Source of the DNA: Candidatus Sericytochromatia bacterium
GTDB taxonomy: Bacteria; Cyanobacteriota; Sericytochromatia; S15B-MN24; VGJW01
Length of the DNA: 64,000 nucleotides
Assembly (NCBI GenBank): GCA_035285865.1
Contig: JAYKHS010000003.1
Coordinates: 96,001 to 160,000, forward strand
Direction of reading: 5' to 3'
Shown in pieces: positions 1 to 64,000 of this stretch. The stretch's first letter is position 1. Each line of letters begins with the position of its first letter. Made by a program: the position numbers and the translations under genes. Under the pieces are notes generated by a model that worked only from the letters and a program-made list of their open reading frames with translations, was not told the DNA's origin and searched no databases.

Positions 1-25
1 GCCGAAGGCGTCCGCACCTTGCCGT

Positions 26-957
26 TCACGCTGAAGCTTTGATCGCGGTGGCCCCGGCCGCAGCCGCGACCACCACCGACAGGGCAGCCAACTGCAACCA
101 GAGCAGGAAGGCGACCACGCCGCTCAAGCTCCCGTAGACAGCGTTCAGACTCGAAAACTCCAGCAAGTACCATTGCAGGCCTGCCGAGAGCGGTACCCAG
201 AGCCCCAGCGTGATGAGCGCCGTCACCATGGCATCCCGCCAGGGAATCGTTCGATGCGGCAGATAGCGGAACAGCAGGACAAGGCCCAGGACCATCGCGA
301 GGAAGGGCAAGGTAGCCGGCAACTGATCCCAGGCCCGCGCAACCTGCTGGAGCCAACCGTCCGTCGCTATGCCCATGTTCCGCAGTCGCGCGGCCGGGGC
401 GAGCTGCGCCATGCGCCGGGGCAGGTCGGACAGCCCCAATCGCAGCAGCACCTCCGAGAGAGCGAGGGCGAGCGTAGCCGCCGCGAACACCAGCGCACGA
501 AGCTCTCCCGTCACGACGGCCCAAGGACCCGTCGGCCGCTGGAAACCGTGCACCGCGTCCAGTGCGGTCTGCAAGGACGAGAAAAGGCCACGCCCCGACC
601 AGATCAGCAGAGATACGGCGAAAAATCCCAAGGCTCCCCTCGCCTCAACCACCTCTCCGATGGTATCCGCCAGGAACGAGCGCTGTGACGGCATGAGGCC
701 GGCTGAAGCACGTGCAACCAGATCCCTGGCCTCAGCCGGATCGAGCAGGTGTCCGGCCATGGCCAGCAACCCGAGCACCAGAGGAAAGACGGCAAGCGCC
801 GCATAGAAGGCGATGGCGGCCGCCAGCATGCCCCCCCGGACGGCACCATAGCGATCGGAGACCCGATCGCCCCAGTGCCACAGGCGGGCAGCCAAGTTAC
901 GGAGGGCGAGCCACACTTGCCCCAAGGTCCGATCGACTCCTGCCCGTTCCTCCGGCC

Positions 958-982
<25 letters not shown>
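26..982 (-). CDS. YihY/virulence factor BrkB family inner-membrane protein
   Basis: [14 protein letters not shown] near the N-terminus and [16 protein letters not shown] near the C-terminus, about 6 TM segments. The true start is probably somewhat downstream of 982, because this ORF overlaps the glnS stop. Confidence 0.85.
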
Positions 983-2658
<1,676 letters not shown>

Positions 2659-2675
2659 CTTGGCACTCCCCCCGG

Positions 2676-3254
2676 CTAGGGCTGACCATCCGGGCGCGTG
2701 GCCGGAAGCAGTTCGAGGATGGTGCCGCAGGCCACGCGCGGGCCTGCATTGCCCGCCGGGTCGGACTTTTCGTCATCCGGATCGGCGTGAATGACGAGCG
2801 AGGTCCCGTCCGAATCGAGGAGCGTACGGTCTCCGTCCAGGAGCGTCACGCCACGCACCATCACGACGACGCTGCCCGTGCCCCCGGGCCCGATCTCGAG
2901 ATTGGGCAGATCGCCCACGTGGGCACCCTTCGGGTTCTTGTGTCCGTGCTCGCGGGCATCAGGGTTGTGGTGGCCGCCGGCCGAGAGGAAGTCGGGCGGC
3001 AGGCACCGGCCGACACGGTGCAGGTGTAAGCCATGCAGCCCCGGCTTCAGGCCCGAGACCTCGATGCGAATCTCGACGCCGGCACCCAGCTCGCGCAGAA
3101 CGGCACGACCAATCTCGCGATTGTCAGGAGAACGCAACGGCGCCTCGGCGATCGCCTTGACATCGTTGCATCCCGCGAGCGCGAGCACGACACCCACGCC
3201 AGCGGCCAGACTCAACCCAGTTCGCGCCATCGGCCACCTCCCGGAAGGACTCAT
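2676..3254 (-). CDS. sodC: Cu/Zn superoxide dismutase, lipoprotein
   Basis: [28 protein letters not shown] and [10 protein letters not shown]; lipobox LAGC. Start is ATG 3254 (overlapping the MMPL stop) or ATG 3230. Confidence 0.93.
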
Positions 3255-5515
3255 CGTAGCACGGGGCGTCCGCCCGGCCACCAGTTCCAGCGCCCCGCCA
3301 GCCTCATGAAGGCCGGCATGAGGAGGACCCGGATCAGCGTGGCATCGAGCAGGACCGCAACGGCCAACCCGAGACCGATCATCTTGACGATGGCCACCTC
3401 GGCCCACGCAAAGCACCCGAAAACCACCACCATGATGGCGGCAGCACTGGTGATCAGCCCACCGGTGGCCGAAAGCCCCTCGGCCACGGCACGGGCATTG
3501 TTGCCATGCTCCACGAAAGCCTCGCGGATGCGGCTGAGCAGGAACACCTCATAGTCCATGGAGAGCCCGAACGTGATGCAGAAGATGATGATGGGGATGG
3601 TCCGGGGTATGGCCTGAAGTGGTTCCGCCATGCCGATCAGGCCAAGGCCCACGCCCTTCTGGAAGACCGCGACCAGCACACCGTAAGCGGCCCCGACGGC
3701 GAGCAGGTTCATGACAACGGCCTTGAGGGGGACCAGGACGGACCGGAAGGCCACGCCGAGCACCACGAGCGTCACGCCAAGGACGAGGACGAGCGCCCTT
3801 CGGAAAGCCACGCCCATATGCGTGTCGAAGTCGTTGTAGTACTGAGGCTCTCCGCCCACGCTGACATTGAAGGACGGCCCCGGTGACACAGCCGCCAGCT
3901 CCGTGCTGAGCGCCTGCGCCCCCTCGAGGCTGAGCGCCTGCTCGGGGATCAACTGGAACAGGATCGCTTTGCCGTCCTCGCTCACGAAGGCTTCGCGGAC
4001 TTCAGGCATGCGTGCCAATGCACCTTCGGGGTTACGGTAGAGGACCATGGTCTCCGTAAGGCCAAGACCTTTGCGCAGCGTCATCGGCGAGAGCACGTCC
4101 GCGACTCCGTCCCGGGCCACGAGCTTGCGCGCGTAGGCATGCAGGGCGGGCAGATGCCCGACCCAGAGCGCCGGCTTGCCATCCGTGGCCTCGACGACGA
4201 TCTGAATGGGCAGCATCGCGTTTCTCGGCCCCATGCCCTCCAGCAGGTCGATGCCTTGGCGACTCTCCATCGCCTCGGGCAACCAGCGGGTGCTGCCGAA
4301 GCCCAGCTTCAGCCCGGACAGTGGCCAGATGAGCGCTGCAAGCACCGTGAGGGCCAGCAGCAACGTCCGCCAGGGCCTGTCCAGGATCAGCCGCGTCAGG
4401 GTGTACCACGCGCGACGGACGGAGGCCCTGCCTTCGGCCGGCACCAGCCGGCGCGGCCAGTCGATCCGGTTCCCCAGGAACGCCAGCAGGACCGGCACCA
4501 GCGTCAACGTGGCGACTGCGGAGACGATGACGACGAGCATGCCGCCTACGGCAATGCTGCGCAGTTCGACCATGGGGGAGAACCACAGGCCACCCAAAGC
4601 CACCACGACAGCCACGGCCGAGACGAGGATGGCCGGCCCCGTGCGGGCCATCGTCCAGATTGCTGCCTCGTCCGGCTCCCGGGTCTCGATGGCCTCCCGG
4701 AAGCGGCTGACCATCAGGAGACTGTAATCGATGCCCACGGCGAGCCCCATCATCGTGACGATGTTCTGCAGCATCGACGAGAGCGTCATGAATTGAGCGG
4801 CAATCCACGCAAGGCCGAGGGCCAGGGACGTGCCGACCAGGGCGATGGCCAAGGGTATGCCGGTCGCGGCGAGCGACCCGAAGGCCACCAGCAGGATGGC
4901 CGCCGTGAGCGGCAGGGCCCTTACTTCGCCGACCTCGGCATCCCGTGCACTGTGATGATCGATGTCATGCAGCATGGTTGCTCTGCCCGTCAGGACCAAC
5001 CGGCTTCCCGGCACCGCCCGGGCCAGACGCTCGGCCAAAGGCTTCAGGGCGGTGCGGACCTGAGGGATCAGTTCTTGCTCCGCCTTGCTGTCCTTGACCC
5101 GGAAGCCCACCATCCAGAGCGTGGTGCGACGGTCGGGCGAGAGGAATCGGGCATCCTTGCGATCCTGCCATCCCGTAACTCGCCAGACACCTTGCACACC
5201 TCCGAGTACGTCGGGAACCTCACGCATGATGGCAGCCACTGCCGGATCGTCGACATCACGGCCCGGCGCGTGCATCACAACCAGGCCGTGACGCGCGTAG
5301 GGAGAGGCGAAGCGATCGCGCAGCAGGTTCTCCACGGCCTCGGACCCGCTTCCAGGTATGGCGATGGACCCCTGGAAAAGCGCGCCCGGGAGGCGCAAGG
5401 CACCGAACGCCCCGAGCAGGATGGCCAGCAGCCACGCTCCCAGCACCCAGCGGCGACGCGCCAGGAGTCCCTGCCCGACACGCCCGGCCAAGGGCTGCAA
5501 CGAGGATTCGAGCAT
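3251..5515 (-). CDS. MMPL family RND-type transporter
   Basis: Two repeats with GLAVGIDYSLLMVSRFRE and FGLSMDYEVFLLSRIRE; ends with WNWWP. Confidence 0.93.
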   Translation of the reverse strand: MLESSLQPLAGRVGQGLLARRRWVLGAWLLAILLGAFGALRLPGALFQGSIAIPGSGSEAVENLLRDRFASPYARHGLVVMHAPGRDVDDPAVAAIMREVPDVLGGVQGVWRVTGWQDRKDARFLSPDRRTTLWMVGFRVKDSKAEQELIPQVRTALKPLAERLARAVPGSRLVLTGRATMLHDIDHHSARDAEVGEVRALPLTAAILLVAFGSLAATGIPLAIALVGTSLALGLAWIAAQFMTLSSMLQNIVTMMGLAVGIDYSLLMVSRFREAIETREPDEAAIWTMARTGPAILVSAVAVVVALGGLWFSPMVELRSIAVGGMLVVIVSAVATLTLVPVLLAFLGNRIDWPRRLVPAEGRASVRRAWYTLTRLILDRPWRTLLLALTVLAALIWPLSGLKLGFGSTRWLPEAMESRQGIDLLEGMGPRNAMLPIQIVVEATDGKPALWVGHLPALHAYARKLVARDGVADVLSPMTLRKGLGLTETMVLYRNPEGALARMPEVREAFVSEDGKAILFQLIPEQALSLEGAQALSTELAAVSPGPSFNVSVGGEPQYYNDFDTHMGVAFRRALVLVLGVTLVVLGVAFRSVLVPLKAVVMNLLAVGAAYGVLVAVFQKGVGLGLIGMAEPLQAIPRTIPIIIFCITFGLSMDYEVFLLSRIREAFVEHGNNARAVAEGLSATGGLITSAAAIMVVVFGCFAWAEVAIVKMIGLGLAVAVLLDATLIRVLLMPAFMRLAGRWNWWPGGRPVLR

Positions 5516-5558
5516 AAGGCCCTCCGACTACGTGCGGCCCATGATAACGGCAGGAGGT

Positions 5559-6320
5559 TCAGGGGCGGAAATGATCCGCCGGAAGGTCCCCGTCCACGGT
5601 CCCCTCGAGGACATCGAGGCGATAGACCCCCTGATCCCCTTCGTACATCTCCCGGACACGCGGCATGCCGTCGGCGTCGTCCAGCCAGAAGATCTGATGG
5701 GTGATGCCCCGCGGACTGCCGGGTCCGTCCAACCAGAGCATGGTGACGGGCCGCTGCTGCCAGCGGCCCGGGGGCAGCAAACCCAGGCGACATTCAGGGC
5801 GCGACAACTGCTCGAACACCCTCGTGATGGCCAGCGTCCGGTTGTCGTCACCCCGCAGGTCCATCAAGCGCGGATCATCCTGAGGCAGCACGATGGACAG
5901 GGGAAAGCCGAAGAACTTCGTCCGGACGTGGACGTCGCGTTCCCCGAACCAGACGATACGCGTCCCTTCGGCGCTGCGGGGGCGGTCGGCCGACAGGATG
6001 GTGTAAGCCGTCCGATCCGGTTTCTCGAGTGCCAGATCCAGCACCATGCGCGCGGTCTCGGTGCCCTTGCGCACCTTGACCTCGACCTTGCCGCGAAAGC
6101 GTCTGGCATTGGCCGCCATGTCGAGGAAGCGTCGGACCACCGGATGCTTGCGCGCCGAAGCCACGGGCGCCGGTTCCAGCACGGCAGGGGGCAGCGGGGC
6201 CGCAGCCCGCGCAGGCAACGCTACCGCCAGTTGGGGCAGGCAGCCCAGGAACACCGCAAAGTATGGGAACCGCACGGCTAGCGCAGGTAGACCGGGTTCG
6301 TCAGGGCAGTCATCGACCAC
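5559..6320 (-). CDS. exported LolA-like (lipoprotein carrier fold) protein
   Basis: Signal-like N-terminus; LEKPDRTAY, IFWLDDADGMPRVREMY and a C-terminal LPADHF pattern typical of LolA-like proteins. Start uncertain (GTG near 6275). Confidence 0.55.
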   Translation of the reverse strand: MVDDCPDEPGLPALAVRFPYFAVFLGCLPQLAVALPARAAAPLPPAVLEPAPVASARKHPVVRRFLDMAANARRFRGKVEVKVRKGTETARMVLDLALEKPDRTAYTILSADRPRSAEGTRIVWFGERDVHVRTKFFGFPLSIVLPQDDPRLMDLRGDDNRTLAITRVFEQLSRPECRLGLLPPGRWQQRPVTMLWLDGPGSPRGITHQIFWLDDADGMPRVREMYEGDQGVYRLDVLEGTVDGDLPADHFRP

Positions 6321-7465
6321 CAGCGATCCGGGTGCTTGCGAAGCTCGACCCGCAGGAAGCCCTCGTCAGCCGCCCGAGCCGCAACATCGATGAGGACCTC
6401 GGCGTTCGCCTGGTCAAGGCGGCGCCGCGTCAGGACACCGCGCTTGCTGATGAGCAGGGCCGTAAGGCCCTTGCCGCCCTGAACCCGGATTCGGACCTTC
6501 AGGCGCGCAAGGCGTCCGGACAGGACGAGGTCTTCGCCTTGCAGGACCTCGTATCGACCATCGCCATCCGCATCCACCTCGAGGACCGGCCGGGCCGCGC
6601 GTGCGGATGCGAGGACCGAGACGTGTCCGCGGCGGATGGCGGCCTGCAACGCCGCAGGTTCGCGCTGCTCGGCCAGGACCATGTTGGTGGGCTTGTCGAT
6701 ATCGTCGTAGAAGTGGCCATGGTTGTCCGTGCCACCGAACGCCGTCAGGCGCTGGCCGCGCGCCAAGGCCTTGTTCCACCAGGCGAGGGCCTCGTTGTTG
6801 TGGATGATGGGACTCACCAGAGCCCACCAGTGGTTCCAGACCTCGACCGCGTGCGCGCGCGGATCGGGATCGGGCTGCAGCCACTGGTTGTTGTTGGTGA
6901 AGGGGTGGTTGATGACGATCGTCGCCTTGCGCTCCGTCGCCTCGGTCAACATCTGATCGAGGCTGAAGTGCGTCTCGATGGGCTGGTCTCCCTCCAGACC
7001 GAGCAGGCAGGCGTGCCCGAGGACGGTCTCTCCCTGCTCGCGCAAGGCCCCCCACTCCATGCCCCGGACCATGACAAGGTCGCCGGGATTCTGGAACTCC
7101 TGGGACAGCGTTCCCTTCATGGTGTTGTGGTCCGTCAGGCTCATCGCATCGAGACCCGCGTTGCGCGCGGCCTGCATCATCGTCGTCAGTGCCTTGCGGC
7201 CGTCGAGGTAGCCGCTGTGGTTGTGGTGGCTCATCAGCAACCACTGACCGGGATGTGCATCGGCCGGGGCCGGCCGGAGTGAGGCCGGAACATCCGCCTG
7301 TCCGTCCATCATCGAGCGGGCGGCCATGTCCATCGGGCCGTCGACGTGCGCATGAGGCGCCAACGAGCGCGGCTGGTCGGAAGGCGCACCACCGCCGCAT
7401 CCGGCCACGAGCATCGCCAGCAGGAAGCGGCGAGCGCGGGTTCGGGGGGAGAGAGTAGGGCGCAT
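6278..7465 (-). CDS. PHP-domain metallohydrolase lipoprotein (CehA/McbA-like)
   Basis: HHNHSGYLDG, LTDHN, GMEW, NHP, EVWN and GGTDNH PHP motifs; lipobox VAGC; AGGGAG RBS. Start 7465 or 7471. Confidence 0.85.
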   Translation of the reverse strand: MRPTLSPRTRARRFLLAMLVAGCGGGAPSDQPRSLAPHAHVDGPMDMAARSMMDGQADVPASLRPAPADAHPGQWLLMSHHNHSGYLDGRKALTTMMQAARNAGLDAMSLTDHNTMKGTLSQEFQNPGDLVMVRGMEWGALREQGETVLGHACLLGLEGDQPIETHFSLDQMLTEATERKATIVINHPFTNNNQWLQPDPDPRAHAVEVWNHWWALVSPIIHNNEALAWWNKALARGQRLTAFGGTDNHGHFYDDIDKPTNMVLAEQREPAALQAAIRRGHVSVLASARAARPVLEVDADGDGRYEVLQGEDLVLSGRLARLKVRIRVQGGKGLTALLISKRGVLTRRRLDQANAEVLIDVAARAADEGFLRVELRKHPDRWWSMTALTNPVYLR

Positions 7466-7487
7466 GTCCATCTCCCTTATCGAAGGG

Positions 7488-8720
7488 TTAAGGTCCGTTC
7501 TTGCGCGGTTGGGACAGGTTTCTCCGAGGCAACAGGCGACCGACGGCACCCGCTTGGCTCAGCAGGACAACCTCGCCCGCCCCATCCTCTGCCAGGGCCG
7601 TGATGCGCCCGGGAGAGCCGGCCATCCAGCCCGTGGCATCCTCGGCCTCGAGGATGCGGTCGCCGGAAGCCGACAGCAGGTGCAGGAAGCCCGAACAGTA
7701 GTCGCTGTACAGGTAGCGTCCTTGCAGCCATGGCAGGGCACCCCCTCTGTAGAGGACTCCGCCCGAGATGCTGCAACCCGTCTCGTGGCCGTACTCCCAG
7801 ACCGGGGGCGTGAAGGAGGGGTCATCGCACGGACGTCTGAAGCCGAGGCAATGCCCGCGCCCCTCCACCCGCGACCAGCCGAAGTCGCGCCCCTTGAGTC
7901 CCCGGAAGGGAACCAGATTGACCTCCTCCCACCGATTCTGGCCCACATCGGCAATCCAGCAGTCGCCGGAGCGTCGATCGAAGACGAACGACCACGGGTT
8001 GCGGAGGCCCGAGGCCACCACGATCGGGCGGGGTGAAGCACCCTCGACCTCCAGCGCGATCAACTTGCCCAGCAGGGAATCGGGGTTGCGTGCCGTGCCG
8101 AGGGGGTCGTAGGCCCCGCCGCCATCCCCCATGCCGACATACAGCCGACCATCTGGCCCGAAGGCCAGATGGCCGCCGTTGTGATTGGGAAAGGGCTGGC
8201 GAACCTGCAGCAACACCCGGACCCGCCGGACCGCAGGGGGATCGCCTTCCGTGGTCGACCAGCCGGCTGGTCGGTCGAGACGCCACTCCGTAATGACGGT
8301 ATGGCCGTCCGTATCCGTCATGTTCGTGAAGAAACGGCCCGTACCCAGGAAGCCCGGATGGAAGGCCAGGCCGAGCAGGCCCTGCTCGCCCCCCGTGCTG
8401 ATGGCCTCCCGGACATCCAGCACGGGGCGGCGCGCCGCTCGTTCCCCGACCCACGCCCGGATCAGGCCGTCCTTGTCGACGATCCAGCCTTGACCGGCCT
8501 GCGCCCCCGAGGGCGCCGCAAAGGCGACGGGTTGCCCCACCCCGCCTGTCCACCACGTGACTTGCGCCCGCGCCAGGACGTCCCGGGCCATCGGTCGCAG
8601 AGGCGGCAGGCTGGCTGCCGCCGAGGCCACCTGATGCGCCTGCGGCAGGGACACCAGAGCAACGAGGAGCCCCCCCGCAAGGACGAAGCGAGCGGCTGTC
8701 GGCCCCATGTCACGCGGCAT
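7488..8720 (-). CDS. PQQ-dependent sugar dehydrogenase (soluble glucose/sorbosone dehydrogenase family)
   Basis: EQGLLGLAFHP, NHNGGHLAFGPDG, GLRNPWSF and DVGQNRWEEVN. Confidence 0.92.
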   Translation of the reverse strand: MPRDMGPTAARFVLAGGLLVALVSLPQAHQVASAAASLPPLRPMARDVLARAQVTWWTGGVGQPVAFAAPSGAQAGQGWIVDKDGLIRAWVGERAARRPVLDVREAISTGGEQGLLGLAFHPGFLGTGRFFTNMTDTDGHTVITEWRLDRPAGWSTTEGDPPAVRRVRVLLQVRQPFPNHNGGHLAFGPDGRLYVGMGDGGGAYDPLGTARNPDSLLGKLIALEVEGASPRPIVVASGLRNPWSFVFDRRSGDCWIADVGQNRWEEVNLVPFRGLKGRDFGWSRVEGRGHCLGFRRPCDDPSFTPPVWEYGHETGCSISGGVLYRGGALPWLQGRYLYSDYCSGFLHLLSASGDRILEAEDATGWMAGSPGRITALAEDGAGEVVLLSQAGAVGRLLPRRNLSQPRKNGP

Positions 8721-9918
8721 GGAGTCCCCCTTGCTGCCGGGTTTTCAGCAGGTGCATCACGAGAAAGGGCAAGGCAGGCAGACTCATCGCCAAGGCGGAA
8801 ACGACAAACATGGTGTCAGGGCGATGTGCCTGCAACCAGGGAAAGAACCACGCCCCGACAATGACCCCCCCCGTGACACAAGCTCCGAGGGCCCCCAGCA
8901 CTCGGCCGCGAAGTCGGCCGGGCGACGCCTGCACGGCGAGAACATGCTGGGCCGGCATCGACCACGCGAAGCCGACTCCCTCGACCACGCAACTGACGAG
9001 GGGCAGGGCAGCCCCGCTCCAGTGGGGATAGGAAGCGACGGCCACGGCCTGCAAGCCCGAACCGGCGGCAAGCGGCAGCACCGGACCGAACCGATCGAGG
9101 CTGCGGCCCACGTGCGCTGCCAGCAGGACCGGGGGCAGCGCGAAAATGGCCCAAGACGCACTGATGAGCCAGCTTGTCGCCCCTCGAGCGAGCATGAAGT
9201 CGGCCCACGTTGCCTCGTACATGCCCACCACCAAGCCGCCGCCAAGCGCCCGGATCCCGAGGAGCGCGAGGACGCCGATCCGCAAAGTGGCTGCGGTATC
9301 CGTGGGCATCGACGGTCCCGCCACGCCTGCGTCCTCCGTCGCGGGCGAAGGGCCGCCCTCGGTCCGTGAGCACGCGATCAGCATGGAGGCCACCGCAAGT
9401 GCGCAAGCGGCCGCGAAGGCCCCCTTCGGACCGAAGGCCAGGAAGGGCATGCCCAGTGCCGGCCCAAGAGCGTAGCCGGCACTCTGCGCACCCGTCAGAC
9501 GTGCGACCCGGCTGCCGCGCGCCGATGGCGGAGCCTGCTCGGCTGCAAGTGCCAGAGCCGCGGTGGTGGCCAGAGCGGCCGCGACACCCTCGAGCGCACG
9601 CAAGGGCACCAGACCCGATAGCCCCCCCACCCCGAAGAGCAGCATGACGGCAACCACGGCATGCAGGACGAGACCGACCAGCAACACCGGACGCCGACCG
9701 ACGCGATCAGCCAGCCAGCCACCAGGAACGTGGGTCAGCAGGCCAGACAACATGGAAGCCGTGACCATCGCGCTGATGGCGACCGTGTCCCCGCCAGCCT
9801 CCCGTGCAACCAGCGGCAGTACGGGCAGGGCGGCATGGACGGCTGCTGCCTGGCCACAGGCCACGAGGTCCAGGCCATCGAGGCCCAGACCCCGCCCGGC
9901 CCGGCGCAAGGAGCGCAA
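8710..9918 (-). CDS. MFS transporter
   Basis: MFS motif A GWLADRVGRR, about 12 TM segments; start approximate. Confidence 0.85.
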   Translation of the reverse strand: MRSLRRAGRGLGLDGLDLVACGQAAAVHAALPVLPLVAREAGGDTVAISAMVTASMLSGLLTHVPGGWLADRVGRRPVLLVGLVLHAVVAVMLLFGVGGLSGLVPLRALEGVAAALATTAALALAAEQAPPSARGSRVARLTGAQSAGYALGPALGMPFLAFGPKGAFAAACALAVASMLIACSRTEGGPSPATEDAGVAGPSMPTDTAATLRIGVLALLGIRALGGGLVVGMYEATWADFMLARGATSWLISASWAIFALPPVLLAAHVGRSLDRFGPVLPLAAGSGLQAVAVASYPHWSGAALPLVSCVVEGVGFAWSMPAQHVLAVQASPGRLRGRVLGALGACVTGGVIVGAWFFPWLQAHRPDTMFVVSALAMSLPALPFLVMHLLKTRQQGGLHAA

Positions 9919-10554
9919 TCAGGGCTGCCGGGGAACGCCGATGGCCGGGTCGGCAGAAGGTGCCGTGGACGGCGCCGCCGAGGGGACGGGCTGAGGTGCC
10001 GGATTGACAGGCTGGCTTGCCGGCGGCTCGGTCCGCACCACCTGCTCTCGGTAGCGTGCCATGAAGCGCTCGTACTCCTGGTCAGGACGCAGGATGATCC
10101 ACTGCCATACCGTTCGGGCATCCAGGATGCCGTTGGCATTGATGTCGAAACTGCGGACCTGCGTATCCATCTCCGCCCGCGTGACCTTCATGTCCTGATC
10201 ACGATCCGCGTGATAGAAAAGGTCACGCATCGTGAGCACGGTGACGCCACCCGAGGCCGAACCATCCCGGCGGAAACGCTCGTCGCGGTGGAAGATGCCC
10301 CGCCAGAAGCCATCCGGCTTTTCTAGTTCGATGACGCCGTTGCGGTTGTGGTCGTAACGCTCGAAAACCTGGTTGAGCAAGGCCTCGATGTAGGTGGGGC
10401 GGAACATCCCCTGCGCCTGCACGTCGGAGGGCGCAGCCACGGGGCCGGCAGGCCGAGCCGCAGGCACGGATGCCGCGGGCGTCTGGCCGCAACCTGCGGC
10501 GCTGGCCACCGTGGCGACGAGGAGGAACGAACGCGAGAAAAGACGCACGGTCAC
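9919..10554 (-). CDS. EF-hand lipoprotein
   Basis: Lipobox AAGC; EF-hand-like loops DHNRNGVIE, DRDQDMKVTRAE and DINANGILD; GTG start chosen. Confidence 0.7.
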   Translation of the reverse strand: MTVRLFSRSFLLVATVASAAGCGQTPAASVPAARPAGPVAAPSDVQAQGMFRPTYIEALLNQVFERYDHNRNGVIELEKPDGFWRGIFHRDERFRRDGSASGGVTVLTMRDLFYHADRDQDMKVTRAEMDTQVRSFDINANGILDARTVWQWIILRPDQEYERFMARYREQVVRTEPPASQPVNPAPQPVPSAAPSTAPSADPAIGVPRQP

Positions 10555-10669
10555 CTTCCGGAAAAGTGTCTCAGGAGCTCGATATGTTCGTGTTGTCGCA
10601 GATGCTTCGGGCGGCCTGAACATCACCCCGGGCATTTTAAACGTTTCTTAAGGCATCCATGAAAATTCG

Positions 10670-12418
10670 TTAGGAATCAGCCCGGTGTACCGGCAGCAGA
10701 TGCAGGGCATCCGCCGTCCCCACCGCCACGAGGCGCGCCTCGTCCACGAACGTGATGGTCCCCGTGACCGCCTCGAGGCGATGAAAAGCCAGCAGACTCC
10801 CGTGCTGCAGGTCGTGGACGCGCACCTCCCCCGAGTCCCAGACGGTCGCAAGCCAGTCCCCGGCACGACCGAACGCCGCGTCGATCGGTAAGCCGCGCCC
10901 ACGCAGACGCCACAGGGGCTCCCCGCCTGATGGTCCATATCCGCGGACCTCCCCGATCTGACCGAGGACCCAGGTCCCGGAGACCGGTTCCACGGCGAGC
11001 CCCAGCCAGTCCGCATCGAAGTCCCCCGACACCGGCGTTCGATCCTGTTCGGGCCGCAACACGCGCAAACAGCCGGGCCCCAGCAGCCACGCCGCCGCGC
11101 CATCCGGGAGCAGACGCCAGGACATCCGCGCAAGTGCCGACACGGGCTGCTGGCGAAACCGCACGGGTAGGCCCTCCTCGTCGAGTGCCATGACCTGCAG
11201 CCAGCCGCTGGCGGCCGCCGCGGCCAGCCAAGGCCGGCCCGGCACGAACTGGACCGCTCGGACAGGGGCCGCCGCAACTTCCCTGCCGTTTCCGACAACC
11301 TTTCCGTCGACCACCCGGACCAGGGCCACCACGCCATCCTCCCGGCCATAAGCCAGTCGGACCGAGCGCGGATCGGCATCGATGGCCGTGATGGGCACTC
11401 CGGCCTCGTCGACGCCCAAGGCCGCCAGAGACCAACCTGCCTCGCGCGAGAGGACCTTGAAGGCACCCTCCCCCGTACCGACGTAGGGCAGATAGGGCTG
11501 CATCCCCCGCTGCAGGGCCGTCACCCCCCCGGATACCGGCAGAGCCCAGGCCTGCGAAGGCCAGGGGCGGGCGGACGGAGGCGCGAGCGCCCACAGCCCG
11601 AGCAAGGTCGGTGCCTCCCAAGCCAGGGCCTCGGCAACCACCTGCGGCTGCTCGCCGACGAATCCGGCCAATGCCCGGGGGCGGGTGGCGGCAAGGATGC
11701 GACAGGCGAGCATCATGTCGCCTGCGGACCGTGCAAGTTCCGCCGGGTCATGCGGTGGGGGGTGAACGCCTGCAGTGCCGGGAAGCCTCACCCGAGCCCG
11801 CTCCCTGAGCGCCCGTGCCCGCTGCTGCAACGGCGTGCGCACGGACCGTTCCGGGACCACGCTGCCTGCGGCATCCGGGTCGGCCACCGCTTCCAGACGG
11901 CGCCCGGCAAGTTCCTCGCCAGCCGGCGCAGCCACGAGGGCCTCGACCAATTCCAGCAGCCGCGGGGGGCAGGCGGTGTCGCGCAACAAAGCCATCGGCG
12001 GCAGCGACCAACCACGGGCCCGATGCCCGAGGATTGCGCACCGCAACAATCTCGGCCACGTGAGCATCCCCAGCAACAAGGGACTGCCCGCAACTTGCAG
12101 GAGGGCAGCGGGCGGCCACATCAACGTCCAGGCAAGGACGCCGGGGACAACAGCCCATACGAGCAGGGCAGAGAGCAACGTGGCCCGCGGCCCCGCCGTC
12201 AGGGCGCCGGTGGCGAAGAGACCGAGGGGGGCCCCCAGCATCCATCCGAGCAACATCCATCCCGGACCGGGCAAGCCTGCCGGCAGAACCATCCAGAGCA
12301 ACAGCAAGGCCACGGGGGAGGATGTCCCCCAGACGGTCAGGGCAGGACGCCACCAGTTTCTCGGCCCCGAGGCCATCCGCGAGACCGCCGCCCGCTCCTG
12401 TTCCCTCCAGGCACGCAT
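10670..12418 (-). CDS. hypothetical membrane protein with C-terminal WD40-like beta-propeller
   Basis: Four N-terminal hydrophobic helices and C-terminal repeats such as LAYGREDGVV and WDSGEVRVHDL. Start trimmed so it does not overlap the divergent radical SAM gene. Confidence 0.55.
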   Translation of the reverse strand: MRAWREQERAAVSRMASGPRNWWRPALTVWGTSSPVALLLLWMVLPAGLPGPGWMLLGWMLGAPLGLFATGALTAGPRATLLSALLVWAVVPGVLAWTLMWPPAALLQVAGSPLLLGMLTWPRLLRCAILGHRARGWSLPPMALLRDTACPPRLLELVEALVAAPAGEELAGRRLEAVADPDAAGSVVPERSVRTPLQQRARALRERARVRLPGTAGVHPPPHDPAELARSAGDMMLACRILAATRPRALAGFVGEQPQVVAEALAWEAPTLLGLWALAPPSARPWPSQAWALPVSGGVTALQRGMQPYLPYVGTGEGAFKVLSREAGWSLAALGVDEAGVPITAIDADPRSVRLAYGREDGVVALVRVVDGKVVGNGREVAAAPVRAVQFVPGRPWLAAAAASGWLQVMALDEEGLPVRFRQQPVSALARMSWRLLPDGAAAWLLGPGCLRVLRPEQDRTPVSGDFDADWLGLAVEPVSGTWVLGQIGEVRGYGPSGGEPLWRLRGRGLPIDAAFGRAGDWLATVWDSGEVRVHDLQHGSLLAFHRLEAVTGTITFVDEARLVAVGTADALHLLPVHRADS

Positions 12419-12454
12419 GGCCGCAGCATGCCATGGTTCGGGTAGGGAGAGGGC

Positions 12455-13507
12455 ATGGAGCAACGCTGCCACGTATGCCCTCGGCGCTGCGATCTGGCTC
12501 GGGCACCCGGATTCTGCGGCGGCTGGGCATGGGGCGCCGAAGGCCCCCGCAACCTCCTCGCCGGACGGGTGGCCAGTTGGTCCGTCGACACCATCGAGAA
12601 GAAGCCTGTCTGGTACTACCGCCCGGGAACGCGCGTCCTGTCTCTGGGCACGTGGGGCTGTACCCTGCGGTGTCGGCACTGCCTGAATGCAGACCTCGCC
12701 TGGGCACGCGGCGGGGCACGTACGGACCTGCCTGAACCGTGGACACCGGAAGCCGTCGTCAGGCTCGCGCGGGAGCAGGACTGCGCGGGTATCGCGTGGA
12801 CGACTACGGAAGCGGCCCCGTGGTGGCCCTTCGTCGTCGAGACCAGCAAGGCCATGCGCGCGGCCGGTGGCTACACCGTGCTCGTGACCAACGGCTTCTA
12901 CACGGCCGAAGCCCTGGCGGAACTGCTGCCGTGGCTGGACGTCTGGCGCGTGGATCTCAAGGCGTGGGACGAGCAGACCTATGGCGTGCTGATGGGCACG
13001 GACCCGGCGCTATCGCCCGCGGCGACTTGCCGGGCGCGCACGCTCGAAGCGCGTCGGGCGGGCGTGCATGTCGAAGTCGTGACTTGCCTGGTACCCGGGC
13101 ACCACGACGGCCCGGAAGCCCTGTTGCCCATTGCCCGCTGGATTCGCGAAGAATTGGGGACTGCGACGCCCTGGCACCTGCTGCGCTTCCATCCCCAGCA
13201 TCTGATGCGGAGTGCCCATGCGTTCGGTGCCGCCGAGGCGGAGGGTCTCGCCCGGACCGTGCGCGCGCAGGGCCTCGCCCACGTCCACACGGGCGGTGAT
13301 GCGACCCGCGGCAAGGGGGCCCTGCCGGCAGGCCTGCGCACCTATGACTGGCACGCGGACGACGGGCGATTCCTGCGCATCGTCCTGGAGGAGGACAGCG
13401 GCAAACTGGGATTCGTCGGCGACGAGGACCTGTTGGAAACGATTCTCGAGGCTTGTCGCGCCGAGGGCCTGGACCTCGGCATCGCCCGTTCGGCGCGGTG
13501 CGGCTGA
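12455..13507 (+). CDS. radical SAM enzyme, AmmeMemoRadiSam/PFL-activase-like
   Basis: CHVCPRRC N-terminus, DTIEKKPVW, CTLRCRHC (CxxxCxxC), VTNGF, VDLKA and PWHLLRFHP; GGAGAGG RBS. Confidence 0.88.
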   Translation: MEQRCHVCPRRCDLARAPGFCGGWAWGAEGPRNLLAGRVASWSVDTIEKKPVWYYRPGTRVLSLGTWGCTLRCRHCLNADLAWARGGARTDLPEPWTPEAVVRLAREQDCAGIAWTTTEAAPWWPFVVETSKAMRAAGGYTVLVTNGFYTAEALAELLPWLDVWRVDLKAWDEQTYGVLMGTDPALSPAATCRARTLEARRAGVHVEVVTCLVPGHHDGPEALLPIARWIREELGTATPWHLLRFHPQHLMRSAHAFGAAEAEGLARTVRAQGLAHVHTGGDATRGKGALPAGLRTYDWHADDGRFLRIVLEEDSGKLGFVGDEDLLETILEACRAEGLDLGIARSARCG

Positions 13508-13509
13508 CC

Positions 13510-14097
13510 CTAGCGGGTGGCGTACCGGGTGGGATCGCCGGCGAGCAGCACGGCGAGCAGGCCCAGCAACTGGATGTCGTGGGGCACGATGCTGGTCTGG
13601 ACGATGAAGCGGCCGTGGATGCCGGTCCTCCCTTCGATGACGTTGCCGAATCGCTCCAGATAGACCGTCCGCCCGTGGGCCGTGGCCTCGGCGCCCCACT
13701 TGCCGTCGAACTTGCCCGTGACGGGCACGCCCCGCGACTCGCCGCTGAGGGTCCAGTCGTTGTTCACGCGCAGGCGCACCGGATGGTTGCCCACCATCCC
13801 GCCGGCCTCGTCGTAGAAGGTCTCCTCGACGCGGAAGCGAGCCCGACCCCACTGGCCCTCCAGCAGGTCCTCGTAGCCGACGGCGCGCAAGAGCCAGGTG
13901 TCCACCTCTCCCGAGTAATAGTTGTTGAACTCGCGCTCGGGCGTGACGGCGGGGGCCAGCAAGCGGACTGGCCGGGCCAAGGAACCGGCCTGCGCGGAAA
14001 TCGCCATCGCGGGCGCCGTGCGGGCCACGGGAGCCGGGGCGCCACAACCCGCAAGCACGGCCGCACCTACGCACGCCACGGACAGAAATCGATTCAT
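13510..14097 (-). CDS. hypothetical lipoprotein
   Basis: Lipobox LAGC, GGAG RBS, extended -10 upstream, coding-like codon usage. Confidence 0.75.
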   Translation of the reverse strand: MNRFLSVACVGAAVLAGCGAPAPVARTAPAMAISAQAGSLARPVRLLAPAVTPEREFNNYYSGEVDTWLLRAVGYEDLLEGQWGRARFRVEETFYDEAGGMVGNHPVRLRVNNDWTLSGESRGVPVTGKFDGKWGAEATAHGRTVYLERFGNVIEGRTGIHGRFIVQTSIVPHDIQLLGLLAVLLAGDPTRYATR

Positions 14098-14142
14098 CAC
14101 GAGCACACTCCAGTAGTAAACAAAATGCTAAGCATTATTTAA

Positions 14143-14151
14143 ATTATAGCA
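14143..14151 (-). promoter_or_regulatory. extended -10 element TGCTATAAT for the 13510-14097 gene
   Basis: Perfect TGn-TATAAT on the minus strand within an AT-rich divergent intergenic region. Confidence 0.7.
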
Positions 14152-14213
14152 AAATCCGGCCTCGACAGGCCCCTGCGGACAAGCGGTGCCCAAGCAGCCG
14201 GCACAACACCTGC

Positions 14214-15137
14214 ATGCGGCATATGTCCAGCCGATGGCCTCAGCCGTTCCTGCTCACGGGACTGGTCCTTGGCTGGCTGCTGGCGGCCTGCGGCACGACC
14301 GGCCCGGCTGCGCTTCGAAACGTCGCGTCCGGTGTTGCGGGAGCCACCGCGCAGGACGGGCACCATCCCCGAGACGTCGAGATACGGGCAGAACTCACTG
14401 CCGAAGGCCATGCGCTGCTCGCCGCGGGCACCGGCTGGAGCACGCCACGCACCCGAACGGATCTGTACTTCGATGCCTTCGATGGCCAGAGCTGGGCATG
14501 GAAGGGGGGGCGCACGGCCTGGAAGCTGCGCGTCAAGCGCAAGGCCAGGACCAGCGAGATGCAACTGCGTCGTCCGCTGAGCCGGGAAGGTGCGCCCGTA
14601 TCGGCCTTGCCGCTCGTCATGAACGTCGCCGAATCGTGGGATGCGACGCTGTTCGAAAGCCAGGTCATGGCCCTCTGGGACCCGGGACTCGCGCTGCTGG
14701 GCACCATCCAGCAGGGCAGCCTGCCGACCCGCAAGGCCATGACCGAGTTGGACAAGGCGTGGCAGATGCAACTGTGGGCAGGTGCCGATGCCTTGGTCGG
14801 AGCCCGCAAGGCCCAGCCGGGTCTGCTCCTGCCGACCCACCGTGCAGACAGGAACATGATCGAGCGCAAGATGACCTTCGGTGCGGGCTGGAAGGCCGAG
14901 GTCGTCCTCGGGACCAGCCGGACGCTGGACGGCGCTGGCGAAGCGACCGTCCGGCACGAAATCGAGGTGACGCCGGGCAAGGACGCTCCGGAAGCGGCGA
15001 TTGCCATGCAGGACGTCTCCGATTGGCTCGCTGCCTCGGGTCTGAGCATCCGCCACATTGCTCCGTCGCCTGCGGATCCGACCGCGGCGGCAGCCCGGGC
15101 CTATGCGCGGGTCGGCACTCCCCGAAATATGCGCTGA
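14214..15137 (+). CDS. lipoprotein with CYTH/triphosphate-tunnel-like domain
   Basis: Lipobox LAAC; VEIRAE...TDLYFD...KLRVKR...HEIEV follows the CYTH motif order. Confidence 0.55.
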   Translation: MRHMSSRWPQPFLLTGLVLGWLLAACGTTGPAALRNVASGVAGATAQDGHHPRDVEIRAELTAEGHALLAAGTGWSTPRTRTDLYFDAFDGQSWAWKGGRTAWKLRVKRKARTSEMQLRRPLSREGAPVSALPLVMNVAESWDATLFESQVMALWDPGLALLGTIQQGSLPTRKAMTELDKAWQMQLWAGADALVGARKAQPGLLLPTHRADRNMIERKMTFGAGWKAEVVLGTSRTLDGAGEATVRHEIEVTPGKDAPEAAIAMQDVSDWLAASGLSIRHIAPSPADPTAAAARAYARVGTPRNMR

Positions 15138-15212
15138 GTCGACTCGAGCAAGCGTGAGCCGTGCCCGCATGGCGGGCATGTAAGCTGTCTCACCTGAACC
15201 AGCCACGAGCCG

Positions 15213-18026
15213 ATGCCCGATCAACAGGACACCACGGACACACGCCTCGCCCCGCTGCGCGAGGACATCCGGTTTCTGGGCGACTGCCTCGGGACCATCC
15301 TGACGGAGCAGGGCGGCGCCGGACTTTTCGCAATCGAGGAAGAGCTGCGCCGGGGCTTCAAGGCCCTGCGGGCCGATCCGGAGGATAGGGCGCTGGGAGC
15401 CCGCCTCGAACGCACCATCGCGGACCTTGATACGGAGACGGCTGCCGGCGTGCTGCGAGCGTTTACCCTCTACTTCCAGTTGGTCAACCTCGCCGAGCAG
15501 CACCAGCGCATCCGCCGCCTGAACGCCCGGGAGGACCGCCCCGGCGAGGAACCCGCCCCGGGATCCCTCGCGGCCGTCGTGGCCCGATTCGCGGCGCGTG
15601 GCGTCCCGGCCTCGGCCATCCGGGACCTGCTGGAGCAGCTCGAGATCGAACCGGTGCTGACGGCGCATCCGACGGAGGCCCTGCGCCGCACGGTCCTGGA
15701 GCACGTCGGGCATCTCGCCGACCTGCTCGAACGACGCGAGGCCCACCCGCCAGGCTCGCCGGCACGAAGACGCGCGGAAGCCGACATCGCGGCCATCATC
15801 GAGGGGCTCTGGCAGACTGACGAAGTGCACCAGCGGGCGCCGACCGTCCAGGACGAAGTCCGCAACGGCCTGTTCCATGTCGAGGGCGTGCTTTTCGATG
15901 CCGTGCCGGAACTGCTCCAGGGCCTCGAGGACATCCTTGCCCGACATTACCCCGGGGAGGCATTCCCCGTGCCCGCATTCCTGCGCATGGGCACCTGGAT
16001 CGGCGGGGATCGGGACGGCAACCCCAATGTCACGCCGGAAGCCACGTGGCAGGCCCTGCTTGCCGGCCACAGAGGCATGCTCCAGCGGCACATGGCTGCG
16101 GCTGATGCGCTGTCGGCCGACCTGAGCCAGTCGACGAACTGGATCCGGATCCCGGAAGACCTGCAGGAGGCTCTGGCCGCGGACGCCCGCATGTGGCCGG
16201 AGCGCGCCGCCGAGGCGCACGACCGCAATCCGCTCGAGCCATACCGCCAACGACTCGCCATCATCCGTCATCGATTGCAGGCGATGCGCGCGGCATGGTG
16301 CGATTCGTGGCAGGATGCCGAACGCATGCCGGCTTCTCGAGCAGGATACGATTCCGCAGCTGACCTGCTGCAAGAGCTCGATGTCCTGGACAGGAGCCTG
16401 CGCAGCCATCGCAGCACCCGAGTCGCGGACGGACCGTTGCGGACATGGCGTCGTCAAGTGGCTTCCTTCGGCTTCCACGGGGCCCGGATGGACCTGAGAC
16501 AGCATGCCGGCAACCACCAGCGGGCCCTCGATACGGTCCTCGGACGCCTCGGCCTTGACGTGCGTGCGTGGGATGCCGGTGCACGCGAAGCTTGGCTGGA
16601 AGGCGAGTTGACCAACCGACGTCCGCTCGTGGCACGCGACCTCGCACCCTACGATGCGTCGACGCGGGAAACGCTCGATACCTTCCGGATGGTCGCCGCG
16701 GCCAGGCGGGTCTTCGGTCCCGAGGCGCTCGGATCGTTCGTGCTCAGCATGACCACGAGCCCCGCGGATGTCCTGACGGCCCTGCTGCTGTTACGGGAGG
16801 GCGGCGTGCTGCAGTGGGCCGAGGACGGCGCCTGCGTGTCGACCATGCCCGTCGTCCCGCTCTTCGAGACCATCGCCGATCTGGCGGAGGCGCCGGGCAT
16901 CATGCGCCGATTGTTCGCCATGCCGGCCTACCGCGCCCATCTGCGCGCACTGGGTGACGTTCAGGAAGTGATGCTGGGCTACAGCGACTCGAACAAGGAC
17001 GGCGGCATCATGACCTCTTCGTGGGCACTCTACCGCGCCCAGCAGGAGCTGCTGGAGGTCGCGGGCGAAGCCGGCATCCGCCTGAAACTCTTTCACGGCA
17101 GGGGGGGGTCGGTCGGCCGCGGTGGTGGTCCCTCGCACCTCGCCATCCTCGCCCAGCCTCCCGGCACGGTGGGCGGGCGCCTGAAACTCACCGAGCAGGG
17201 TGAGGTCATCGGCCACAAGTACGGCCGGGGCCCCCTCGCGAGACGCAGCCTGGAACTGGTGACTTCGGCCGTGCTCGAGAGCAGCCTGCTGCCGGCGGAG
17301 GAGGCGTCCGAGAACCCGGAGTGGCCGCGCATCGCTGCAGACCTCTCGGAGCGCGCACACATCGCCTATCGGACCCTTGTCCACGACCATCCGGCCTTCG
17401 CGGATTTCCTTGGCCGGGCGACGCCGCTCGACCTGCTTGGCGGTCTCAGGCTGGGGTCCCGTCCGGCCCGGCGCCAGGCCGGCAGCGACATCGGAGCACT
17501 TCGGGCCATCCCCTGGGTCTTCGCATGGACCCAGAACAGGATGATCCTGCCGGGCTGGCTGGGTCTGGGCACGGCGCTATCGGGCTGGAGAAAGGCCCAG
17601 GGTCCGGATGCCACCGAACGCCTGCGCCAGATGGCCCGCGATTTCCCCTTCTTCCGGACGCTGCTTTCGAACGTCGAGATGACGCTGGCCAAGGCAGACA
17701 TGGCCATTGCCTCGCGGTATGTGGCGGGACTTGTCGGATCGGTTCCAGACCTCGTCGTCCTCTGGCAGGGCATCGAGGCCGAGTACCGCCTGACGGTCGT
17801 GGAAGTCCTGCTGGTCCTCGACCAGACCGAACTGCTGGAGCAGGCACCGACCCTGCGTCGGTCAATCGCGGCGCGCAACCCTTATGTCGACCCCCTGAAT
17901 CACCTGCAGATCGCCCTGCTGGCAAGATGGCGTGCCTGCGGCGAGGCGACGCCCCCGCCGGCCCTGCTGGACGCCCTGAAGCTCAGCGTGAGCGGCATCG
18001 CGGCGGGTTTGCGCAACACGGGCTAA
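15213..18026 (+). CDS. ppc: phosphoenolpyruvate carboxylase
   Basis: VLTAHPTE, WIGGDRDGNP, QEVMLGYSDSNKDGG, FHGRGGSVGRGG, RAIPWVF and C-terminal LRNTG. Confidence 0.98.
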   Translation: MPDQQDTTDTRLAPLREDIRFLGDCLGTILTEQGGAGLFAIEEELRRGFKALRADPEDRALGARLERTIADLDTETAAGVLRAFTLYFQLVNLAEQHQRIRRLNAREDRPGEEPAPGSLAAVVARFAARGVPASAIRDLLEQLEIEPVLTAHPTEALRRTVLEHVGHLADLLERREAHPPGSPARRRAEADIAAIIEGLWQTDEVHQRAPTVQDEVRNGLFHVEGVLFDAVPELLQGLEDILARHYPGEAFPVPAFLRMGTWIGGDRDGNPNVTPEATWQALLAGHRGMLQRHMAAADALSADLSQSTNWIRIPEDLQEALAADARMWPERAAEAHDRNPLEPYRQRLAIIRHRLQAMRAAWCDSWQDAERMPASRAGYDSAADLLQELDVLDRSLRSHRSTRVADGPLRTWRRQVASFGFHGARMDLRQHAGNHQRALDTVLGRLGLDVRAWDAGAREAWLEGELTNRRPLVARDLAPYDASTRETLDTFRMVAAARRVFGPEALGSFVLSMTTSPADVLTALLLLREGGVLQWAEDGACVSTMPVVPLFETIADLAEAPGIMRRLFAMPAYRAHLRALGDVQEVMLGYSDSNKDGGIMTSSWALYRAQQELLEVAGEAGIRLKLFHGRGGSVGRGGGPSHLAILAQPPGTVGGRLKLTEQGEVIGHKYGRGPLARRSLELVTSAVLESSLLPAEEASENPEWPRIAADLSERAHIAYRTLVHDHPAFADFLGRATPLDLLGGLRLGSRPARRQAGSDIGALRAIPWVFAWTQNRMILPGWLGLGTALSGWRKAQGPDATERLRQMARDFPFFRTLLSNVEMTLAKADMAIASRYVAGLVGSVPDLVVLWQGIEAEYRLTVVEVLLVLDQTELLEQAPTLRRSIAARNPYVDPLNHLQIALLARWRACGEATPPPALLDALKLSVSGIAAGLRNTG

Positions 18027-18120
18027 ACGTTTCTTGATCCCGGCATAACCTGAACACAGTCTTCACCCGGTCGGGGAGGCACGACAACCTCCTTGCGTCC
18101 CCCGAGAAACCGACTGCTGA

Positions 18121-18675
18121 ATGATCGCTTTTGCCCCGTCCCTGCGGCACCATCCCGTCCGCAACGTCCGCAGCACCCTGCCAGCCGATGCTGCGACCAC
18201 CCCGGCGCGGCCGCAGCATCGGCCGCAAGCCCGGCAACGAGTGCAGGCTGCCCCACCCTCGGCCCGGCGTCTCGCGGATTTCGAGGATCTGGCCCAGATG
18301 CTGGTTTCCGGAGTTGGTGGCCCGCTCCTTGCCGGGACCGGTGCGCTGGTGGGCTTCTTCCTCGGCGGGCCGGCGCTTGCCCTGACGCTCGCCATGGCGG
18401 GTGGCGCCCTGCCCGCCGTGCTCTTCGGGGGCTACGACGTCGTGGTCGGGACCGGGGACATCCTGGCGGGACGCGAAGGCGGCAAGCGGCAACTGTTGTT
18501 CGGCCTCGGCTTGCTTGCCGCAGGGCCCGGAGTCGTCTGGGCGGGTGCAGCAGTGGGGGGCCTGGCGGGAACCGTCACGGCGGCCACGCTTGGCGCGATG
18601 TTGGCCCCGGGATTGCTGCTGGCAGGCATCTGGCTTGCTGCGGAGATCGGGCGACGCCGCCATCGGCAGGAATGA
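18121..18675 (+). CDS. hypothetical membrane protein (Gly/Ala-rich TM hairpins)
   Basis: Basic low-complexity N-terminus followed by about 4 hydrophobic segments; fills the gap between ppc and the TerC gene. Confidence 0.6.
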   Translation: MIAFAPSLRHHPVRNVRSTLPADAATTPARPQHRPQARQRVQAAPPSARRLADFEDLAQMLVSGVGGPLLAGTGALVGFFLGGPALALTLAMAGGALPAVLFGGYDVVVGTGDILAGREGGKRQLLFGLGLLAAGPGVVWAGAAVGGLAGTVTAATLGAMLAPGLLLAGIWLAAEIGRRRHRQE

Positions 18676-18729
18676 GAGACGGAGTGGTACCCTTCTAAGG
18701 CCCACCCGAATCGCGAACGGCACCGATCC

Positions 18730-20001
18730 ATGGCCCACCTGCTCGATCCTGGCCTGATTGCAGGCCTGCTCACCCTGATCGTCCTCGAGATCGTCCTCGG
18801 GATCGACAATCTCGTCTTCGTCGCGATCCTCTCCGACAAGCTCGAGCCCTCCCAACGGGACAAGGCACGCGGGATCGGCCTCTCGCTCGCGTTGGTCATG
18901 CGCCTCGGTCTGCTGGCGTGCATCTCCTGGATCGTGGGCTTGAAGGAGCCCCTGTTCCGGATTGCGGCCTTCGCACCCTCGGGCCGGGACCTCATCCTGC
19001 TGGCAGGCGGCCTGTTCCTGACTTTCAAGGCCACGATGGAGCTGCACGAACGCCTCGAGGGCGCTTCGCACGGTCCGGGCAAGGCGACGCAGCACGCGCC
19101 GTTCTGGAGGGTGGTGGCCCAGATCGTGCTGCTGGACCTCGTGTTCTCCATCGACTCCGTCATCACGGCAGTCGGGATGGTGGACAGCCTCGGAATCATG
19201 ATCACGGCCGTGCTGGTGTCGATGGGCGTGATGATGCTGGCCGCCAAGCCGCTGTCACGCTTCGTGAACGAGCACCCTACCGTCGTCGTGCTCTGTCTGT
19301 CCTTCCTCCTGATGATCGGTTTCAGCCTGATTGCCGAGGCCTTCCACGTCCACGTGCCCAAGGGTTACCTGTATGCGGCCATCGGTTTCTCGGTCCTCAT
19401 CGAGACCTTCAATCAGGTGCGCCATCGCAATGCCGCAAGGGCGGAAGCCACCCGGCCTTTCCGGCTGCACACCACGGAGCGCGTGCTGCGCCTGCTCGGG
19501 GATCTGCCCCCGCAGGCCATCGACGAAGCGGGTTTCGCGGAACCCGAGCGCCAGCTGGTCTCAGGGGTCCTGGCCCTGGCTGAACGTCCCGTTGCCACGT
19601 GGGCCACGCCCCGATCCGCGATCGTCTGGCTCGACGCGACCCGCCCCGAGGCCGAGCTCCGCGACAGCCTGCTGCGCGCCCCCCATGGCCTGATGCCGGT
19701 CGGCGAGGGCAGCCTCGACAAACCCATCGGCATCGTGCGCGCCAAGGAAGCCCTGGCAGAATTGGCTGCCGGAAGGTCCTTGGCCGAACTGGCCCGAAGC
19801 ATGCCGATCCTGTCGGCGCCGGCAACGACCCGGCCGTTCGATCTGCTCGACCTCCTGCGTCGTTCGGATGACAACCTCGTGTTGCTGCTCGACGCGCAGG
19901 GACAGGTCGCGGGCCTCGTGACCCCGGTGGACATGCTGGCGGCCATCGCCGGCCAGCCGAACGAGGCCGCAGGCTTGCCGGGCACCGCCCTGCCTGCCTG
20001 A
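18730..20001 (+). CDS. TerC family membrane protein with CBS domains (YoaE/YegH-like)
   Basis: [26 protein letters not shown] and [12 protein letters not shown]-terminal CBS pair ([17 protein letters not shown]). Confidence 0.92.
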
Positions 20002-20035
20002 CCCCGCCGCCCGGGTATAGGCCAGACAGGCCACC

Positions 20036-21907
20036 ATGTCCGAGTCCAACGCTCCGCCCCCCGGTGCGACAGCCCCGCTGCCGCCGTGGTTCCAGGCCCT
20101 GAGCGACCACTACAGGGCCAAGGCCGCCCACCAGTTCCTGCTGCACTTCAACATCCAGGACCACGTGTTGGTCGAGGGTCGCATCACGACTGTCCGGGAC
20201 CTGCTGGTGCAACGCCTTGCGGATCGCTTCCTGATCGTCACCTACAGCCTGTCCCGCGGCATCGGCTTTCCCGCGACGGGGCAGGCTCAGGCCGAGAGCC
20301 TCGGGCGTGAGCCCGGCCTTGGGCGTCTGCTGGGCTTTCGCGAGTCAGCCGAGGGCAACGTGCCGGTGGACCCCACGCGAGACGACCGGGACTTCCATCG
20401 GCTCCAGGGGCAAGGACGGATCAGCCCGTTGCAGCCTCCGGACGAGGCTCTGCCAGCCATCGAAAGGGCCTTGCGCCAAGGGGGCAGGCGTCTGTGCGTG
20501 CTGCTGGAGCACGTGGACAAACTGGCGCCTGCAGATGCCCGCGGTCGCGACCAGTGGATCGCCGTGGAAACACTGCAACGCTGGGCCCTCGACGGAGAGC
20601 TTGCCGAGCATGGCCATCTCGTCGTCATGCTGGCCGCGGAGCATGGCCAGGTGGCCGCTGCCGTGCAGGGGGCCAACAGCGGCACGGTGTCCCTGCAAAT
20701 CCCGCTGCCCGATGCGGCAGCACGCCGGATCTATCTCGACCATGTGCTCGCGGATTCCCATTTCGCCCGCCTGGCGTGGCAACCGGACTTCACGCCCGCG
20801 GACCTGGCCGGGCACACCGTGGGTTTCTCCCTGCGCGACATCCTGAACACCTTGAGGTTGGCGGCCGCGACGGGCAGGGCGATCGGCCAGGACCTGGTCG
20901 CCGAGCGCAAGCGGGACATCATCCGTCTGGAGAGCCACGGGCTGCTGCAGATCGTCGAAACACGTCATGGGCTCGACGCCATCGGCGGGCTGGAACACGT
21001 CAAGGCCTATCTGGGCGAAAAGATCGGCAACATCCGGAGCTACCTCGACCTGAACGCCCGGCACGAGCACACGGACGCCTCTCGCGACGCCCTCGCGCGA
21101 GCGCTGGCCTTGGTGCCCCGGGGCATCCTGCTCGCCGGTCCTCCCGGGACGGGCAAGACCATCCTCGCGGAAGCCTTGGCCCACGGCACCCAGCTGAACA
21201 TGGTCAAGCTGCAGGACATCCGCAGCATGTGGGTGGGCGAGAGCGAGCGGAATCTGACGAAGGTTCTGGATCTCCTCGTGGCCCTCGCCCCGGTGCTGGT
21301 GTTCGTCGACGAAATCGACCAGGCCCTTGGCAGCCGTGGAGGGCCTACGGCGGGCGCCGGGGGGGATACCGACAAACGGATCTTCGGCAAGCTGCTGGAG
21401 TTCATGGGAGACAACCGGCACCGCGGCCGTGTACTGTGGGTCGCGGCCACGAACCGGCCCGACTTTCTCGATGCCGCGATGCTCCGACGGTTCGATCGCG
21501 TCGTCCCGATCCTCGCCCCCGACCGGGAGGAACGGACGGCGGTGCTCGCCACCCTTGCCGGCCGTATCGGAACCCGGTACGGCACCGACGTGGACCTGGG
21601 CGCCATCGCGGAACGAACCGCAGGCCTGACGGGTGCCGGCCTAGAGGTCATCGTGCGGCGGGCCGCGGAGCTCGCTACCGACAACGTCATCACCCAGCAC
21701 GGGCTCATCACGGCATTGGCAGACCACAAACCCAACCACGACCCCGCTGTCTACGTGGAGCAGGCCATGCGCGCCCTCGTCGCGGCCAACTTCTTCTCGA
21801 TGCTACCCAGACATCTGCCGCCCGATCTCGCGGAGTTGGTCGAGGCCTGCCGGCAGGAGCGCAGCAACGCCCCGCTCGAACGGGCCTTGGCCCGCCTGAT
21901 GCCTTGA
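20036..21907 (+). CDS. AAA+ ATPase with degenerate N-terminal and active C-terminal AAA modules (Ycf46/SpoVK/Cdc48-like)
   Basis: Walker A GPPGTGKT, pore loop SMWVGESE, Walker B VFVDEID and SRH ATNRPDFLDAAMLRRFDR; the N-half has only a remnant Walker B (LLEHVDKL). Confidence 0.92.
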   Translation: MSESNAPPPGATAPLPPWFQALSDHYRAKAAHQFLLHFNIQDHVLVEGRITTVRDLLVQRLADRFLIVTYSLSRGIGFPATGQAQAESLGREPGLGRLLGFRESAEGNVPVDPTRDDRDFHRLQGQGRISPLQPPDEALPAIERALRQGGRRLCVLLEHVDKLAPADARGRDQWIAVETLQRWALDGELAEHGHLVVMLAAEHGQVAAAVQGANSGTVSLQIPLPDAAARRIYLDHVLADSHFARLAWQPDFTPADLAGHTVGFSLRDILNTLRLAAATGRAIGQDLVAERKRDIIRLESHGLLQIVETRHGLDAIGGLEHVKAYLGEKIGNIRSYLDLNARHEHTDASRDALARALALVPRGILLAGPPGTGKTILAEALAHGTQLNMVKLQDIRSMWVGESERNLTKVLDLLVALAPVLVFVDEIDQALGSRGGPTAGAGGDTDKRIFGKLLEFMGDNRHRGRVLWVAATNRPDFLDAAMLRRFDRVVPILAPDREERTAVLATLAGRIGTRYGTDVDLGAIAERTAGLTGAGLEVIVRRAAELATDNVITQHGLITALADHKPNHDPAVYVEQAMRALVAANFFSMLPRHLPPDLAELVEACRQERSNAPLERALARLMP

Positions 21908-24072
21908 GGATCGTGCAGCTGGCCCTCTGGGTGGGGGCAATCTGCATCGTCGGGTGGTACGTCGCTGCCGAATGTGCCGAATGGCTGGCCCTCTCCTCGG
22001 AACGGGCACGGGCCGCGCTTCAGGGCAGCCTCCTGGGGGCTGCGCTTGGTGGAGGTCTCGTGGTGCTCGAGGTCTTGCTGCTGGACCCGAGCCTCTTCCG
22101 GACACCTGCACGCTGGGGTGGAGAGGCCCTGCGCGGGGCTGTCGTCGGACTGGTCTTCGGGACGGTCGGATTGCTGGCGGCGGCGGCCGCCTATGCGGGG
22201 CTGGGGCATGCCCCATGGGCCAGAGGCCTCTCGTGGGGGGTGCTGGGTCTCGCCACGGGCCTGACCGAAGGCTTCAAGGCGGCTTCGGCACGGCGGGCCA
22301 GGGCAGCCGGGGTCGGTGCCGGTGTCGGCGGCCTGCTGGGCGGTTGGGTGGTCGAACAGGGCCCCGAGTGGGCCGGGCCGTTGTCGGCCAGCCCGGAAGG
22401 CGCCGTCCTGGTGATGACGATGGGCCTTGCCGCATTGGGAGTCTGCCTAGGGGCCGGCATGGGCCTGGCGCAGGTTCTCACCCGCCGGGCCCGGCTGATC
22501 GTCCTGACCTCCCCGCTCGGAAAGCAGCTGGGCCTCGCCTTCGACATCGGCAGTGTCGCGGCCATCGAGACGATAGGCAGCCTGAAGGCCACGTGGACGC
22601 TCACGGGCGACCCCGGCGTGCTGTCCAGGCATCTGTCCCTGGAGCGCCGGGGGGGAAGCCTTCTGGTGCGTCCGCTTGGCCAAGCACAGGTCGACCGTTC
22701 GGATCGCCCCATGCGGCCGGATGAACTCGGTCAGCTGGCGGATGTGGCGTTCCATCGATTGTCCCCTGAAGCGGCCGTCCACCTGCGGGACGGCGAGATC
22801 CTGCGCATCGGCGAGGGAACCCACCTGCACGTCAGTCTGGAACGTCTGCAGCGGACGAACGATGGCCCCCGTTCGCGGATTCCCGCTTTGGTGCTGATGA
22901 TTGCGGCAGCGTGGGCCATCATCCCTGCCGCGACCTCCGAGGCCCGAACGAATGGCAAGCCGGAGCTGGCCATCCGACTCCAGGATGCCCGCATCCTGCC
23001 GGCGCGAGACACCACGGGCCAGTGGCGCGCACGGGCGAACGTCCTCGTCTTGCGCGGGGATGACCCGGTCGAGGGACTCGGTGCCGAAGCCTTCAAGGCC
23101 TCGCTCGACGGCAAGGCCATCCCGATCGCCGCTGCCGGCACGGGGCATGAGTCGCGTCAACCCATCTGCGTGGCTCTCGTCCTTGACCGATCCGGGAGCA
23201 TGCTGGCGAAGGCGCGTCCCCACGGCCCGGCCAGCCGCATGCAAGTGGTGCGGGAAGCAGCCTTGGCTTTCGTCAGACTCCTGGATCCGCGAGACCAGGT
23301 CATGATCGTTTCCTTCGACCGGAACGTGGACGTCCAGGCCCCGACCAGCGATCGGGATCGCCTCGAGCGCGCCATAGCCCAGATCGAACCGGACCGCTGG
23401 GGTGCCGGGACCACGAACCTGCGCGGCGCCGTCGAACGGGCCCTGAACGAGCTGGCCCGGCACCGCGGCCCGGATGCCGGACTCAGGCTGGCCCTCGTCG
23501 CCCTGACGGATGGCGCGCACAACGTGCCCGGCGCACCTTCGCCGGATAGTCTTGTCCGCTCGGCCCGCTCCATCGGCTGCCCGATCCACGCCATCGCCTA
23601 CGGACGCACGGACGCCCCGCGGGGCAGTCGGGACTGGGTCGACGTGCCCGGATTGAAGCAACTCGCCGGGGAGGGGGGCGGCATCTTCCAGATGGCTCCG
23701 GACGTGGCCGCGCTGAATGACGCCTGGGGGCGCATCCTGCGTGCCATCCGCGGCAGCTACGGCCTCGAGCTTGCCCTGGGGCGACGCGTCCCCGACCCCT
23801 ACACCCACGTCCTGGAGGTGCGGCTCGCCGGCACCACCGCTCGCGCAAGCGGCCACGTCAGCGGCGGCATGGTCCCCTCACTTCCGGGAACAGCAGGCAT
23901 GCGCCTCGCCATCTGGCTGCCGATGGCCCTGCTGCTCGCGCTGGGCGGTCTTGCCGTGCCACCGGGGTGGCGTCGCCTGGAACGCCTGCTTGCCCCCACG
24001 GAGCACCCGCCGCCCATCCGGAGCGAGGCCTTGGCCCTCTGGGAAGCCCACAAGAAAAGGGGCGCGTCATGA
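21904..24072 (+). CDS. multi-TM + FHA-like + vWA domain membrane protein
   Basis: TTG start overlaps the ATPase TGA. About 6 Gly-rich TM helices; FHA-like segment (TIGS...GDPGVLSRHL...LRDGEILRIG); one TM; vWA with MIDAS DRSGS, T and LTDG; C-terminal TM. Confidence 0.85.
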   Translation: MRIVQLALWVGAICIVGWYVAAECAEWLALSSERARAALQGSLLGAALGGGLVVLEVLLLDPSLFRTPARWGGEALRGAVVGLVFGTVGLLAAAAAYAGLGHAPWARGLSWGVLGLATGLTEGFKAASARRARAAGVGAGVGGLLGGWVVEQGPEWAGPLSASPEGAVLVMTMGLAALGVCLGAGMGLAQVLTRRARLIVLTSPLGKQLGLAFDIGSVAAIETIGSLKATWTLTGDPGVLSRHLSLERRGGSLLVRPLGQAQVDRSDRPMRPDELGQLADVAFHRLSPEAAVHLRDGEILRIGEGTHLHVSLERLQRTNDGPRSRIPALVLMIAAAWAIIPAATSEARTNGKPELAIRLQDARILPARDTTGQWRARANVLVLRGDDPVEGLGAEAFKASLDGKAIPIAAAGTGHESRQPICVALVLDRSGSMLAKARPHGPASRMQVVREAALAFVRLLDPRDQVMIVSFDRNVDVQAPTSDRDRLERAIAQIEPDRWGAGTTNLRGAVERALNELARHRGPDAGLRLALVALTDGAHNVPGAPSPDSLVRSARSIGCPIHAIAYGRTDAPRGSRDWVDVPGLKQLAGEGGGIFQMAPDVAALNDAWGRILRAIRGSYGLELALGRRVPDPYTHVLEVRLAGTTARASGHVSGGMVPSLPGTAGMRLAIWLPMALLLALGGLAVPPGWRRLERLLAPTEHPPPIRSEALALWEAHKKRGAS

Positions 24073-25226
24073 GTCGCATGGCACGCCTCGAGCAGATCCC
24101 GTGGTGGAACAGCGCGATGTTGGCAGAAGCCACCGTCCTGCTGGCCGGGGTCGGTGCCGTGGGCAACGAGGTGCTCAAGAATCTGGCCCTGATGGGCGTG
24201 GGGCGCGTGGTTCTGGTCGACAGGGACAAGGTCGCGCTGCATAACCTCTCGCGCAGTGTCCTCTTCCGACCGGAACACGTCGGCATGGCCAAGGCGAAGG
24301 CCGCTGCGGAGTCGGCGCTCGGACTGGCCCCCGAGGCCGTCTTCGTGCCCCTCGAGATGGACGTGGCAAAGGTTTCGCCAGCCCTGGCCGCATGGGTGGA
24401 CGTCGCGATCGGGGCCTTGGACAGCCTTGCGGCACAGGTGCGGCTTGGCCGACTGTGTCGGGTTGCCGGCATCCCTTGGGTCCAGGGGGGACTCGGCGAC
24501 GCCACGGACCTTTTCAAGGCCACGCTGGCCACGCATCCGGGCGAGGAGGGGCCTTGCCTCGAATGCCGGCTTCCCGAGGGCCTGGGAGACCGCCTGCTGG
24601 CCGAGGACCTGCCCCGCGGAGGGTGTGCCGAGGCCGGTCGAGAAGCCGAGGCAGCCGGTGGCGTCCCCTCGACGCCGATGACCGCCTCCATTCTGGGCGG
24701 GCTGCTGGCGCTCGAGGCCCTAGCCGTCCTTCACGCGCGCCGTGGTCTTCCCGGTCCGGACAGCCCCCCGGCGTGGGGCACCCACGCCCATTGGAATCTC
24801 CGCGTGCCCTCGGTCCACGCTCTTCGGGGCACGACGGTCCGACCCGAATGCCCGTGGCACGAACCCGTGCGCGTCCACAGGCTGGACCGCCAGATGGCCA
24901 ACCTGCCGATTGCCCACCTCTGGGACGTGCTTGGGCCATCAGGCATGGCCGGCCTCGAGGGTCACCTCGTCCGACACGCGGCCTGCCCAGGATGCAGGGC
25001 CAGCGCCGACTGGCGCTGGTGCCCCGACCTCCCTGCCCCGTGCCCTCACTGCGGTACCCCGGACCCGGCGGCCGAAAGTCTGCGTCATCTGCCGCGTGCA
25101 CACGCCCAATGCGCCCGTACGCCGCGCGCACTGGGAATCCCGCCGGGCATCGGCCTCCGCTGGTTCGATGGGGACGAGGCATGGACCGTGACGTGGCCCG
25201 GCGTCCTCGGGGACCTCAGCCCGTGA
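24069..25226 (+). CDS. E1-like ubiquitin-activating enzyme (ThiF/MoeB/UBA superfamily) with C-terminal Zn ribbon
   Basis: ATGA overlap; GVGAVG, DRDKV-HNLSR, CLEC, putative catalytic Cys in GGCAE (24624-24626), CPWH, then CPGC/CPHC. Confidence 0.9.
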   Translation: MSRMARLEQIPWWNSAMLAEATVLLAGVGAVGNEVLKNLALMGVGRVVLVDRDKVALHNLSRSVLFRPEHVGMAKAKAAAESALGLAPEAVFVPLEMDVAKVSPALAAWVDVAIGALDSLAAQVRLGRLCRVAGIPWVQGGLGDATDLFKATLATHPGEEGPCLECRLPEGLGDRLLAEDLPRGGCAEAGREAEAAGGVPSTPMTASILGGLLALEALAVLHARRGLPGPDSPPAWGTHAHWNLRVPSVHALRGTTVRPECPWHEPVRVHRLDRQMANLPIAHLWDVLGPSGMAGLEGHLVRHAACPGCRASADWRWCPDLPAPCPHCGTPDPAAESLRHLPRAHAQCARTPRALGIPPGIGLRWFDGDEAWTVTWPGVLGDLSP

Positions 25227-25858
25227 GCCCCTTGGCACGGACCATCCTGGCGAGCCTCGTGCCCGTTGCCGCCACGCTGGCTGCCATCCGCAGCCTGCCC
25301 GGCGTCCTCGTGTTGGCGCCGGCCGGCACCATGCTGTCCGTGCTGGCCGCGGCCATCGCCTGGCGGACGAGGCGGCCGAATATCGCTGCCTGGGCCACGG
25401 GCAAGGCCGCCGGGTTCCTCGCTGGCATCGGTCTGCTTGCCTCAGGTGCCGTGGTGCTGGCGACCCGAGGCGATTGGCGGCAGGGTGCCCTCGCAACCCT
25501 GGCCTGGGCGGCAGGCCTCGCCGCGGCGACGTGGCGGGGAGCCGTGGTCCGCGAAACACCCGGAAGACACTTGTTCCGCCTGATCCGGGAAAAGCGCCGC
25601 AGCCCGACTGGTTCGTGTCCGGTGCCGAATTGCCCGGAGCCGCCACTGTCCTGCGACAGGAACGGCTGTGCCCGCGTGCTGTGCGGCACGCACTGGATCA
25701 TGGCCGAGGCCAGATGCGCCGAGTGCGGGCACGACGGCCTTCTGGCCCGACCGAACGCGGGCCGCCGTCACCCCGCTTGGACGGCAGCCCCACTAATTCT
25801 GGCACTGGCCGGAGGCATCGCACTGTTGATGACGTCGTCGCTGCTCCGGGGAACATGA
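25223..25858 (+). CDS. membrane protein with RING-like Cys/His finger (candidate E3 ligase)
   Basis: GTGA overlap; about 4 TM, then C-x4-C-x6-C-x4-C-x4-C-x2-H-W-x6-C-x2-C, then a C-terminal TM. Confidence 0.7.
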   Translation: MSPLARTILASLVPVAATLAAIRSLPGVLVLAPAGTMLSVLAAAIAWRTRRPNIAAWATGKAAGFLAGIGLLASGAVVLATRGDWRQGALATLAWAAGLAAATWRGAVVRETPGRHLFRLIREKRRSPTGSCPVPNCPEPPLSCDRNGCARVLCGTHWIMAEARCAECGHDGLLARPNAGRRHPAWTAAPLILALAGGIALLMTSSLLRGT

Positions 25859-25864
25859 AACGAC

Positions 25865-26137
25865 ATGCCGCAGTACGTGATCGAGATTCTGGACCAGGAC
25901 CTGAAGGACAGGGCCCGTGGTGCCAAGGCCTATGACGTCGCGACGGGCACCACGGTTGCCGCCCTGAAGGCGGCGCTCGTCGACCAGTGGGGCCTGCCCC
26001 GCCGGGACATGCGGGGAGAGGTCCGACCCTACATGATGGCGTGGAACGGCGAGTTGCTGGACGATGGCGACGTGCTCGACGTCCGGATTCCGGACGGGGC
26101 GACGCTCGCGATGGCCAGTCCGGGGACCGTGGCGTGA
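25865..26137 (+). CDS. ubiquitin-like beta-grasp protein (YukD/EsaB-like Ubl)
   Basis: 90 aa; TTVAALKAALVDQWGLP...YMMAWNGELLDDGDVLDVRIPDGATLAM matches the beta-grasp pattern (compare ubiquitin GKQLEDGRTL...ESTLHL); lies between E1 and E2. Confidence 0.85.
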   Translation: MPQYVIEILDQDLKDRARGAKAYDVATGTTVAALKAALVDQWGLPRRDMRGEVRPYMMAWNGELLDDGDVLDVRIPDGATLAMASPGTVA

Positions 26138-26766
26138 CGGCGTGGCTGGCCGAGCACCTGACGCGCCAGTGGGATGGCCTGCAAGCCCTGATCACGCGGC
26201 TCGGGGCGGCATCGCTGATCGAAGCCGAACCGACCGCCTGGCTGGACCCCGTGGGCCGCAAGGCACCCGTGCGCATCGACCTCGCCTTGCGAACGGTCGC
26301 CATCGTGGACATGGAGGTACGCGGTCGGTCTCTGGTCCGGGAGTTCGGCGGGGACGCCGAAGGCTTCGTTCGCGTCACGGATCCGGCCCCACTGGACTGG
26401 GAGCCGGTTTTCGCCGAACCGCTCGAGAACAGCTCCCACGGCCCTATCCGGGTCCGCCTCTTCCTTCCGGATGACCTGAACCGGCCCGCAAGCCCCGAGG
26501 TGTATTTCCTCGACCGGGTCTGGCATCCGAACATCCGATGGGACAACGGACTTGCCTGCTACGGTGACAAGCAGGCCTGGGCCCAGCCGGACCGATCGCT
26601 GGCCGATCTGGTCCGACGCCTGTTCCTGATGACGGCCTTTGCAGACGCCGGTGCGGTGAACATGGACGAGGCGCATGCCCTGAACAAGCAGGCCCTGCGC
26701 TGGTACCGCGACACGCTGGCGGAGATGCCCGAACTCTTCCCGCTGTCCCGCAGGATTCCCGCTTGA
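26134..26766 (+). CDS. E2 ubiquitin-conjugating enzyme (UBC fold)
   Basis: GTGA overlap; LFLPDD..PASPEVYF..VWHPNIRWDNGLAC (HPN plus catalytic Cys at 26557-26559), SLADLV and ALNKQALRWY. Confidence 0.92.
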   Translation: MTAWLAEHLTRQWDGLQALITRLGAASLIEAEPTAWLDPVGRKAPVRIDLALRTVAIVDMEVRGRSLVREFGGDAEGFVRVTDPAPLDWEPVFAEPLENSSHGPIRVRLFLPDDLNRPASPEVYFLDRVWHPNIRWDNGLACYGDKQAWAQPDRSLADLVRRLFLMTAFADAGAVNMDEAHALNKQALRWYRDTLAEMPELFPLSRRIPA

Positions 26767-27413
26767 AGGCAGCACGCTGCTGGCCCGGTCTGCCTGACGG
26801 GGCCCCGCGGGTGCTGGTCGAGGAGGCGTTCCTCGAACGGTTGGCGCGCTTCGGAGAGCGCTCGGCAATGGCCGGCCGGGAGGCCGGAGCCTTTATCCTG
26901 GGCAAGGCCGAAAAGCTTCGTGATGGCTGGCAGATCGCCCTTGAAGAACTGCAGGAGATCGAAGGAGAGGCCGACGCCGAGTCCTTCACCTTTCCTGCCG
27001 AGGCGTTCCTGAAGGCCCACCAGAGATGGCGAACCTGGTCCGTGGACGAGATCGCGGCCCGTCCCGGCACGACGTGCGTCGTCGGCTGGTGCCACACCCA
27101 TCCCGGACACGGCGTGTTCCTGTCGCCGCCGGATCTCGAGGTGCAGCATCGCAAGTTTCCCTTGCCCTTCCAGATTGCTCTGGTGGTCGATCCCCTTGCC
27201 GAATCAGCCGACCGGCGGATGGGCCTGGTGGCGTGGGTGAGAGAGGGCACGCTCTCGCCCCACCTGCCGGACGGCATCGCGTACTTCCCCACCGCCGCTC
27301 CCAGGCAAGCCGATCAGAAACGGCCCTTTGCGGTCGCCGGACAGCACTGGAACTGGGGCATCCTGCCCCTGCTGGCGGCCGCAGGCTGGTGGCTCTGGCA
27401 CCATGGCTTCTGA
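26763..27413 (+). CDS. JAB/MPN+ (JAMM) metallo-isopeptidase with C-terminal membrane anchor
   Basis: TTGA overlap; EAGAFILG and GWCHTHPGHGVFLSPPD (E...HxH-x7-S-x2-D), ALVVDP; hydrophobic tail WGILPLLAAAGWWLW. Confidence 0.92.
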   Translation: MKAARCWPGLPDGAPRVLVEEAFLERLARFGERSAMAGREAGAFILGKAEKLRDGWQIALEELQEIEGEADAESFTFPAEAFLKAHQRWRTWSVDEIAARPGTTCVVGWCHTHPGHGVFLSPPDLEVQHRKFPLPFQIALVVDPLAESADRRMGLVAWVREGTLSPHLPDGIAYFPTAAPRQADQKRPFAVAGQHWNWGILPLLAAAGWWLWHHGF

Positions 27414-27428
27414 CTCGGAGGCAGAAAC

Positions 27429-27734
27429 GTGAACGGCGAGCCAGAAGGGCCCATCATCCGCTCCATACGGGACCTGGCCTCAGGGAAGTGGGTCAAGCCC
27501 CCGAGTCCCGAAGGCCCGGTGCCCGGACCTGCATCGGCAGCGACCGGACGCCCGGACCTCGAGGAACGCTTGCTGCACGCGGAGCGTCTGGTCGCCGATT
27601 ATCAAGAGGCGCTTGTCTCGGCTCATGAACAAGTGCGTGCCCTGCAGGACCAGGTCGCCCTCCTCGAGGATCGGATCCGTACCTTGAATCTCGAACAGGG
27701 CATCCGGCCCGGTGGCGAACGGGAGGCCCTGTGA
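27429..27734 (+). CDS. small coiled-coil hypothetical protein
   Basis: GGAGG RBS and GTG start; heptad pattern LEERLLHAERLVADYQEALVSAHEQVRALQDQVALLEDRIRTL. Confidence 0.75.
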   Translation: MNGEPEGPIIRSIRDLASGKWVKPPSPEGPVPGPASAATGRPDLEERLLHAERLVADYQEALVSAHEQVRALQDQVALLEDRIRTLNLEQGIRPGGEREAL

Positions 27735-28654
27735 GCGCGGAAGGCGATCTCGTCATCAATGCCCTGGTCGTTCCGGTCGGCGTGACAGGGCTTGCCGTCG
27801 GCACGGCCGCCCTCAAGGGCGGGGCATTGCTGGCTGCGACGGCCTGTGATGCAGCAGCGATCGCGGGACACGGTCTTTGGCAGGCTACCGACACAGCCGG
27901 TCGGCTCGGGGCCTGGGCCGTTCGAACGGGGGCCGAATGGGTCCAGAGCATGCAGGATGCGTGGCAAGCCGAGGTGGCGCGCCAGGAGAAGGCCCACGAA
28001 GCTCGATTCGCAGACCGGGATGCCCTTCGCACGCAGGCGATCCGGACCATGGCGCATCTGGCCCAGATCGAGCGTGCCAGGCAAGTTGCTGGATCTACGG
28101 GCGTCGCGGCCGATGCCGAACTGGCGGCGTGGGCCACGGCCGGTCGCCACTGCCTGGGCCTGCTGGAGCAGAACACGACCGCCGCCCTTCCGGCCGTCTC
28201 GCAGTGGCTCGAACAGATGGAGCAGGTTCGTCGTGAAGGCCTGCGCACCCTGGAGAGCATCCAGCAGACCCATGTCGGTGATCTGCTTGTCGAAGCCCTC
28301 GAGGCCTCGGGCTACACCGTCGTGCGAGACGAGCCCTTCGGCACGGACAGACGACTCTCGGCGATGCGCCCAGAGCCGCCTCGGAGGGTGGTCTGGCGCT
28401 TGTCGCCCGGTGGACGGCTCGCCTTCGACGTGACGGATGGCTACGCCGGACAGGACTGCCACGATCTGCTTGCCGACGTACTCGACCACATGCGGCGGCG
28501 CGGCGTGCGCTTCACGCTCGGCCCCGAACTGGATGCGGTCGACCGCATCCTCAGAAGGGTCGGAACGGCCTTCGAGGCCTCGGGGGGGCGATTCCGCACA
28601 GAGCACCTGGGTGTAGGTCCCGATCACGAAGAGCCCGGACGACAGCGGGAGTAA
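27731..28654 (+). CDS. hypothetical protein: hydrophobic N-terminus, coiled coil, DUF1257/DUF2997-like C-terminus
   Basis: GTGA overlap with GGAGG RBS; LLVEALEASGYTV and WRLSPGGRLAFDVTDGYAGQDCHDLL motifs. Confidence 0.7.
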   Translation: MSAEGDLVINALVVPVGVTGLAVGTAALKGGALLAATACDAAAIAGHGLWQATDTAGRLGAWAVRTGAEWVQSMQDAWQAEVARQEKAHEARFADRDALRTQAIRTMAHLAQIERARQVAGSTGVAADAELAAWATAGRHCLGLLEQNTTAALPAVSQWLEQMEQVRREGLRTLESIQQTHVGDLLVEALEASGYTVVRDEPFGTDRRLSAMRPEPPRRVVWRLSPGGRLAFDVTDGYAGQDCHDLLADVLDHMRRRGVRFTLGPELDAVDRILRRVGTAFEASGGRFRTEHLGVGPDHEEPGRQRE

Positions 28655-28751
28655 CGGCCGACCCCACCGAAAGTCTTTCCGAAAGCCACGCTTCGCTTCA
28701 TCATGCCAAGCACCCCGCTACGTTCCTGCACAACCCTGGAGGAGTGCCGAC

Positions 28752-29591
28752 ATGAGCCAGCGCCAAGCGTCAGGTCCGGTCTTCCTCCGGGACAGGGGCG
28801 ACCGGGTGCTGGCCGTGGTCCTGCTGGCCATCGTGGGTCTGTTTGTCCTGCTGGTGATATGGGGCATCCCCCAGGTCGGTCATCAGGTCACGAAGTGGGT
28901 GCCACCGGCGTGGGAACGAAAGCTGGGCGACTCGGCCCTGAAGTCCGTCGTGGTCGGCAAAGCCGAAACCGGTGGGGTCCGGGTCGGGATGGTGGAGGCG
29001 ATCGTCAAACGCCTCACACCCGATGAAGCGACCTGGTCATTCCGTGTCACGCTTGCCCCGGGTGACACCCGAGTCAATGCGATGGCCCTGCCAGGCGGAG
29101 CCATCGTCGTCACCCAGGGACTGCTCGAGCGATGCTCCACTCCGGAGGAATTGGCCGGAGTCCTCGCACACGAGATCGTCCACGTCCAGCGCCGTCACGG
29201 CCTGCAACGGATGGGGCAAGAACTGGGCATCCAGTTGCTGCTGCTCGTGCTGACCGGCGGCGATCCCTCGGACCTTTGGTCTGGTGCCGCAGGTCTCGCC
29301 GGCCTGCACCACAGCCGACAGGCCGAGGACGAGGCCGACAAGGAAGGGCTGGCTCTGATGCTTAAGGCCCGTATCGATCCACAAGGCATGGTGCGGTCGT
29401 TCCGGATGCTCCAGAAGCTTTCGGCGGAGTCTGAAGCCACCGCTTTGCCTGCATTCCTGAGCGATCATCCGGCCGTCGCCGACCGGCTCGCCCGCATCGA
29501 GGCCGAGGCCGCCCGGCATGCCGGTCCGTGGGAACCGATCACCCTGGATCGGCCTTGGCTCAACGTCAGGTTCCCGGCAAGCCGCCGCTGA
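28752..29591 (+). CDS. M48 family zinc metallopeptidase
   Basis: N-terminal TM, VNAMALPGG, VLAHEIVH (HExxH), SRQAEDEAD and FLSDHP; GGAGGAG RBS. Confidence 0.93.
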   Translation: MSQRQASGPVFLRDRGDRVLAVVLLAIVGLFVLLVIWGIPQVGHQVTKWVPPAWERKLGDSALKSVVVGKAETGGVRVGMVEAIVKRLTPDEATWSFRVTLAPGDTRVNAMALPGGAIVVTQGLLERCSTPEELAGVLAHEIVHVQRRHGLQRMGQELGIQLLLLVLTGGDPSDLWSGAAGLAGLHHSRQAEDEADKEGLALMLKARIDPQGMVRSFRMLQKLSAESEATALPAFLSDHPAVADRLARIEAEAARHAGPWEPITLDRPWLNVRFPASRR

Positions 29592-29597
29592 GGACCT

Positions 29598-30686
29598 TCA
29601 GTGCAGGCGAGGACGCCCCCGGGGGGCTTCGCCGCGACTGCGGGACGCGAAGGCCAACTGGCTTTCCCCGAGCAGCACCGCTGCGTGCGCCCCGGTGATC
29701 CGCCCCTCGTTCAGAGCACGAAGGATGGCGCCCTCGAAGGCGCTTGGCGGCGGCCCCTCGCGCAGTGGTTCCCGCTCCATCCATCCGCGGGCATGCATGT
29801 CGGCCGCCAGTTCGGAGGCGTGCTGGGCCTCGAGCAGGCCCAGTTCGCGAAGACGGTCCAACCATCCGCCCATGGACAGACCGTGGGCCGCCTTGAGGAG
29901 CAGCAGCTCGCGGAGGTCCATGCGCGTCACACCGCGTCCGGGCTCGCGCTCGGCCACCAGGCGCGGCACCAGCAGGGCGCGGGCGAAACGGCGAATCCAG
30001 CGCGGCTCCTGGTCTGCCTGGCCGGCCAGATGCCAGCCGAGGACCTCGGCCGCCCCCTCCTGATCGAACGCCGGGTCCGACTCCGTGGGCAGGACGGCAA
30101 CGGGCCAGGCTCCGACGTGTACGGGGCGTCGCCCAAGCGGAGCGACCATCGCAACAGGAGCGTGCACGACGACCCACCCCCGGCGCTCCATCTCGGCACC
30201 CAGATGTCGCCAGGGCTGCAGGCCCTGCCCCCAAAGAACCCTGAGGCGATCGGCCCGCTGTTCGGCTTCCTCGGCTGAGCGAATCGGGCCGAGCAGGCCG
30301 GCATCGAGGTGCGCCGGCTCCTCATGCCATGTCCCGAGTGTCCGAACACCCTCCGCGCGGTCGACGCCATCGAGTATCCGGGTGGTCAACCGCGCCGCCG
30401 TCCGTCCTGCCAGCACCACCCCGACGGGCCAGACCGGAGCCCTCAGCGCTTCGTGCGTAGGGCGGCCCAGGTCTTCGGGTGTCACGCCCATCTCGCGCGC
30501 CAAGGCGAGAAGCGTGCGCCCCGAAGGCTGCGCACGGCCGTGCTCGTACTGCAGGAGCGACGTGTGGCTCAGACCGATGCGGCCAGCCAGCTCACGCAAG
30601 GTCAGCCCCGCCCTGACCCGTACCTTGCGGAGGTGTCGCCCCTGCCGCAGAAGTGTGTCCTCGCCCCAAGCCATGGCCATGCCCAT
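29598..30686 (-). CDS. XRE-family HTH fused to degenerate ImmA/IrrE-like domain
   Basis: LTLRELAGRIGLSHTSLLQYEHG HTH; C-terminal FARALLVP and GRITGAHAAVLLG are typical of XRE-IrrE fusions; HExxH absent; GGAGG RBS. Confidence 0.8.
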   Translation of the reverse strand: MGMAMAWGEDTLLRQGRHLRKVRVRAGLTLRELAGRIGLSHTSLLQYEHGRAQPSGRTLLALAREMGVTPEDLGRPTHEALRAPVWPVGVVLAGRTAARLTTRILDGVDRAEGVRTLGTWHEEPAHLDAGLLGPIRSAEEAEQRADRLRVLWGQGLQPWRHLGAEMERRGWVVVHAPVAMVAPLGRRPVHVGAWPVAVLPTESDPAFDQEGAAEVLGWHLAGQADQEPRWIRRFARALLVPRLVAEREPGRGVTRMDLRELLLLKAAHGLSMGGWLDRLRELGLLEAQHASELAADMHARGWMEREPLREGPPPSAFEGAILRALNEGRITGAHAAVLLGESQLAFASRSRGEAPRGRPRLH

Positions 30687-30789
30687 CTCGCGAACCTCCC
30701 TGAGCGAATCGACCCGAACCCGATGCCATACCAGCATCAAGTTGGCAGCGATCCCAGCAGGACGATCCGTTGAAGGTGTCAGGAACGTG

Positions 30790-31989
30790 TCAGGCCGGCG
30801 TGACGGCCGACAGGATGCCCAACTCGCGGCCGACCCTGCCGAAGGCATCGAGGGCCCTGCCGAGGTCCTCGCGGGTATGTCCTGCCGTCACGATGGCGCG
30901 CACGCGCTCCGCACCGCGGGGCACGGTCGGGAAACCGATGCCGACGCAGAAGACACCTTCCTCGAAGAGCCGATCGGACAGGCGCATGGCCAAGCGCGTG
31001 TCGCCCGTGATGACGGGGGTGATGGGCGTGGTCGAGACACCGATGTCGAAGCCCATGCGCCCGAGGCCTTCCTTGAAGAAGCGCGTGTTGTCCCAGAGGC
31101 GAGCAAGAAGCGTCTCGTCCTCCTCGAGCATCCTGAAGGCCTCGCGCACGGCCGAAGTGACCGCCGGGGGATGGGAGGTACTGAACAGGAAGGGGCGCCC
31201 CCGCTGATGCAGCATCTCGATGAGAACTCGCGGGCCCGCAACGTAGCCGCCGAGCACGCCGATGGCCTTGGATAGGGTACCCACCTGAATGTGCACCCTG
31301 CCATGCAGGCCGAAATGGTCCACGGTACCGCGGCCCTGATGCCCGAGGACGCCGGAGGCGTGGGCATCGTCGACCATGATGATGGCCCCGTGCTCTTCGG
31401 CCGCATCGACGATATCGGGCAAGGGGGCGACGTCGCCGTCCATCGAGAATACACCGTCCGTCACGACGAGGGTGCGGCGATACTGGCCGCGAACCTCCTC
31501 GAGGACCCGACGCAGGTCCGCCACGTCGGCGTGCTTGTAGACCTTGATGGTGGCCCGGGACAGGCGACAGCCGTCGATGATGCTCGCGTGGTTGAGGGCG
31601 TCCGAGACGATCACGTCTTCCTTGCCGAGGACGGACCCGACCGTGCCGGCATTGGCCGTGAAACCGCTCTGGAAGACGACGGCCGCCTCGGTGTGCTTGA
31701 ACCGGGCCAGGTACTGCTCGAGCTCGACGTGCGCGGCCATCGTGCCGGCGATGGTCCGGACCGAAGCCGAACCCGCCCCGCAGGTCCGAACGGCCTCGAT
31801 AGCCGCCTCGCGCAGACGCGGATGGTTGGCCAGCGCCAGATAGTTATTGCTGGAGAGGTTGACAACCTCGCGGCCGTCCACGCGGCAGACGGGCTCCTGG
31901 GCGCCATCAAGCACACGGGCCATCCGGAAGGCCCCCTGGGCCATCAACTCGGCCCGCTCGTCCTCGAGGAACTGCAAGGGATGGGTCAC
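30790..31989 (-). CDS. kbl: glycine C-acetyltransferase (2-amino-3-ketobutyrate CoA ligase)
   Basis: SNNYL, LNHASIIDG, DGVFSMDGD, DDAH and GTLSKA (PLP Lys); adjacent to tdh. Confidence 0.9.
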   Translation of the reverse strand: MTHPLQFLEDERAELMAQGAFRMARVLDGAQEPVCRVDGREVVNLSSNNYLALANHPRLREAAIEAVRTCGAGSASVRTIAGTMAAHVELEQYLARFKHTEAAVVFQSGFTANAGTVGSVLGKEDVIVSDALNHASIIDGCRLSRATIKVYKHADVADLRRVLEEVRGQYRRTLVVTDGVFSMDGDVAPLPDIVDAAEEHGAIIMVDDAHASGVLGHQGRGTVDHFGLHGRVHIQVGTLSKAIGVLGGYVAGPRVLIEMLHQRGRPFLFSTSHPPAVTSAVREAFRMLEEDETLLARLWDNTRFFKEGLGRMGFDIGVSTTPITPVITGDTRLAMRLSDRLFEEGVFCVGIGFPTVPRGAERVRAIVTAGHTREDLGRALDAFGRVGRELGILSAVTPA

Positions 31990-32011
31990 GTCAGGCCTCC
32001 GAGGGCACGGT

Positions 32012-33079
32012 TCAGGGAAGCAGGGCGACCTTGCCGCAGGAACCCGAGCGCATCAGGCTCATGGCCTCGTCGAAGGCATCAAGCGGCAGACGATGGGTCA
32101 CGAGTTGGGCGAGATCCACGCGCCCGCTGCCGACAAGGCCCATCGCCTGGGACCAGGTCTCGTACATGCGACGGCCGGCAATTCCGTGGACGGTGGCACC
32201 CTTGAAGACGATGCCGTTGGCGATGTCGAGTTCGACGGGCTTGCTGGGCAGGCCGAGCATCGAAAAGCGCCCAGCGTAGGCCAGGGCCTCGAAGGCCTGC
32301 CGTATGGCCACGGGATGCCCGGACATCTCGCAGACGACATCGGCCCCTTCTCCCCCGGTGGCACGGCGGATCGCCGCCACGGGATCCTCTTCGGTTGACA
32401 GGATCGTGTGGGTAGCCCCCATGCGGCGGGCGAACTCGAGACGGTATGGGTTGATGTCCACGGCGAAGACGGCGGCAGCTCCGGCGGCGGCGGCGACAGC
32501 GCAGGCCATGATGCCGATGGGGCCGCAGCCCATCACGAGCACGGTCCGTCCGGCCACCGGCCCGGACAGTACCGTGTGCACGGCGTTGCCGAACGGCTCG
32601 AGCAGCGACGCCACCACGGGATCCATCGACTCGGGAATCTTGATGCCGTTGCCTGCGGGCAGGCGGACATATTCGGCATAGCTGCCGGAGGTATCCACAC
32701 CCAGAATCACCGTACGCCGGCAGACGTGGGCCTGGCCCTCGCGGCACGCACGACAGGTGCCGCAGACCACGTGCGTCTCGGCCGCTACCCGGTCGCCCGG
32801 CACTAGGTTGTCGACCTCGGAGCCCACGGCCACGACCTCGCCCGAGAACTCATGGCCGGCAATCAGGGGCGGACGCGTCCGCTCCTGCGCCCAAGCGTCC
32901 CAGTCATAGATGTGCAGGTCGGTGCCGCAGACCGTCGTGGCCTGAACCCGGACCAGCACGTCTCGGGGACCGGGCACGGGCACGTCAACATGTTGCAGTT
33001 CGGCACCCGGTGCGGCTGCCGCCTTGACGACCGCCCTCATCGTGCGGGGCAACGATGCAGGAAGGGCTGAAACGGACAT
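32012..33079 (-). CDS. tdh: L-threonine 3-dehydrogenase
   Basis: CGTDLHIY, GHEFSG, ETHVVCGTCRAC, EPFGNAVH, GCGPIG and GRRMYETW. Confidence 0.95.
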   Translation of the reverse strand: MSVSALPASLPRTMRAVVKAAAAPGAELQHVDVPVPGPRDVLVRVQATTVCGTDLHIYDWDAWAQERTRPPLIAGHEFSGEVVAVGSEVDNLVPGDRVAAETHVVCGTCRACREGQAHVCRRTVILGVDTSGSYAEYVRLPAGNGIKIPESMDPVVASLLEPFGNAVHTVLSGPVAGRTVLVMGCGPIGIMACAVAAAAGAAAVFAVDINPYRLEFARRMGATHTILSTEEDPVAAIRRATGGEGADVVCEMSGHPVAIRQAFEALAYAGRFSMLGLPSKPVELDIANGIVFKGATVHGIAGRRMYETWSQAMGLVGSGRVDLAQLVTHRLPLDAFDEAMSLMRSGSCGKVALLP

Positions 33080-33196
33080 GGGTGAAAGTGTCACAGGCAT
33101 GGAAAAGGGGTTCGAGGGCTGGGCCACGCACCATCGCGCGGCAGGAACACGGGACCTGCTTCATGGTAGCACGATCGTGCCCTGCGAAGGCTTGCG

Positions 33197-35863
33197 CTAA
33201 GGGTGCAGCGGCCCCGTACCCAGGCTCACGGACCAGGCCTGGCCACCACCCGCCCCCTCGGCCTCCCGGAAGACGGCCTCGAGGGCCTCCTGAGTATCGG
33301 CGCAACCGATGACCACCAGATCACCCTCGCGGGCCATGGCCAGCGCGAACTTGATGGACTCGGTCTCGTCGGCAATGACCGTCAGGCGCTCTTCGGGAAA
33401 ACCGGCCGCCCGCACGCCCTCGGCGATGACACCCGCGACATGGCCCGGCGCCGTCCCCCTCAGGTCCGACATGTCGCGGACCACCAACCAGTCGAAGCCG
33501 CCCGCTGCCACCTCGCCCACCTCCCGCAACTTGGCGGGCAGGCGATCACCCGGTGCGGTCACGACGCCGATGCGACGCCCCACCTCCAATTGGCGGACGG
33601 TATCGATGATCGCCCGGTAGGAATCGGGGTTGTGCGCATAGTCGACCAGCACCGTGAAGTCGCGGACGCGGACCAGGTTGAGTCGGCCCGGATTGGTCTC
33701 GAAGGTGCTGTGGAAGCTCTCGAGGCCTTGGACAACCTGCTCATGCGTCAGGCCCTGATGAATCAGGACAGCCACGGCTGCCAGCACGTTCTCGATGTTG
33801 TGGCGGGCCTTGCCGCGAAGCGTCACGGGCAAGCGCTCGACCTCGACGAGGGGCAGGCGGTGGTCACCATAGGCCACCATCACCATGCCCTTGCGCAGGG
33901 TCACGGCCACTCCGCCCTGGGCCATGTGGGCGCGCACCAGCGGCAAATCATCCTCCATCGCGAACCAGGTGACCTTGGTTCCTTCGGGAAGTTCTTCGGC
34001 CATCCGCACGCAATGGGGATCCTGGGCGTTGAGTACGCAATGCCCCCGGGTACGCCGCGCCACGAGACCCTTGATGGAGGCGAGATCCTCGAGCGTCTGC
34101 ACGCCATGCTGCCCGAGGTGGTCGTCCCGAACGTTCAGGACCACGCCGGTGTCGCACCAATCGAAAGCCAATCCGCGCTTGAAGAGCCCGCCCCGGGCCG
34201 TCTCGAGGACAGCCACCTCGACCGTCGGGTCGGACAGGACGGTGCGCGCCGACCAGTATCCGGTGCAGTCACCCCGCTGGATGCGCTGACCATCGAGGTA
34301 AATGCCCTCCGTGGTGGTGGTTCCGGTCCGCCGACCCGCATGGCGCAGGACGTGCGCGACCAGCAGGGTCGTTGTCGTCTTGCCGTTGGTGCCCGTGACG
34401 GCGATGACGGGGACTTGGGTGGGTGCGCCCTGGGGGAAAAGCATGTCGATGATGGCTGCCCCGACGTCGTGGGGCTCGCCCTCCGAAGGCGACTGGTGCA
34501 TCCGGATGCCGGGCGCGGCATTGACCTCGATGATGGCACCGCCTTGGGCGTCGAGGGGCCGCGAGATGTCGTGCGCGACAATGTCGATCCCGGCGATGTC
34601 CAGGCCGATCTTGCGGGCGGCACGGACGGCCATCAGGGCGTTGGCGGGATGGATTTCGTCTGTGAGGTCCACCGCCGTCCCCCCAGTGGAGAGGTTGGCA
34701 TTCGTCCGCAACAAGACCAGCCGGCCGGCCTCGGGCACGTCGTCGGGGCCGAGACCCTGACCGCCGAGTACCTCAAGCGCATTGGCATCAAGCTTGAGTT
34801 TCGTCAGGGGCTTCAGATGGCCTGTGCCGCGCCGCGGATCCCGGTTGGCCTCGTCGCACAGGGTCCGAATCGTGCGCTGGCCATCGCCGACGACGTGCGC
34901 CGGGTCCCTCCGAGCCACGGCCACCACGCGATCACCCACCACGAGAACCCTGTGGTCCCGGCCCTCGATGGACTGCTCGACGAGCACGCTTCGTCCGAAC
35001 TCCCTGGCCAGGCGAAAGGCTCCCTCCAGTGCCTCGGGCGTTGTCACGCCGACCGTAACACCCTTGCCCTGGTTGCCATAATGCGGCTTCACGGCAACCC
35101 GCCCGAGGCGCCGCAGCAGACGCTGGGCATCCTCCAGCCGCGTCACGGCCTCGCCACGCGGCACGGGCAGACCCGCTTCGCGGAGCAAGGCATTCGTCTG
35201 ATCCTTGTCGGAAGCAATCTCGACGGCGATGTGGCTGGTCGCGCTCGTCAGGGCCGCCTGAATGCGCTTCTGCCAGCGGCCGGTGCCCACCTGGAAAAGC
35301 GACGCCTCGTCCGTGACGCGATAGACCGGGATGCCACGGCGCCGGGCCGCATCGACGATGGCCGCCGTGCTGGGTCCGAGCGCGTGGCGCCGCGCCCAGT
35401 AGCGCAAGTCGTCGAGGTCGCGGCGAATGTCGGGCTCGGCACCGGCACACAAGCTCTCGAGGAGGCGGATGGCCACAGGGACGGCTTCGGTCACGACCCG
35501 CTCCAACAGATAGCTGGTCACGATGCGGTAGTGCCCGGCAGGCTGATCCCGCATCTCGCGCGCCTTGCCGAAGCCCACCTCGGTGCCGGCCGCACACTGC
35601 AACTCGATCAGCACGTGCTCGAGGATGTGGGCCATGTAGGTGCCTTCACGCAGACGCGCCACGAACCCCCCGCGGTAGCCGCGGGAACAGCGATGTTCGG
35701 CGAGGCCGGGCAGCAGCGCGAGCAGACGATCCGTGAAACCCGGGAAGGCAGTGGAGGGCCGATCGTGGAGTTCCTGCAGGTCCACATGAAGAAAGAGGGC
35801 CGGCCTCGGGCTGTAGAGGTTCGGCCCGCGCAGCAGGCGCTGTTCAATGACCTGGATGGGCAA
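33197..35863 (-). CDS. cphA: cyanophycin synthetase CphA1
   Basis: LRGPNLYS, GPSTAAIV, ATP-grasp (KPHYGNQGKGV, ANLSTGG, EVNAAPG) and Mur-ligase domain (VTGTNGKTTT, ETARGG, DYAHNP). Confidence 0.97.
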   Translation of the reverse strand: MPIQVIEQRLLRGPNLYSPRPALFLHVDLQELHDRPSTAFPGFTDRLLALLPGLAEHRCSRGYRGGFVARLREGTYMAHILEHVLIELQCAAGTEVGFGKAREMRDQPAGHYRIVTSYLLERVVTEAVPVAIRLLESLCAGAEPDIRRDLDDLRYWARRHALGPSTAAIVDAARRRGIPVYRVTDEASLFQVGTGRWQKRIQAALTSATSHIAVEIASDKDQTNALLREAGLPVPRGEAVTRLEDAQRLLRRLGRVAVKPHYGNQGKGVTVGVTTPEALEGAFRLAREFGRSVLVEQSIEGRDHRVLVVGDRVVAVARRDPAHVVGDGQRTIRTLCDEANRDPRRGTGHLKPLTKLKLDANALEVLGGQGLGPDDVPEAGRLVLLRTNANLSTGGTAVDLTDEIHPANALMAVRAARKIGLDIAGIDIVAHDISRPLDAQGGAIIEVNAAPGIRMHQSPSEGEPHDVGAAIIDMLFPQGAPTQVPVIAVTGTNGKTTTTLLVAHVLRHAGRRTGTTTTEGIYLDGQRIQRGDCTGYWSARTVLSDPTVEVAVLETARGGLFKRGLAFDWCDTGVVLNVRDDHLGQHGVQTLEDLASIKGLVARRTRGHCVLNAQDPHCVRMAEELPEGTKVTWFAMEDDLPLVRAHMAQGGVAVTLRKGMVMVAYGDHRLPLVEVERLPVTLRGKARHNIENVLAAVAVLIHQGLTHEQVVQGLESFHSTFETNPGRLNLVRVRDFTVLVDYAHNPDSYRAIIDTVRQLEVGRRIGVVTAPGDRLPAKLREVGEVAAGGFDWLVVRDMSDLRGTAPGHVAGVIAEGVRAAGFPEERLTVIADETESIKFALAMAREGDLVVIGCADTQEALEAVFREAEGAGGGQAWSVSLGTGPLHP

Positions 35864-36719
35864 GGGGCTCTCCGGAGACGGACGCGAGGGCAGAGGGGGG
35901 GAGTAGTGATTCGCCGAGCAGGATCCGGGTCTCGATGTTGTAGGTCCAGCCGGCCGGGAGCATGTGCATGCGGACGTTGCCCATGGCCAGCAAAGCGCCG
36001 GGTTGGGCGCTCAGGACGTTGGACTCGGCCAGTTCGCGACCATCGAGGATGGTGACCATGCCGGAACCGATGACCTGCATGCGGTAGTCTTCTTCGACCA
36101 GCATCGCCGTGTCCTCGTCGATGCCGATGCCCAGCACGAAGGGATTCTGGGCCACGATGGAAAGCAGACGGCCCAGGCGTTGCCGCTGCAGGAAGTGCTG
36201 ATCGACGACGACGCGGCGCAGCAGGCCGAGGCCGGGCGCGAGATGCAGCATGTGCTTGCGGGGATGCAGGCCCGTCCCCCCCTCGGCGATCATGTGCTCG
36301 CTGATGGCGCTGGCCCCCGCCGAGGTGCCGGCGACGACGAGGCCTGTCTTGTTGGCCCGATGCATGGCCTTGGCCACCTCGGTACCGCCCAGCAGGGCCG
36401 AGATGCGGTTCTGGTCTCCCCCGGTCAGGAACACGGCGGTGCTGGCGTACACGGCTTGGACGAGATCCTCGCGATTGGCCTCCTCACGCGACTCGATCGG
36501 CAGACAGGTGACCTCGCCGACACCCATGGCCCGAAACAGCTCGCCGTAGACGCGCTCCTTGCCCGCGGCATCGCGCGAGGCGGTGGGAATCAGGGCGATA
36601 CGGGCGTCCGCGCCACCGGCCAAGGAGACGAATGTCCCGAGGATGGGGGCACCGGGTTCCTTGACCTCGGAGCCACCGATGACCAGCAGCGGCCCGCGCC
36701 GAGACTCGGCTTGGCTCAT
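35844..36719 (-). CDS. cphB: cyanophycinase (peptidase S51)
   Basis: IGGSE, TGGDQ, GTSAGA (nucleophile Ser), DQHFLQRQRLGRL and GIDEDT; directly upstream of cphA. Confidence 0.95.
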   Translation of the reverse strand: MSQAESRRGPLLVIGGSEVKEPGAPILGTFVSLAGGADARIALIPTASRDAAGKERVYGELFRAMGVGEVTCLPIESREEANREDLVQAVYASTAVFLTGGDQNRISALLGGTEVAKAMHRANKTGLVVAGTSAGASAISEHMIAEGGTGLHPRKHMLHLAPGLGLLRRVVVDQHFLQRQRLGRLLSIVAQNPFVLGIGIDEDTAMLVEEDYRMQVIGSGMVTILDGRELAESNVLSAQPGALLAMGNVRMHMLPAGWTYNIETRILLGESLLPPSALASVSGEPLAHPGH

Positions 36720-36725
36720 GGTGGC

Positions 36726-36734
36726 ATTGTAGCA
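36726..36734 (-). promoter_or_regulatory. extended -10 TGCTACAAT, probably giving a leaderless cphB transcript
   Basis: TGn-TACAAT ends 6 nt before the ATG; no SD sequence. Confidence 0.6.
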
Positions 36735-36760
36735 CCCGAGCGCAGGAGCGGGTCCCGGCT

Positions 36761-38248
36761 TCAGGTCCTGGCCGAACCTCGCGGACGAAGGGGCAGCGTG
36801 AACCAGAAACACGAGCCGGCCCCGGACTGGGAGCGAACCCCGATGCGACCGCGCTGACCCTCGACGAGGGCTTTGGCCACGGTGAGCCCCAGACCGACAC
36901 CGCCGTGCAGGCGGGTGAGGCCAGGATCGGCTTGATAGAAGCGCTCGAAGACGTGGGGAAGATGCTCGGGCCCGATGCCGATGCCATCATCCTCAATTTC
37001 TACCAGCAGGCGGGTCTCCTCCAGTCGAGCGCGGATCTCGACCTGCCCTCCGACCGGCGTGAACTTGAGCGCGTTGCCGACCAAGGCATGCAGGATGCGG
37101 GCGACGGCTTCACGATCTCCGTAGGCGGGCAAGGTCGCTCGGTCCGGACGCAGCACCAGCCGGATGCCATGGTCCCGCGCCCGAGCCTCGAATGCAGCGA
37201 CGATCTCCGGCAACAGACGCGCGACATCGAGGTCGTGACAATGCAATTCGAAGGACCCGTCCTGCAGGCGCGTGAAGTCGAGCAGATCGTCGACCATCTC
37301 CTGCAACTGTCGCGCCCCGGCCTGGATACCCCGGACGTACTCGGCCTGGCTGGGCGTGAGCTCGCCACCGAGGCCATCCTCGAGAAACTCGGCGTAGCCC
37401 GTGATGAGGGAGAGCGGGGTCCGGAGCTCGTGGCTGGCCGTGCTCAGGAACTGGTTCTTCAGCCGATCCAACTGGCCCTGTTCCGCCACGGCCCGAGCAC
37501 GCTCCTGCTCCTCGAGCACCCGGCGTGTCGCATCGTCCACCAGCACCAGCAGGGCAAACCCCGAGCCGCAATCCTGCTCGACGCGGGAAATGGCCAGATC
37601 CAGAAAGCGGACGGAGCCGAGGCCGACGGAAGCCACGTCGACTCCCCGCAATCGCGCAGGTACGGCCGTCCGCGCCACCCGCCCCAGAACCCTCCCCAGA
37701 CCGATACCCGGCAGGCAGCGCGACAGCAACCTGCCATGCCAGCCCTTGCCCCCCATCCGATCAAGCAGACCATTGACCCAAAGCACCTGGCCCTCGAGAT
37801 CCGTCAGCACCACGCCGGAAGGAAAGTGGGCGTAGAGCCCCTGCAGCACCCCGAGAAAGCGATCGCCCCCCGCAGGCTCTTCAGAAGGCCAAACGACCAG
37901 ATGCACGATGAGCTGATCGCCCACGGCCCGAGACAGGCTGGCGCGAAAACGAACTGCAGGCAAATCGGCGAAGCAGACCTCGAACGGCGGAACCCTCTCG
38001 CCTCGAGCATGCGCCAGCCAGCGCCCGATCCAGAGATCGCGGCTTCGGGGCGTCAGGGATTCGACGAAGGGGCGACCGACGCCCGGAACCGGCACCCCGG
38101 CCAGCACCGGTTGCCAGCCCGAACTGGCTCCCAACCAGCGTCCATGGGTATCGAGGACGACGAATCCCGGTTCATAGCCGTCGTGAGAACCGAGGGTTCG
38201 GGCGAATCGCACCGCTCCATCGGCAAGCCCGACTGCTCCCCTGAACAT
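36761..38248 (-). CDS. PAS-domain sensor histidine kinase (orphan)
   Basis: ASHELRTPL H-box, NALKFT, DDGIGI, FERFYQ and GVGLGL; N-terminal PAS-like segments. Confidence 0.9.
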   Translation of the reverse strand: MFRGAVGLADGAVRFARTLGSHDGYEPGFVVLDTHGRWLGASSGWQPVLAGVPVPGVGRPFVESLTPRSRDLWIGRWLAHARGERVPPFEVCFADLPAVRFRASLSRAVGDQLIVHLVVWPSEEPAGGDRFLGVLQGLYAHFPSGVVLTDLEGQVLWVNGLLDRMGGKGWHGRLLSRCLPGIGLGRVLGRVARTAVPARLRGVDVASVGLGSVRFLDLAISRVEQDCGSGFALLVLVDDATRRVLEEQERARAVAEQGQLDRLKNQFLSTASHELRTPLSLITGYAEFLEDGLGGELTPSQAEYVRGIQAGARQLQEMVDDLLDFTRLQDGSFELHCHDLDVARLLPEIVAAFEARARDHGIRLVLRPDRATLPAYGDREAVARILHALVGNALKFTPVGGQVEIRARLEETRLLVEIEDDGIGIGPEHLPHVFERFYQADPGLTRLHGGVGLGLTVAKALVEGQRGRIGVRSQSGAGSCFWFTLPLRPRGSART

Positions 38249-38373
38249 CCCGCGACAAGACCCCTGACAACATCCGTAACGCTACGAACGCAAAATCATC
38301 ATGACACACGCTTGAAATATCATCGTCTGCCATATTGAATGAGGGAGTCCGTCCCAGTTGACGGCTGGCCCGC

Positions 38374-40014
38374 CTATTGCTTGGCCAGCCAACGTCGCCG
38401 GTCCTCGGCTGTCCAGCCCAATGCCGCGGTGAACGCCGCCGCCATCAGGTCAACCACCCGCGCGTGCGCCCCGGCACCACCGTCCGGATCCAGCATCCCC
38501 AGCCTGAGGCGGCGCTCCAGGACATCCTCGGGCCTCGTGGCACCCTCGACCAGAACGGCCCAGACCACCTCGGCCTCGAGGGGCGGATCGGGCATGTCCA
38601 CGCCGGCAAGCACATCCCGGGCACCGTGGGCCTCTCCACACGCCAGTACCCGATTGGCCTCGGCACCGAAGCGCCTGAGCAGGCGGTCCGGCATTCCCGG
38701 AGGTGAGCTGGCATGGCGAAGGCCCTCCGGCCAGACCGGACCGGGCAGAACGGTCCTGGGCACCCGCCCCCTGCGCGCAAGCTCGAGCACGGCAGCATCG
38801 ACGAGTTGCCGGGCCATGATCCTGTACGTGGTCAGCTTTCCCCCAGCGATGCAGAGCACGCCAGCGGGCGTTAGGAAGACCTCATGCTCCCGGGAGACAT
38901 CCGAGGCATGCCGCTGCTCGGGCGGAGCCAACAGGGGACGCCAGCCGGCAAAGCTGCCGACGACGTCCCGGGCATCTAGCGCGACCCCCGGACAGGCCGC
39001 ATTGACCGAGTCGAGGAGGTAGGCCACCTCCTCGGGAGTGGCCTGCTGATCTTCGTCCAGATAGGCGTGTCCGGCCGATGCTGGGGGCGGATCGGTGTCG
39101 GTCGTGCCCACGAGTGAACGACCCTGGAACGGGATGACGAACATCCAGCGCCGCTTGCCTGTGGCATCGGGGACAGACTTGATCGTCAGGGCCCGACCGC
39201 CTGTGAAGTCCTGCACGAGGACGTGGGTCCCCTTGGTCGGGCGCAGGCGACGCAGGGCCCCTGCTTCCAGTTCGTTCACGGCATCGACCCACGGCCCTGC
39301 TGCGTTGACCACCAGTCCTGCCCGCACCTCGTGCATCGTTCCGGACGCGCGATCCTCGAAGCGAACACCCGAGACCCGACCCGAAGCATCCTTCAGAAGT
39401 CCGCGGACCTCGGCACGAGCAAGGACCCTCGCGCCGCGGGCCACTGCGGCACGCAAGACGGACAGGCACAAGCGCGCATCGTCCGTGATGACGTCGCCGT
39501 ACTGAATCAGCACCTCGAGCGGCCAGTCCCCGAGCGCCGGAACCTCCCGACGCGCTGCGGCCGGGGCCAGCACACGATGATGATGCTGCCAGGGCATGCC
39601 CTGCACCAAGGCCATGGCGTCGTACAAGGCAATACCGGCCCGGGTCCGCACGGCATCGAAGACGGCGCCCCTGGGCACCGGGTAATGAAAGGGCACCATC
39701 GTGGCCAGACCGTCCGGCAGGCGTGCATGCAGGCGACCGCGCTCGCCGAGCGCCTGGGCCACCATGCCGAATTGATACTGCTCGAGGTACCTGAGGCCAC
39801 CGTGCAGCAACTTCGACGACCGTGAGCTGGCACCGCTCGCGAAGTCTCCCCGCTCGAGCAGGAGCACCGAGAGCCCCCGGGCCGCGGCCTCCGCGGCGAT
39901 CCCTGCCCCGGTGATTCCCCCGCCCACCACGAGCACGTCCGGAGTCGAGGAAGCGGGTCGCCCTCTCAAGACCTCACGCGCGACGGGGTCGAGCGCCCCC
40001 CTCAGCCCACGCAT
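38374..40014 (-). CDS. glpD: FAD-dependent glycerol-3-phosphate dehydrogenase
   Basis: GGGITG, SSRSSKLLHGGLRYLE, DDARL, GTTD, SREH and GGKLTTYR. Confidence 0.9.
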   Translation of the reverse strand: MRGLRGALDPVAREVLRGRPASSTPDVLVVGGGITGAGIAAEAAARGLSVLLLERGDFASGASSRSSKLLHGGLRYLEQYQFGMVAQALGERGRLHARLPDGLATMVPFHYPVPRGAVFDAVRTRAGIALYDAMALVQGMPWQHHHRVLAPAAARREVPALGDWPLEVLIQYGDVITDDARLCLSVLRAAVARGARVLARAEVRGLLKDASGRVSGVRFEDRASGTMHEVRAGLVVNAAGPWVDAVNELEAGALRRLRPTKGTHVLVQDFTGGRALTIKSVPDATGKRRWMFVIPFQGRSLVGTTDTDPPPASAGHAYLDEDQQATPEEVAYLLDSVNAACPGVALDARDVVGSFAGWRPLLAPPEQRHASDVSREHEVFLTPAGVLCIAGGKLTTYRIMARQLVDAAVLELARRGRVPRTVLPGPVWPEGLRHASSPPGMPDRLLRRFGAEANRVLACGEAHGARDVLAGVDMPDPPLEAEVVWAVLVEGATRPEDVLERRLRLGMLDPDGGAGAHARVVDLMAAAFTAALGWTAEDRRRWLAKQ

Positions 40015-40661
40015 GTGTCCTCCCCTGCCGGGACGACGATTTCATACCCCCGGACGGCCGCGAATGCTGCAACGAGGGCATCGGCAACCTCGGCCATGCC
40101 CGGGGCCCGGCCCGACTCCTCCTCCATCGACGTCATGACCACGCCGTCGAGGCCACAAGGCACGATGGTCCGGAATCGCGGCTCCGCAAGGACATTCAGG
40201 GAGAGGCCGTGATAGGTCACCCAGCGCCGCACGGCGATGCCCACCGAGGCAATCTTGCGCGCGCCGACCCAGACACCCGTCCGGCCCTCGTCGCGTCGCC
40301 CGGAGACCCCCCAACCGACCAAAGCCCGGATGCAAGCTTCCTCCAGATCACGCATGAATCGGTGCAGATCCCGGTCAGCCCCCTCGAGCGCCACGATGGG
40401 GTACAGCACGATCTGCCCCTCGCCGTGGAAGGTGACGTCCCCCCCGCGCGGCACCGGGACGACCGGCAAACCCTCGGCATCCCGGACGTGGAGCTCCGAG
40501 CCGCGCTTGCGACCTACCGTGATGACGGGCGGATGACGCACCACCAGCACGGTATCCGCACCACCCGCGAGTCGCGCCTCCACGGCCCCATCCATGAGCG
40601 CCAGGGCCTCGTCGTAGGGACAAAGGCCCAGCGAGCGGCGATGCAGGGTGCGTCGCGACAT
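40002..40661 (-). CDS. lipB: octanoyltransferase LipB
   Basis: HPPVITVG, RGGDVTFHGEGQ, KIASVG, HGLSLN and IVPCG. Confidence 0.95.
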   Translation of the reverse strand: MSRRTLHRRSLGLCPYDEALALMDGAVEARLAGGADTVLVVRHPPVITVGRKRGSELHVRDAEGLPVVPVPRGGDVTFHGEGQIVLYPIVALEGADRDLHRFMRDLEEACIRALVGWGVSGRRDEGRTGVWVGARKIASVGIAVRRWVTYHGLSLNVLAEPRFRTIVPCGLDGVVMTSMEEESGRAPGMAEVADALVAAFAAVRGYEIVVPAGEDTCVG

Positions 40662-40685
40662 CACCCGCCATGATGGCAGGTCTGT

Positions 40686-41228
40686 CTAGCGATCCAGCAA
40701 CTTGCGCAGATTGGGCCACTGGTCGGCAACGATGGATCCCACGCCCGAGGCTACCGAGGTCACGACAAGCGGCAGGGCCGCCGGCGGAAACAGGACGGCC
40801 GCCAAGCCCGTCACCGCCGCCGTGACGCTCAAACCGGCCATGATCACCTGACTCTTGCGAACCTCCGGAGTGCTGCGGGGATCGGCGTTGGCCACCATGG
40901 CCTTGTGGATGTCATACGCCGCGACGGGCAGGTTGAGGACCGGAGCGGCCTTGGCCGTCACGCGTGCCACACTTGCGGTCCTTGCCGCCAGAGAACCGGC
41001 CTTGGGGGAGAAACGGGCAAAGAAGCCGAGCCCCGAGAGCGTGCCGTCTGCGGCCCCCATGGCCATGGCACCGTTTCGGACCGAACTCTCCACCACATCG
41101 GGGCGCGCCGGAACATAAGCATCGCGCGCAGGCTGCGCCTCACGCGGCTCGGAAGCGGCTTGCACACTCCGGGAACCGGCCTGCACGGCAGGAGTTGACG
41201 CCGCCTGGCGTTGCCGGACCTCGCGCAT
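40686..41228 (-). CDS. hypothetical protein with C-terminal hydrophobic hairpin
   Basis: AAGGGG RBS; disordered N-terminus and two C-terminal hydrophobic segments. Confidence 0.65.
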   Translation of the reverse strand: MREVRQRQAASTPAVQAGSRSVQAASEPREAQPARDAYVPARPDVVESSVRNGAMAMGAADGTLSGLGFFARFSPKAGSLAARTASVARVTAKAAPVLNLPVAAYDIHKAMVANADPRSTPEVRKSQVIMAGLSVTAAVTGLAAVLFPPAALPLVVTSVASGVGSIVADQWPNLRKLLDR

Positions 41229-41303
41229 GGTAGCCCCCTTCGTATACCTGACTATCGAGTCCTCCGGCCACGCACTTGCCTGCGCGGGAGAGCGGGCGCG
41301 GTG

Positions 41304-41933
41304 CTATCGCCCCATGTTCATCTCGGCCGCGAGAATGATGGCCTCGGCGATTTCCTTGAGGGACTTGCGCTTGTCCATGGACAGCTTCTGGATGCGTCTG
41401 AAGGCTGCAGCCTCGCCGAGTCCGGCCTGCTCCATCAGGATGCCCTTGGCCTTCTCAACCAACTTGCGGGTTTCGAGCGTCTCCTTGAGGGAACGCACCT
41501 CTCCCTCGAGCGTCCCGACTTCCTCTTCGAGCGCCTTCAGCTCGTCGGCCCGCGCAAGGGCGACCTCGATGGCCGGCAACAACTCCGCTTCTTTCACTGG
41601 CTTGACGAGGTACCCGAAGACACCGAGATCCACGGCCTGTTCGACCAGATCGGCCTGAGCCCAGGCCGTCAGCATGATGGCCGGAATTCGGCAGGTCTGA
41701 TGGATGCGCTCGAGTGCCGCCAAGCCGTCGAGCCGGGGCATCTTGATGTCCATGAACAGCAAGTCCGGGCGCTCGGCGAGCGCCACCTCGATCGCGGCCT
41801 CACCGTCCGAGGCCTCGGCCACGACGGTATAGCCGCGCTCCTCCAGCATCTCGCGCAAATCCAGCCGGATCAGCGGTTCGTCATCGACGATCATCACCCG
41901 GATCGGCGGATCGTCGGTTCCGTCAGGCGTCAC
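41304..41933 (-). CDS. REC-ANTAR response regulator (PdtaR/EutV-like)
   Basis: IVDDEPLIRLDL, MDIKMP, YLVKP and LETRKLVEKAKGILM...AFRRIQKLSMDKR. Confidence 0.93.
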   Translation of the reverse strand: MTPDGTDDPPIRVMIVDDEPLIRLDLREMLEERGYTVVAEASDGEAAIEVALAERPDLLFMDIKMPRLDGLAALERIHQTCRIPAIMLTAWAQADLVEQAVDLGVFGYLVKPVKEAELLPAIEVALARADELKALEEEVGTLEGEVRSLKETLETRKLVEKAKGILMEQAGLGEAAAFRRIQKLSMDKRKSLKEIAEAIILAAEMNMGR

Positions 41934-43365
41934 GCTCACCCTCCCCCGCACGGTCCTGCATCGGCAACCGCACAAGCACCCGTGTACCCGAACCGTCGCT
42001 GGAAATCGACAAGGTCCCCCGCAGGTCCTGCGTCACGAGGGTCCGGATGATCTGCCAACCCAGCTGCTGGCTCTCGCGCGGGTCGAAACCGGGCGGAAGC
42101 CCGATACCGTCATCCTCGACCTTGACGACCATGTCGCCATCTTCCACCGACAGCACGAGATCCACCCTGCCGCGCCGCCTGCCCTTGAAAGCGTGCTTGA
42201 GGGTATTCTGGACCAGTTCATTCATGACCAACGCCGCCGATGTCGCCGGGGCCGAGGGCAAGGTCAATCGCCCCTTGGGCAGGATGACGCGGGCCGCGAT
42301 GGCCGTCAGCGGGGACGAGACCCCCTGCACGAGCGCCGAGAGCAGGTTGTAGGCCAGATCCTTCATGTCGACGGCCTCAACCTCTTCGTGGGAGAGATAT
42401 TCGTGCACCAGCGCGATGCTGTTGATGCGATCGATGCAGTCGGTGATGACGAGGCGCGCCTCTGCGGAGCTTGTCCGCCGAGCCTGCATGCGCAGCAGCG
42501 CGGCGATGGTCTGGAGGTTGTTCTTCACGCGATGATGGACCTCACGGATGATCGTGTCCTTGACCATCAGCTCGCGTTCCCGATCGCGAACGACCGTGAC
42601 ATCCCGCAGGAGCAGGATCGCACCGACATCGTCATCGGCGGGTTCGAGGGGGACGATGCGCACGCTGAGCACCGCCTGCCGGGCCGTGACCTCCAGATCC
42701 TCCCAAAGCCCGTTCGCTGCAACCGTGCGCAACTCGCCGCGTGCCGGCAGGGTCACCTGCCATGGCTCGCCGTCCTCTGCTGCATTGAAGCCGAACCGCC
42801 TGGCCAGCGGCAGCACCTCGGGCGCCGCATGGCGAATGACTCCGGCCTGGCTCACGATCAGGACGGCATCGCCCGGAGCCGGCGGCTCGAGCACCTCGTC
42901 AAGCAAGCGTGCGCGAGCGACCAGGGTGGCCACCAGACGACGGATGGCCAAGCGGGATCGCGCGACACGTTCCGGCGCATGGCCCAGTTCGTCGAGCAGC
43001 GAGCGTTCCAGAACGCAGACGCCAGCCATGCGGGGGCCGATCCGAATCGGGAAGGAGAGCTGGTGACGGGGGCGGCCTGCCACGACCCGGCCCTGGTCCC
43101 CCTCGGTCACGGAGCCGCTGCGAATCGCGTCCCAGACACCCCGTTCGACGGCCTCGACCCGCTCGCCCGCCCGGGGCTCGGGCCGGAAGCTGGGCGCCCG
43201 GACCGGACGGGCTTCAGCCAGCACGCCCCAGTCGCCATCGTGCAGCGGCACGCCCAGCCAAGCATCCGCAGCCAACACGTCAGCCAGGAAGGGCAACTGT
43301 CGCGCGAGGCGCTCGAGCCACAGCCGCTCCGATTCGGTCGGCTGCCAGCCCTGAAGCACCTCCAT
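41923..43365 (-). CDS. HisKA_2 sensor histidine kinase (PdtaS/EutW-like)
   Basis: N-terminal LPFLADVLAAD, REVHHRVKNNLQ, NELVQNTLKHAF, DDGIGLP and LGWQII. Confidence 0.92.
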   Translation of the reverse strand: MEVLQGWQPTESERLWLERLARQLPFLADVLAADAWLGVPLHDGDWGVLAEARPVRAPSFRPEPRAGERVEAVERGVWDAIRSGSVTEGDQGRVVAGRPRHQLSFPIRIGPRMAGVCVLERSLLDELGHAPERVARSRLAIRRLVATLVARARLLDEVLEPPAPGDAVLIVSQAGVIRHAAPEVLPLARRFGFNAAEDGEPWQVTLPARGELRTVAANGLWEDLEVTARQAVLSVRIVPLEPADDDVGAILLLRDVTVVRDRERELMVKDTIIREVHHRVKNNLQTIAALLRMQARRTSSAEARLVITDCIDRINSIALVHEYLSHEEVEAVDMKDLAYNLLSALVQGVSSPLTAIAARVILPKGRLTLPSAPATSAALVMNELVQNTLKHAFKGRRRGRVDLVLSVEDGDMVVKVEDDGIGLPPGFDPRESQQLGWQIIRTLVTQDLRGTLSISSDGSGTRVLVRLPMQDRAGEGERDA

Positions 43366-44576
43366 CAGGCCGTGCCCGGCGTTCCGAGCCTGACGAAGCG
43401 ACGCTTGCCGGCCTGCAGGACCATGCCCGTAAATTCCGGGCCGACGATCTGCAGCGGGTCGGAAAGGACTTCGGCAGAACCTTCGTCGCGATGACGCCGG
43501 ACGCCGCCCTGGGTCACGAGGCGCCGAGCATCACTCGTGGTCGTCGCCAGACCAAGCCTGACCAGCAGCGGAGCCAGCTGCGCGCCCGCCGACCACCCGT
43601 TCGCCACGGGTATGTCCACCGGCAGGGCCCGCTCCTGGAAGCGCCGGACGAATGCGGCCTCGGCAGCCTCGGCAGCCTCGGCCCCATGAAAGCGAGCGAC
43701 GACGGCACGACCGAGCCGCATCTTGGCATCTCGCGGATGCAACGAACCGACCTCCAGCGCGGCACAGACCTCACGCACCTCGGTGGCGGTCCGAGCGGAG
43801 GCGAGCCTCCACCAGTCGGGCAGTGCCGTATCCGGCACGGACATCACGCGCCCGTACATGTCCTCGGCCGGGCAGGTCAGCGGAATGTCGTTGCCCAAGG
43901 ACTTGGACATTTTCTCGTGTCCGTCGGTCCCGACCAGCAGACCGTAGGTCACGCACGCCTGCTGCTGCTGGCCCGCCGCAGCCTGCAGGTCTCGGCCGAC
44001 CAGCAGGTTGAAGCGCTGGTCATCCCCGCCGAGCTCCACGTCAGCACGGATCTCGACCGAGTCCTGGCCCTGCAGCAGCGGATAGAGCAACTCGTGCAGA
44101 CCGATGGCATCCCCGCGGGCGTGGCGCCTCGCGAAGTTGTCTCGGGCCAGCATCTGGGCGACGGTTGCCTGGCCGAGCAGGCGCAGTACGGCCGCCAGAT
44201 CCATCTTCTCGAGCCAAGAAGCATTGTGATGAATCTCGGCCTTGTCGAGATCGATCATCAGACCCAGCTGTTCCAGATAGGTCCGGGCGTTGCCGGCCAC
44301 CTCACCAGCCGTCAGGGGTGGGCGGGCCGCCTCCTTGCCCGTCGGATCGCCGATGCGGGCCGTGAAGTCGCCGATGATCAGGACAACCTGATGCCCCGCC
44401 TCCTGGAAGCGCCGAAGGCCTTCGAGGACAACGGCGTGACCGAGATGCAGGTCCGGTCGCGTGGGGTCGAAACCGAGCTTGACACGCAACGGCTTTCCGG
44501 TGGCAAGCAAGGCCTCCAGCCTTCCGTGGGGGAAGGCCTCGACCGCACCCACCAGCAAATCGTCCAGAGCGCCCAC
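43365..44576 (-). CDS. tyrS: tyrosine--tRNA ligase
   Basis: KLGFDPT, LHLGH, IGDFTA, YPLLQGQD, KMSKSLGN and a C-terminal S4 domain; GGAGG RBS before GTG. Confidence 0.96.
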   Translation of the reverse strand: MGALDDLLVGAVEAFPHGRLEALLATGKPLRVKLGFDPTRPDLHLGHAVVLEGLRRFQEAGHQVVLIIGDFTARIGDPTGKEAARPPLTAGEVAGNARTYLEQLGLMIDLDKAEIHHNASWLEKMDLAAVLRLLGQATVAQMLARDNFARRHARGDAIGLHELLYPLLQGQDSVEIRADVELGGDDQRFNLLVGRDLQAAAGQQQQACVTYGLLVGTDGHEKMSKSLGNDIPLTCPAEDMYGRVMSVPDTALPDWWRLASARTATEVREVCAALEVGSLHPRDAKMRLGRAVVARFHGAEAAEAAEAAFVRRFQERALPVDIPVANGWSAGAQLAPLLVRLGLATTTSDARRLVTQGGVRRHRDEGSAEVLSDPLQIVGPEFTGMVLQAGKRRFVRLGTPGTA

Positions 44577-44743
44577 TGCCCCTCCCGCCGGACCATGCCG
44601 CCGCGTCATCATATAGGAAGCACGCCCGCCGGCGGCAGGGCGACCGAGCGCGTGTCCCGCCATGGTATAAGAGGAACGGCGCGGCCCTCCCCGGACGGGC
44701 CAGCATCCCTACACCCGCAGGCTTCCGACGAGGGCATCCACCA

Positions 44744-45877
44744 ATGGTGATGGAGAAGGTGATCAACAAGGGACTCGAAGGGGTCGTGATCACGGCCAGT
44801 TCACTCACGAGCATCGATGGCCAAGTCGGCAAGCTGATGTATCGCGGCTACCTGATTGGTGAGCTGGCCGAGCACGGCACCTACGAAGAAGTCGTGTGGC
44901 TGCTGCTCAACGGCGAGTTGCCGACAGCAGCCCAGCTCGAAGCGTTCCGTAACGAACTCGCCGACCAGCGCACCGTGCCTGACGGCATCGTGCAGATGCT
45001 GCGCATGCTGCCCAAGGGCGCCGATTCGATGGCCGCCCTGCGGACCGCCGTGTCGATGCTGGCCTTCTATGATGGCGAGGCTGAAGACCTGTCCGCTGAA
45101 GCCAATCGCCGCAAGGCCATCGCCCTGACGGCCAAGATGGCCACCATCGTCGCGGCCTTCGAGCGGGTCCGCACCGGCCACGAGCCCGTCGCCCCCCGCA
45201 AGGACCTTTCACACGCCGCGAACTTCCTCTACATGCTGACAGGCCAGGAGCCTGACGAGACCAGCGCGCGAATTTTCGACATCTGCCTCATCCTGCACGC
45301 CGACCACGAGATGAACGCCTCGACCTTCTCGGCTCGCACCACGGCGTCGACGCTGTCGGACGTCTACTCGGCCATCACCTCGGCCGTCGGCACCCTCAAG
45401 GGTTCCCTGCACGGCGGCGCCAACGCCCGCGTCATGGAGATGCTGCAGCAGGTGGGCGGCCCGGAGAACGCCGAGACCTGGATCAAGGATGCCTTGGCCA
45501 ACAAGAAGCGCGTGATGGGCTTCGGTCATCGTGTCTACAAGACCGAAGATCCTCGCGCCACCGTCCTGCGGAAGCTGTCCAAGGAACTCGGCGAGCGCCT
45601 CGGGACCCCGCAGTGGTACCAGATCAGCCGGACCGTCGAGCAGGAGGTCCTGGCCCAGAAGAACCTCTATCCCAACGTCGACTTCTATTCGGCCTCGACC
45701 TACTTCATGATGGGCATCAAGACCGACCTCTACACCCCCATCTTCGCCTTGTCCCGGATCGCGGGCTGGACAGCCAACCTGCTCGAACAGTACGCCGACA
45801 ACCGTCTGATCCGTCCTGACTCGGACTACGTCGGCCCTCGCGAGCGGTCATACGTGCCGATGGGGCAACGGGGCTAG
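44744..45877 (+). CDS. gltA: citrate synthase
   Basis: GLEGV, HADHEMNAST, LHGGAN, GFGHRVYK and PNVDF. Confidence 0.95.
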   Translation: MVMEKVINKGLEGVVITASSLTSIDGQVGKLMYRGYLIGELAEHGTYEEVVWLLLNGELPTAAQLEAFRNELADQRTVPDGIVQMLRMLPKGADSMAALRTAVSMLAFYDGEAEDLSAEANRRKAIALTAKMATIVAAFERVRTGHEPVAPRKDLSHAANFLYMLTGQEPDETSARIFDICLILHADHEMNASTFSARTTASTLSDVYSAITSAVGTLKGSLHGGANARVMEMLQQVGGPENAETWIKDALANKKRVMGFGHRVYKTEDPRATVLRKLSKELGERLGTPQWYQISRTVEQEVLAQKNLYPNVDFYSASTYFMMGIKTDLYTPIFALSRIAGWTANLLEQYADNRLIRPDSDYVGPRERSYVPMGQRG

Positions 45878-45898
45878 GACGCGGAGACCGGACCGACG

Positions 45899-46378
45899 AT
45901 GGACGACATCATCAGCCGTGGCGTGCAATGCGCCGTGGACCTGCTGCCGCGTGCACCATGGCCGGCCCCGCAACTGGCCGAGGACGAACTGCCCCGCCCC
46001 AAGAAGGCCCGTACGGGTCCGCTCGGAAAGGCCGAGGCGGCCCTCGTCGAGGCCCCCGCGTGGCTCCGCGCCTATGAGCGTGCCCCTTGGGCCGAGACGC
46101 CCGAGTACCGTGAGCGCATCGAGCGCGAGACCATATGGCCACTCTATGACCTGATCATCATCACGCCTTCGATGGACAAAGTTGCTGCCCTTGCGGAGGC
46201 ACTTTCGGACGCACTTGGCATGGACGGCAAAATTGCCGAACGCATGGCGGTCGCGGCCGTCATGAACCCTGTCCCGGCAATGATTGCCGTCCCGAAGGAG
46301 GCGACGGACATCGTCCGCAAGCGGCTTGCCGGCCTCGTGCGCACAGAAGTCCCCAGAAGCGTCTGGGACAAGCTGTAG
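45899..46378 (+). CDS. hypothetical protein
   Basis: GGAG RBS; in line with gltA; coding-like composition. Confidence 0.65.
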   Translation: MDDIISRGVQCAVDLLPRAPWPAPQLAEDELPRPKKARTGPLGKAEAALVEAPAWLRAYERAPWAETPEYRERIERETIWPLYDLIIITPSMDKVAALAEALSDALGMDGKIAERMAVAAVMNPVPAMIAVPKEATDIVRKRLAGLVRTEVPRSVWDKL

Positions 46379-46398
46379 GCTAACCCTGACGCCGGATC

Positions 46399-47526
46399 TC
46401 AATCGAGGTCCGGCGTCACCTCATGCAACAACTGCATGCCGTAGTCAGGGATGAAGTAACGCAAGCGGACATTCGCGGAAGCCAATGCGGGATGGTCGCT
46501 CGGTTCTCGGCTGCCAAACTCGCGATGTACGGCGGCGAAGGCCTCCGGGAAGAATGCCACGAGCTGCGGCGGCAAGACCAGCCAGAGCTCTTCGAAACCG
46601 GACCAGAAGGCGGACTTGGCCTGAAGCTTGCGCCTGAAGGCTGCGAAGGGGTCCTGGTCACCTGCGGCTGCCCCCACCAAGGTCTCGATCTCGACCCAGA
46701 CCCTGTCAGCCACCCACAGGTCGGGATATCGGAATTCCTGGAAAGCCATCAACCGCTCGGGATCCTGGTCCACCCCGGACTCGAGCGCCGCATCGAGCGC
46801 GAGATTGTCCCTGGCGGTCTGGCCGATGAAGTCGGCCTGCGGGGGCATCAGCTTGCGGAAGCACGTGATGGCCTCCTGCGGAAAACGTGCCTGCAAGGTC
46901 CTGTAGGCGATGAGCCTTGCCGTCAGGATGGATTGCGGTTCGAGGCCGGCACGCCAATGCGTCGGAGGCCATACTCTGGCCGCGGCGATCTGGGCGAGTG
47001 TCGCCTGCCGTTCGAGCTCCTTGAATGCGTAGCGCAGCGTATCGAGGGCAAAGCCATCGAGGCGAGCCGAAGGCATGCCCAGCGAGAGCTTGAGCAAATC
47101 GACACAGGCTTCGACCTCTTCGGTCGGCATCTTGACGGTACTGGCATAGCGCGGACGGCAGCGAAAAACGTACGGATAAAGGTTCTGGAACTTCTCGTAT
47201 TGCCGCATGAACGGCTCGAAGTCGCGCGAGTCCGGAACCATCGGAAAGACGTTCAGCAAAGCGACCTCGGGCAACTTCCCGGAGGACTCGCGTTCGACCA
47301 TGATGGACTGTTCCCCGTGAATCTCGAAGGCCGGGGTCGGGTCCTCAGGGAACAGCGAGAGACGCCATTCCATGATGGGCAGCAGATACTTGACCAGCAG
47401 CAGGTGCCACGACTCGGCCTCCTCCACGAACAGATAGAGGATGGGATCGCGCTGCGAACAGGCGGCCTTGAAGAGTTCGACCTGACGGTCGCCGCCGAAG
47501 TCGAAAAGCCGGGTCAGCAAGTCCAT
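46399..47526 (-). CDS. hypothetical protein, possible C-terminal PD-(D/E)xK-like fold
   Basis: Start MDLLTRLF; globular composition; YPDLWV...VWVEIET motif near the C-terminus. Confidence 0.65.
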   Translation of the reverse strand: MDLLTRLFDFGGDRQVELFKAACSQRDPILYLFVEEAESWHLLLVKYLLPIMEWRLSLFPEDPTPAFEIHGEQSIMVERESSGKLPEVALLNVFPMVPDSRDFEPFMRQYEKFQNLYPYVFRCRPRYASTVKMPTEEVEACVDLLKLSLGMPSARLDGFALDTLRYAFKELERQATLAQIAAARVWPPTHWRAGLEPQSILTARLIAYRTLQARFPQEAITCFRKLMPPQADFIGQTARDNLALDAALESGVDQDPERLMAFQEFRYPDLWVADRVWVEIETLVGAAAGDQDPFAAFRRKLQAKSAFWSGFEELWLVLPPQLVAFFPEAFAAVHREFGSREPSDHPALASANVRLRYFIPDYGMQLLHEVTPDLD

Positions 47527-47550
47527 CGTGCTTAGGAGCGTAGCGCATGA

Positions 47551-48572
<1,022 letters not shown>

Positions 48573-48573
<1 letters not shown>

Positions 48574-49814
48574 TGGCGCCGAACGGAGCCGGGACAGCAG
48601 CAGAAACCGTCCCGGCCGCAGAGCGACTGCTGGTACTGGGGCTGTCCGCCCTCCAGTTCGTGCATGTCCTCGAGTTCATGATCGTGATGCCTCTGGGGCC
48701 CGACCTCGGTCGGGCCCTTGGCGTGCCTGCCGAGAAGCTCGGGGTTTTCGGCGGGGCCTACACGCTGGCCGCATTCATCGCCGGCCTTGCAGGCAGTCTG
48801 GTGCTCGACCGCTTCGCCAGGCGACAGGCCCTATTGTGGAGCGGCGTCGCCATGGTCGTGGCCACGGCACTGTGCGGCCTTGCGACGAATGCGGCATCCT
48901 TCCTCACCTTCCGCATTCTTGCCGGAATCGCCGGAGGCCCTGTCACGGCGCTTGCCGTGGCGCTCGTGACGGACGTGGTACCGCTGCAGCGGCGCGGCCG
49001 AGCCATGGGTACCTTGCTGGGTGCCTTCTCGGTCGCCTCGATCCTGGGAGTGCCGGCAGCCCTCGTGATTGCAAATGTCGCCGGTTGGCCAGCCCCGTTC
49101 TTCGCAACGGCCGCGCTCGGCGCCATCGTCCTGCCTCTGGCCATGCGCGGCATACCGGGCTCCGCCGCCCCTGCAGCCCGCTCTGCCGTGGCTGTTCTCG
49201 CCAGCTTTGCCGCTCTCGTCCGCAGGCCCGAGGCACTCGCGGGTCTCGCCATGACCTTGGCGGCATCGGCTGGCAGCTTCGCCCTGATTCCCAACCTGTC
49301 TGCCTACATGCAGCACAACCTCGGGTTGCCCCGCGCCGATCTTCCCGGTGTCTACCTGCTTGGCGGAATCCTGACCTTCGTCGGCATGCAGATCACGGGT
49401 CGCATCGTGGACCGCATCGGGGCCCCTGGCCCGGCGTGGGTCATCACCACGGCATTCGTCGGCCTGATGGCCGTGGCATTCCTGCGCGAGCCGACCGGCT
49501 GGCCGCCGGCGCTGGTGGGTGCCCTCTTCATGTTCTGCAACGGCACCCGCGTCGTGACCACGGGGACCGTGAGCACCCGGATTCCACGTCCGGAAGAACG
49601 GGCCGGATTCTCATCCCTCCAGTCTGCCGTCCAGAACCTTGGCTCGGCACTGGGCGCCGCCGTGGGTACCCTCTTCCTCGCCAGCAGGCCGGATGGCGGG
49701 CTCACGGGAATTCCGAGCCTGACACTGCTCACCATCGCCCTCGCCGTCGCGGTCCCTGCCCTCCTGACGTGGCTGGACCGCCGAGTGGGCAAGGAACTCG
49801 TCAGCCTTCCTTGA
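48573..49814 (+). CDS. MFS transporter
   Basis: FMIVMPLGP, LDRFARR and RRGRAMG; about 12 TM segments. Confidence 0.9.
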
Positions 49815-50283
49815 GGAAGCGTTCGCGGACCCGCGCCCGGTAGCGCACCTCGGAAGCCGCCCACAACTGGAATCCCACGGCAGCCAGCAGTACCACCACG
49901 GCCCACGTCGCGAGATTCAGCAGGCGAGGCTCGCCCGTCACGACGGCTCCGGCGGCCGCACCCACGAGCACGAGCACCATGACGGTCCACAGCGCGCCGT
50001 CCGCCTGACGGATCGCTCCCGATGCGAAGACATCCTCAAGCCCACCGGTCGGCTGCCTGGAAAGCTGGACCCGGGCCTGTTCCGCACGCGGTTCGGGCAA
50101 CCGACCCCAAGGGGGATCGCCAATGCAGGCCAGGCAAGCCTCCTCGAGCGATGCCTTGCGCAGCCGCCGGATCATCTGCTGGCTCAAGACCGTGCCTGCC
50201 GGCAGAAAGATCGCGCGGGATCCCGGATCCCGTAGCGGCCGGACCAGCAGCTGGCCGGGCGTGAGCGGAGAGTCCTCGGTCAT
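49801..50283 (-). CDS. hypothetical membrane protein
   Basis: N-terminal LTPGQLLVRPL...LPAGTVL (HD-GYP N-terminal-like segment) and two C-terminal TM helices. Confidence 0.6.
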   Translation of the reverse strand: MTEDSPLTPGQLLVRPLRDPGSRAIFLPAGTVLSQQMIRRLRKASLEEACLACIGDPPWGRLPEPRAEQARVQLSRQPTGGLEDVFASGAIRQADGALWTVMVLVLVGAAAGAVVTGEPRLLNLATWAVVVLLAAVGFQLWAASEVRYRARVRERFLKEG

Positions 50284-50315
50284 GCCCTACGGATCGGCAC
50301 GCAGCAGGCCAACCT

Positions 50316-51923
50316 TTAGGTTGCAAGCGTCTCCGTGGGGGAGGCACGCAAGGCATCACCAGGCTCGAAGACCTGCACGGCAGCCTGCTTGCCCTTGACG
50401 GGCAGAACGCCTCTAGGAATGCACTCCACCCGGCCCTGCACCGCATCGGCCGTCGCCCGGTCCACCAGCGTCGGGGCACCGACTTCCTTCGTCAGGCTCT
50501 CGAGCCGAGCCGCGGTATTCACGACATCACCAATGGCCGTGTACTCCATCCGCTCCAAACTGCCGATGTTGCCGACGACGGCATCGCCGCTGGTAATGCC
50601 GACACCGATGGCAAACTCGGGCAGCCCACGCTCACGCTGCTGGTCGTTGAAAGCGCCTAGCGCCCGATGCATGCGCTGCGCGGCACGGATGGCAGCCAAC
50701 TCGGGCCGCGAAAGTTCGACAGGTGCCCCGAAGAGTGCCATCAGGCCATCTCCGATGAACTTGTTGACCGAACCGCCTTCCTCGGTAACCGCCTGGACCA
50801 TCAGTGCAAAGTACCGATTGAGCGAATCCACCAGCGCCTCGGGGGACAGCCGCTCCGAGATGCTGGTGAAAGAGCGTACGTCCGAAAACAGAACGACGAC
50901 CGGCTGCCGATGCACGCCCAGCGCCGTCGAACCGCGCCTCGCGGAGCGCGCGATTTCTGGCGACGTGTAGCGCGACATGGCATCTTCCAGGCGTCGCCTC
51001 TCGTCGAGGCCTTCGGCCATGTGGTTGTACTGGTAGGCCAACTCCCCCAGCCTGTCGCTGGATTCGATCGGCAGACGAGCGTCGAATCTTCCCGACTGGA
51101 CGAGTTCGATGCCTCCGGCCAGACGCTCGAGCGGACGGCTGAGGTTATAGCGGATGAGTACGGCAAAGACGGCACTCAGGAGGATGGAGACCGCGAGGAG
51201 ATAGACCAACAGCGGCATGGTGCTCTGCGGCGGCCGGCCATCCGACAACTGATGACCGAGCAGTACCATGGCCATCCCGAACCAGTAGGGACCCACAAAA
51301 AGGATGGAAACCATCACACGCCCGCGGACGGAAAGCATCCAGCCCGACTTGTAAGGTGCGGGGTCCTCGCCGTCAAGCAAGGCCGCGATGACCGGACGCA
51401 TCAGGATGTCATAACATAGCAAGGCCACGACGCCCGTCAGTGGACCCACCAGAATCCCGCCATAAGCCAACTCGGGTGGGGGTTGCTCGCCGGCAAGCCG
51501 AACAGCCCACGAGATGACCGGCGGATAGACGAAGGTCCAGGTCAGGACACTGCCGATGGCCGAGCGATACGGAACGGCAAAGGCGACGTGTCGCGCACGC
51601 TCGAGTGCGGACGACTCTGTCACCAGCCCGCGCTCCAGTTGCAGCAGGGCATCGCGCAGGGGTGCCGACCAACGCTTGACTGCGCCAATGATGACGCCGG
51701 ACAGCACGGCAAAAGCCCCGGCCAGAGCCAGCAGTGCAGCAAAAAACACGCGCGCGCGCCAACCGTCCGTCACGGCGACGTAACCGAAGAGCAGAAGGGT
51801 TGGCAGCACGCCGGAAATCAACCTGCCCGCAAGCGGCAAGCGTCGCTCCGCCAGCTCCCAGATGCCCGCGGGCGTTCGATCCACGGCACGCAGCAGGCCG
51901 GTCTGCCCACGAAAGAGATTCAC
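50316..51923 (-). CDS. membrane class III adenylate/guanylate cyclase with HAMP domain
   Basis: About 6 TM, HAMP, FSDVRSFT, KFIGDG, YTAIGDVVNTAARLE and VKGK. The Lys and Thr specificity residues suggest ATP as substrate. Confidence 0.93.
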   Translation of the reverse strand: MNLFRGQTGLLRAVDRTPAGIWELAERRLPLAGRLISGVLPTLLLFGYVAVTDGWRARVFFAALLALAGAFAVLSGVIIGAVKRWSAPLRDALLQLERGLVTESSALERARHVAFAVPYRSAIGSVLTWTFVYPPVISWAVRLAGEQPPPELAYGGILVGPLTGVVALLCYDILMRPVIAALLDGEDPAPYKSGWMLSVRGRVMVSILFVGPYWFGMAMVLLGHQLSDGRPPQSTMPLLVYLLAVSILLSAVFAVLIRYNLSRPLERLAGGIELVQSGRFDARLPIESSDRLGELAYQYNHMAEGLDERRRLEDAMSRYTSPEIARSARRGSTALGVHRQPVVVLFSDVRSFTSISERLSPEALVDSLNRYFALMVQAVTEEGGSVNKFIGDGLMALFGAPVELSRPELAAIRAAQRMHRALGAFNDQQRERGLPEFAIGVGITSGDAVVGNIGSLERMEYTAIGDVVNTAARLESLTKEVGAPTLVDRATADAVQGRVECIPRGVLPVKGKQAAVQVFEPGDALRASPTETLAT

Positions 51924-51984
51924 CTCTCGAACATACCCCGGTCAGGCACCCCTGAAGATATCGTGACCCTGCTCGGCCCCGCAC

Positions 51985-52878
51985 TCAACGTCTGCGCGCC
52001 AGGATGGTCCCGCGGTCGAAGACGCGGACAGCAAGCCGATAGGCTGGCCAGAGCAGCAGCAGCCACGGCAGCAGCAGCCAGGGCAAGGCACCCTCGACAC
52101 GAACGAAACCAGACAACATGGCCATCTGCAGGCCCATGGCCGGAAGCACGATCAACGCACCCCATTGCTGGGCGGCTCGGGCGTCCGGTATGCGAGCCGA
52201 CAGCAGCACGAGCACCAGCGTCAAGAGCATCGAGGCGAGGGGTGCCCCGCCGAAGACGACAAGCAGCCAACCGGGCGTGACCAGAACATCCCGGACCGGA
52301 ACCCAACCGAGGAACCGGGAGGCCACCGTCAACTGGATGGCCCACGACAACCACGTGATCAGCACCGGAGGCAAGCTGGCACTCACGACCTTGGCCAGAA
52401 GCAACTCCCGCGTCGCGACCGGCGTGGCCAGCACAGGCTCCAGAGTACCCTCGTTGCGTTCCTGAACGACGGCATGCGCGGCCGTCGTGAGCGGCAGGAC
52501 GAGTGGGAAGATGGTGATGTACCCCAAGGAAACCAGGACGAGCAACCACAGGACCTGCCGACCCGCAGGCTCCGCAGCGAGACGGGGATGCAACATGGCG
52601 AGGGGGTTCAAACCGGTATCACCACCCCGGATCTTCTGTCCGGGTGCCCGCGGCGCGCGGGCCTCACGCCGCTCTCCCAGCAGCTCCTGACGGGTCTTGA
52701 GGACTCGAGCCTGCGCCGTGACGACCTGTTCGGTCCGCGCCACGACGGCCATCAGTCCGGGCATCATGCCGGCCGCGAGGACAAGGGGCACGACGATGAC
52801 CCCCACGAAGAGACGCCGGTTCCGCCAGAGATCCAGAGCCTCGCGCCACAACAGCCAGCGCATCCGGGTCGCGCTCAC
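51985..52878 (-). CDS. ABC-2 type transporter permease
   Basis: ERNEGTLEPVLATP...LLAK; multiple TM; coupled to the ATPase gene. Confidence 0.88.
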   Translation of the reverse strand: MSATRMRWLLWREALDLWRNRRLFVGVIVVPLVLAAGMMPGLMAVVARTEQVVTAQARVLKTRQELLGERREARAPRAPGQKIRGGDTGLNPLAMLHPRLAAEPAGRQVLWLLVLVSLGYITIFPLVLPLTTAAHAVVQERNEGTLEPVLATPVATRELLLAKVVSASLPPVLITWLSWAIQLTVASRFLGWVPVRDVLVTPGWLLVVFGGAPLASMLLTLVLVLLSARIPDARAAQQWGALIVLPAMGLQMAMLSGFVRVEGALPWLLLPWLLLLWPAYRLAVRVFDRGTILARRR

Positions 52879-53813
52879 GGTTCATCTCCGACAGGTGCGA
52901 TGCCCAGCGTGCCCAGCACGGCCTCCTCCAGCGACGCAGTCGCGGCACGCACCTGCTTCACCCGTGCTCCCCGGGCCACCATGTGACCGACGAGATCAGG
53001 TGTACGCAGATCGGGGCGGTCGACACGGACCATAAGTTCCCCACCCTGCCACGCGAAGTCGCGCACCCACGGCATCTCGCCCAGGGAGACCTCGAGATCG
53101 GCGGGAACGTCATCCAGCAGGAAGGCCACCCGATGTCCCCCGAATCGCGCCCTGAGGGCCTCGGGCGAGTCGAGCGCCAGCAAGCGATGCCGGAAGATCG
53201 CCACCCTGTCGCACAAGCGCTCGGCCTCATCCATCAAGTGCGTGGCCAGGAAGACGGTCGTCCCCCGCCTCCGCAGATCGGCCACCAGATCACGCACCAC
53301 CCGGCAGCTGTCGACGTCGAGTCCCGATGTTGGCTCGTCCAGAAAGACCAACTCGGGGTCATGCAGCAACGTGCGGGCGAGGGCGACCTTCTGGGACATG
53401 CCCTTCGAGAAGCCGGCCATGGGCCTGTCCGCGTGCTCCTCCAGCCCCAACAAGGCGAGCTGCGTCCGGATGCGGGGCCCGGGATCCTCGAGACCGTGGA
53501 GGCCCGCGAAGAACCGCAGGTGCTCCCGCGGCGTGAGTCGGGGATGGAGACCCGGTTGTTCGGTCAGGAAGCCGATTCGCTTGCGGATGTGGACAGCTCC
53601 TGCCTCCAGATCGTGGCCCAGCACGATGGCCGAACCAGCGGTAGGCTGGAGTAGCGTGGCCAGCATGCGGGTGCAGGTCGTCTTTCCAGCTCCGTTGGGG
53701 CCGAGGAAACCCAGCACTTCGCCGCGTCGGACCTCGAGGTCGAGCGGGGCAACGGCCTCGAGCGAACCGAATCGGCGCGCAAGACCGCTTGTCCGGATGG
53801 CGAGGTCCGTCAT
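52875..53813 (-). CDS. ABC transporter ATP-binding protein
   Basis: GPNGAGKT, FSKGM, LDEPTSG and H-loop; ATG 53813 overlaps the upstream stop. Confidence 0.95.
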   Translation of the reverse strand: MTDLAIRTSGLARRFGSLEAVAPLDLEVRRGEVLGFLGPNGAGKTTCTRMLATLLQPTAGSAIVLGHDLEAGAVHIRKRIGFLTEQPGLHPRLTPREHLRFFAGLHGLEDPGPRIRTQLALLGLEEHADRPMAGFSKGMSQKVALARTLLHDPELVFLDEPTSGLDVDSCRVVRDLVADLRRRGTTVFLATHLMDEAERLCDRVAIFRHRLLALDSPEALRARFGGHRVAFLLDDVPADLEVSLGEMPWVRDFAWQGGELMVRVDRPDLRTPDLVGHMVARGARVKQVRAATASLEEAVLGTLGIAPVGDEP

Positions 53814-55126
53814 CCCCGCCACCTGCGCCAGAGCATCCACGCAGCACCAAGGCCGGCCACCCAACGGTCGTGGCGATCCAGGCGAGGAGCGAGGGTGCGG
53901 CCGAACTCCCGAACCACGGGACGCACCAACCGCTGGATCGTCCGCGTGGCCCGGGTGGCCTCGACATACCAACTCAGGGGTCCCGTGCCCCGCGCGACAA
54001 CGGGACGCTCGCCAGCTGCAGCACCCGCCAGGAACGCACGGCAGGCCTCCCACGCAGGCTTTGGCTGACCGTCCGCACGCAGCAGGCCGAAGTGGTTCTC
54101 GATGGCGACCAGGCCCCCGTGCGCGATGGCCCGAGGCGGGTCCACCAATTCGTAGAGGTTCACCACGTGCAGGTCCTGATCGGGCAGGGCGGCAGGCCCC
54201 ACCAGATTCTCCAGTCGAGGCAGCGCTGCGGCATACCACCTGGCCATGGCGGCCTCGTCATGCGGGTCCGCGAACATCGCCCCGCCCCAAGGCAGACGTA
54301 CGGGGCCGCAGCTGGCATAGCCGGTCTCGGCCACGCAAAGCGCCTTGCCCCAGCAGGCCGATCGCGGATCGGCGACGAGGCCCCGCAGGCGCTCGAGCGG
54401 TCGCCACACATCGGCTCCGAGCCCGGGAACCCATGTATCCGGATAGTGGTCGAGGCCGATCACATCGACCCAGTCCCCGCACCGGGCCATGTAGGTCTCG
54501 AGGAAGCCGTCCCATGTGGCCCACTCAGGCACGTCGAAGGGCACGAGATCCCCGATGTCCGCAAGGATGTTCACGGCGAGCCGTGCACGGGAGCCCAGCA
54601 CGGCACGTGCGATACGGTGCATGCCCTCGAGGACGGGCCACCGGACTTCGGTGGGCAACTCGACCTCCCGCCCCCGCACCTGGACCTTGCGCGTGGCGAA
54701 AAGCGCCGCATCGCCCTTGGCGGCCGCCAGCCAGTTATTGGGCTCGTTCCAGACCTGCCAGACGGTGACGGCCTCTCCGCCCGGTCCGGCCAGCAGGTCG
54801 AGATAACGCGCCCAGGCATCCAGGAAAGCGGCTCGATCGCGCGCCGCCCGTTCCATGACCCAGTCCGGCGGATTGTAGAGCACGGCCCAGACTCCGAGGC
54901 CCTCCGCCCGCAGACGCTCCAGAAGATGCCGGTAGAAGGCCACGGCGTCCGGCCTGAAGGGTCCTTCCGTGGGCTGCAACTGGCGCCAAAGCAGGTCCAC
55001 GCGGACCATCGAGGCCCCCAACTCGCGAACGCGGGGCAGGAGCCGCTCAAGGACGGCCTCCTGCCTGCCGACGTCCAGATCGGGACAGAGCCGGGCAGGG
55101 TTCAGGTTCACCGACCACTGCAGCAT
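53810..55126 (-). CDS. clan GH-A glycoside hydrolase (GH5/GH39-like)
   Basis: WQVWNEPN acid/base, DHYP, VAETG nucleophile and FGLLRADGQPKPAW; amphipathic/hydrophobic C-terminal tail. Confidence 0.8.
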   Translation of the reverse strand: MLQWSVNLNPARLCPDLDVGRQEAVLERLLPRVRELGASMVRVDLLWRQLQPTEGPFRPDAVAFYRHLLERLRAEGLGVWAVLYNPPDWVMERAARDRAAFLDAWARYLDLLAGPGGEAVTVWQVWNEPNNWLAAAKGDAALFATRKVQVRGREVELPTEVRWPVLEGMHRIARAVLGSRARLAVNILADIGDLVPFDVPEWATWDGFLETYMARCGDWVDVIGLDHYPDTWVPGLGADVWRPLERLRGLVADPRSACWGKALCVAETGYASCGPVRLPWGGAMFADPHDEAAMARWYAAALPRLENLVGPAALPDQDLHVVNLYELVDPPRAIAHGGLVAIENHFGLLRADGQPKPAWEACRAFLAGAAAGERPVVARGTGPLSWYVEATRATRTIQRLVRPVVREFGRTLAPRLDRHDRWVAGLGAAWMLWRRWRG

Positions 55127-55175
55127 CGTTCGTCCATTATGCCCACAGGAGTGCGGCCACTATAATGAAGGCCGC

Positions 55176-57026
55176 ATGCACGACCTTCTGGCCGCCCAGC
55201 TCGAGGACCTGCCTGCCCAGCCCGGCTGCTACCTGTTCCGGGACGAGGCCGGCGTTCTGGTCTACATCGGCAAGGCCGTCAATCTGCGCCAGCGCGTACG
55301 GTCCTACTTCAGGGACGACGCCAGCCACTCGGCCAAGACCCGGCTGCTGGCCGCCCGGGTGCACGCCGTGGAAGTCATTCGCACGCCCACTGCCGCAGAC
55401 GCGCTGAACCTCGAGAACACGCTGATCAAGCAGCATCGGCCATTCTTCAACATCCTGCTTCGTGACGACGCCACCTATCCCTGGCTCAAGCTGACGCTCG
55501 ACGAGGAATACCCTCGTCTGCTCGTGGTGCGTCGCCGCAAGGCAGACGGCGCACGCTACTTCGGCCCCTATCCGGATGCAGGCGCGATGCGGGCGACACT
55601 GCACCTCGCGGGACGTCTGTTTCCCCTTCGCAAGAAGGCGCGCCCCCCCTACAAGGACCGCCCATGCCTGAATTTCGACATCGGCCGCTGCCTCGCTCCA
55701 TGCCAGGGCAAGGTGGACAGGGCCGCCTACCGCAGGCTGGTCGATGGGGTGCAGGACTTTCTCGAGGGCCGGGCAAGCGACCTGCAACGCAGGCTCGAGG
55801 AAGACATGGCCAGTGCGGCCGATCGCCTGGACTTCGAGCAGGCGGCTCGCCTCCGTGACACCCTCGAGGCCCTTCGTCGGGTCATCGTCCGCCAGATTGT
55901 CGTGGGCCCATCGGACCAGGACCTGGACGTCCTCCACGTCGCCATCGGCGAGGCGCTTGCCTGCGTCGAGGTGCTCCAGGTTCGCGGAGGCAAGGTCACG
56001 GGTCGGCGGGAGCACGGGCTGGACCTGCCGCCCGGAGGCGATCCGGGTGACCCTGCGCTGGTCGGAGACATCCTCGGGGCCTTTCTGGCACGGGGCTACG
56101 AGGACGTGCGCGTGCCACCCGAGATCCTCGCTCCGGTCGAACCCGAGGGCGCGGAGGCCCTGGTCGCCCTGCTGGGCACGCTGCGTGGCAGCAAGGTCCG
56201 ACTTTCCGTGCCCCGGCGTGGTGCCCGCGTGGCCCTGCTCGACATGGCGGCCGACAATGCGAGAACGGGCCTCGAGCGCCTGAAACTGTCCCGTCGCCTG
56301 GCTGCGGAGACCCGCAAGGATGATGCCTTGGCGGGCCTCGCCGAAGCACTCGATCTCGATGCCCCCCCCCGGCACATCGAAGGCTTCGACCTGTCCCACA
56401 CCCAGGGCGTCGAGGCGGTGGCCTCGCTGGTCGTCTTCAGGGATGGTCGCCCGGCGAAGGAGGACTACCGGCACTTTCGCATCCGGACCGCGCGGGGCGG
56501 AGACGACTTCGCCGGCATGGAGGAAGTGGTCGGCAGACGCTACCGGCGGATGCTCGACGAAGGCAAGACCTTGCCCGACCTCATCCTGATCGACGGTGGA
56601 CCGGGCCAGCTCGCGGCGGCCGTCCGCGCGCTCGAAGCCCTCGGACTCGACGACCAACCGGTCTTTGGCTTGGCCAAGCGCCTCGAAGCCATGTTCCTGC
56701 CCGATCGCGAGGACCCGGTCATGCTCGCTCCCGATGCTCCCGCTCGGTTGCTGGTACAGCACGTGCGCGACGAAGCCCACCGGTTCGCCCTCGGCCTGCA
56801 TCGCAAGCGCCGCGGGAAGGCCGGGACCCGCAGCATCCTCGATGACATCGCCGGCCTGGGCCCGCGCCGCAAGGTCCAATTGCTCGAACGCCTGGGATCC
56901 GTTGAGGCCATGCGGTCGATGCAGGCCTCCGAACTGGCGCGGCGGGGAGGAATCCCCAAAGCCCTCGCCGAACGCATCTGCCAGCATCTGGCATCCGGGT
57001 CAGGCCTGGAGCGCGCCGATGCCTAG
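55176..57026 (+). CDS. uvrC: excinuclease ABC subunit C
   Basis: GIY-YIG (PGCY, YIGKAVNLRQRV), YFGPY, UVR, FDLSH, IDGG, RDEAHRFA and HhH. Confidence 0.97.
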   Translation: MHDLLAAQLEDLPAQPGCYLFRDEAGVLVYIGKAVNLRQRVRSYFRDDASHSAKTRLLAARVHAVEVIRTPTAADALNLENTLIKQHRPFFNILLRDDATYPWLKLTLDEEYPRLLVVRRRKADGARYFGPYPDAGAMRATLHLAGRLFPLRKKARPPYKDRPCLNFDIGRCLAPCQGKVDRAAYRRLVDGVQDFLEGRASDLQRRLEEDMASAADRLDFEQAARLRDTLEALRRVIVRQIVVGPSDQDLDVLHVAIGEALACVEVLQVRGGKVTGRREHGLDLPPGGDPGDPALVGDILGAFLARGYEDVRVPPEILAPVEPEGAEALVALLGTLRGSKVRLSVPRRGARVALLDMAADNARTGLERLKLSRRLAAETRKDDALAGLAEALDLDAPPRHIEGFDLSHTQGVEAVASLVVFRDGRPAKEDYRHFRIRTARGGDDFAGMEEVVGRRYRRMLDEGKTLPDLILIDGGPGQLAAAVRALEALGLDDQPVFGLAKRLEAMFLPDREDPVMLAPDAPARLLVQHVRDEAHRFALGLHRKRRGKAGTRSILDDIAGLGPRRKVQLLERLGSVEAMRSMQASELARRGGIPKALAERICQHLASGSGLERADA

Positions 57027-58215
57027 ACTTCTCGCCCCTGTCCTGACAGCCCTGCTGCTCTTTCTGGCGACACTCTCGCCGATGGCCGAATCGCGCGAGC
57101 GCCGGCGCGTGCCGGCGCCGCCCCAGTTGGCCGGGCGCCTCCCGGCCCGACAGGTCAAGGGCCTGAGCCAGGCGCAACAACAGCAACGCGTGGTCCAGCA
57201 ACGCCTCGGTGAGGCCCGCCGCCGGGTGCGGGAGTTGCGAAAGCTCGAGACGGCTCATGTCCGCAAGCTGACGGAGATCCAGCAGGCCGTGGAGGTCACG
57301 AGCCGTCGGCTCGAGGACTCCCGATTCCGGCTCAATCGAGCCCAGCGGCGCCTGACGGCAACCCGGGGCGAGCTGCGCCAGGCCCAGGTGCGCTTCACGC
57401 GGGAACAGGCACTGGCGTCGAACCGCCTCAGGACCATCCACAAGTTCCGCCGCGTCTCGAACTGGGAAGCCCTGCTCACGGCACCGGACCTTTTCGCCTT
57501 CCTGACACGCTACCAGTACCTGCGACACGTCTCGATGACGGATCAGCGGCTGCTGGATCGCCTCGACCGCATGGTCGCCGACGTCCACGAGAAAAAACAG
57601 CGTTACGACGAACTGGTTGGAGAGGTCGATCGCCAGACGCGCACCATTTCGGCCCATAAGGCCGAGCAATTGGAGCAGAAGGAATCGCAGGCCGATCTGG
57701 TCACCCGGATCCGCAGCGAGCGAGCCGCGTGGGAAGCGGCCGAGGAACAACTGGAACGGACGAGTCGCGAGCTGGAATCCTTCATCCGCAGGATGCTTGC
57801 GGCGCAACGCAGTCGCCCGAGGCTCGGCACGGGGCGTTTCGCGTGGCCGGCAAAGGGTCGCATCACAAGTCCCTTCGGGGTGCGCATCCACCCCATCTAC
57901 AGGGTTGCCAAGCGCCACCATGGCATCGACTTCGGAGGCCGGATCGGCAGTCCCGTTTTCGCCGCGGACACGGGCATCGTGCTGTTCGCCGGCTGGTATG
58001 GCGGTTATGGCAAGGTCATCATCATCGACCACGGCGCCTCCGTGGCTACACTCTACGGACACCTGTCTTCGATCCAGGTCGGCAGCGGAGACAAGGTGAC
58101 GCGCGGCCAGGAAATCGGCCAGATTGGCTCCACCGGTCTCTCGACGGGTCCGCACCTCCATTTCGAGGTCAGACGCAACGGAGCTCCCGTCGATCCTGCG
58201 GGTTACCTGCGCTGA
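57019..58215 (+). CDS. M23 peptidase / EnvC-like murein hydrolase activator
   Basis: Signal peptide, long coiled coil, HHGIDF, YGHL and STGPHLHFE. Confidence 0.92.
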   Translation: MPRLLAPVLTALLLFLATLSPMAESRERRRVPAPPQLAGRLPARQVKGLSQAQQQQRVVQQRLGEARRRVRELRKLETAHVRKLTEIQQAVEVTSRRLEDSRFRLNRAQRRLTATRGELRQAQVRFTREQALASNRLRTIHKFRRVSNWEALLTAPDLFAFLTRYQYLRHVSMTDQRLLDRLDRMVADVHEKKQRYDELVGEVDRQTRTISAHKAEQLEQKESQADLVTRIRSERAAWEAAEEQLERTSRELESFIRRMLAAQRSRPRLGTGRFAWPAKGRITSPFGVRIHPIYRVAKRHHGIDFGGRIGSPVFAADTGIVLFAGWYGGYGKVIIIDHGASVATLYGHLSSIQVGSGDKVTRGQEIGQIGSTGLSTGPHLHFEVRRNGAPVDPAGYLR

Positions 58216-58288
58216 GGTCGGGGGGTATGATGGCGGGGCGTGCGGTTTCCGGAACGTGCCCGGGAGGCTGCCAAGAGGAAGGGCGTTC

Positions 58289-59995
58289 ATGATGTTTCGG
58301 CAAAAAGCCGCAAAGGCCGTGGGACGCGTCGGGCTGCTGGCGGGCCTGATGGCAGGCTCGTTCGGGCTGGGCATGGGTTTCGATCCGCTCGTGATGGCAG
58401 CGGAGAGTCGCGACTTCCGGACTTTCTTCGAGGTCTACAACAAGGTCCGTACCGAGTTCCTCTCGCCCCCGGGCGACGAGTCGAAGCTGGAGTATGGTGC
58501 GATCCGCGGGATGCTGGAGACGCTCGACGATCCGTACACCCGCTTCATGGAACCCAAGGTCTTCAAGGGCATGCAGGAGGAGCGGCAAGGTTCCTTCTCG
58601 GGCATCGGCATCCAGATCGGCATGCGGGACAAGAAGCTCACGGTCATTGCACCGATTGAGGAAACCCCGGCCTGGAAGGCCGGCCTGAAGGCCGGAGACC
58701 ACATCCTCTCGGTCGACGGCAAATCCACTCAGAACATGGCCATCGACGAAGCCGTGGGGCTCATCCGCGGGCAGCGTGGCACACCGGTCAAGCTGGTTGT
58801 CGTGCGCGGATCCGGAAAGCCCAGAACCGTATCCATCGTCCGGGACAACATCGTCACAAAGGCCGTGCGGGCGCGCGTGCTGCCCGGCGACATCGGCTAC
58901 ATCCGCCTCTCGACGTTCATGAGCGAATCGGCCGACCGCGAGATGCGGGATGCCCTGCAGAAGCAGGCTGGCCAACGCGCCCTGATCCTCGACCTGCGCG
59001 GAAATCCGGGCGGCCTGTTGCCCAATGCCGTGACCATCGGCCTGATGTTCGTCGACAAGGGCCCCGTGGTGCAGATCGTCGACAGGGACGGCAACCGCGA
59101 CGTCCTGCCCACCCAGGGCATGATCCGGCGGACAGCCAGCAAGGCCCTATGGGACAAGCGCAAGCCCCTGGTCGTCCTCGTGGACGGTGGGTCGGCCTCG
59201 GCATCGGAGATTCTCGCCGGCGCCCTTCAGGACGCCGGGGTGGCCACCCTCATCGGTACCACGACCTTCGGCAAGGGTTTGGTGCAGACCGTCCACCCGC
59301 TCGAGGGTGGCGCTGGCCTGGCCATCACAACCAACAAGTATCTGACGGCGGGAGGCAACGACATCCACAAGCGGGGGATCGTCCCCGACCTGATTCAGGA
59401 GCCGGCTCCCGCCCCGAAGAACGGTCCTGAGACCGACCCGTCCGACGATGTGGCGCGAGACGCCCGTGATGCCCAGCTGCAGAAGGCCATGGCCTTCATC
59501 CGCGGGCGTCTGGGGCAAGGCCCGGTCGTCAAGCTTCCGCCGAGGGCTGCGGTTCTCGAAAAGGCGTCCAAGCTGCGTCGTGACGAGCAGGTTGCCGAAG
59601 CTGAAGGCCAGAGCGCCATCGACCTCGAGGCTACGCAGCGCATGGAGGGCTCGGTCGGCAGCCTCCTTGAGGTGGCAGGCCAACAGGAAGATGAGGTCAC
59701 GCGCCTGCTCACGGATCTCTCGGCCAAGGTTCGCGGCTTGTCGACGGACCAACTCCAGCGCATCACGTCCCACAAGGACTTCGACATCGTCATCGAAGGC
59801 GAGGCGGTCGGCCGGGAAGGTGAGGCTCTGGCCAGTCGCCGTGCCGAGACCACCGCGGCCTATGTCAGAGGCTACTTGCAGCACATGGGGCTGCCCTTCG
59901 GACGCGAGGACCTGAAAGTCAAGACGCGCGAAGGCGGGCAGGGTGGTGTCACGGTGCGCATTCACCTGCCGCTTCAGGATCTGATCGGCAAATGA
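58289..59995 (+). CDS. S41 carboxyl-terminal protease (CtpA-like) with C-terminal extension
   Basis: LDDPYT, PDZ (GIGI), DLRGNPGG, SASASEI (Ser) and TFGKG (Lys). Confidence 0.93.
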   Translation: MMFRQKAAKAVGRVGLLAGLMAGSFGLGMGFDPLVMAAESRDFRTFFEVYNKVRTEFLSPPGDESKLEYGAIRGMLETLDDPYTRFMEPKVFKGMQEERQGSFSGIGIQIGMRDKKLTVIAPIEETPAWKAGLKAGDHILSVDGKSTQNMAIDEAVGLIRGQRGTPVKLVVVRGSGKPRTVSIVRDNIVTKAVRARVLPGDIGYIRLSTFMSESADREMRDALQKQAGQRALILDLRGNPGGLLPNAVTIGLMFVDKGPVVQIVDRDGNRDVLPTQGMIRRTASKALWDKRKPLVVLVDGGSASASEILAGALQDAGVATLIGTTTFGKGLVQTVHPLEGGAGLAITTNKYLTAGGNDIHKRGIVPDLIQEPAPAPKNGPETDPSDDVARDARDAQLQKAMAFIRGRLGQGPVVKLPPRAAVLEKASKLRRDEQVAEAEGQSAIDLEATQRMEGSVGSLLEVAGQQEDEVTRLLTDLSAKVRGLSTDQLQRITSHKDFDIVIEGEAVGREGEALASRRAETTAAYVRGYLQHMGLPFGREDLKVKTREGGQGGVTVRIHLPLQDLIGK

Positions 59996-60090
59996 TCCGG
60001 AATCCTTCCGGCCGAAAGCATCCCTGTAAGCAGCCCGGGTAGGATACTCCATGTCCCGTGCACGAAGCCGGGCACAACAGGAGGAAAGTG

Positions 60091-61293
60091 ATGACCCGTC
60101 TTCCCAAGGTCCTGCTGGCAGCAACCCTGAGTCTGGCCGTCCCCGGTTGCGCCATGGACGGTGCTGGCGTAGGCACCCTGCCCGGTAGCGCGAAACAAGC
60201 CGTCTCCCGCCTGACGTCGGCAGCCAAGGCCGTCGGCTCGGCGCTGGTCCAGGATGCCGTCACGGCACTTGTCGAGGAAAGTAACGGCGAGGTCGCAGAC
60301 TACGCCGTGATGGATCCCGGCACGTCCGCCAGCGGCTATCGTGTCCAACTGCTGGGTGCACCCAAGGCCACCGAGGGCATGGTCGGAATCACAGCAGCTC
60401 CCGAGGAGCAGGAGCCGGTGGCAGGCGCTCAGCCGCCGAGGGAGAGCACGCAGCCCCCGCTGCTCGGCTCCCAGCCTCCCCAGCAGCGCCCGCTCCTTGA
60501 TGGCCGCCCCCAGCTGCCCCCGATGTTCCAGGGCAAGCTCGACATGGTCCCTCCCCTTGCCGAACGGTCACGCCCCGACGGCTCCAAGGTCAAGCGCGGC
60601 AAGCCCGCGGACCAGGGCAAGGTCGACCAGCTCAAGCAACGAGCCGGCGAGCGCGTCGCGAAGCTGAAGGGCAAGGTCGAGGCCCAGCGCAAGGCAGTCC
60701 GTGACGCGATGGTCAAGGACAACGCCAAACGTGAGATTCTGGTGGGCGATGATGGCACGGTGGCCGTGGTCTCGTCTTTCGAGCACACCAACAAGGGCGG
60801 CACGCACTCCGTCAAGGCTCAGCAGATCTTCAAGGGCAGCAGCAAGGACGACGTGAAGCCCGAGAACCTGCTCTCGAGCGAAGTCCGGACCTTGCGCAGC
60901 CTGGCCGGTGGCCTGAAGTCGCAGAGCGTGCGGACGGTCGCCGTCAACGAGGATGGCAGCAAGGACATCACCTTCTCGCACACCCTCACTCGCAAGGACG
61001 GCAAGACCAAGACCGTCTCGTGGGAGCGCACCGTGCAAGCCGACGGCTCGTCGTCCGGGGAAGGCAAGATCGTGCGCTTCGACGGCAGCGAAGTCAGCAT
61101 CGTGCGGTCTGTCTCGGCCGATGGCATGGTCAAGGCGACGGTGACCGACACCCGCAACAAGGTCAAGGCCGAAGTCGCTCTGGATGAGGGCACTGGCGAG
61201 GTCAATGCCGAAGTTGCAAGCACGGATGCCGGCTCCGAAAAGGAGAGCGTCGCCGTGGCGGATGCCGAGACTGCCGAACCGGCCGCCGAGTAG
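60091..61293 (+). CDS. hypothetical lipoprotein with beta-rich C-terminus
   Basis: AGGAGG RBS, lipobox VPGC, repeated DG-turn beta hairpins. Confidence 0.8.
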   Translation: MTRLPKVLLAATLSLAVPGCAMDGAGVGTLPGSAKQAVSRLTSAAKAVGSALVQDAVTALVEESNGEVADYAVMDPGTSASGYRVQLLGAPKATEGMVGITAAPEEQEPVAGAQPPRESTQPPLLGSQPPQQRPLLDGRPQLPPMFQGKLDMVPPLAERSRPDGSKVKRGKPADQGKVDQLKQRAGERVAKLKGKVEAQRKAVRDAMVKDNAKREILVGDDGTVAVVSSFEHTNKGGTHSVKAQQIFKGSSKDDVKPENLLSSEVRTLRSLAGGLKSQSVRTVAVNEDGSKDITFSHTLTRKDGKTKTVSWERTVQADGSSSGEGKIVRFDGSEVSIVRSVSADGMVKATVTDTRNKVKAEVALDEGTGEVNAEVASTDAGSEKESVAVADAETAEPAAE

Positions 61294-61379
61294 CCAAGTG
61301 GCGTGGGGAGCGGCATCGTGTCGCTCCCCATCTATTTTTCCCCGAGGATGGATAACTTTTCTTGATGGGTATGGGGTAC

Positions 61380-61823
61380 ATGACCCTTCCCGAATCCGAG
61401 GTTTCAGTCTTGTCCAGCCGCCGCCTGATTGGCCTGAGCCTCGCGCTTACCCTGATGGCCCTGCCACTGCTGCTTCACGGGTGCACGGCCGAACAGCTGG
61501 CCCGCGCCGGTCTGCTGCGCGGCACCTTGCCTACGGCCTCCGTCATCGAGTGTCCGGAGCTGGATGACCTCGCCGAGGGTGACCCCTTCCCCGCTGGTTG
61601 CGAGGCCTTGCTGGAAGAGGAACAACGCCAGCGCGAGGAGGCCGAAGCCTCACCATCCGCAACGCCTGCCAGCACCCCCACGCCGGTCGGAGGCCTCTTC
61701 GGGCGCGTTGAATTCGGCTCCACACCCGTGCCATCCGTGACGACACCGCCCCCCTTCCCGAAGATCGAGACACCCACGCCGGAGCCCTTTCCCTCCGCGA
61801 TCCAGGGTTCGCTGGGCGAATAG
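61380..61823 (+). CDS. hypothetical lipoprotein, Pro/Thr-rich
   Basis: Lipobox LHGC and a PT-rich tail; start uncertain. Confidence 0.6.
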   Translation: MTLPESEVSVLSSRRLIGLSLALTLMALPLLLHGCTAEQLARAGLLRGTLPTASVIECPELDDLAEGDPFPAGCEALLEEEQRQREEAEASPSATPASTPTPVGGLFGRVEFGSTPVPSVTTPPPFPKIETPTPEPFPSAIQGSLGE

Positions 61824-61829
61824 ATTCTG

Positions 61830-63086
61830 ATGGGCCTCAAGGCGCCAAGCTTGGCCACGCGCATCCTGCTGGGTCTCGTGGCAGGTGCGCTGCTGGGAGC
61901 GTGGGCCCCGGATCTCGCGAAGCAGACTGCCCCCGTCGGCGAGGCATTCATCAGGCTCATCAAGCTCATCGTCGTCCCGATCCTGATCGCGACTATCACG
62001 GTCGGCATCGCTGATGCCGGAGACCTGAAGCGGGTCGGGACCCTCGGCTTCAAGACCCTGTTCTACTTCGAGGTCGTCACCACGATCGCCCTCGCCATGG
62101 GCATCGGCGCCGCCCACCTCCTCCAACCGGGGGCAGGACTCGACCCTGCCACCCTCGCCCACGCGGACGTGAGTCGACACGTCACCCGCGGTCAGGAATC
62201 CCACAACCTGCTGCTGGCTGCGATCCCGGCCAATGCAGTCGATGCCGCAGCGCGTGGAGACCTGTTGCAAGTGCTGGTGTTCTCGGTGCTGATGGGTCTG
62301 GCGACAGCTGCCGCAGGGCAGGCAGGAAGGCCTTGGCTCGAGGCCATGCGCTCGCTCGGCCAAGTGATGTTTCGCTTCACGCATCTGGTCATGGCGCTCG
62401 CGCCCTTCGGCGTGGCTGCGCTCGTGGCCCACACGGTGGCCACGTTCGGCCTGGGTGTCCTGCTGCCGCTTGGCAAGCTCGTAATCGGCCTCTACGTGAC
62501 GATGGCCATTTTCGTCACGGTGGTACTGGGCACGATTGCCAGGTTGGCGGGCCTGTCCCTGTGGCCCCTGATCCGGTCCCTTAGGGAAGAGCTGATCCTC
62601 GCCTTCTCGACCGCCAGTTCCGAAACCGTGCTCGCACGCCTCATGGACCGCCTCGTCGCGGCGGGTGTGCCACCGGGCATCGTGTCCTTCGTCCTGCCGA
62701 CGGGCTATACCTTCAACCTCGACGGGTCTTCCCTATACCAGGGCCTTGCCGTGCTGTTCATCGCCCAGGTCTTCCATATTGACCTGAGCCTGGGTCAACA
62801 GGTCGCCATCCTGCTGACGCTCATGGTGACCTCGAAGGGCATTGCCGGGGTGCCGGGGACTTCCTTCGTGGTGCTGGCTGCCACGCTCTCCTCGACGGGC
62901 CTGCCACTGGAGGGCCTGGCCCTCATCGCAGGTGTGGACCGCTTGATGGACATGGGTCGGACGGTGGTCAACGTCATCGGAAATGCCTTGGCCACGATGG
63001 TGATTGCCCGCTGGGAAGGCGTACCGGCCTCAACCCTCGGCTGGGACCGGACCGACGCGGTCGAACCCGTCCTGTCCGCCACCTGA
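61830..63086 (+). CDS. dicarboxylate/amino acid:cation symporter (GltP/DctA family)
   Basis: FSTASSE, PTGYTFNLDG, SKGIAGVPG and DRLMDMGRT. Confidence 0.93.
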   Translation: MGLKAPSLATRILLGLVAGALLGAWAPDLAKQTAPVGEAFIRLIKLIVVPILIATITVGIADAGDLKRVGTLGFKTLFYFEVVTTIALAMGIGAAHLLQPGAGLDPATLAHADVSRHVTRGQESHNLLLAAIPANAVDAAARGDLLQVLVFSVLMGLATAAAGQAGRPWLEAMRSLGQVMFRFTHLVMALAPFGVAALVAHTVATFGLGVLLPLGKLVIGLYVTMAIFVTVVLGTIARLAGLSLWPLIRSLREELILAFSTASSETVLARLMDRLVAAGVPPGIVSFVLPTGYTFNLDGSSLYQGLAVLFIAQVFHIDLSLGQQVAILLTLMVTSKGIAGVPGTSFVVLAATLSSTGLPLEGLALIAGVDRLMDMGRTVVNVIGNALATMVIARWEGVPASTLGWDRTDAVEPVLSAT

Positions 63087-63186
63087 ATCGCTTCGTCACA
63101 GCGTCCGGGCTAGGGTTGTGACCCCGGCCCGCCAGCCGGAAACTGCGCGCGGAACCCCTGCACGTCCAACGACGGAAGGAGTCGCG

Positions 63187-64000
63187 ATGACACGAAGTTT
63201 CGGATTGGCAACAGCCCTCATCGGGCCGATGGTGCTGGCCGCCTGCGGCTCGTCCCCTTCGGCTTGGCCGACCGGACCGGACCAGGCCATGAGGCTGCCC
63301 GGCGGCATGCGCGCACCGGACGGCCTGCTCGGCATCCAGCGCTGGCGGGACCTGGACGAACTCAAGCCCAGGATGAAGCGACAAGCAACGGACGCGCTGC
63401 CTCCGGTCGAGGCCCTCAAGAAGGATCTGCCCGAGCGCATCGCACGCGAAGATGGCGAAAAGCGGCTGGTGCGCATCCCGCGGGATCGAACCGGCAGACG
63501 CAGGGGCGGCAACGTCGGAGGCCTTGGCGACGATCCCCCGGATGTCGTCGGCTTCGGTGCGCTCGGAGGCTGCGGTCCCGTATGGAACAGCGGTTTCTGG
63601 GGAGGGGACGCGTGGAGCTTCGCGCCCTACGGCTGGGGCGGAAATCTGTACATGATCCCTTATGCCCTCGTAGGGGGCTGGTACGTGCCAGCCTACGTCC
63701 CCTTCTACTACGAAGCAGCCACTCTGGCGCCGTATCAGGACCTGCCGCTCGCCTACGGCGTGACGCCACTGGTGCCGCAGTACGTGACGACCCTCGCCCC
63801 ATTCGTCGGAGGTGTGACCCCGCCCGTTGGCGTTGCGGCCCCGATGGACGCAGGCCTCGTCGGAGGGGCGCTGCCTGCGGCAGCCTATCCCGGCCCGGGA
63901 GGCCCCTTGGGGTATGCAGGTGGCCCGACTACAGGCTATCCCGGGGGCTTTGCCGGCAGCCCCGGCCAGATGCCCGTCGGCTATGGCCCGGGCACTCCGG
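63187..64000 (+). CDS. lipoprotein with Gly/Pro/Tyr-rich low-complexity region (partial, runs off the window)
   Basis: AAGGAG RBS; MTRSFGLATALIGPMVLAAC lipobox; reading frame open to the window end. Not in the ORF track. Confidence 0.75.
   Translation, partial: MTRSFGLATALIGPMVLAACGSSPSAWPTGPDQAMRLPGGMRAPDGLLGIQRWRDLDELKPRMKRQATDALPPVEALKKDLPERIAREDGEKRLVRIPRDRTGRRRGGNVGGLGDDPPDVVGFGALGGCGPVWNSGFWGGDAWSFAPYGWGGNLYMIPYALVGGWYVPAYVPFYYEAATLAPYQDLPLAYGVTPLVPQYVTTLAPFVGGVTPPVGVAAPMDAGLVGGALPAAAYPGPGGPLGYAGGPTTGYPGGFAGSPGQMPVGYGPGTP

Follow-up and report, generated by a model that had tools for sequence, protein, structure and literature searches.

We begin with the layout of the locus. The window, that is, the whole 64,000-nt stretch analysed here, comes from Candidatus Sericytochromatia bacterium (GCA_035285865.1, contig JAYKHS010000003.1, positions 96,001-160,000 of the forward strand). 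It contains an operon of nine ORFs at 20036-28654, every one of which is found on the + strand where the initial annotation had placed it. The junctions are also as described there, with six 4-nt NTGA overlaps (at 21904, 24069, 25223, 26134, 26763 and 27731) and two gaps of 6 and 15 nt. No RNA holder is listed for the operon.

The E1 (24069..25226; 385 aa) has a single ThiF adenylation domain at residues 15-228 (E=1e-34), a CxxC and a C-terminal domain containing a zinc ribbon. It carries the motifs GVGAVG at 27 and CLEC at 163, its putative catalytic cysteine, C186, is invariant in 6/6 orthologues, and its closest solved relatives are UBA7/UBA1 and MoeB. The E2 (26134..26766) has the UBC fold, with profile matches to PEX4 (E=4e-8) and UBE2D, and an HPN-x8-C142 motif that is invariant in 6/6. 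The JAB/JAMM peptidase (26763..27413; Prok-JAB, E=9e-7) contains the JAMM residues E40 and H111-x-H-x7-S-x2-D and ends in a hydrophobic tail. The catalytic motifs of these three enzymes are intact, as had been claimed.

At 21904..24072 lies a polytopic membrane protein, for which a Pfam match, hydropathy and alignment give 5-6 TM segments, an FHA-like region, a vWA domain (VWA_2, E=8.5e-15) and a C-terminal TM segment. An internal TM or signal-like segment spans residues 326-344, the vWA domain has an intact DxSxS MIDAS, and from the predicted topology this domain is probably periplasmic. Of the "membrane FHA/vWA protein" proposed earlier, the membrane segments and the vWA domain hold, whereas the Pfam profile search detects no FHA domain in the window protein and gives a match at E=0.038 in one orthologue only (genome G013); the FHA domain looks degenerate. 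This protein and the finger protein described next are two of three components that had been called membrane-bound. The third, the JAB, agrees with the claim in its orthologues, which have clear hydrophobic segments, but the C-terminal segment of the window copy falls below the hydropathy cut-off used.

The candidate E3 (25223..25858) is a membrane protein with 3-4 TM segments, a C-x4-C-x6-C-x4-C-x4-C-x2-H-W-x6-C-x2-C finger and a further TM segment. The eight ligands of the finger are invariant in 8/8 sequences, and the top nine VIA rows for its model (pLDDT 78.8) are RING/RBR domains with Z of 2.6-4.3. On the other side, the finger matches no Pfam RING family, and hhalign gives a probability of 0.3% against the Prok-RING_1-like segments of a second Ubl locus in the genome, in a set that included two stray non-RING rows. 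A Foldseek search with the model returns nothing at E<=0.001 (best E=1.4), and the Atlas leads are all <0.8. The family has only 5 real representatives among 1.84 billion proteins. The predicted complex of E2, finger and zinc scores 0.03, which speaks neither for nor against the pairing. Of the RING-like E3 of the initial annotation, a faint fold resemblance is left; the model points weakly to a RING-like finger with a candidate E3 role.

The operon opens with an AAA+ ATPase of the classical clade (20036..21907), which combines a degenerate N-terminal half with one active module. The active module has Walker A at 368, Walker B at 425, an aromatic pore loop and an RR finger, and its closest solved structures are Cdc48/p97. 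The P-loop is present in the C-terminal AAA module only and the Cdc48 profile matches are limited to 354-578, so the intact AAA+ motifs and the "Cdc48-like two-module ATPase" that had been described apply to the C-terminal module and not to the N-terminal half, which lacks Walker A. An N-domain and two active AAA modules characterise Cdc48/p97; here there is no N-domain match and one active module. The closest paralogue is a PspA-linked ATPase of the same genome (G000:C28; 32% identity over 532 columns), a two-module enzyme to which the operon ATPase is homologous. PspA itself is not matched by the window's coiled-coil protein or orf9, and one G013 coiled-coil protein scores only E=0.14 against it.

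We turn our attention to the Ubl (25865..26137; 90 aa). Its model (pLDDT 88) has the ubiquitin fold and finds ubiquitin as the best Foldseek match (E=2e-5, TMt 0.78), in agreement with the beta-grasp assignment made before. With dN/dS of 0-0.11, the Ubl is under the strongest purifying selection of the operon. It ends in SPGTVA-stop, and a TVA-stop end without terminal Gly is found in 4/4 genomes of the window genus and in P0024/P0030. A read-through of this stop was considered and rejected; the following frame is not conserved in 4 genomes. The tailed Ubls of other genera all keep G-R at +1, +2 or +3 past the VA, so the mature end there may be a Gly and the window genus the oddity. The four genomes of the window genus combine a tail-less Ubl with one JAB, and G013 and G014 a 5-residue tail with two JABs. 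The second, soluble JAB accompanies the tailed Ubls in other genera and is lost from the window genus, a correlation that, over three related lineages, amounts to one loss event. The missing terminal Gly together with the lost soluble JAB suggests that the Ubl of the window genus may be a ready-made, alanine-ended modifier. For such an end, the published accounts available in part point both ways: CBASS offers a precedent for E1/E2 chemistry that acts on a C-terminal Ala (PMC10097602), and in Bil a terminal Ala following Gly blocks adenylation (PMC10557695). The genome also has a second Ubl locus (G000:C14), which shows the typical arrangement and includes Prok-RING_1 as well as a YukD-like Ubl.

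The last two genes encode a small coiled-coil protein (27429..27734; sub-threshold match to a SlyX-like coiled coil, E=1e-6), present as two longer copies in G013 and one in G014, and orf9 (27731..28654). Orf9 has an N-terminal hydrophobic segment, a helical middle and a C-terminal alpha/beta domain with GxxGxxC; it belongs to no known family, has no match in Pfam, NCBIfam or PADLOC, and has 4 homologues, all close, with an Atlas lead of 0.87 to an unnamed cluster. A DUF2997 identity was rejected, with no match at the place of orf9 in 5 genomes. Upstream in the window, at 12455..13507 (+ strand), lies an AmmeMemoRadiSam-like radical SAM gene (sub-threshold TIGR04337 match, E=7e-46), whose product has an additional alpha/beta domain at the C-terminus with CG as its last residues. 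Of the 47 genomes, only the 8 with the operon have its close subtype (52-73% identity). In G013 and G026 the gene immediately precedes the ATPase gene, and in G014 it immediately follows orf9; on this distribution we regard it as a putative tenth, displaced member of the system. A likeness of its tail to the orf9 C-domain (probability 9%) was not accepted. Downstream by 97 nt is a Pfam M48 zinc peptidase (28752..29591, + strand), possibly an accessory only. It has the same place behind the operon in G002 and G003, but in G013 and G014 it was not observed next to the operon. An RmrA-like HTH regulator of the HTH-peptidase type follows at 29598-30740.

A neighbourhood comparison finds the same genes in the same order in further genomes, giving 8 carriers among 47 Sericytochromatia genomes, in 3 genera; within the order, 3/15 genera have the operon, a patchy distribution. 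Conservation extends from the E1/E2/Ubl/JAB core to the AAA and vWA genes, and the linkage is kept in three genera despite rearrangement (in G014 the ATPase gene is inverted yet retained). The window genus keeps the operon in 4/4 genomes at a single syntenic site, and a second carrier genus keeps it, at least partly, in 3/3. The site is fixed among housekeeping genes and its G+C resembles the remaining window. Within-genus pairwise dN/dS is 0-0.54 across the nine genes, values that are rough because dS in many cases is close to 1 or higher. Since the gene order recurs and dN/dS is low, the operon is not a product of chance: it is real and under purifying selection. The complete, membrane-associated Ubl/E1/E2/JAB operon that had been proposed is borne out by gene content and intact motifs.

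The next question is how this operon relates to known systems. Burroughs, Iyer and Aravind reportedly described, in 2011, prokaryotic tri-ligase operons with E1, E2, RING, JAB and Ubl. The operon likewise holds the full E1-E2-finger-JAB-Ubl set, including an E2 with catalytic Cys and a beta-grasp Ubl. It differs in a finger outside the Pfam Prok-RING family and in the exposable C-terminal Gly, absent from the Ubl of the window genus and present in the tailed orthologues.

A closer relative is the FtsH-ternary vWA-MoxR system, a predicted conflict system with inactive and active AAA, vWA and tri-ligase Ubl components (Kaur, Burroughs, Iyer and Aravind 2020, PMC7159879), and the novelty first claimed for the operon is reduced accordingly. 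As far as the parts of that paper available describe the FtsH-ternary complex subtype, it shares with the operon the inactive and active classical AAA, vWA, JAB, E1, E2 and Ubl, and also a RING-type E3 candidate, private alpha-helical proteins and a Memo/AMMECR1-related radical SAM enzyme, represented here by the linked 12455-13507 gene. The inactive-plus-active AAA arrangement, compared by description, is seen in the one Walker A and the N-terminal half unmatched to Cdc48. It is the radical SAM gene, together with the AAA pair, vWA, Ubl ligases and helical proteins, that ties the operon to these systems. The differences, on the same partial account (PMC7159879), are several. FtsH-ternary systems have a linked MoxR, whereas the MoxR genes lie on other contigs or ~190 kb away in 4/5 genomes; that of G013, ~10.7 kb from the operon, sits by eye within an ordinary MoxR-DUF58-transglutaminase operon. 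Their vWA has a beta-propeller, ClpN repeats or a helical domain as its fusion partner, unlike the TM/FHA fusion with intact MIDAS here. They have an EAD1-Ubl-E2 fusion, whereas in 6/6 complete operon copies the Ubl (90-95 aa) and the E2 each have a gene of their own, and an EAD1-fused caspase-like effector, whereas the operon itself has neither EAD1 nor a caspase gene (an EAD1 search, with its control silent, gave 0/5 genomes). For the zincin and small precursor peptide of those systems, the operon has M48 downstream in the window genus only, and no precursor was identified. Finally, the operon is membrane-anchored, unlike FtsH-ternary systems, and its host lineage is absent from those named for them.

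The ATPase brings in another family. The PspA-associated two-module AAA+ ATPase, for which membrane remodelling has been proposed (Ravi et al. 2024, PMC11237479, in the part available), is homologous to the operon ATPase and shares the inactive N-terminal copy, but its operon has PspA where ours has Ubl machinery. BilABCD (PMC10557695), Bub (PMC11601596) and CBASS Cap2/Cap3 (PMC10097602) share the E1/E2/JAB conjugation chemistry. In the portions of these reports available, they lack an E3, an ATPase and membrane parts, and their E1 architecture and gene order are different. BilABCD has an IAD-AAD-CYS E1 and the order Ubl-E2-DUB-E1, whereas our single-ThiF E1 lies upstream and matches the BilD profile only at E=2e-6 over 60 aa. 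Bub has Cys-less E1/E2, Tyr/Ser oxyesters and DUF6527, against invariant cysteines and no DUF6527 match among our nine proteins. CBASS conjugates an enzyme rather than a beta-grasp protein, through a Cap2 that accepts C-terminal Ala. The operon is an offshoot of a predicted kind of bacterial system, the FtsH-ternary/tri-ligase kind.

Outside Sericytochromatia the operon was not found in pattern- or word-seeded searches, which would miss distant kin. Among the distant AAA loci scanned (from 80 kept of 105; mostly Poribacteria, 24-31% identity), 74/74 have no E1, E2, Ubl, finger or JAB match within a flank of <=10 kb, and 3/74 have an opposite-strand vWA gene beside them. Of the 7 metagenome E2 loci, four are weak matches that lack the operon; viral contigs yielded no E1 (0/212 viral pattern matches confirmed). 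Plasmids gave one partial E1 match and 5 records matching the AAA, of which the 2 inspected have no annotated Ub genes. The literature searched does not describe the architecture, including the available parts of Makarova 2024 (PMC11188069), PMC8195603 and PMC11354881; Burroughs 2011/2012 or the Kaur Figure 1-source data may list a closer one.

Combining gene content, conservation, folds and motifs, from which we infer all activities, we give about even credence to a model in which the operon, of the same stock as the FtsH-ternary/tri-ligase systems, works as a reversible "tag and remodel" switch at the inner membrane. Given the intact motifs, E1 would adenylate the Ubl C-terminus, most likely Ala90 in the window genus, and the thioester would pass from E1-C186 to E2-C142. 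The membrane-anchored RING-like finger might, more tentatively, hold E2~Ubl at the cytoplasmic face, so that membrane-proximal lysines of substrates are modified; the likeliest substrates would be the system's own scaffold, i.e., the TM-FHA-vWA protein, the coiled-coil protein and orf9. The periplasmic MIDAS vWA could serve as input sensor and the degenerate FHA as a phospho-independent docking site. As a member of its family, the ATPase would act as a hexamer whose one active ring threads the tagged protein, so that the complex is disassembled or released, as proposed for its PspA-linked relatives and without feeding a proteasome. The membrane JAB would take the tag off, and the radical-SAM enzyme may be a linked output or modifier.

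Against the switch stand the modest Z of the finger (<=4.3), the patchy distribution and the downstream HTH regulator. The latter two also fit defence against phage or a role in other conflicts, an unlikely alternative in our estimate, in which the vWA would detect invaders at the envelope. The Ubl would then be put on invader proteins, as in Bil, or trigger an effector, such as orf9 or the radical-SAM product. The bacterial E1/E2 pathways characterised in the literature surveyed, as far as available, are all anti-phage or so proposed, and the FtsH-ternary systems are themselves predicted to act in conflict (PMC7159879, in part). Retention at one syntenic site throughout the window genus, and at least partly throughout another, argues against it, as do the low dN/dS, the absence of a recognisable variable effector and the 36/38 flanking proteins without PADLOC match at 1e-8.

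Eukaryotic ERAD combines a membrane RING E3, Cdc48/p97 and the proteasome. The operon resembles it as a works-like analogy (membrane-anchored finger, Ubl tagging, AAA motor), and a bacterial quality control of this kind would tag damaged membrane proteins, extract them by the ATPase and pass them to a general protease, which could be FtsH, Lon, Clp or the M48 peptidase encoded next to the operon. The anchoring of finger, JAB and scaffold, the Cdc48/p97 likeness of the active module and the neighbouring M48 in the window genus favour it. We consider it quite unlikely nevertheless: there is one active ring and no N-domain match, the operon is missing from most genera of the order and is thus no general necessity, and the radical SAM, orf9 and the coiled coil are left unexplained. 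The "ERAD-like" pathway as originally worded fails, because the nearest paralogue of the ATPase is PspA-linked and a search of 5 carrier genomes turned up no proteasome-family gene in any of them (the control rang in 10/14). Just as improbable, we judge, is that Ala90 is not the conjugated end, and that the Ubl is instead trimmed by its own or the second-locus JAB to Gly87, acts non-covalently, or provides an activated C-terminus for radical-SAM chemistry. To our knowledge, Gly is the last residue of the characterised beta-grasp modifiers; the genome's other Ubl has an end of the usual kind, LEAG-A, and Gly87, the Gly nearest the C-terminus, is conserved within the genus. Yet Gly87 is Ala in the tailed orthologues and lies just 3 residues beyond the last strand of the model (80-84), V89-A90 is invariant in 10/10, and the E1 and E2 cysteines are invariant. 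When the alignment with 6fj7_A, an 80-residue chain that we take to be mature Caldiarchaeum ubiquitin, is extended without gaps, the last residue of the chain falls on Ubl position 90 (a weak match, E=1).

What is new is an operon variant in a rare group of bacteria, non-photosynthetic kin of the cyanobacteria, of a kind already predicted, with a Ubl that ends, unusually, in Ala rather than Gly. Bacterial operons with RING-type E3s and the FtsH-ternary systems are described as predictions only in the literature consulted. The operon is a compact ten-gene version in which neither a linked MoxR nor an EAD or caspase was seen, and its E1, E2, Ubl and finger are small and soluble, which makes two questions testable: E3-dependent Ubl ligation in bacteria, and an AAA motor reading such a tag. 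The tailed/two-JAB and tail-less/one-JAB forms make a natural test of ubiquitin-fold activation through alanine. A bolder combination, an Ala-conjugated beta-grasp modifier that has lost tail and maturing peptidase, with a new membrane RING-like E3 and a tag read by a PspA-clade AAA motor, is speculative and somewhat improbable. If true, the operon would be a bacterial counterpart of the link between ubiquitin and p97/ESCRT at a membrane, one that works without a proteasome and has a radical-SAM enzyme for its output.

We begin by considering the operon as a whole (20036..28654), for which the initial annotation gave the gene layout correctly: nine plus-strand open reading frames, with NTGA overlaps at six junctions and short gaps at the other two. 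Its G+C content (0.68-0.71) is close to that of the remainder of the window, and its close homologues with names come from Ca. Sericytochromatia. The genes stand in the order AAA, TM/FHA/vWA, E1, zinc finger, ubiquitin-like protein (Ubl), E2, JAB, coiled coil, orf9. Three genomes of the window's genus (G001, whose contig stops within orf9, G002 and G003) and G013, from a different family, share this order, which bears out the claim that the AAA and vWA genes are conserved with the E1/E2/JAB core. A second, soluble JAB is inserted between finger and Ubl in G013 and G014, the AAA gene is inverted at the far end of the operon in G014, and G023 and G026 hold operon fragments on short contigs. E2 profile matches occur in 6 of 47 class genomes (8 of 47 once the fragmentary G023 and G026 are added), and the carriers span 3 of the 15 genera of the order. 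Within the genus, dN/dS is below 0.55 for all nine genes (0-0.11 for the Ubl).

The catalytic motifs claimed for the conjugation core are indeed intact: the E1 keeps its nucleotide loop and CxxC, the E2 (profile matches to PEX4/UBE2D) retains HPN-x8-C, and the JAMM motif of the JAB is complete. C186 of the E1 is invariant; its position, compared with that in MoeB/UBA5-type enzymes, makes it the putative catalytic Cys. The proposed RING-like E3 stands in part. This finger, from a tiny protein family, has eight invariant ligands (C-x4-C, C-x4-C, C-x2-H-W, C-x2-C) in a spacing that fits no Pfam RING, and no Pfam RING match was obtained; the top nine structural neighbours of its model (pLDDT 78.8) are RING and RBR domains, but with Z of only 2.6-4.3. 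Position and fold make it probable that the finger acts as the E3. Finger proteins from G013, G014 and the database protein P0017 carry an additional zinc ribbon at the N-terminus (L019:9271 and L020:9334), and in the JABs of G013 and G014 a long domain follows the TM segment; the window's genus has lost both.

The small protein (90 aa) was correctly called a beta-grasp, its model (pLDDT 88) matching ubiquitin itself. Its last residues are SPGTVA in all four genomes of the genus, as in two other database proteins, while orthologues run on past VA (VA-GRELL, VA-AGRSA or VA-AAGRTA); V89-A90 is invariant, and the Gly sits variably at +1 to +3 or is missing. Genomes with the tail have the extra soluble JAB, and tail-less genomes have neither. 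The simplest reading of these sequences is that the window's genus makes a mature, Ala-ended Ubl. CBASS Cap2 is an example of E1/E2 chemistry that accepts a terminal Ala (PMC10097602). Against this, the tail/JAB correlation is a single evolutionary event, the conserved G-R of the tailed forms suggests a Gly end in those forms, trimming could expose Gly87, and the Bil E1 is blocked by a terminal Ala (PMC10557695). That the Ubl of this genus is not conjugated at Ala90 seems to us improbable.

The ATPase is not the two-module Cdc48-like protein first supposed: it has one Walker A, and its Cdc48/p97 similarity is limited to residues about 354-578. Over its whole length it is 32% identical to a paralogue, widespread in the class, in a PspA, TM-coiled-coil, two-module AAA operon of the same genome (G000:C28:110482-113769, L142); of six paralogue loci examined, four have the ATPase behind PspA and a TM-coiled-coil gene. 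Ravi et al. 2024 (PMC11237479) describe the ATPase that accompanies PspA as having an inactive copy at its N-terminus. The orthologous ATPase is restricted to carrier genomes in a 251-genome phylum sample, and seeded searches, which may miss distant kin, gave no Ub genes near more distant ATPases at 74 loci, mostly Poribacteria. Poribacteria (L054-L127) have a stand-alone homologue, in two copies in some genomes, with no conserved partner seen at the 6 loci read.

The membrane scaffold has 5-6 N-terminal TM segments followed by segments at 326-344 and 668-686 (hydropathy), which would put the FHA-like region on the inner side of the membrane and the vWA, with its intact MIDAS, on the outer side. 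The description as a membrane FHA/vWA protein holds for the TM segments and vWA; the FHA is barely detectable and does not have the G-R and N-G residues of the phosphothreonine-binding consensus.

A tenth gene, missed earlier, encodes a TIGR04337-related radical SAM protein (12455-13507), 6.5 kb upstream of the operon. In G013 and G026 the next gene after it is that for the ATPase; in G014 it comes right behind orf9. All 8 carrier genomes, and no others of the 47, have this close subtype (52-73%), G023 with a partial copy at the end of a contig; matches in 22 other genomes are at 28-40% and end by residue 317. Its C-terminus is CG in 7 of 7 sequences, the sole invariant terminal Gly of the system, and we speculate that the protein might itself be an E1 substrate, like CD-NTases. 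Divergent from this gene, and overlapping its start, is a minus-strand ORF (10670-12679), conserved within the genus only; it has segments of membrane-like character and matches WD40/beta-propeller weakly. A minus-strand membrane protein with a nucleotide-cyclase domain (50316-51923) matches the PADLOC PycC profile (E=5e-27) as a single domain only.

Comparison with the available descriptions of Bil, Bub and CBASS rejects the operon as any of these. Nearer is the FtsH-ternary type predicted by Kaur et al. 2020 (PMC7159879), in which an inactive+active AAA and a vWA go together with a tri-ligase Ubl system, and to which private helical proteins and a radical SAM of the Memo/AMMECR1 type are added; the operon shares this set. 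It has no linked MoxR, no vWA fused to a beta-propeller and no EAD1-Ubl-E2 fusion, so the operon is a works-like relative and not a member. The operon is real, and is a variant of a kind so far only predicted.

The same genome has a second, more canonical Ubl locus on the minus strand (G000:C14 about 71800-75100; L027:7816-11069), encoding a Prok-RING_1-like protein in which the first Cys pair is replaced, as well as an E1, a YukD-like Ubl that ends in LEAG-A, an E2 and a JAB. Related Ubls occur at 8 of 13 loci examined; in the G013 version the RING is fused to HIRAN. A metagenome contig (L044:10000-17500) has an E2-like gene, a Ubl ending INAG, JAB, AAA and two genes resembling Pup-ligase homologues by eye, a set like the Ubl-plus-Pup coupling noted by Kaur et al. 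2020 (PMC7159879).

What, then, might the operon do? An ERAD-like tag-and-extract pathway had been suggested. Extraction for degradation by a proteasome does not hold, as no proteasome/HslV-family gene was found in the five carrier genomes searched (four of them at least 90% complete), and quality control coupled to a protease is improbable. Anti-phage conjugation is a minor possibility: the range is patchy and an HTH regulator adjoins the operon (a convergent minus-strand XRE-HTH gene, 29598-30740, matching PADLOC RmrA profiles and kept in G002 and G003), but the fixed housekeeping location and the few defence matches nearby argue against a classic defence system. The most likely reading, to which we give about an even chance, is a tag-and-remodel switch, reversible and located at the inner membrane. 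The vWA would be the sensor, the finger would steer E2~Ubl onto a membrane-proximal substrate (probably components of the system), the single-ring ATPase would take the tagged complex apart, and the JAB would reset the switch.

Follow-up and report, generated by a model that had tools for sequence, protein, structure and literature searches.

The window, 64,000 nucleotides of a Candidatus Sericytochromatia bacterium (GCA_035285865.1 JAYKHS010000003.1:96001-160000), carries a Ubl-conjugation locus in which a small membrane protein with a zinc-finger-like motif is encoded between the E1 and Ubl genes (Table 1). The cluster order AAA+ / TM-vWA / E1 / finger / Ubl / E2 / JAB is kept across loci. 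Start and stop codons overlap by four bases at five junctions, namely AAA+ to vWA, vWA to E1, E1 to finger, Ubl to E2, and E2 to JAB. The finger gene lies directly 3' of the E1 gene in 8/8 loci with context (the window, L013–L018 and L042), and the Ubl, E2 and JAB genes are 3' of it in all seven loci that extend downstream. A second JAB gene is placed between the finger and Ubl genes in the three order-level loci with downstream sequence.

Table 1. Features of the Ubl-conjugation locus and of the finger protein, in coordinates of the window.
Feature	Position	Strand	Basis
Classical AAA+ ATPase, 623 aa	20036..21907	+	Pfam AAA (PF00004) 4.2e-30
Multi-TM vWA protein, 722 aa	21904..24072	+	VWA_2 8.5e-15
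E1-like adenylating enzyme (ThiF domain), Cys-rich C-terminal region	24069..25226	+	ThiF 1.2e-34
TM zinc-finger protein gene, 211 aa	25223..25858	+	likely start GTG 25223
Four predicted N-terminal hydrophobic helices, aa 3–24, 31–49, 60–80 and 85–103	25229..25531	+	AlphaFold, hydropathy, K+R counts
Basic juxtamembrane linker with predicted short helix, aa 113–122; L117 invariant	25532..25615	+	AlphaFold, alignment, charge
Eight-ligand finger, aa 132–168	25616..25726	+	predicted binuclear RING-like treble clef
Predicted C-terminal TM helix, aa 184–209	25772..25849	+	AlphaFold, hydropathy
Candidate Ubl, 90 aa	25865..26137	+	ThiS E only 0.088
E2, 210 aa	26134..26766	+	alignment; profile vs PDB
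JAB/MPN metallopeptidase	26763..27413	+	Prok-JAB 9.4e-7
Coiled-coil protein	27429..27734	+	
Uncharacterised 307-aa protein, N-terminal hydrophobic segment	27731..28654	+	
TM-anchored M48 peptidase, N-terminal TM segment	28752..29591	+	

The AAA+ ATPase has one recognisable AAA domain (aa 364–490), which is Cdc48/PAN/FtsH-like at the domain level. The protein matches the NCBIfam CDC48 model at 8.3e-39, far below that model's cut-off, and its N-terminal 350 aa are without a sequence relative in the PDB. In the second product, the vWA domain (aa 423–603) lies between hydrophobic segments at 326–344 and 668–686 and is preceded by a weak FHA-like stretch (FHA, E 0.021, below cut-off). The aligned candidate Ubls end in an invariant ...S-x-[GA]-[TS]-V-A, without Gly-Gly. 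In the E2 family alignment, W-H-P-N and Cys142 are invariant, and the E2 profile finds PEX4 (4e-8) and the UbcH5 family (~1e-4) in the PDB. Judged from its sequence, this E2 is of the canonical UBC type. Of a prokaryotic E1/E2/Ubl/JAB operon, the locus has the E1, an E2 that carries HPN and Cys, the JAB peptidase and a conserved gene order (eight loci), together with the candidate Ubl.

The three genes at the downstream end, for the coiled-coil protein, the 307-aa protein and the M48 peptidase, are all retained in the genus. The order-level loci L016, L017 and L042 retain the finger, E1, Ubl, E2, JAB, AAA+ and vWA genes, and no M48 match was found in them. Hydrophobic segments occur in at least four products of the cluster (TM-vWA, the finger protein, the 307-aa protein and the M48 peptidase), so the system looks membrane-centred. 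For the neighbouring genes PADLOC returned only generic AAA, E1 and JAB domain matches, and the cluster is therefore not a catalogued defence system. Scans with Pfam and NCBIfam found no other RING-like domain in the cluster, which leaves its E3 slot otherwise empty.

The finger motif and its gene

Translation of window positions 25616–25726 (+ strand), in the frame of the open reading frame (ORF) at 24392–25858, gives CPVPNCPEPPLSCDRNGCARVLCGTHWIMAEARCAEC. This stretch holds seven Cys and one His as ligands, with the spacing C-x4-C-x6-C-x4-C-x4-C-x2-H-W-x6-C-x2-C, and the ligands fall into the pairs C132/C137, C144/C149, C154/H157 and C165/C168. A preliminary description of this DNA had reported an eight-ligand (C5-H-C2) finger with a Trp straight after the third pair, borne by a protein with several TM helices and encoded between E1 and Ubl. 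The motif reads exactly so, with every ligand invariant in the family, and gene order and predicted helices confirm its setting.

Cys density by itself is no more than chance. Six-frame translation of this high-GC window yields 12 stop-free stretches of 37 residues that start with Cys and hold at least seven Cys. The ordered eight-ligand pattern occurs in it a single time.

Translation likely starts at GTG 25223, a codon that shares the sequence GTGA with the E1 stop and at which the orthologue alignments begin. An alternative start, ATG 25181, gives a 225-aa form that is already in a public protein collection. The ORF at 24392–25858 spans 488 codons, and its first ~277 coincide with E1 sequence read in a different frame. 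The gene had been described as hidden within this longer ORF; that is true of a raw ORF list, but not of the public collection, which already has the 225-aa call.

Predicted membrane topology

About four TM helices before the finger and one after it had been proposed. The AlphaFold helices agree with this arrangement, as does hydropathy in three order-level relatives (4+1 segments), whereas hydropathy of the window protein itself gives 3+1. Residues 104–183 form a basic soluble domain of ~80 aa that contains the finger. The helix 2–3 loop is basic as well, while the tail after the C-terminal TM helix comprises 2–7 residues with 0–1 Lys/Arg. Three relatives show five clear TM segments; in these, Lys and Arg together number 6–7 at the N-terminus, 4–5 in the helix 2–3 loop, and 12–16 in the finger loop, of which the juxtamembrane linker is part, against 0–2 in the remaining loops and the C-terminal tail. 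By the positive-inside rule, this bias of the loops places the finger in the cytoplasm. A cytoplasmic finger is thus predicted from charge bias, as the preliminary reading requires. The order-level finger proteins, including the one on the truncated contig L018, possess an additional N-terminal Cys3His zinc ribbon, which is predicted to lie on the same side as the finger.

Conservation and distribution of the finger family

The family alignment comprises eight members, 28–49% identical to the window protein. All eight ligands (C132, C137, C144, C149, C154, H157, C165 and C168) are invariant in 8/8 members, as are G155, W158, I159, R164 and G169. Ligand spacing is the same in 7/8 members, and the remaining one deviates at two places, with x7 and x1. 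The alignment contains no conserved Cys other than the seven that serve as ligands. It is this conservation that is decisive: because the ligands are invariant across diverged members, the finger is more than a chance arrangement of Cys. The protein as a whole nevertheless diverges fast. Within the genus the finger protein is 50% identical, versus 91% for Ubl, 77% for E2 and 82–83% for AAA+, making it the fastest-diverging product among those compared.

The finger family is tiny and restricted to Sericytochromatia-type genomes. When 5.8 billion clusters were searched by word index, the window's own protein was the only match, and the family profile returned three proteins. Exhaustive HMMER searching across 1.84 billion representatives yielded seven matches at E ≤0.001, of which four were accepted. 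The other three (P0005, P0008 and P0009) were rejected as members, being long repetitive proteins that match TM or low-complexity stretches. Within the phylum, 12/401 genomes had a match. Seven were accepted (E ≤3.9e-6), comprising the window's own genome plus three from its genus and three others from its order; the five rejected matches were short, with E of 0.004–0.008, and several contained internal stops. Scanning GTDB with the neighbouring E2 as query, and metagenomes with the finger as query, led in each case only to members of the same lineage, Candidatus Sericytochromatia / Tanganyikabacteria (metagenome-assembled genomes).

Family assignment by sequence

Pfam gave no match to the whole finger protein at E up to 0.1, and no RING, PHD, B-box, IBR, AN1 or zinc-ribbon family matched any of seven finger domains at E up to 10. 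NCBIfam and PADLOC returned no match to the protein, and the finger profile found nothing significant among PDB sequences. A comparison with Prok-RING, PHD and B-box families, among others, had been suggested in the preliminary description; sequence and profile searches gave no link to any of these. Prok-RING_1 (PF14446, cut-off 29.1 bits) gave no match at the finger locus at E up to 10. The same model matches four other places in the window's genome at that threshold, the best at 24.3 bits, and across the phylum it matches 17/401 genomes, eight of them above cut-off.

Prok-RING_1 proteins are described in Pfam as having TM helices and an E1/E2/Ubl/JAB neighbourhood. The finger protein resembles them in pairing TM helices with a cytoplasmic eight-ligand finger (predicted here) beside E1, E2, Ubl and JAB. 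To compare the fingers themselves, 11 Prok-RING_1-like fingers of the same class were aligned. The spacing ligand4-x4-ligand5-x2-ligand6-W is common to the finger family (8/8) and to these fingers (11/11), while the third pair is C..H-W in the former and H..C-W in the latter. The description of the finger as ligand-swapped (CxxH) is well founded in this sense: the spacing is held in common with the lineage's Prok-RING_1-like fingers, with His and Cys exchanged. Other features set the two apart. The finger family opens with a C-x4-C pair and closes with C-x2-C, the reverse of Prok-RING_1; only 6 residues, versus 10–12, separate pair 1 from pair 2; and neither HMM nor profile–profile comparison connects the two families (hhalign, 3.8% probability over 12 columns).

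The RING consensus is C-x2-C-x(9-39)-C-x(1-3)-H-x(2-3)-C-x2-C-x(4-48)-C-x2-C. With C-x4-C-x6-C-x4-C-x4-C-x2-H-x7-C-x2-C and the ligand order CC-CC-CH-CC, the finger departs from this consensus, although eight ligands in four pairs, as in a RING, are present in 8/8 members. Directly after the last ligand stands the invariant G169, where RING E3s usually have an Arg or Lys linchpin. A review gives C4HC3 as the prokaryotic RING pattern.

Predicted fold

AlphaFold modelling from the eight-sequence alignment gave a mean pLDDT of 81, with ~88–93 over the finger, and a domain-only model gave 81.7; the finger models rest on 7–8 sequences and are zinc-free. Both contain a knuckle (C132/C137), followed by a hairpin (141–143/152–154) that holds C144/C149 in its loop, and then a helix (155–160) that begins at C154..H157. 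This succession of knuckle, hairpin and helix is the treble-clef order and implies a cross-brace of pairs 1+3 and 2+4. From these models we infer cross-brace wiring of the finger.

Among the matches listed, the PDB structural neighbours of the model are RING domains in 7/7 cases, with scores below significance. Entries with AN1, B-box or IBR only are absent among the matches listed, which is uninformative on those folds. Foldseek searches of the PDB with the full and the domain models returned nothing at E ≤0.001. The weak Foldseek rows and ESM Atlas's own model lean to RING/PHD-like folds; every ESM Atlas row lies below that resource's bar or <0.9 and serves as a lead only. A complex prediction of E2, two Zn and the finger scored 0.00, the partner's own fold being uncertain in it, and so weighs neither for nor against binding.

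The preliminary reading of the finger as a RING or treble-clef variant is therefore upheld in part. Element order agrees with it, and the neighbours are RING-like rather than IBR or zinc ribbon, but the structural scores stay below significance. Overall, the modelled fold is consistent, if weakly, with a RING-like one.

Proposed role of the finger protein

With moderate confidence, we propose that the finger protein is a divergent, ligand-swapped, membrane-anchored RING-like E3 adaptor of the Ubl system. One reason is genomic: its gene is coupled to E1 and is followed by the Ubl, E2 and JAB genes. Further reasons are the otherwise empty E3 slot, the RING-like model, the canonical E2 and precedent. 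Zinc binding, E2 binding, ligase activity and substrates are what we infer for the protein from these observations.

The protein would sit in the inner membrane with four TM helices, a cytoplasmic domain of ~80 aa and one further TM helix, and would be made by translational coupling to the E1 gene. Its cytoplasmic domain would be a two-zinc finger, a RING-like cross-braced treble clef in which pairs 1 and 3 (C132/C137 with C154/H157) bind the first zinc and pairs 2 and 4 (C144/C149 with C165/C168) the second. The His/Cys order of pair 3 would then be the reverse of that in prokaryotic C4HC3 RINGs. At the membrane, the finger may serve as the docking site for charged E2~Ubl, probably via the conserved V134 loop and the W158/I159 face of the helix. 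Docking would direct Ubl transfer to membrane or membrane-proximal targets, whose processing would then fall to the Cdc48/FtsH-like AAA+ ATPase and the JAB peptidase.

Several observations speak against an E3. The finger has no family match, weak structural scores, non-canonical spacing and a Gly at the linchpin position, and its first six ligands fit AN1 equally well. AN1 fingers are not known to act as E3s. Alternatively, the finger could be an AN1/B-box-type binuclear treble clef, in a non-catalytic adaptor that tethers the Cdc48-like AAA+ ATPase or a client peptide to the membrane, a role that we judge unlikely. It would have a parallel, to which we give the same low weight, in eukaryotic Cuz1, ZFAND1 and ZFAND2B, which serve Cdc48/p97 and the proteasome and not E2 stimulation. 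According to the Cuz1 structure paper (PMC5035049), AN1 fingers are binuclear and cross-braced, with ligands CC-CC-CH-HC and the pattern C-x4-C-x2-H-x5-H-x-C; the finger here agrees in CC-CC-CH, in its opening C-x4-C and in its central C-x4-C-x2-H. The AN1 domain of 1x4v is also the only borderline PDB match that spans the whole finger (E 0.13, with ligands 1, 2, 4, 5 and 6 aligned), a Cdc48/PAN/FtsH-like AAA+ gene heads the operon, and the residue before ligand 5 is hydrophobic in 7/8 members, comparable to the conserved AN1 Phe. The zf-AN1 model (PF01428), however, has no match at the locus at E up to 10 in five genomes carrying the finger family. Ligand 7 is a Cys after x7 where AN1 has His, and C-x2-C stands in place of the AN1 H-x-C as the last pair. 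Ligand 6 is followed by an invariant Trp, as in the Prok-RING_1-like fingers, where AN1 has Arg. The model's named structural neighbours are RING domains, and the finger gene is coupled to E1 and adjoins Ubl and E2 rather than the AAA+ gene.

Two other explanations concern how the zinc sites are arranged and which product the protein serves. An IBR-like or double zinc-ribbon arrangement with two sequential zinc sites, in an anchor, substrate or regulator without an E2-activating role, appears to us quite improbable. In both AlphaFold models, ligands 5 and 6 lie at the N-terminus of the helix that follows the hairpin, which points to pairing with the first knuckle, and Pfam contains no IBR or zinc-ribbon family that matches. 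RBR-type catalysis would moreover lack a spare conserved Cys, because all seven invariant Cys are needed as ligands. The IBR consensus does resemble C-x4-C ... C-x4-C-x2-[CH], including a 'CP..xC' opening, and the finger pattern is similar to it; all structural scores are weak, and the protein outpaces its neighbours in divergence, a frequent trait of adaptors and substrates. That the finger protein is instead a partner or regulator of the downstream membrane M48 metallopeptidase seems very improbable. Such a role was reportedly proposed by Burroughs et al. in 2011 for prokaryotic AN1, B-box and LIM fingers adjoining membrane peptidases, and the TM-bearing M48 peptidase does keep its position in genus-level loci. 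Five genes separate it from the finger gene, which overlaps E1, and the proposal is weakened because the order-level loci have no M48 match while keeping the other cluster genes.

Relation to known systems

An E3 adaptor of the kind proposed would not be without precedent. Burroughs, Iyer and Aravind are said to have predicted membrane-anchored prokaryotic RING E3s in E1/E2/Ubl/JAB operons in 2011 (reportedly in Mol Biosyst). That prediction is cited by Kaur et al. 2020 (PMC7159879). The same article (Kaur et al., eLife 2020) describes AAA+/vWA ternary conflict systems with E1, a RING-type E3, Ubl-E2 and JAB. The FtsH-type systems among them share with the present locus a classical AAA+, a divergent vWA, an E1 and a separate gene for a RING-type E3, with E2, Ubl, JAB and extra alpha-helical proteins in one neighbourhood. 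In contrast to those systems, no MoxR gene adjoins the cluster in the part examined here, the vWA protein is multi-TM and lacks a fused beta-propeller, separate genes encode Ubl and E2, and neither EAD1 nor a caspase-like effector is present. The article further calls FtsH-type AAA+/vWA Ubl systems rare in cyanobacteria and mentions an 'inactive first AAA domain' for the AAA+ of such systems (PMC7159879).

A small RING protein of Caldiarchaeum subterraneum was required for conjugation in vitro, according to Hennell James et al. (Nat Commun 2017, PMC5654768). This protein, srfp, is there a soluble RING-H2 of canonical spacing, with I30 and W58 as E2 contacts and R69 as linchpin. The Caldiarchaeum operon (Ub/E1/E2/srfp/Rpn11) is like the present one in combining an E1, a eukaryote-like E2, a small finger protein and a JAB-type peptidase. 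Unlike the srfp so described, the protein here is predicted to be membrane-embedded, has a non-canonical ligand order and carries an invariant Gly at the linchpin position; and the Ubl here ends in ...V-A, whereas the archaeal Ub of that account has Gly-Gly plus a tail. For bacterial membrane RINGs in such operons, our literature searches turned up predictions but no experimental study.

Hrd1, Doa10/MARCH6 and the MARCH family are eukaryotic multi-TM RING E3s of membrane quality control. They resemble the proposed system by analogy only, in a TM-borne cytoplasmic RING-type finger, a cytosolic E2 and a Cdc48-type AAA+. They have no detectable sequence relationship to the finger protein, and both TM topology and finger subtype differ. 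By this analogy, the cluster might do in bacteria what ERAD-type surveillance does in eukaryotes, tagging and extracting membrane proteins, a speculative idea that we hold to be unlikely. Its parts, on the same doubtful footing, would be a multi-TM RING-like E3, cytosolic E1, E2 and Ubl, a Cdc48-like extractor and a JAB recycler. An equally speculative element is a membrane sensor, for which the vWA domain, facing outward, and an FHA-like module on the cytoplasmic side might serve. The finger would, just as tentatively, represent an unmodelled RING lineage with a swapped third pair, and the Ubl might be conjugated via its non-Gly-Gly C-terminus.

Implications

Membrane RING E3s in Ubl operons were already predicted in 2011; what is new here is a divergent finger variant of that predicted kind. 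The E3 slot of such operons can hold a finger that is invisible to current family models. Since the finger goes unrecognised by these models, surveys based on Prok-RING would under-count such systems. The protein is small, its soluble domain is ~80 aa and the genes for its cognate E1, E2 and Ubl lie alongside, so that the E3 question is directly testable in vitro. If active, the finger protein would provide a minimal model of a membrane-anchored RING-type ligase that works with a Cdc48-like ATPase, and it would add a data point on the interconversion of RING, PHD and AN1 ligand patterns.

Conjugation genes of the cluster

The C-terminal S-x-[GA]-[TS]-V-A of the candidate Ubl is invariant across all six aligned orthologues, none of which carries Gly-Gly or a longer tail there. 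Either the C-terminal Ala would be activated by E1, or a JAB would trim the three terminal residues that follow the Gly/Ala. The E1's C-terminal region is rich in Cys (CPWH..., CPGC...C...CPHC) and looks like an additional candidate zinc-binding module.

The order-level relatives that carry the finger-protein cluster (L016, L017 and L042) have an additional JAB gene at the equivalent position, between the finger and Ubl genes, and its product scores better against Prok-JAB. Their finger proteins also have an additional N-terminal CxxC...C...H zinc ribbon.

Features of the cluster, its flanks and related loci
Feature	Location	Strand	Remark
Multi-pass membrane protein gene	window 18730-20001		upstream of cluster
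N-terminal 350 aa of AAA+ protein	window 20036-21085	+	Pfam and PDB sequence comparison
TM-vWA protein gene	window 21904-24072	+	vWA domain aa 423-603
E1 gene	window 24069-25226	+	Cys-rich C-terminal region
Candidate Ubl gene	window 25865-26137	+	orthologue alignment
416-aa HTH protein gene	window 29598-30848	divergently oriented	downstream of cluster
Second JAB gene	L016 7338-7844	-	Prok-JAB 9.5e-14
Prok-RING_1-like finger, L019	G000:C14:24501-24623		PF14446 24.3 bits

AAA+ and TM-vWA proteins

The N-terminal region of the AAA+ protein matched neither Pfam families nor PDB sequences. In related systems the first AAA domain is inactive, according to Kaur et al. (eLife 2020, PMC7159879). In the TM-vWA protein, hydrophobic segments flank the vWA domain on both sides, and because it is bracketed in this way the domain may face outward. 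Ahead of it lies a sub-threshold FHA match (E 0.021 in the window protein, 0.032 in L016).

Prok-RING_1-like fingers outside the cluster

Elsewhere in the window's own genome, a 491-codon ORF (L019) combines N-terminal hydrophobic segments with a Prok-RING_1-like finger, CPYC...CSVC...HHEGCW...C, that scores under the family cut-off (29.1 bits). Matches of this kind are present in all seven other genomes of the same family. Fingers over the cut-off (32.7-48.6 bits) stand at the start of ORFs of about 550 codons in genomes of the same class (L029, L030, L031 and L035). A long Lys/Pro-rich region of repeats separates these fingers from C-terminal repeats that look like WD40-type repeats.

Chromosomal position

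The upstream membrane protein, which is putatively TerC-like, and the downstream HTH protein are encoded in the same order around the cluster in the genus-level loci. This conserved arrangement suggests that the cluster sits at a stable chromosomal position rather than on a mobile island.
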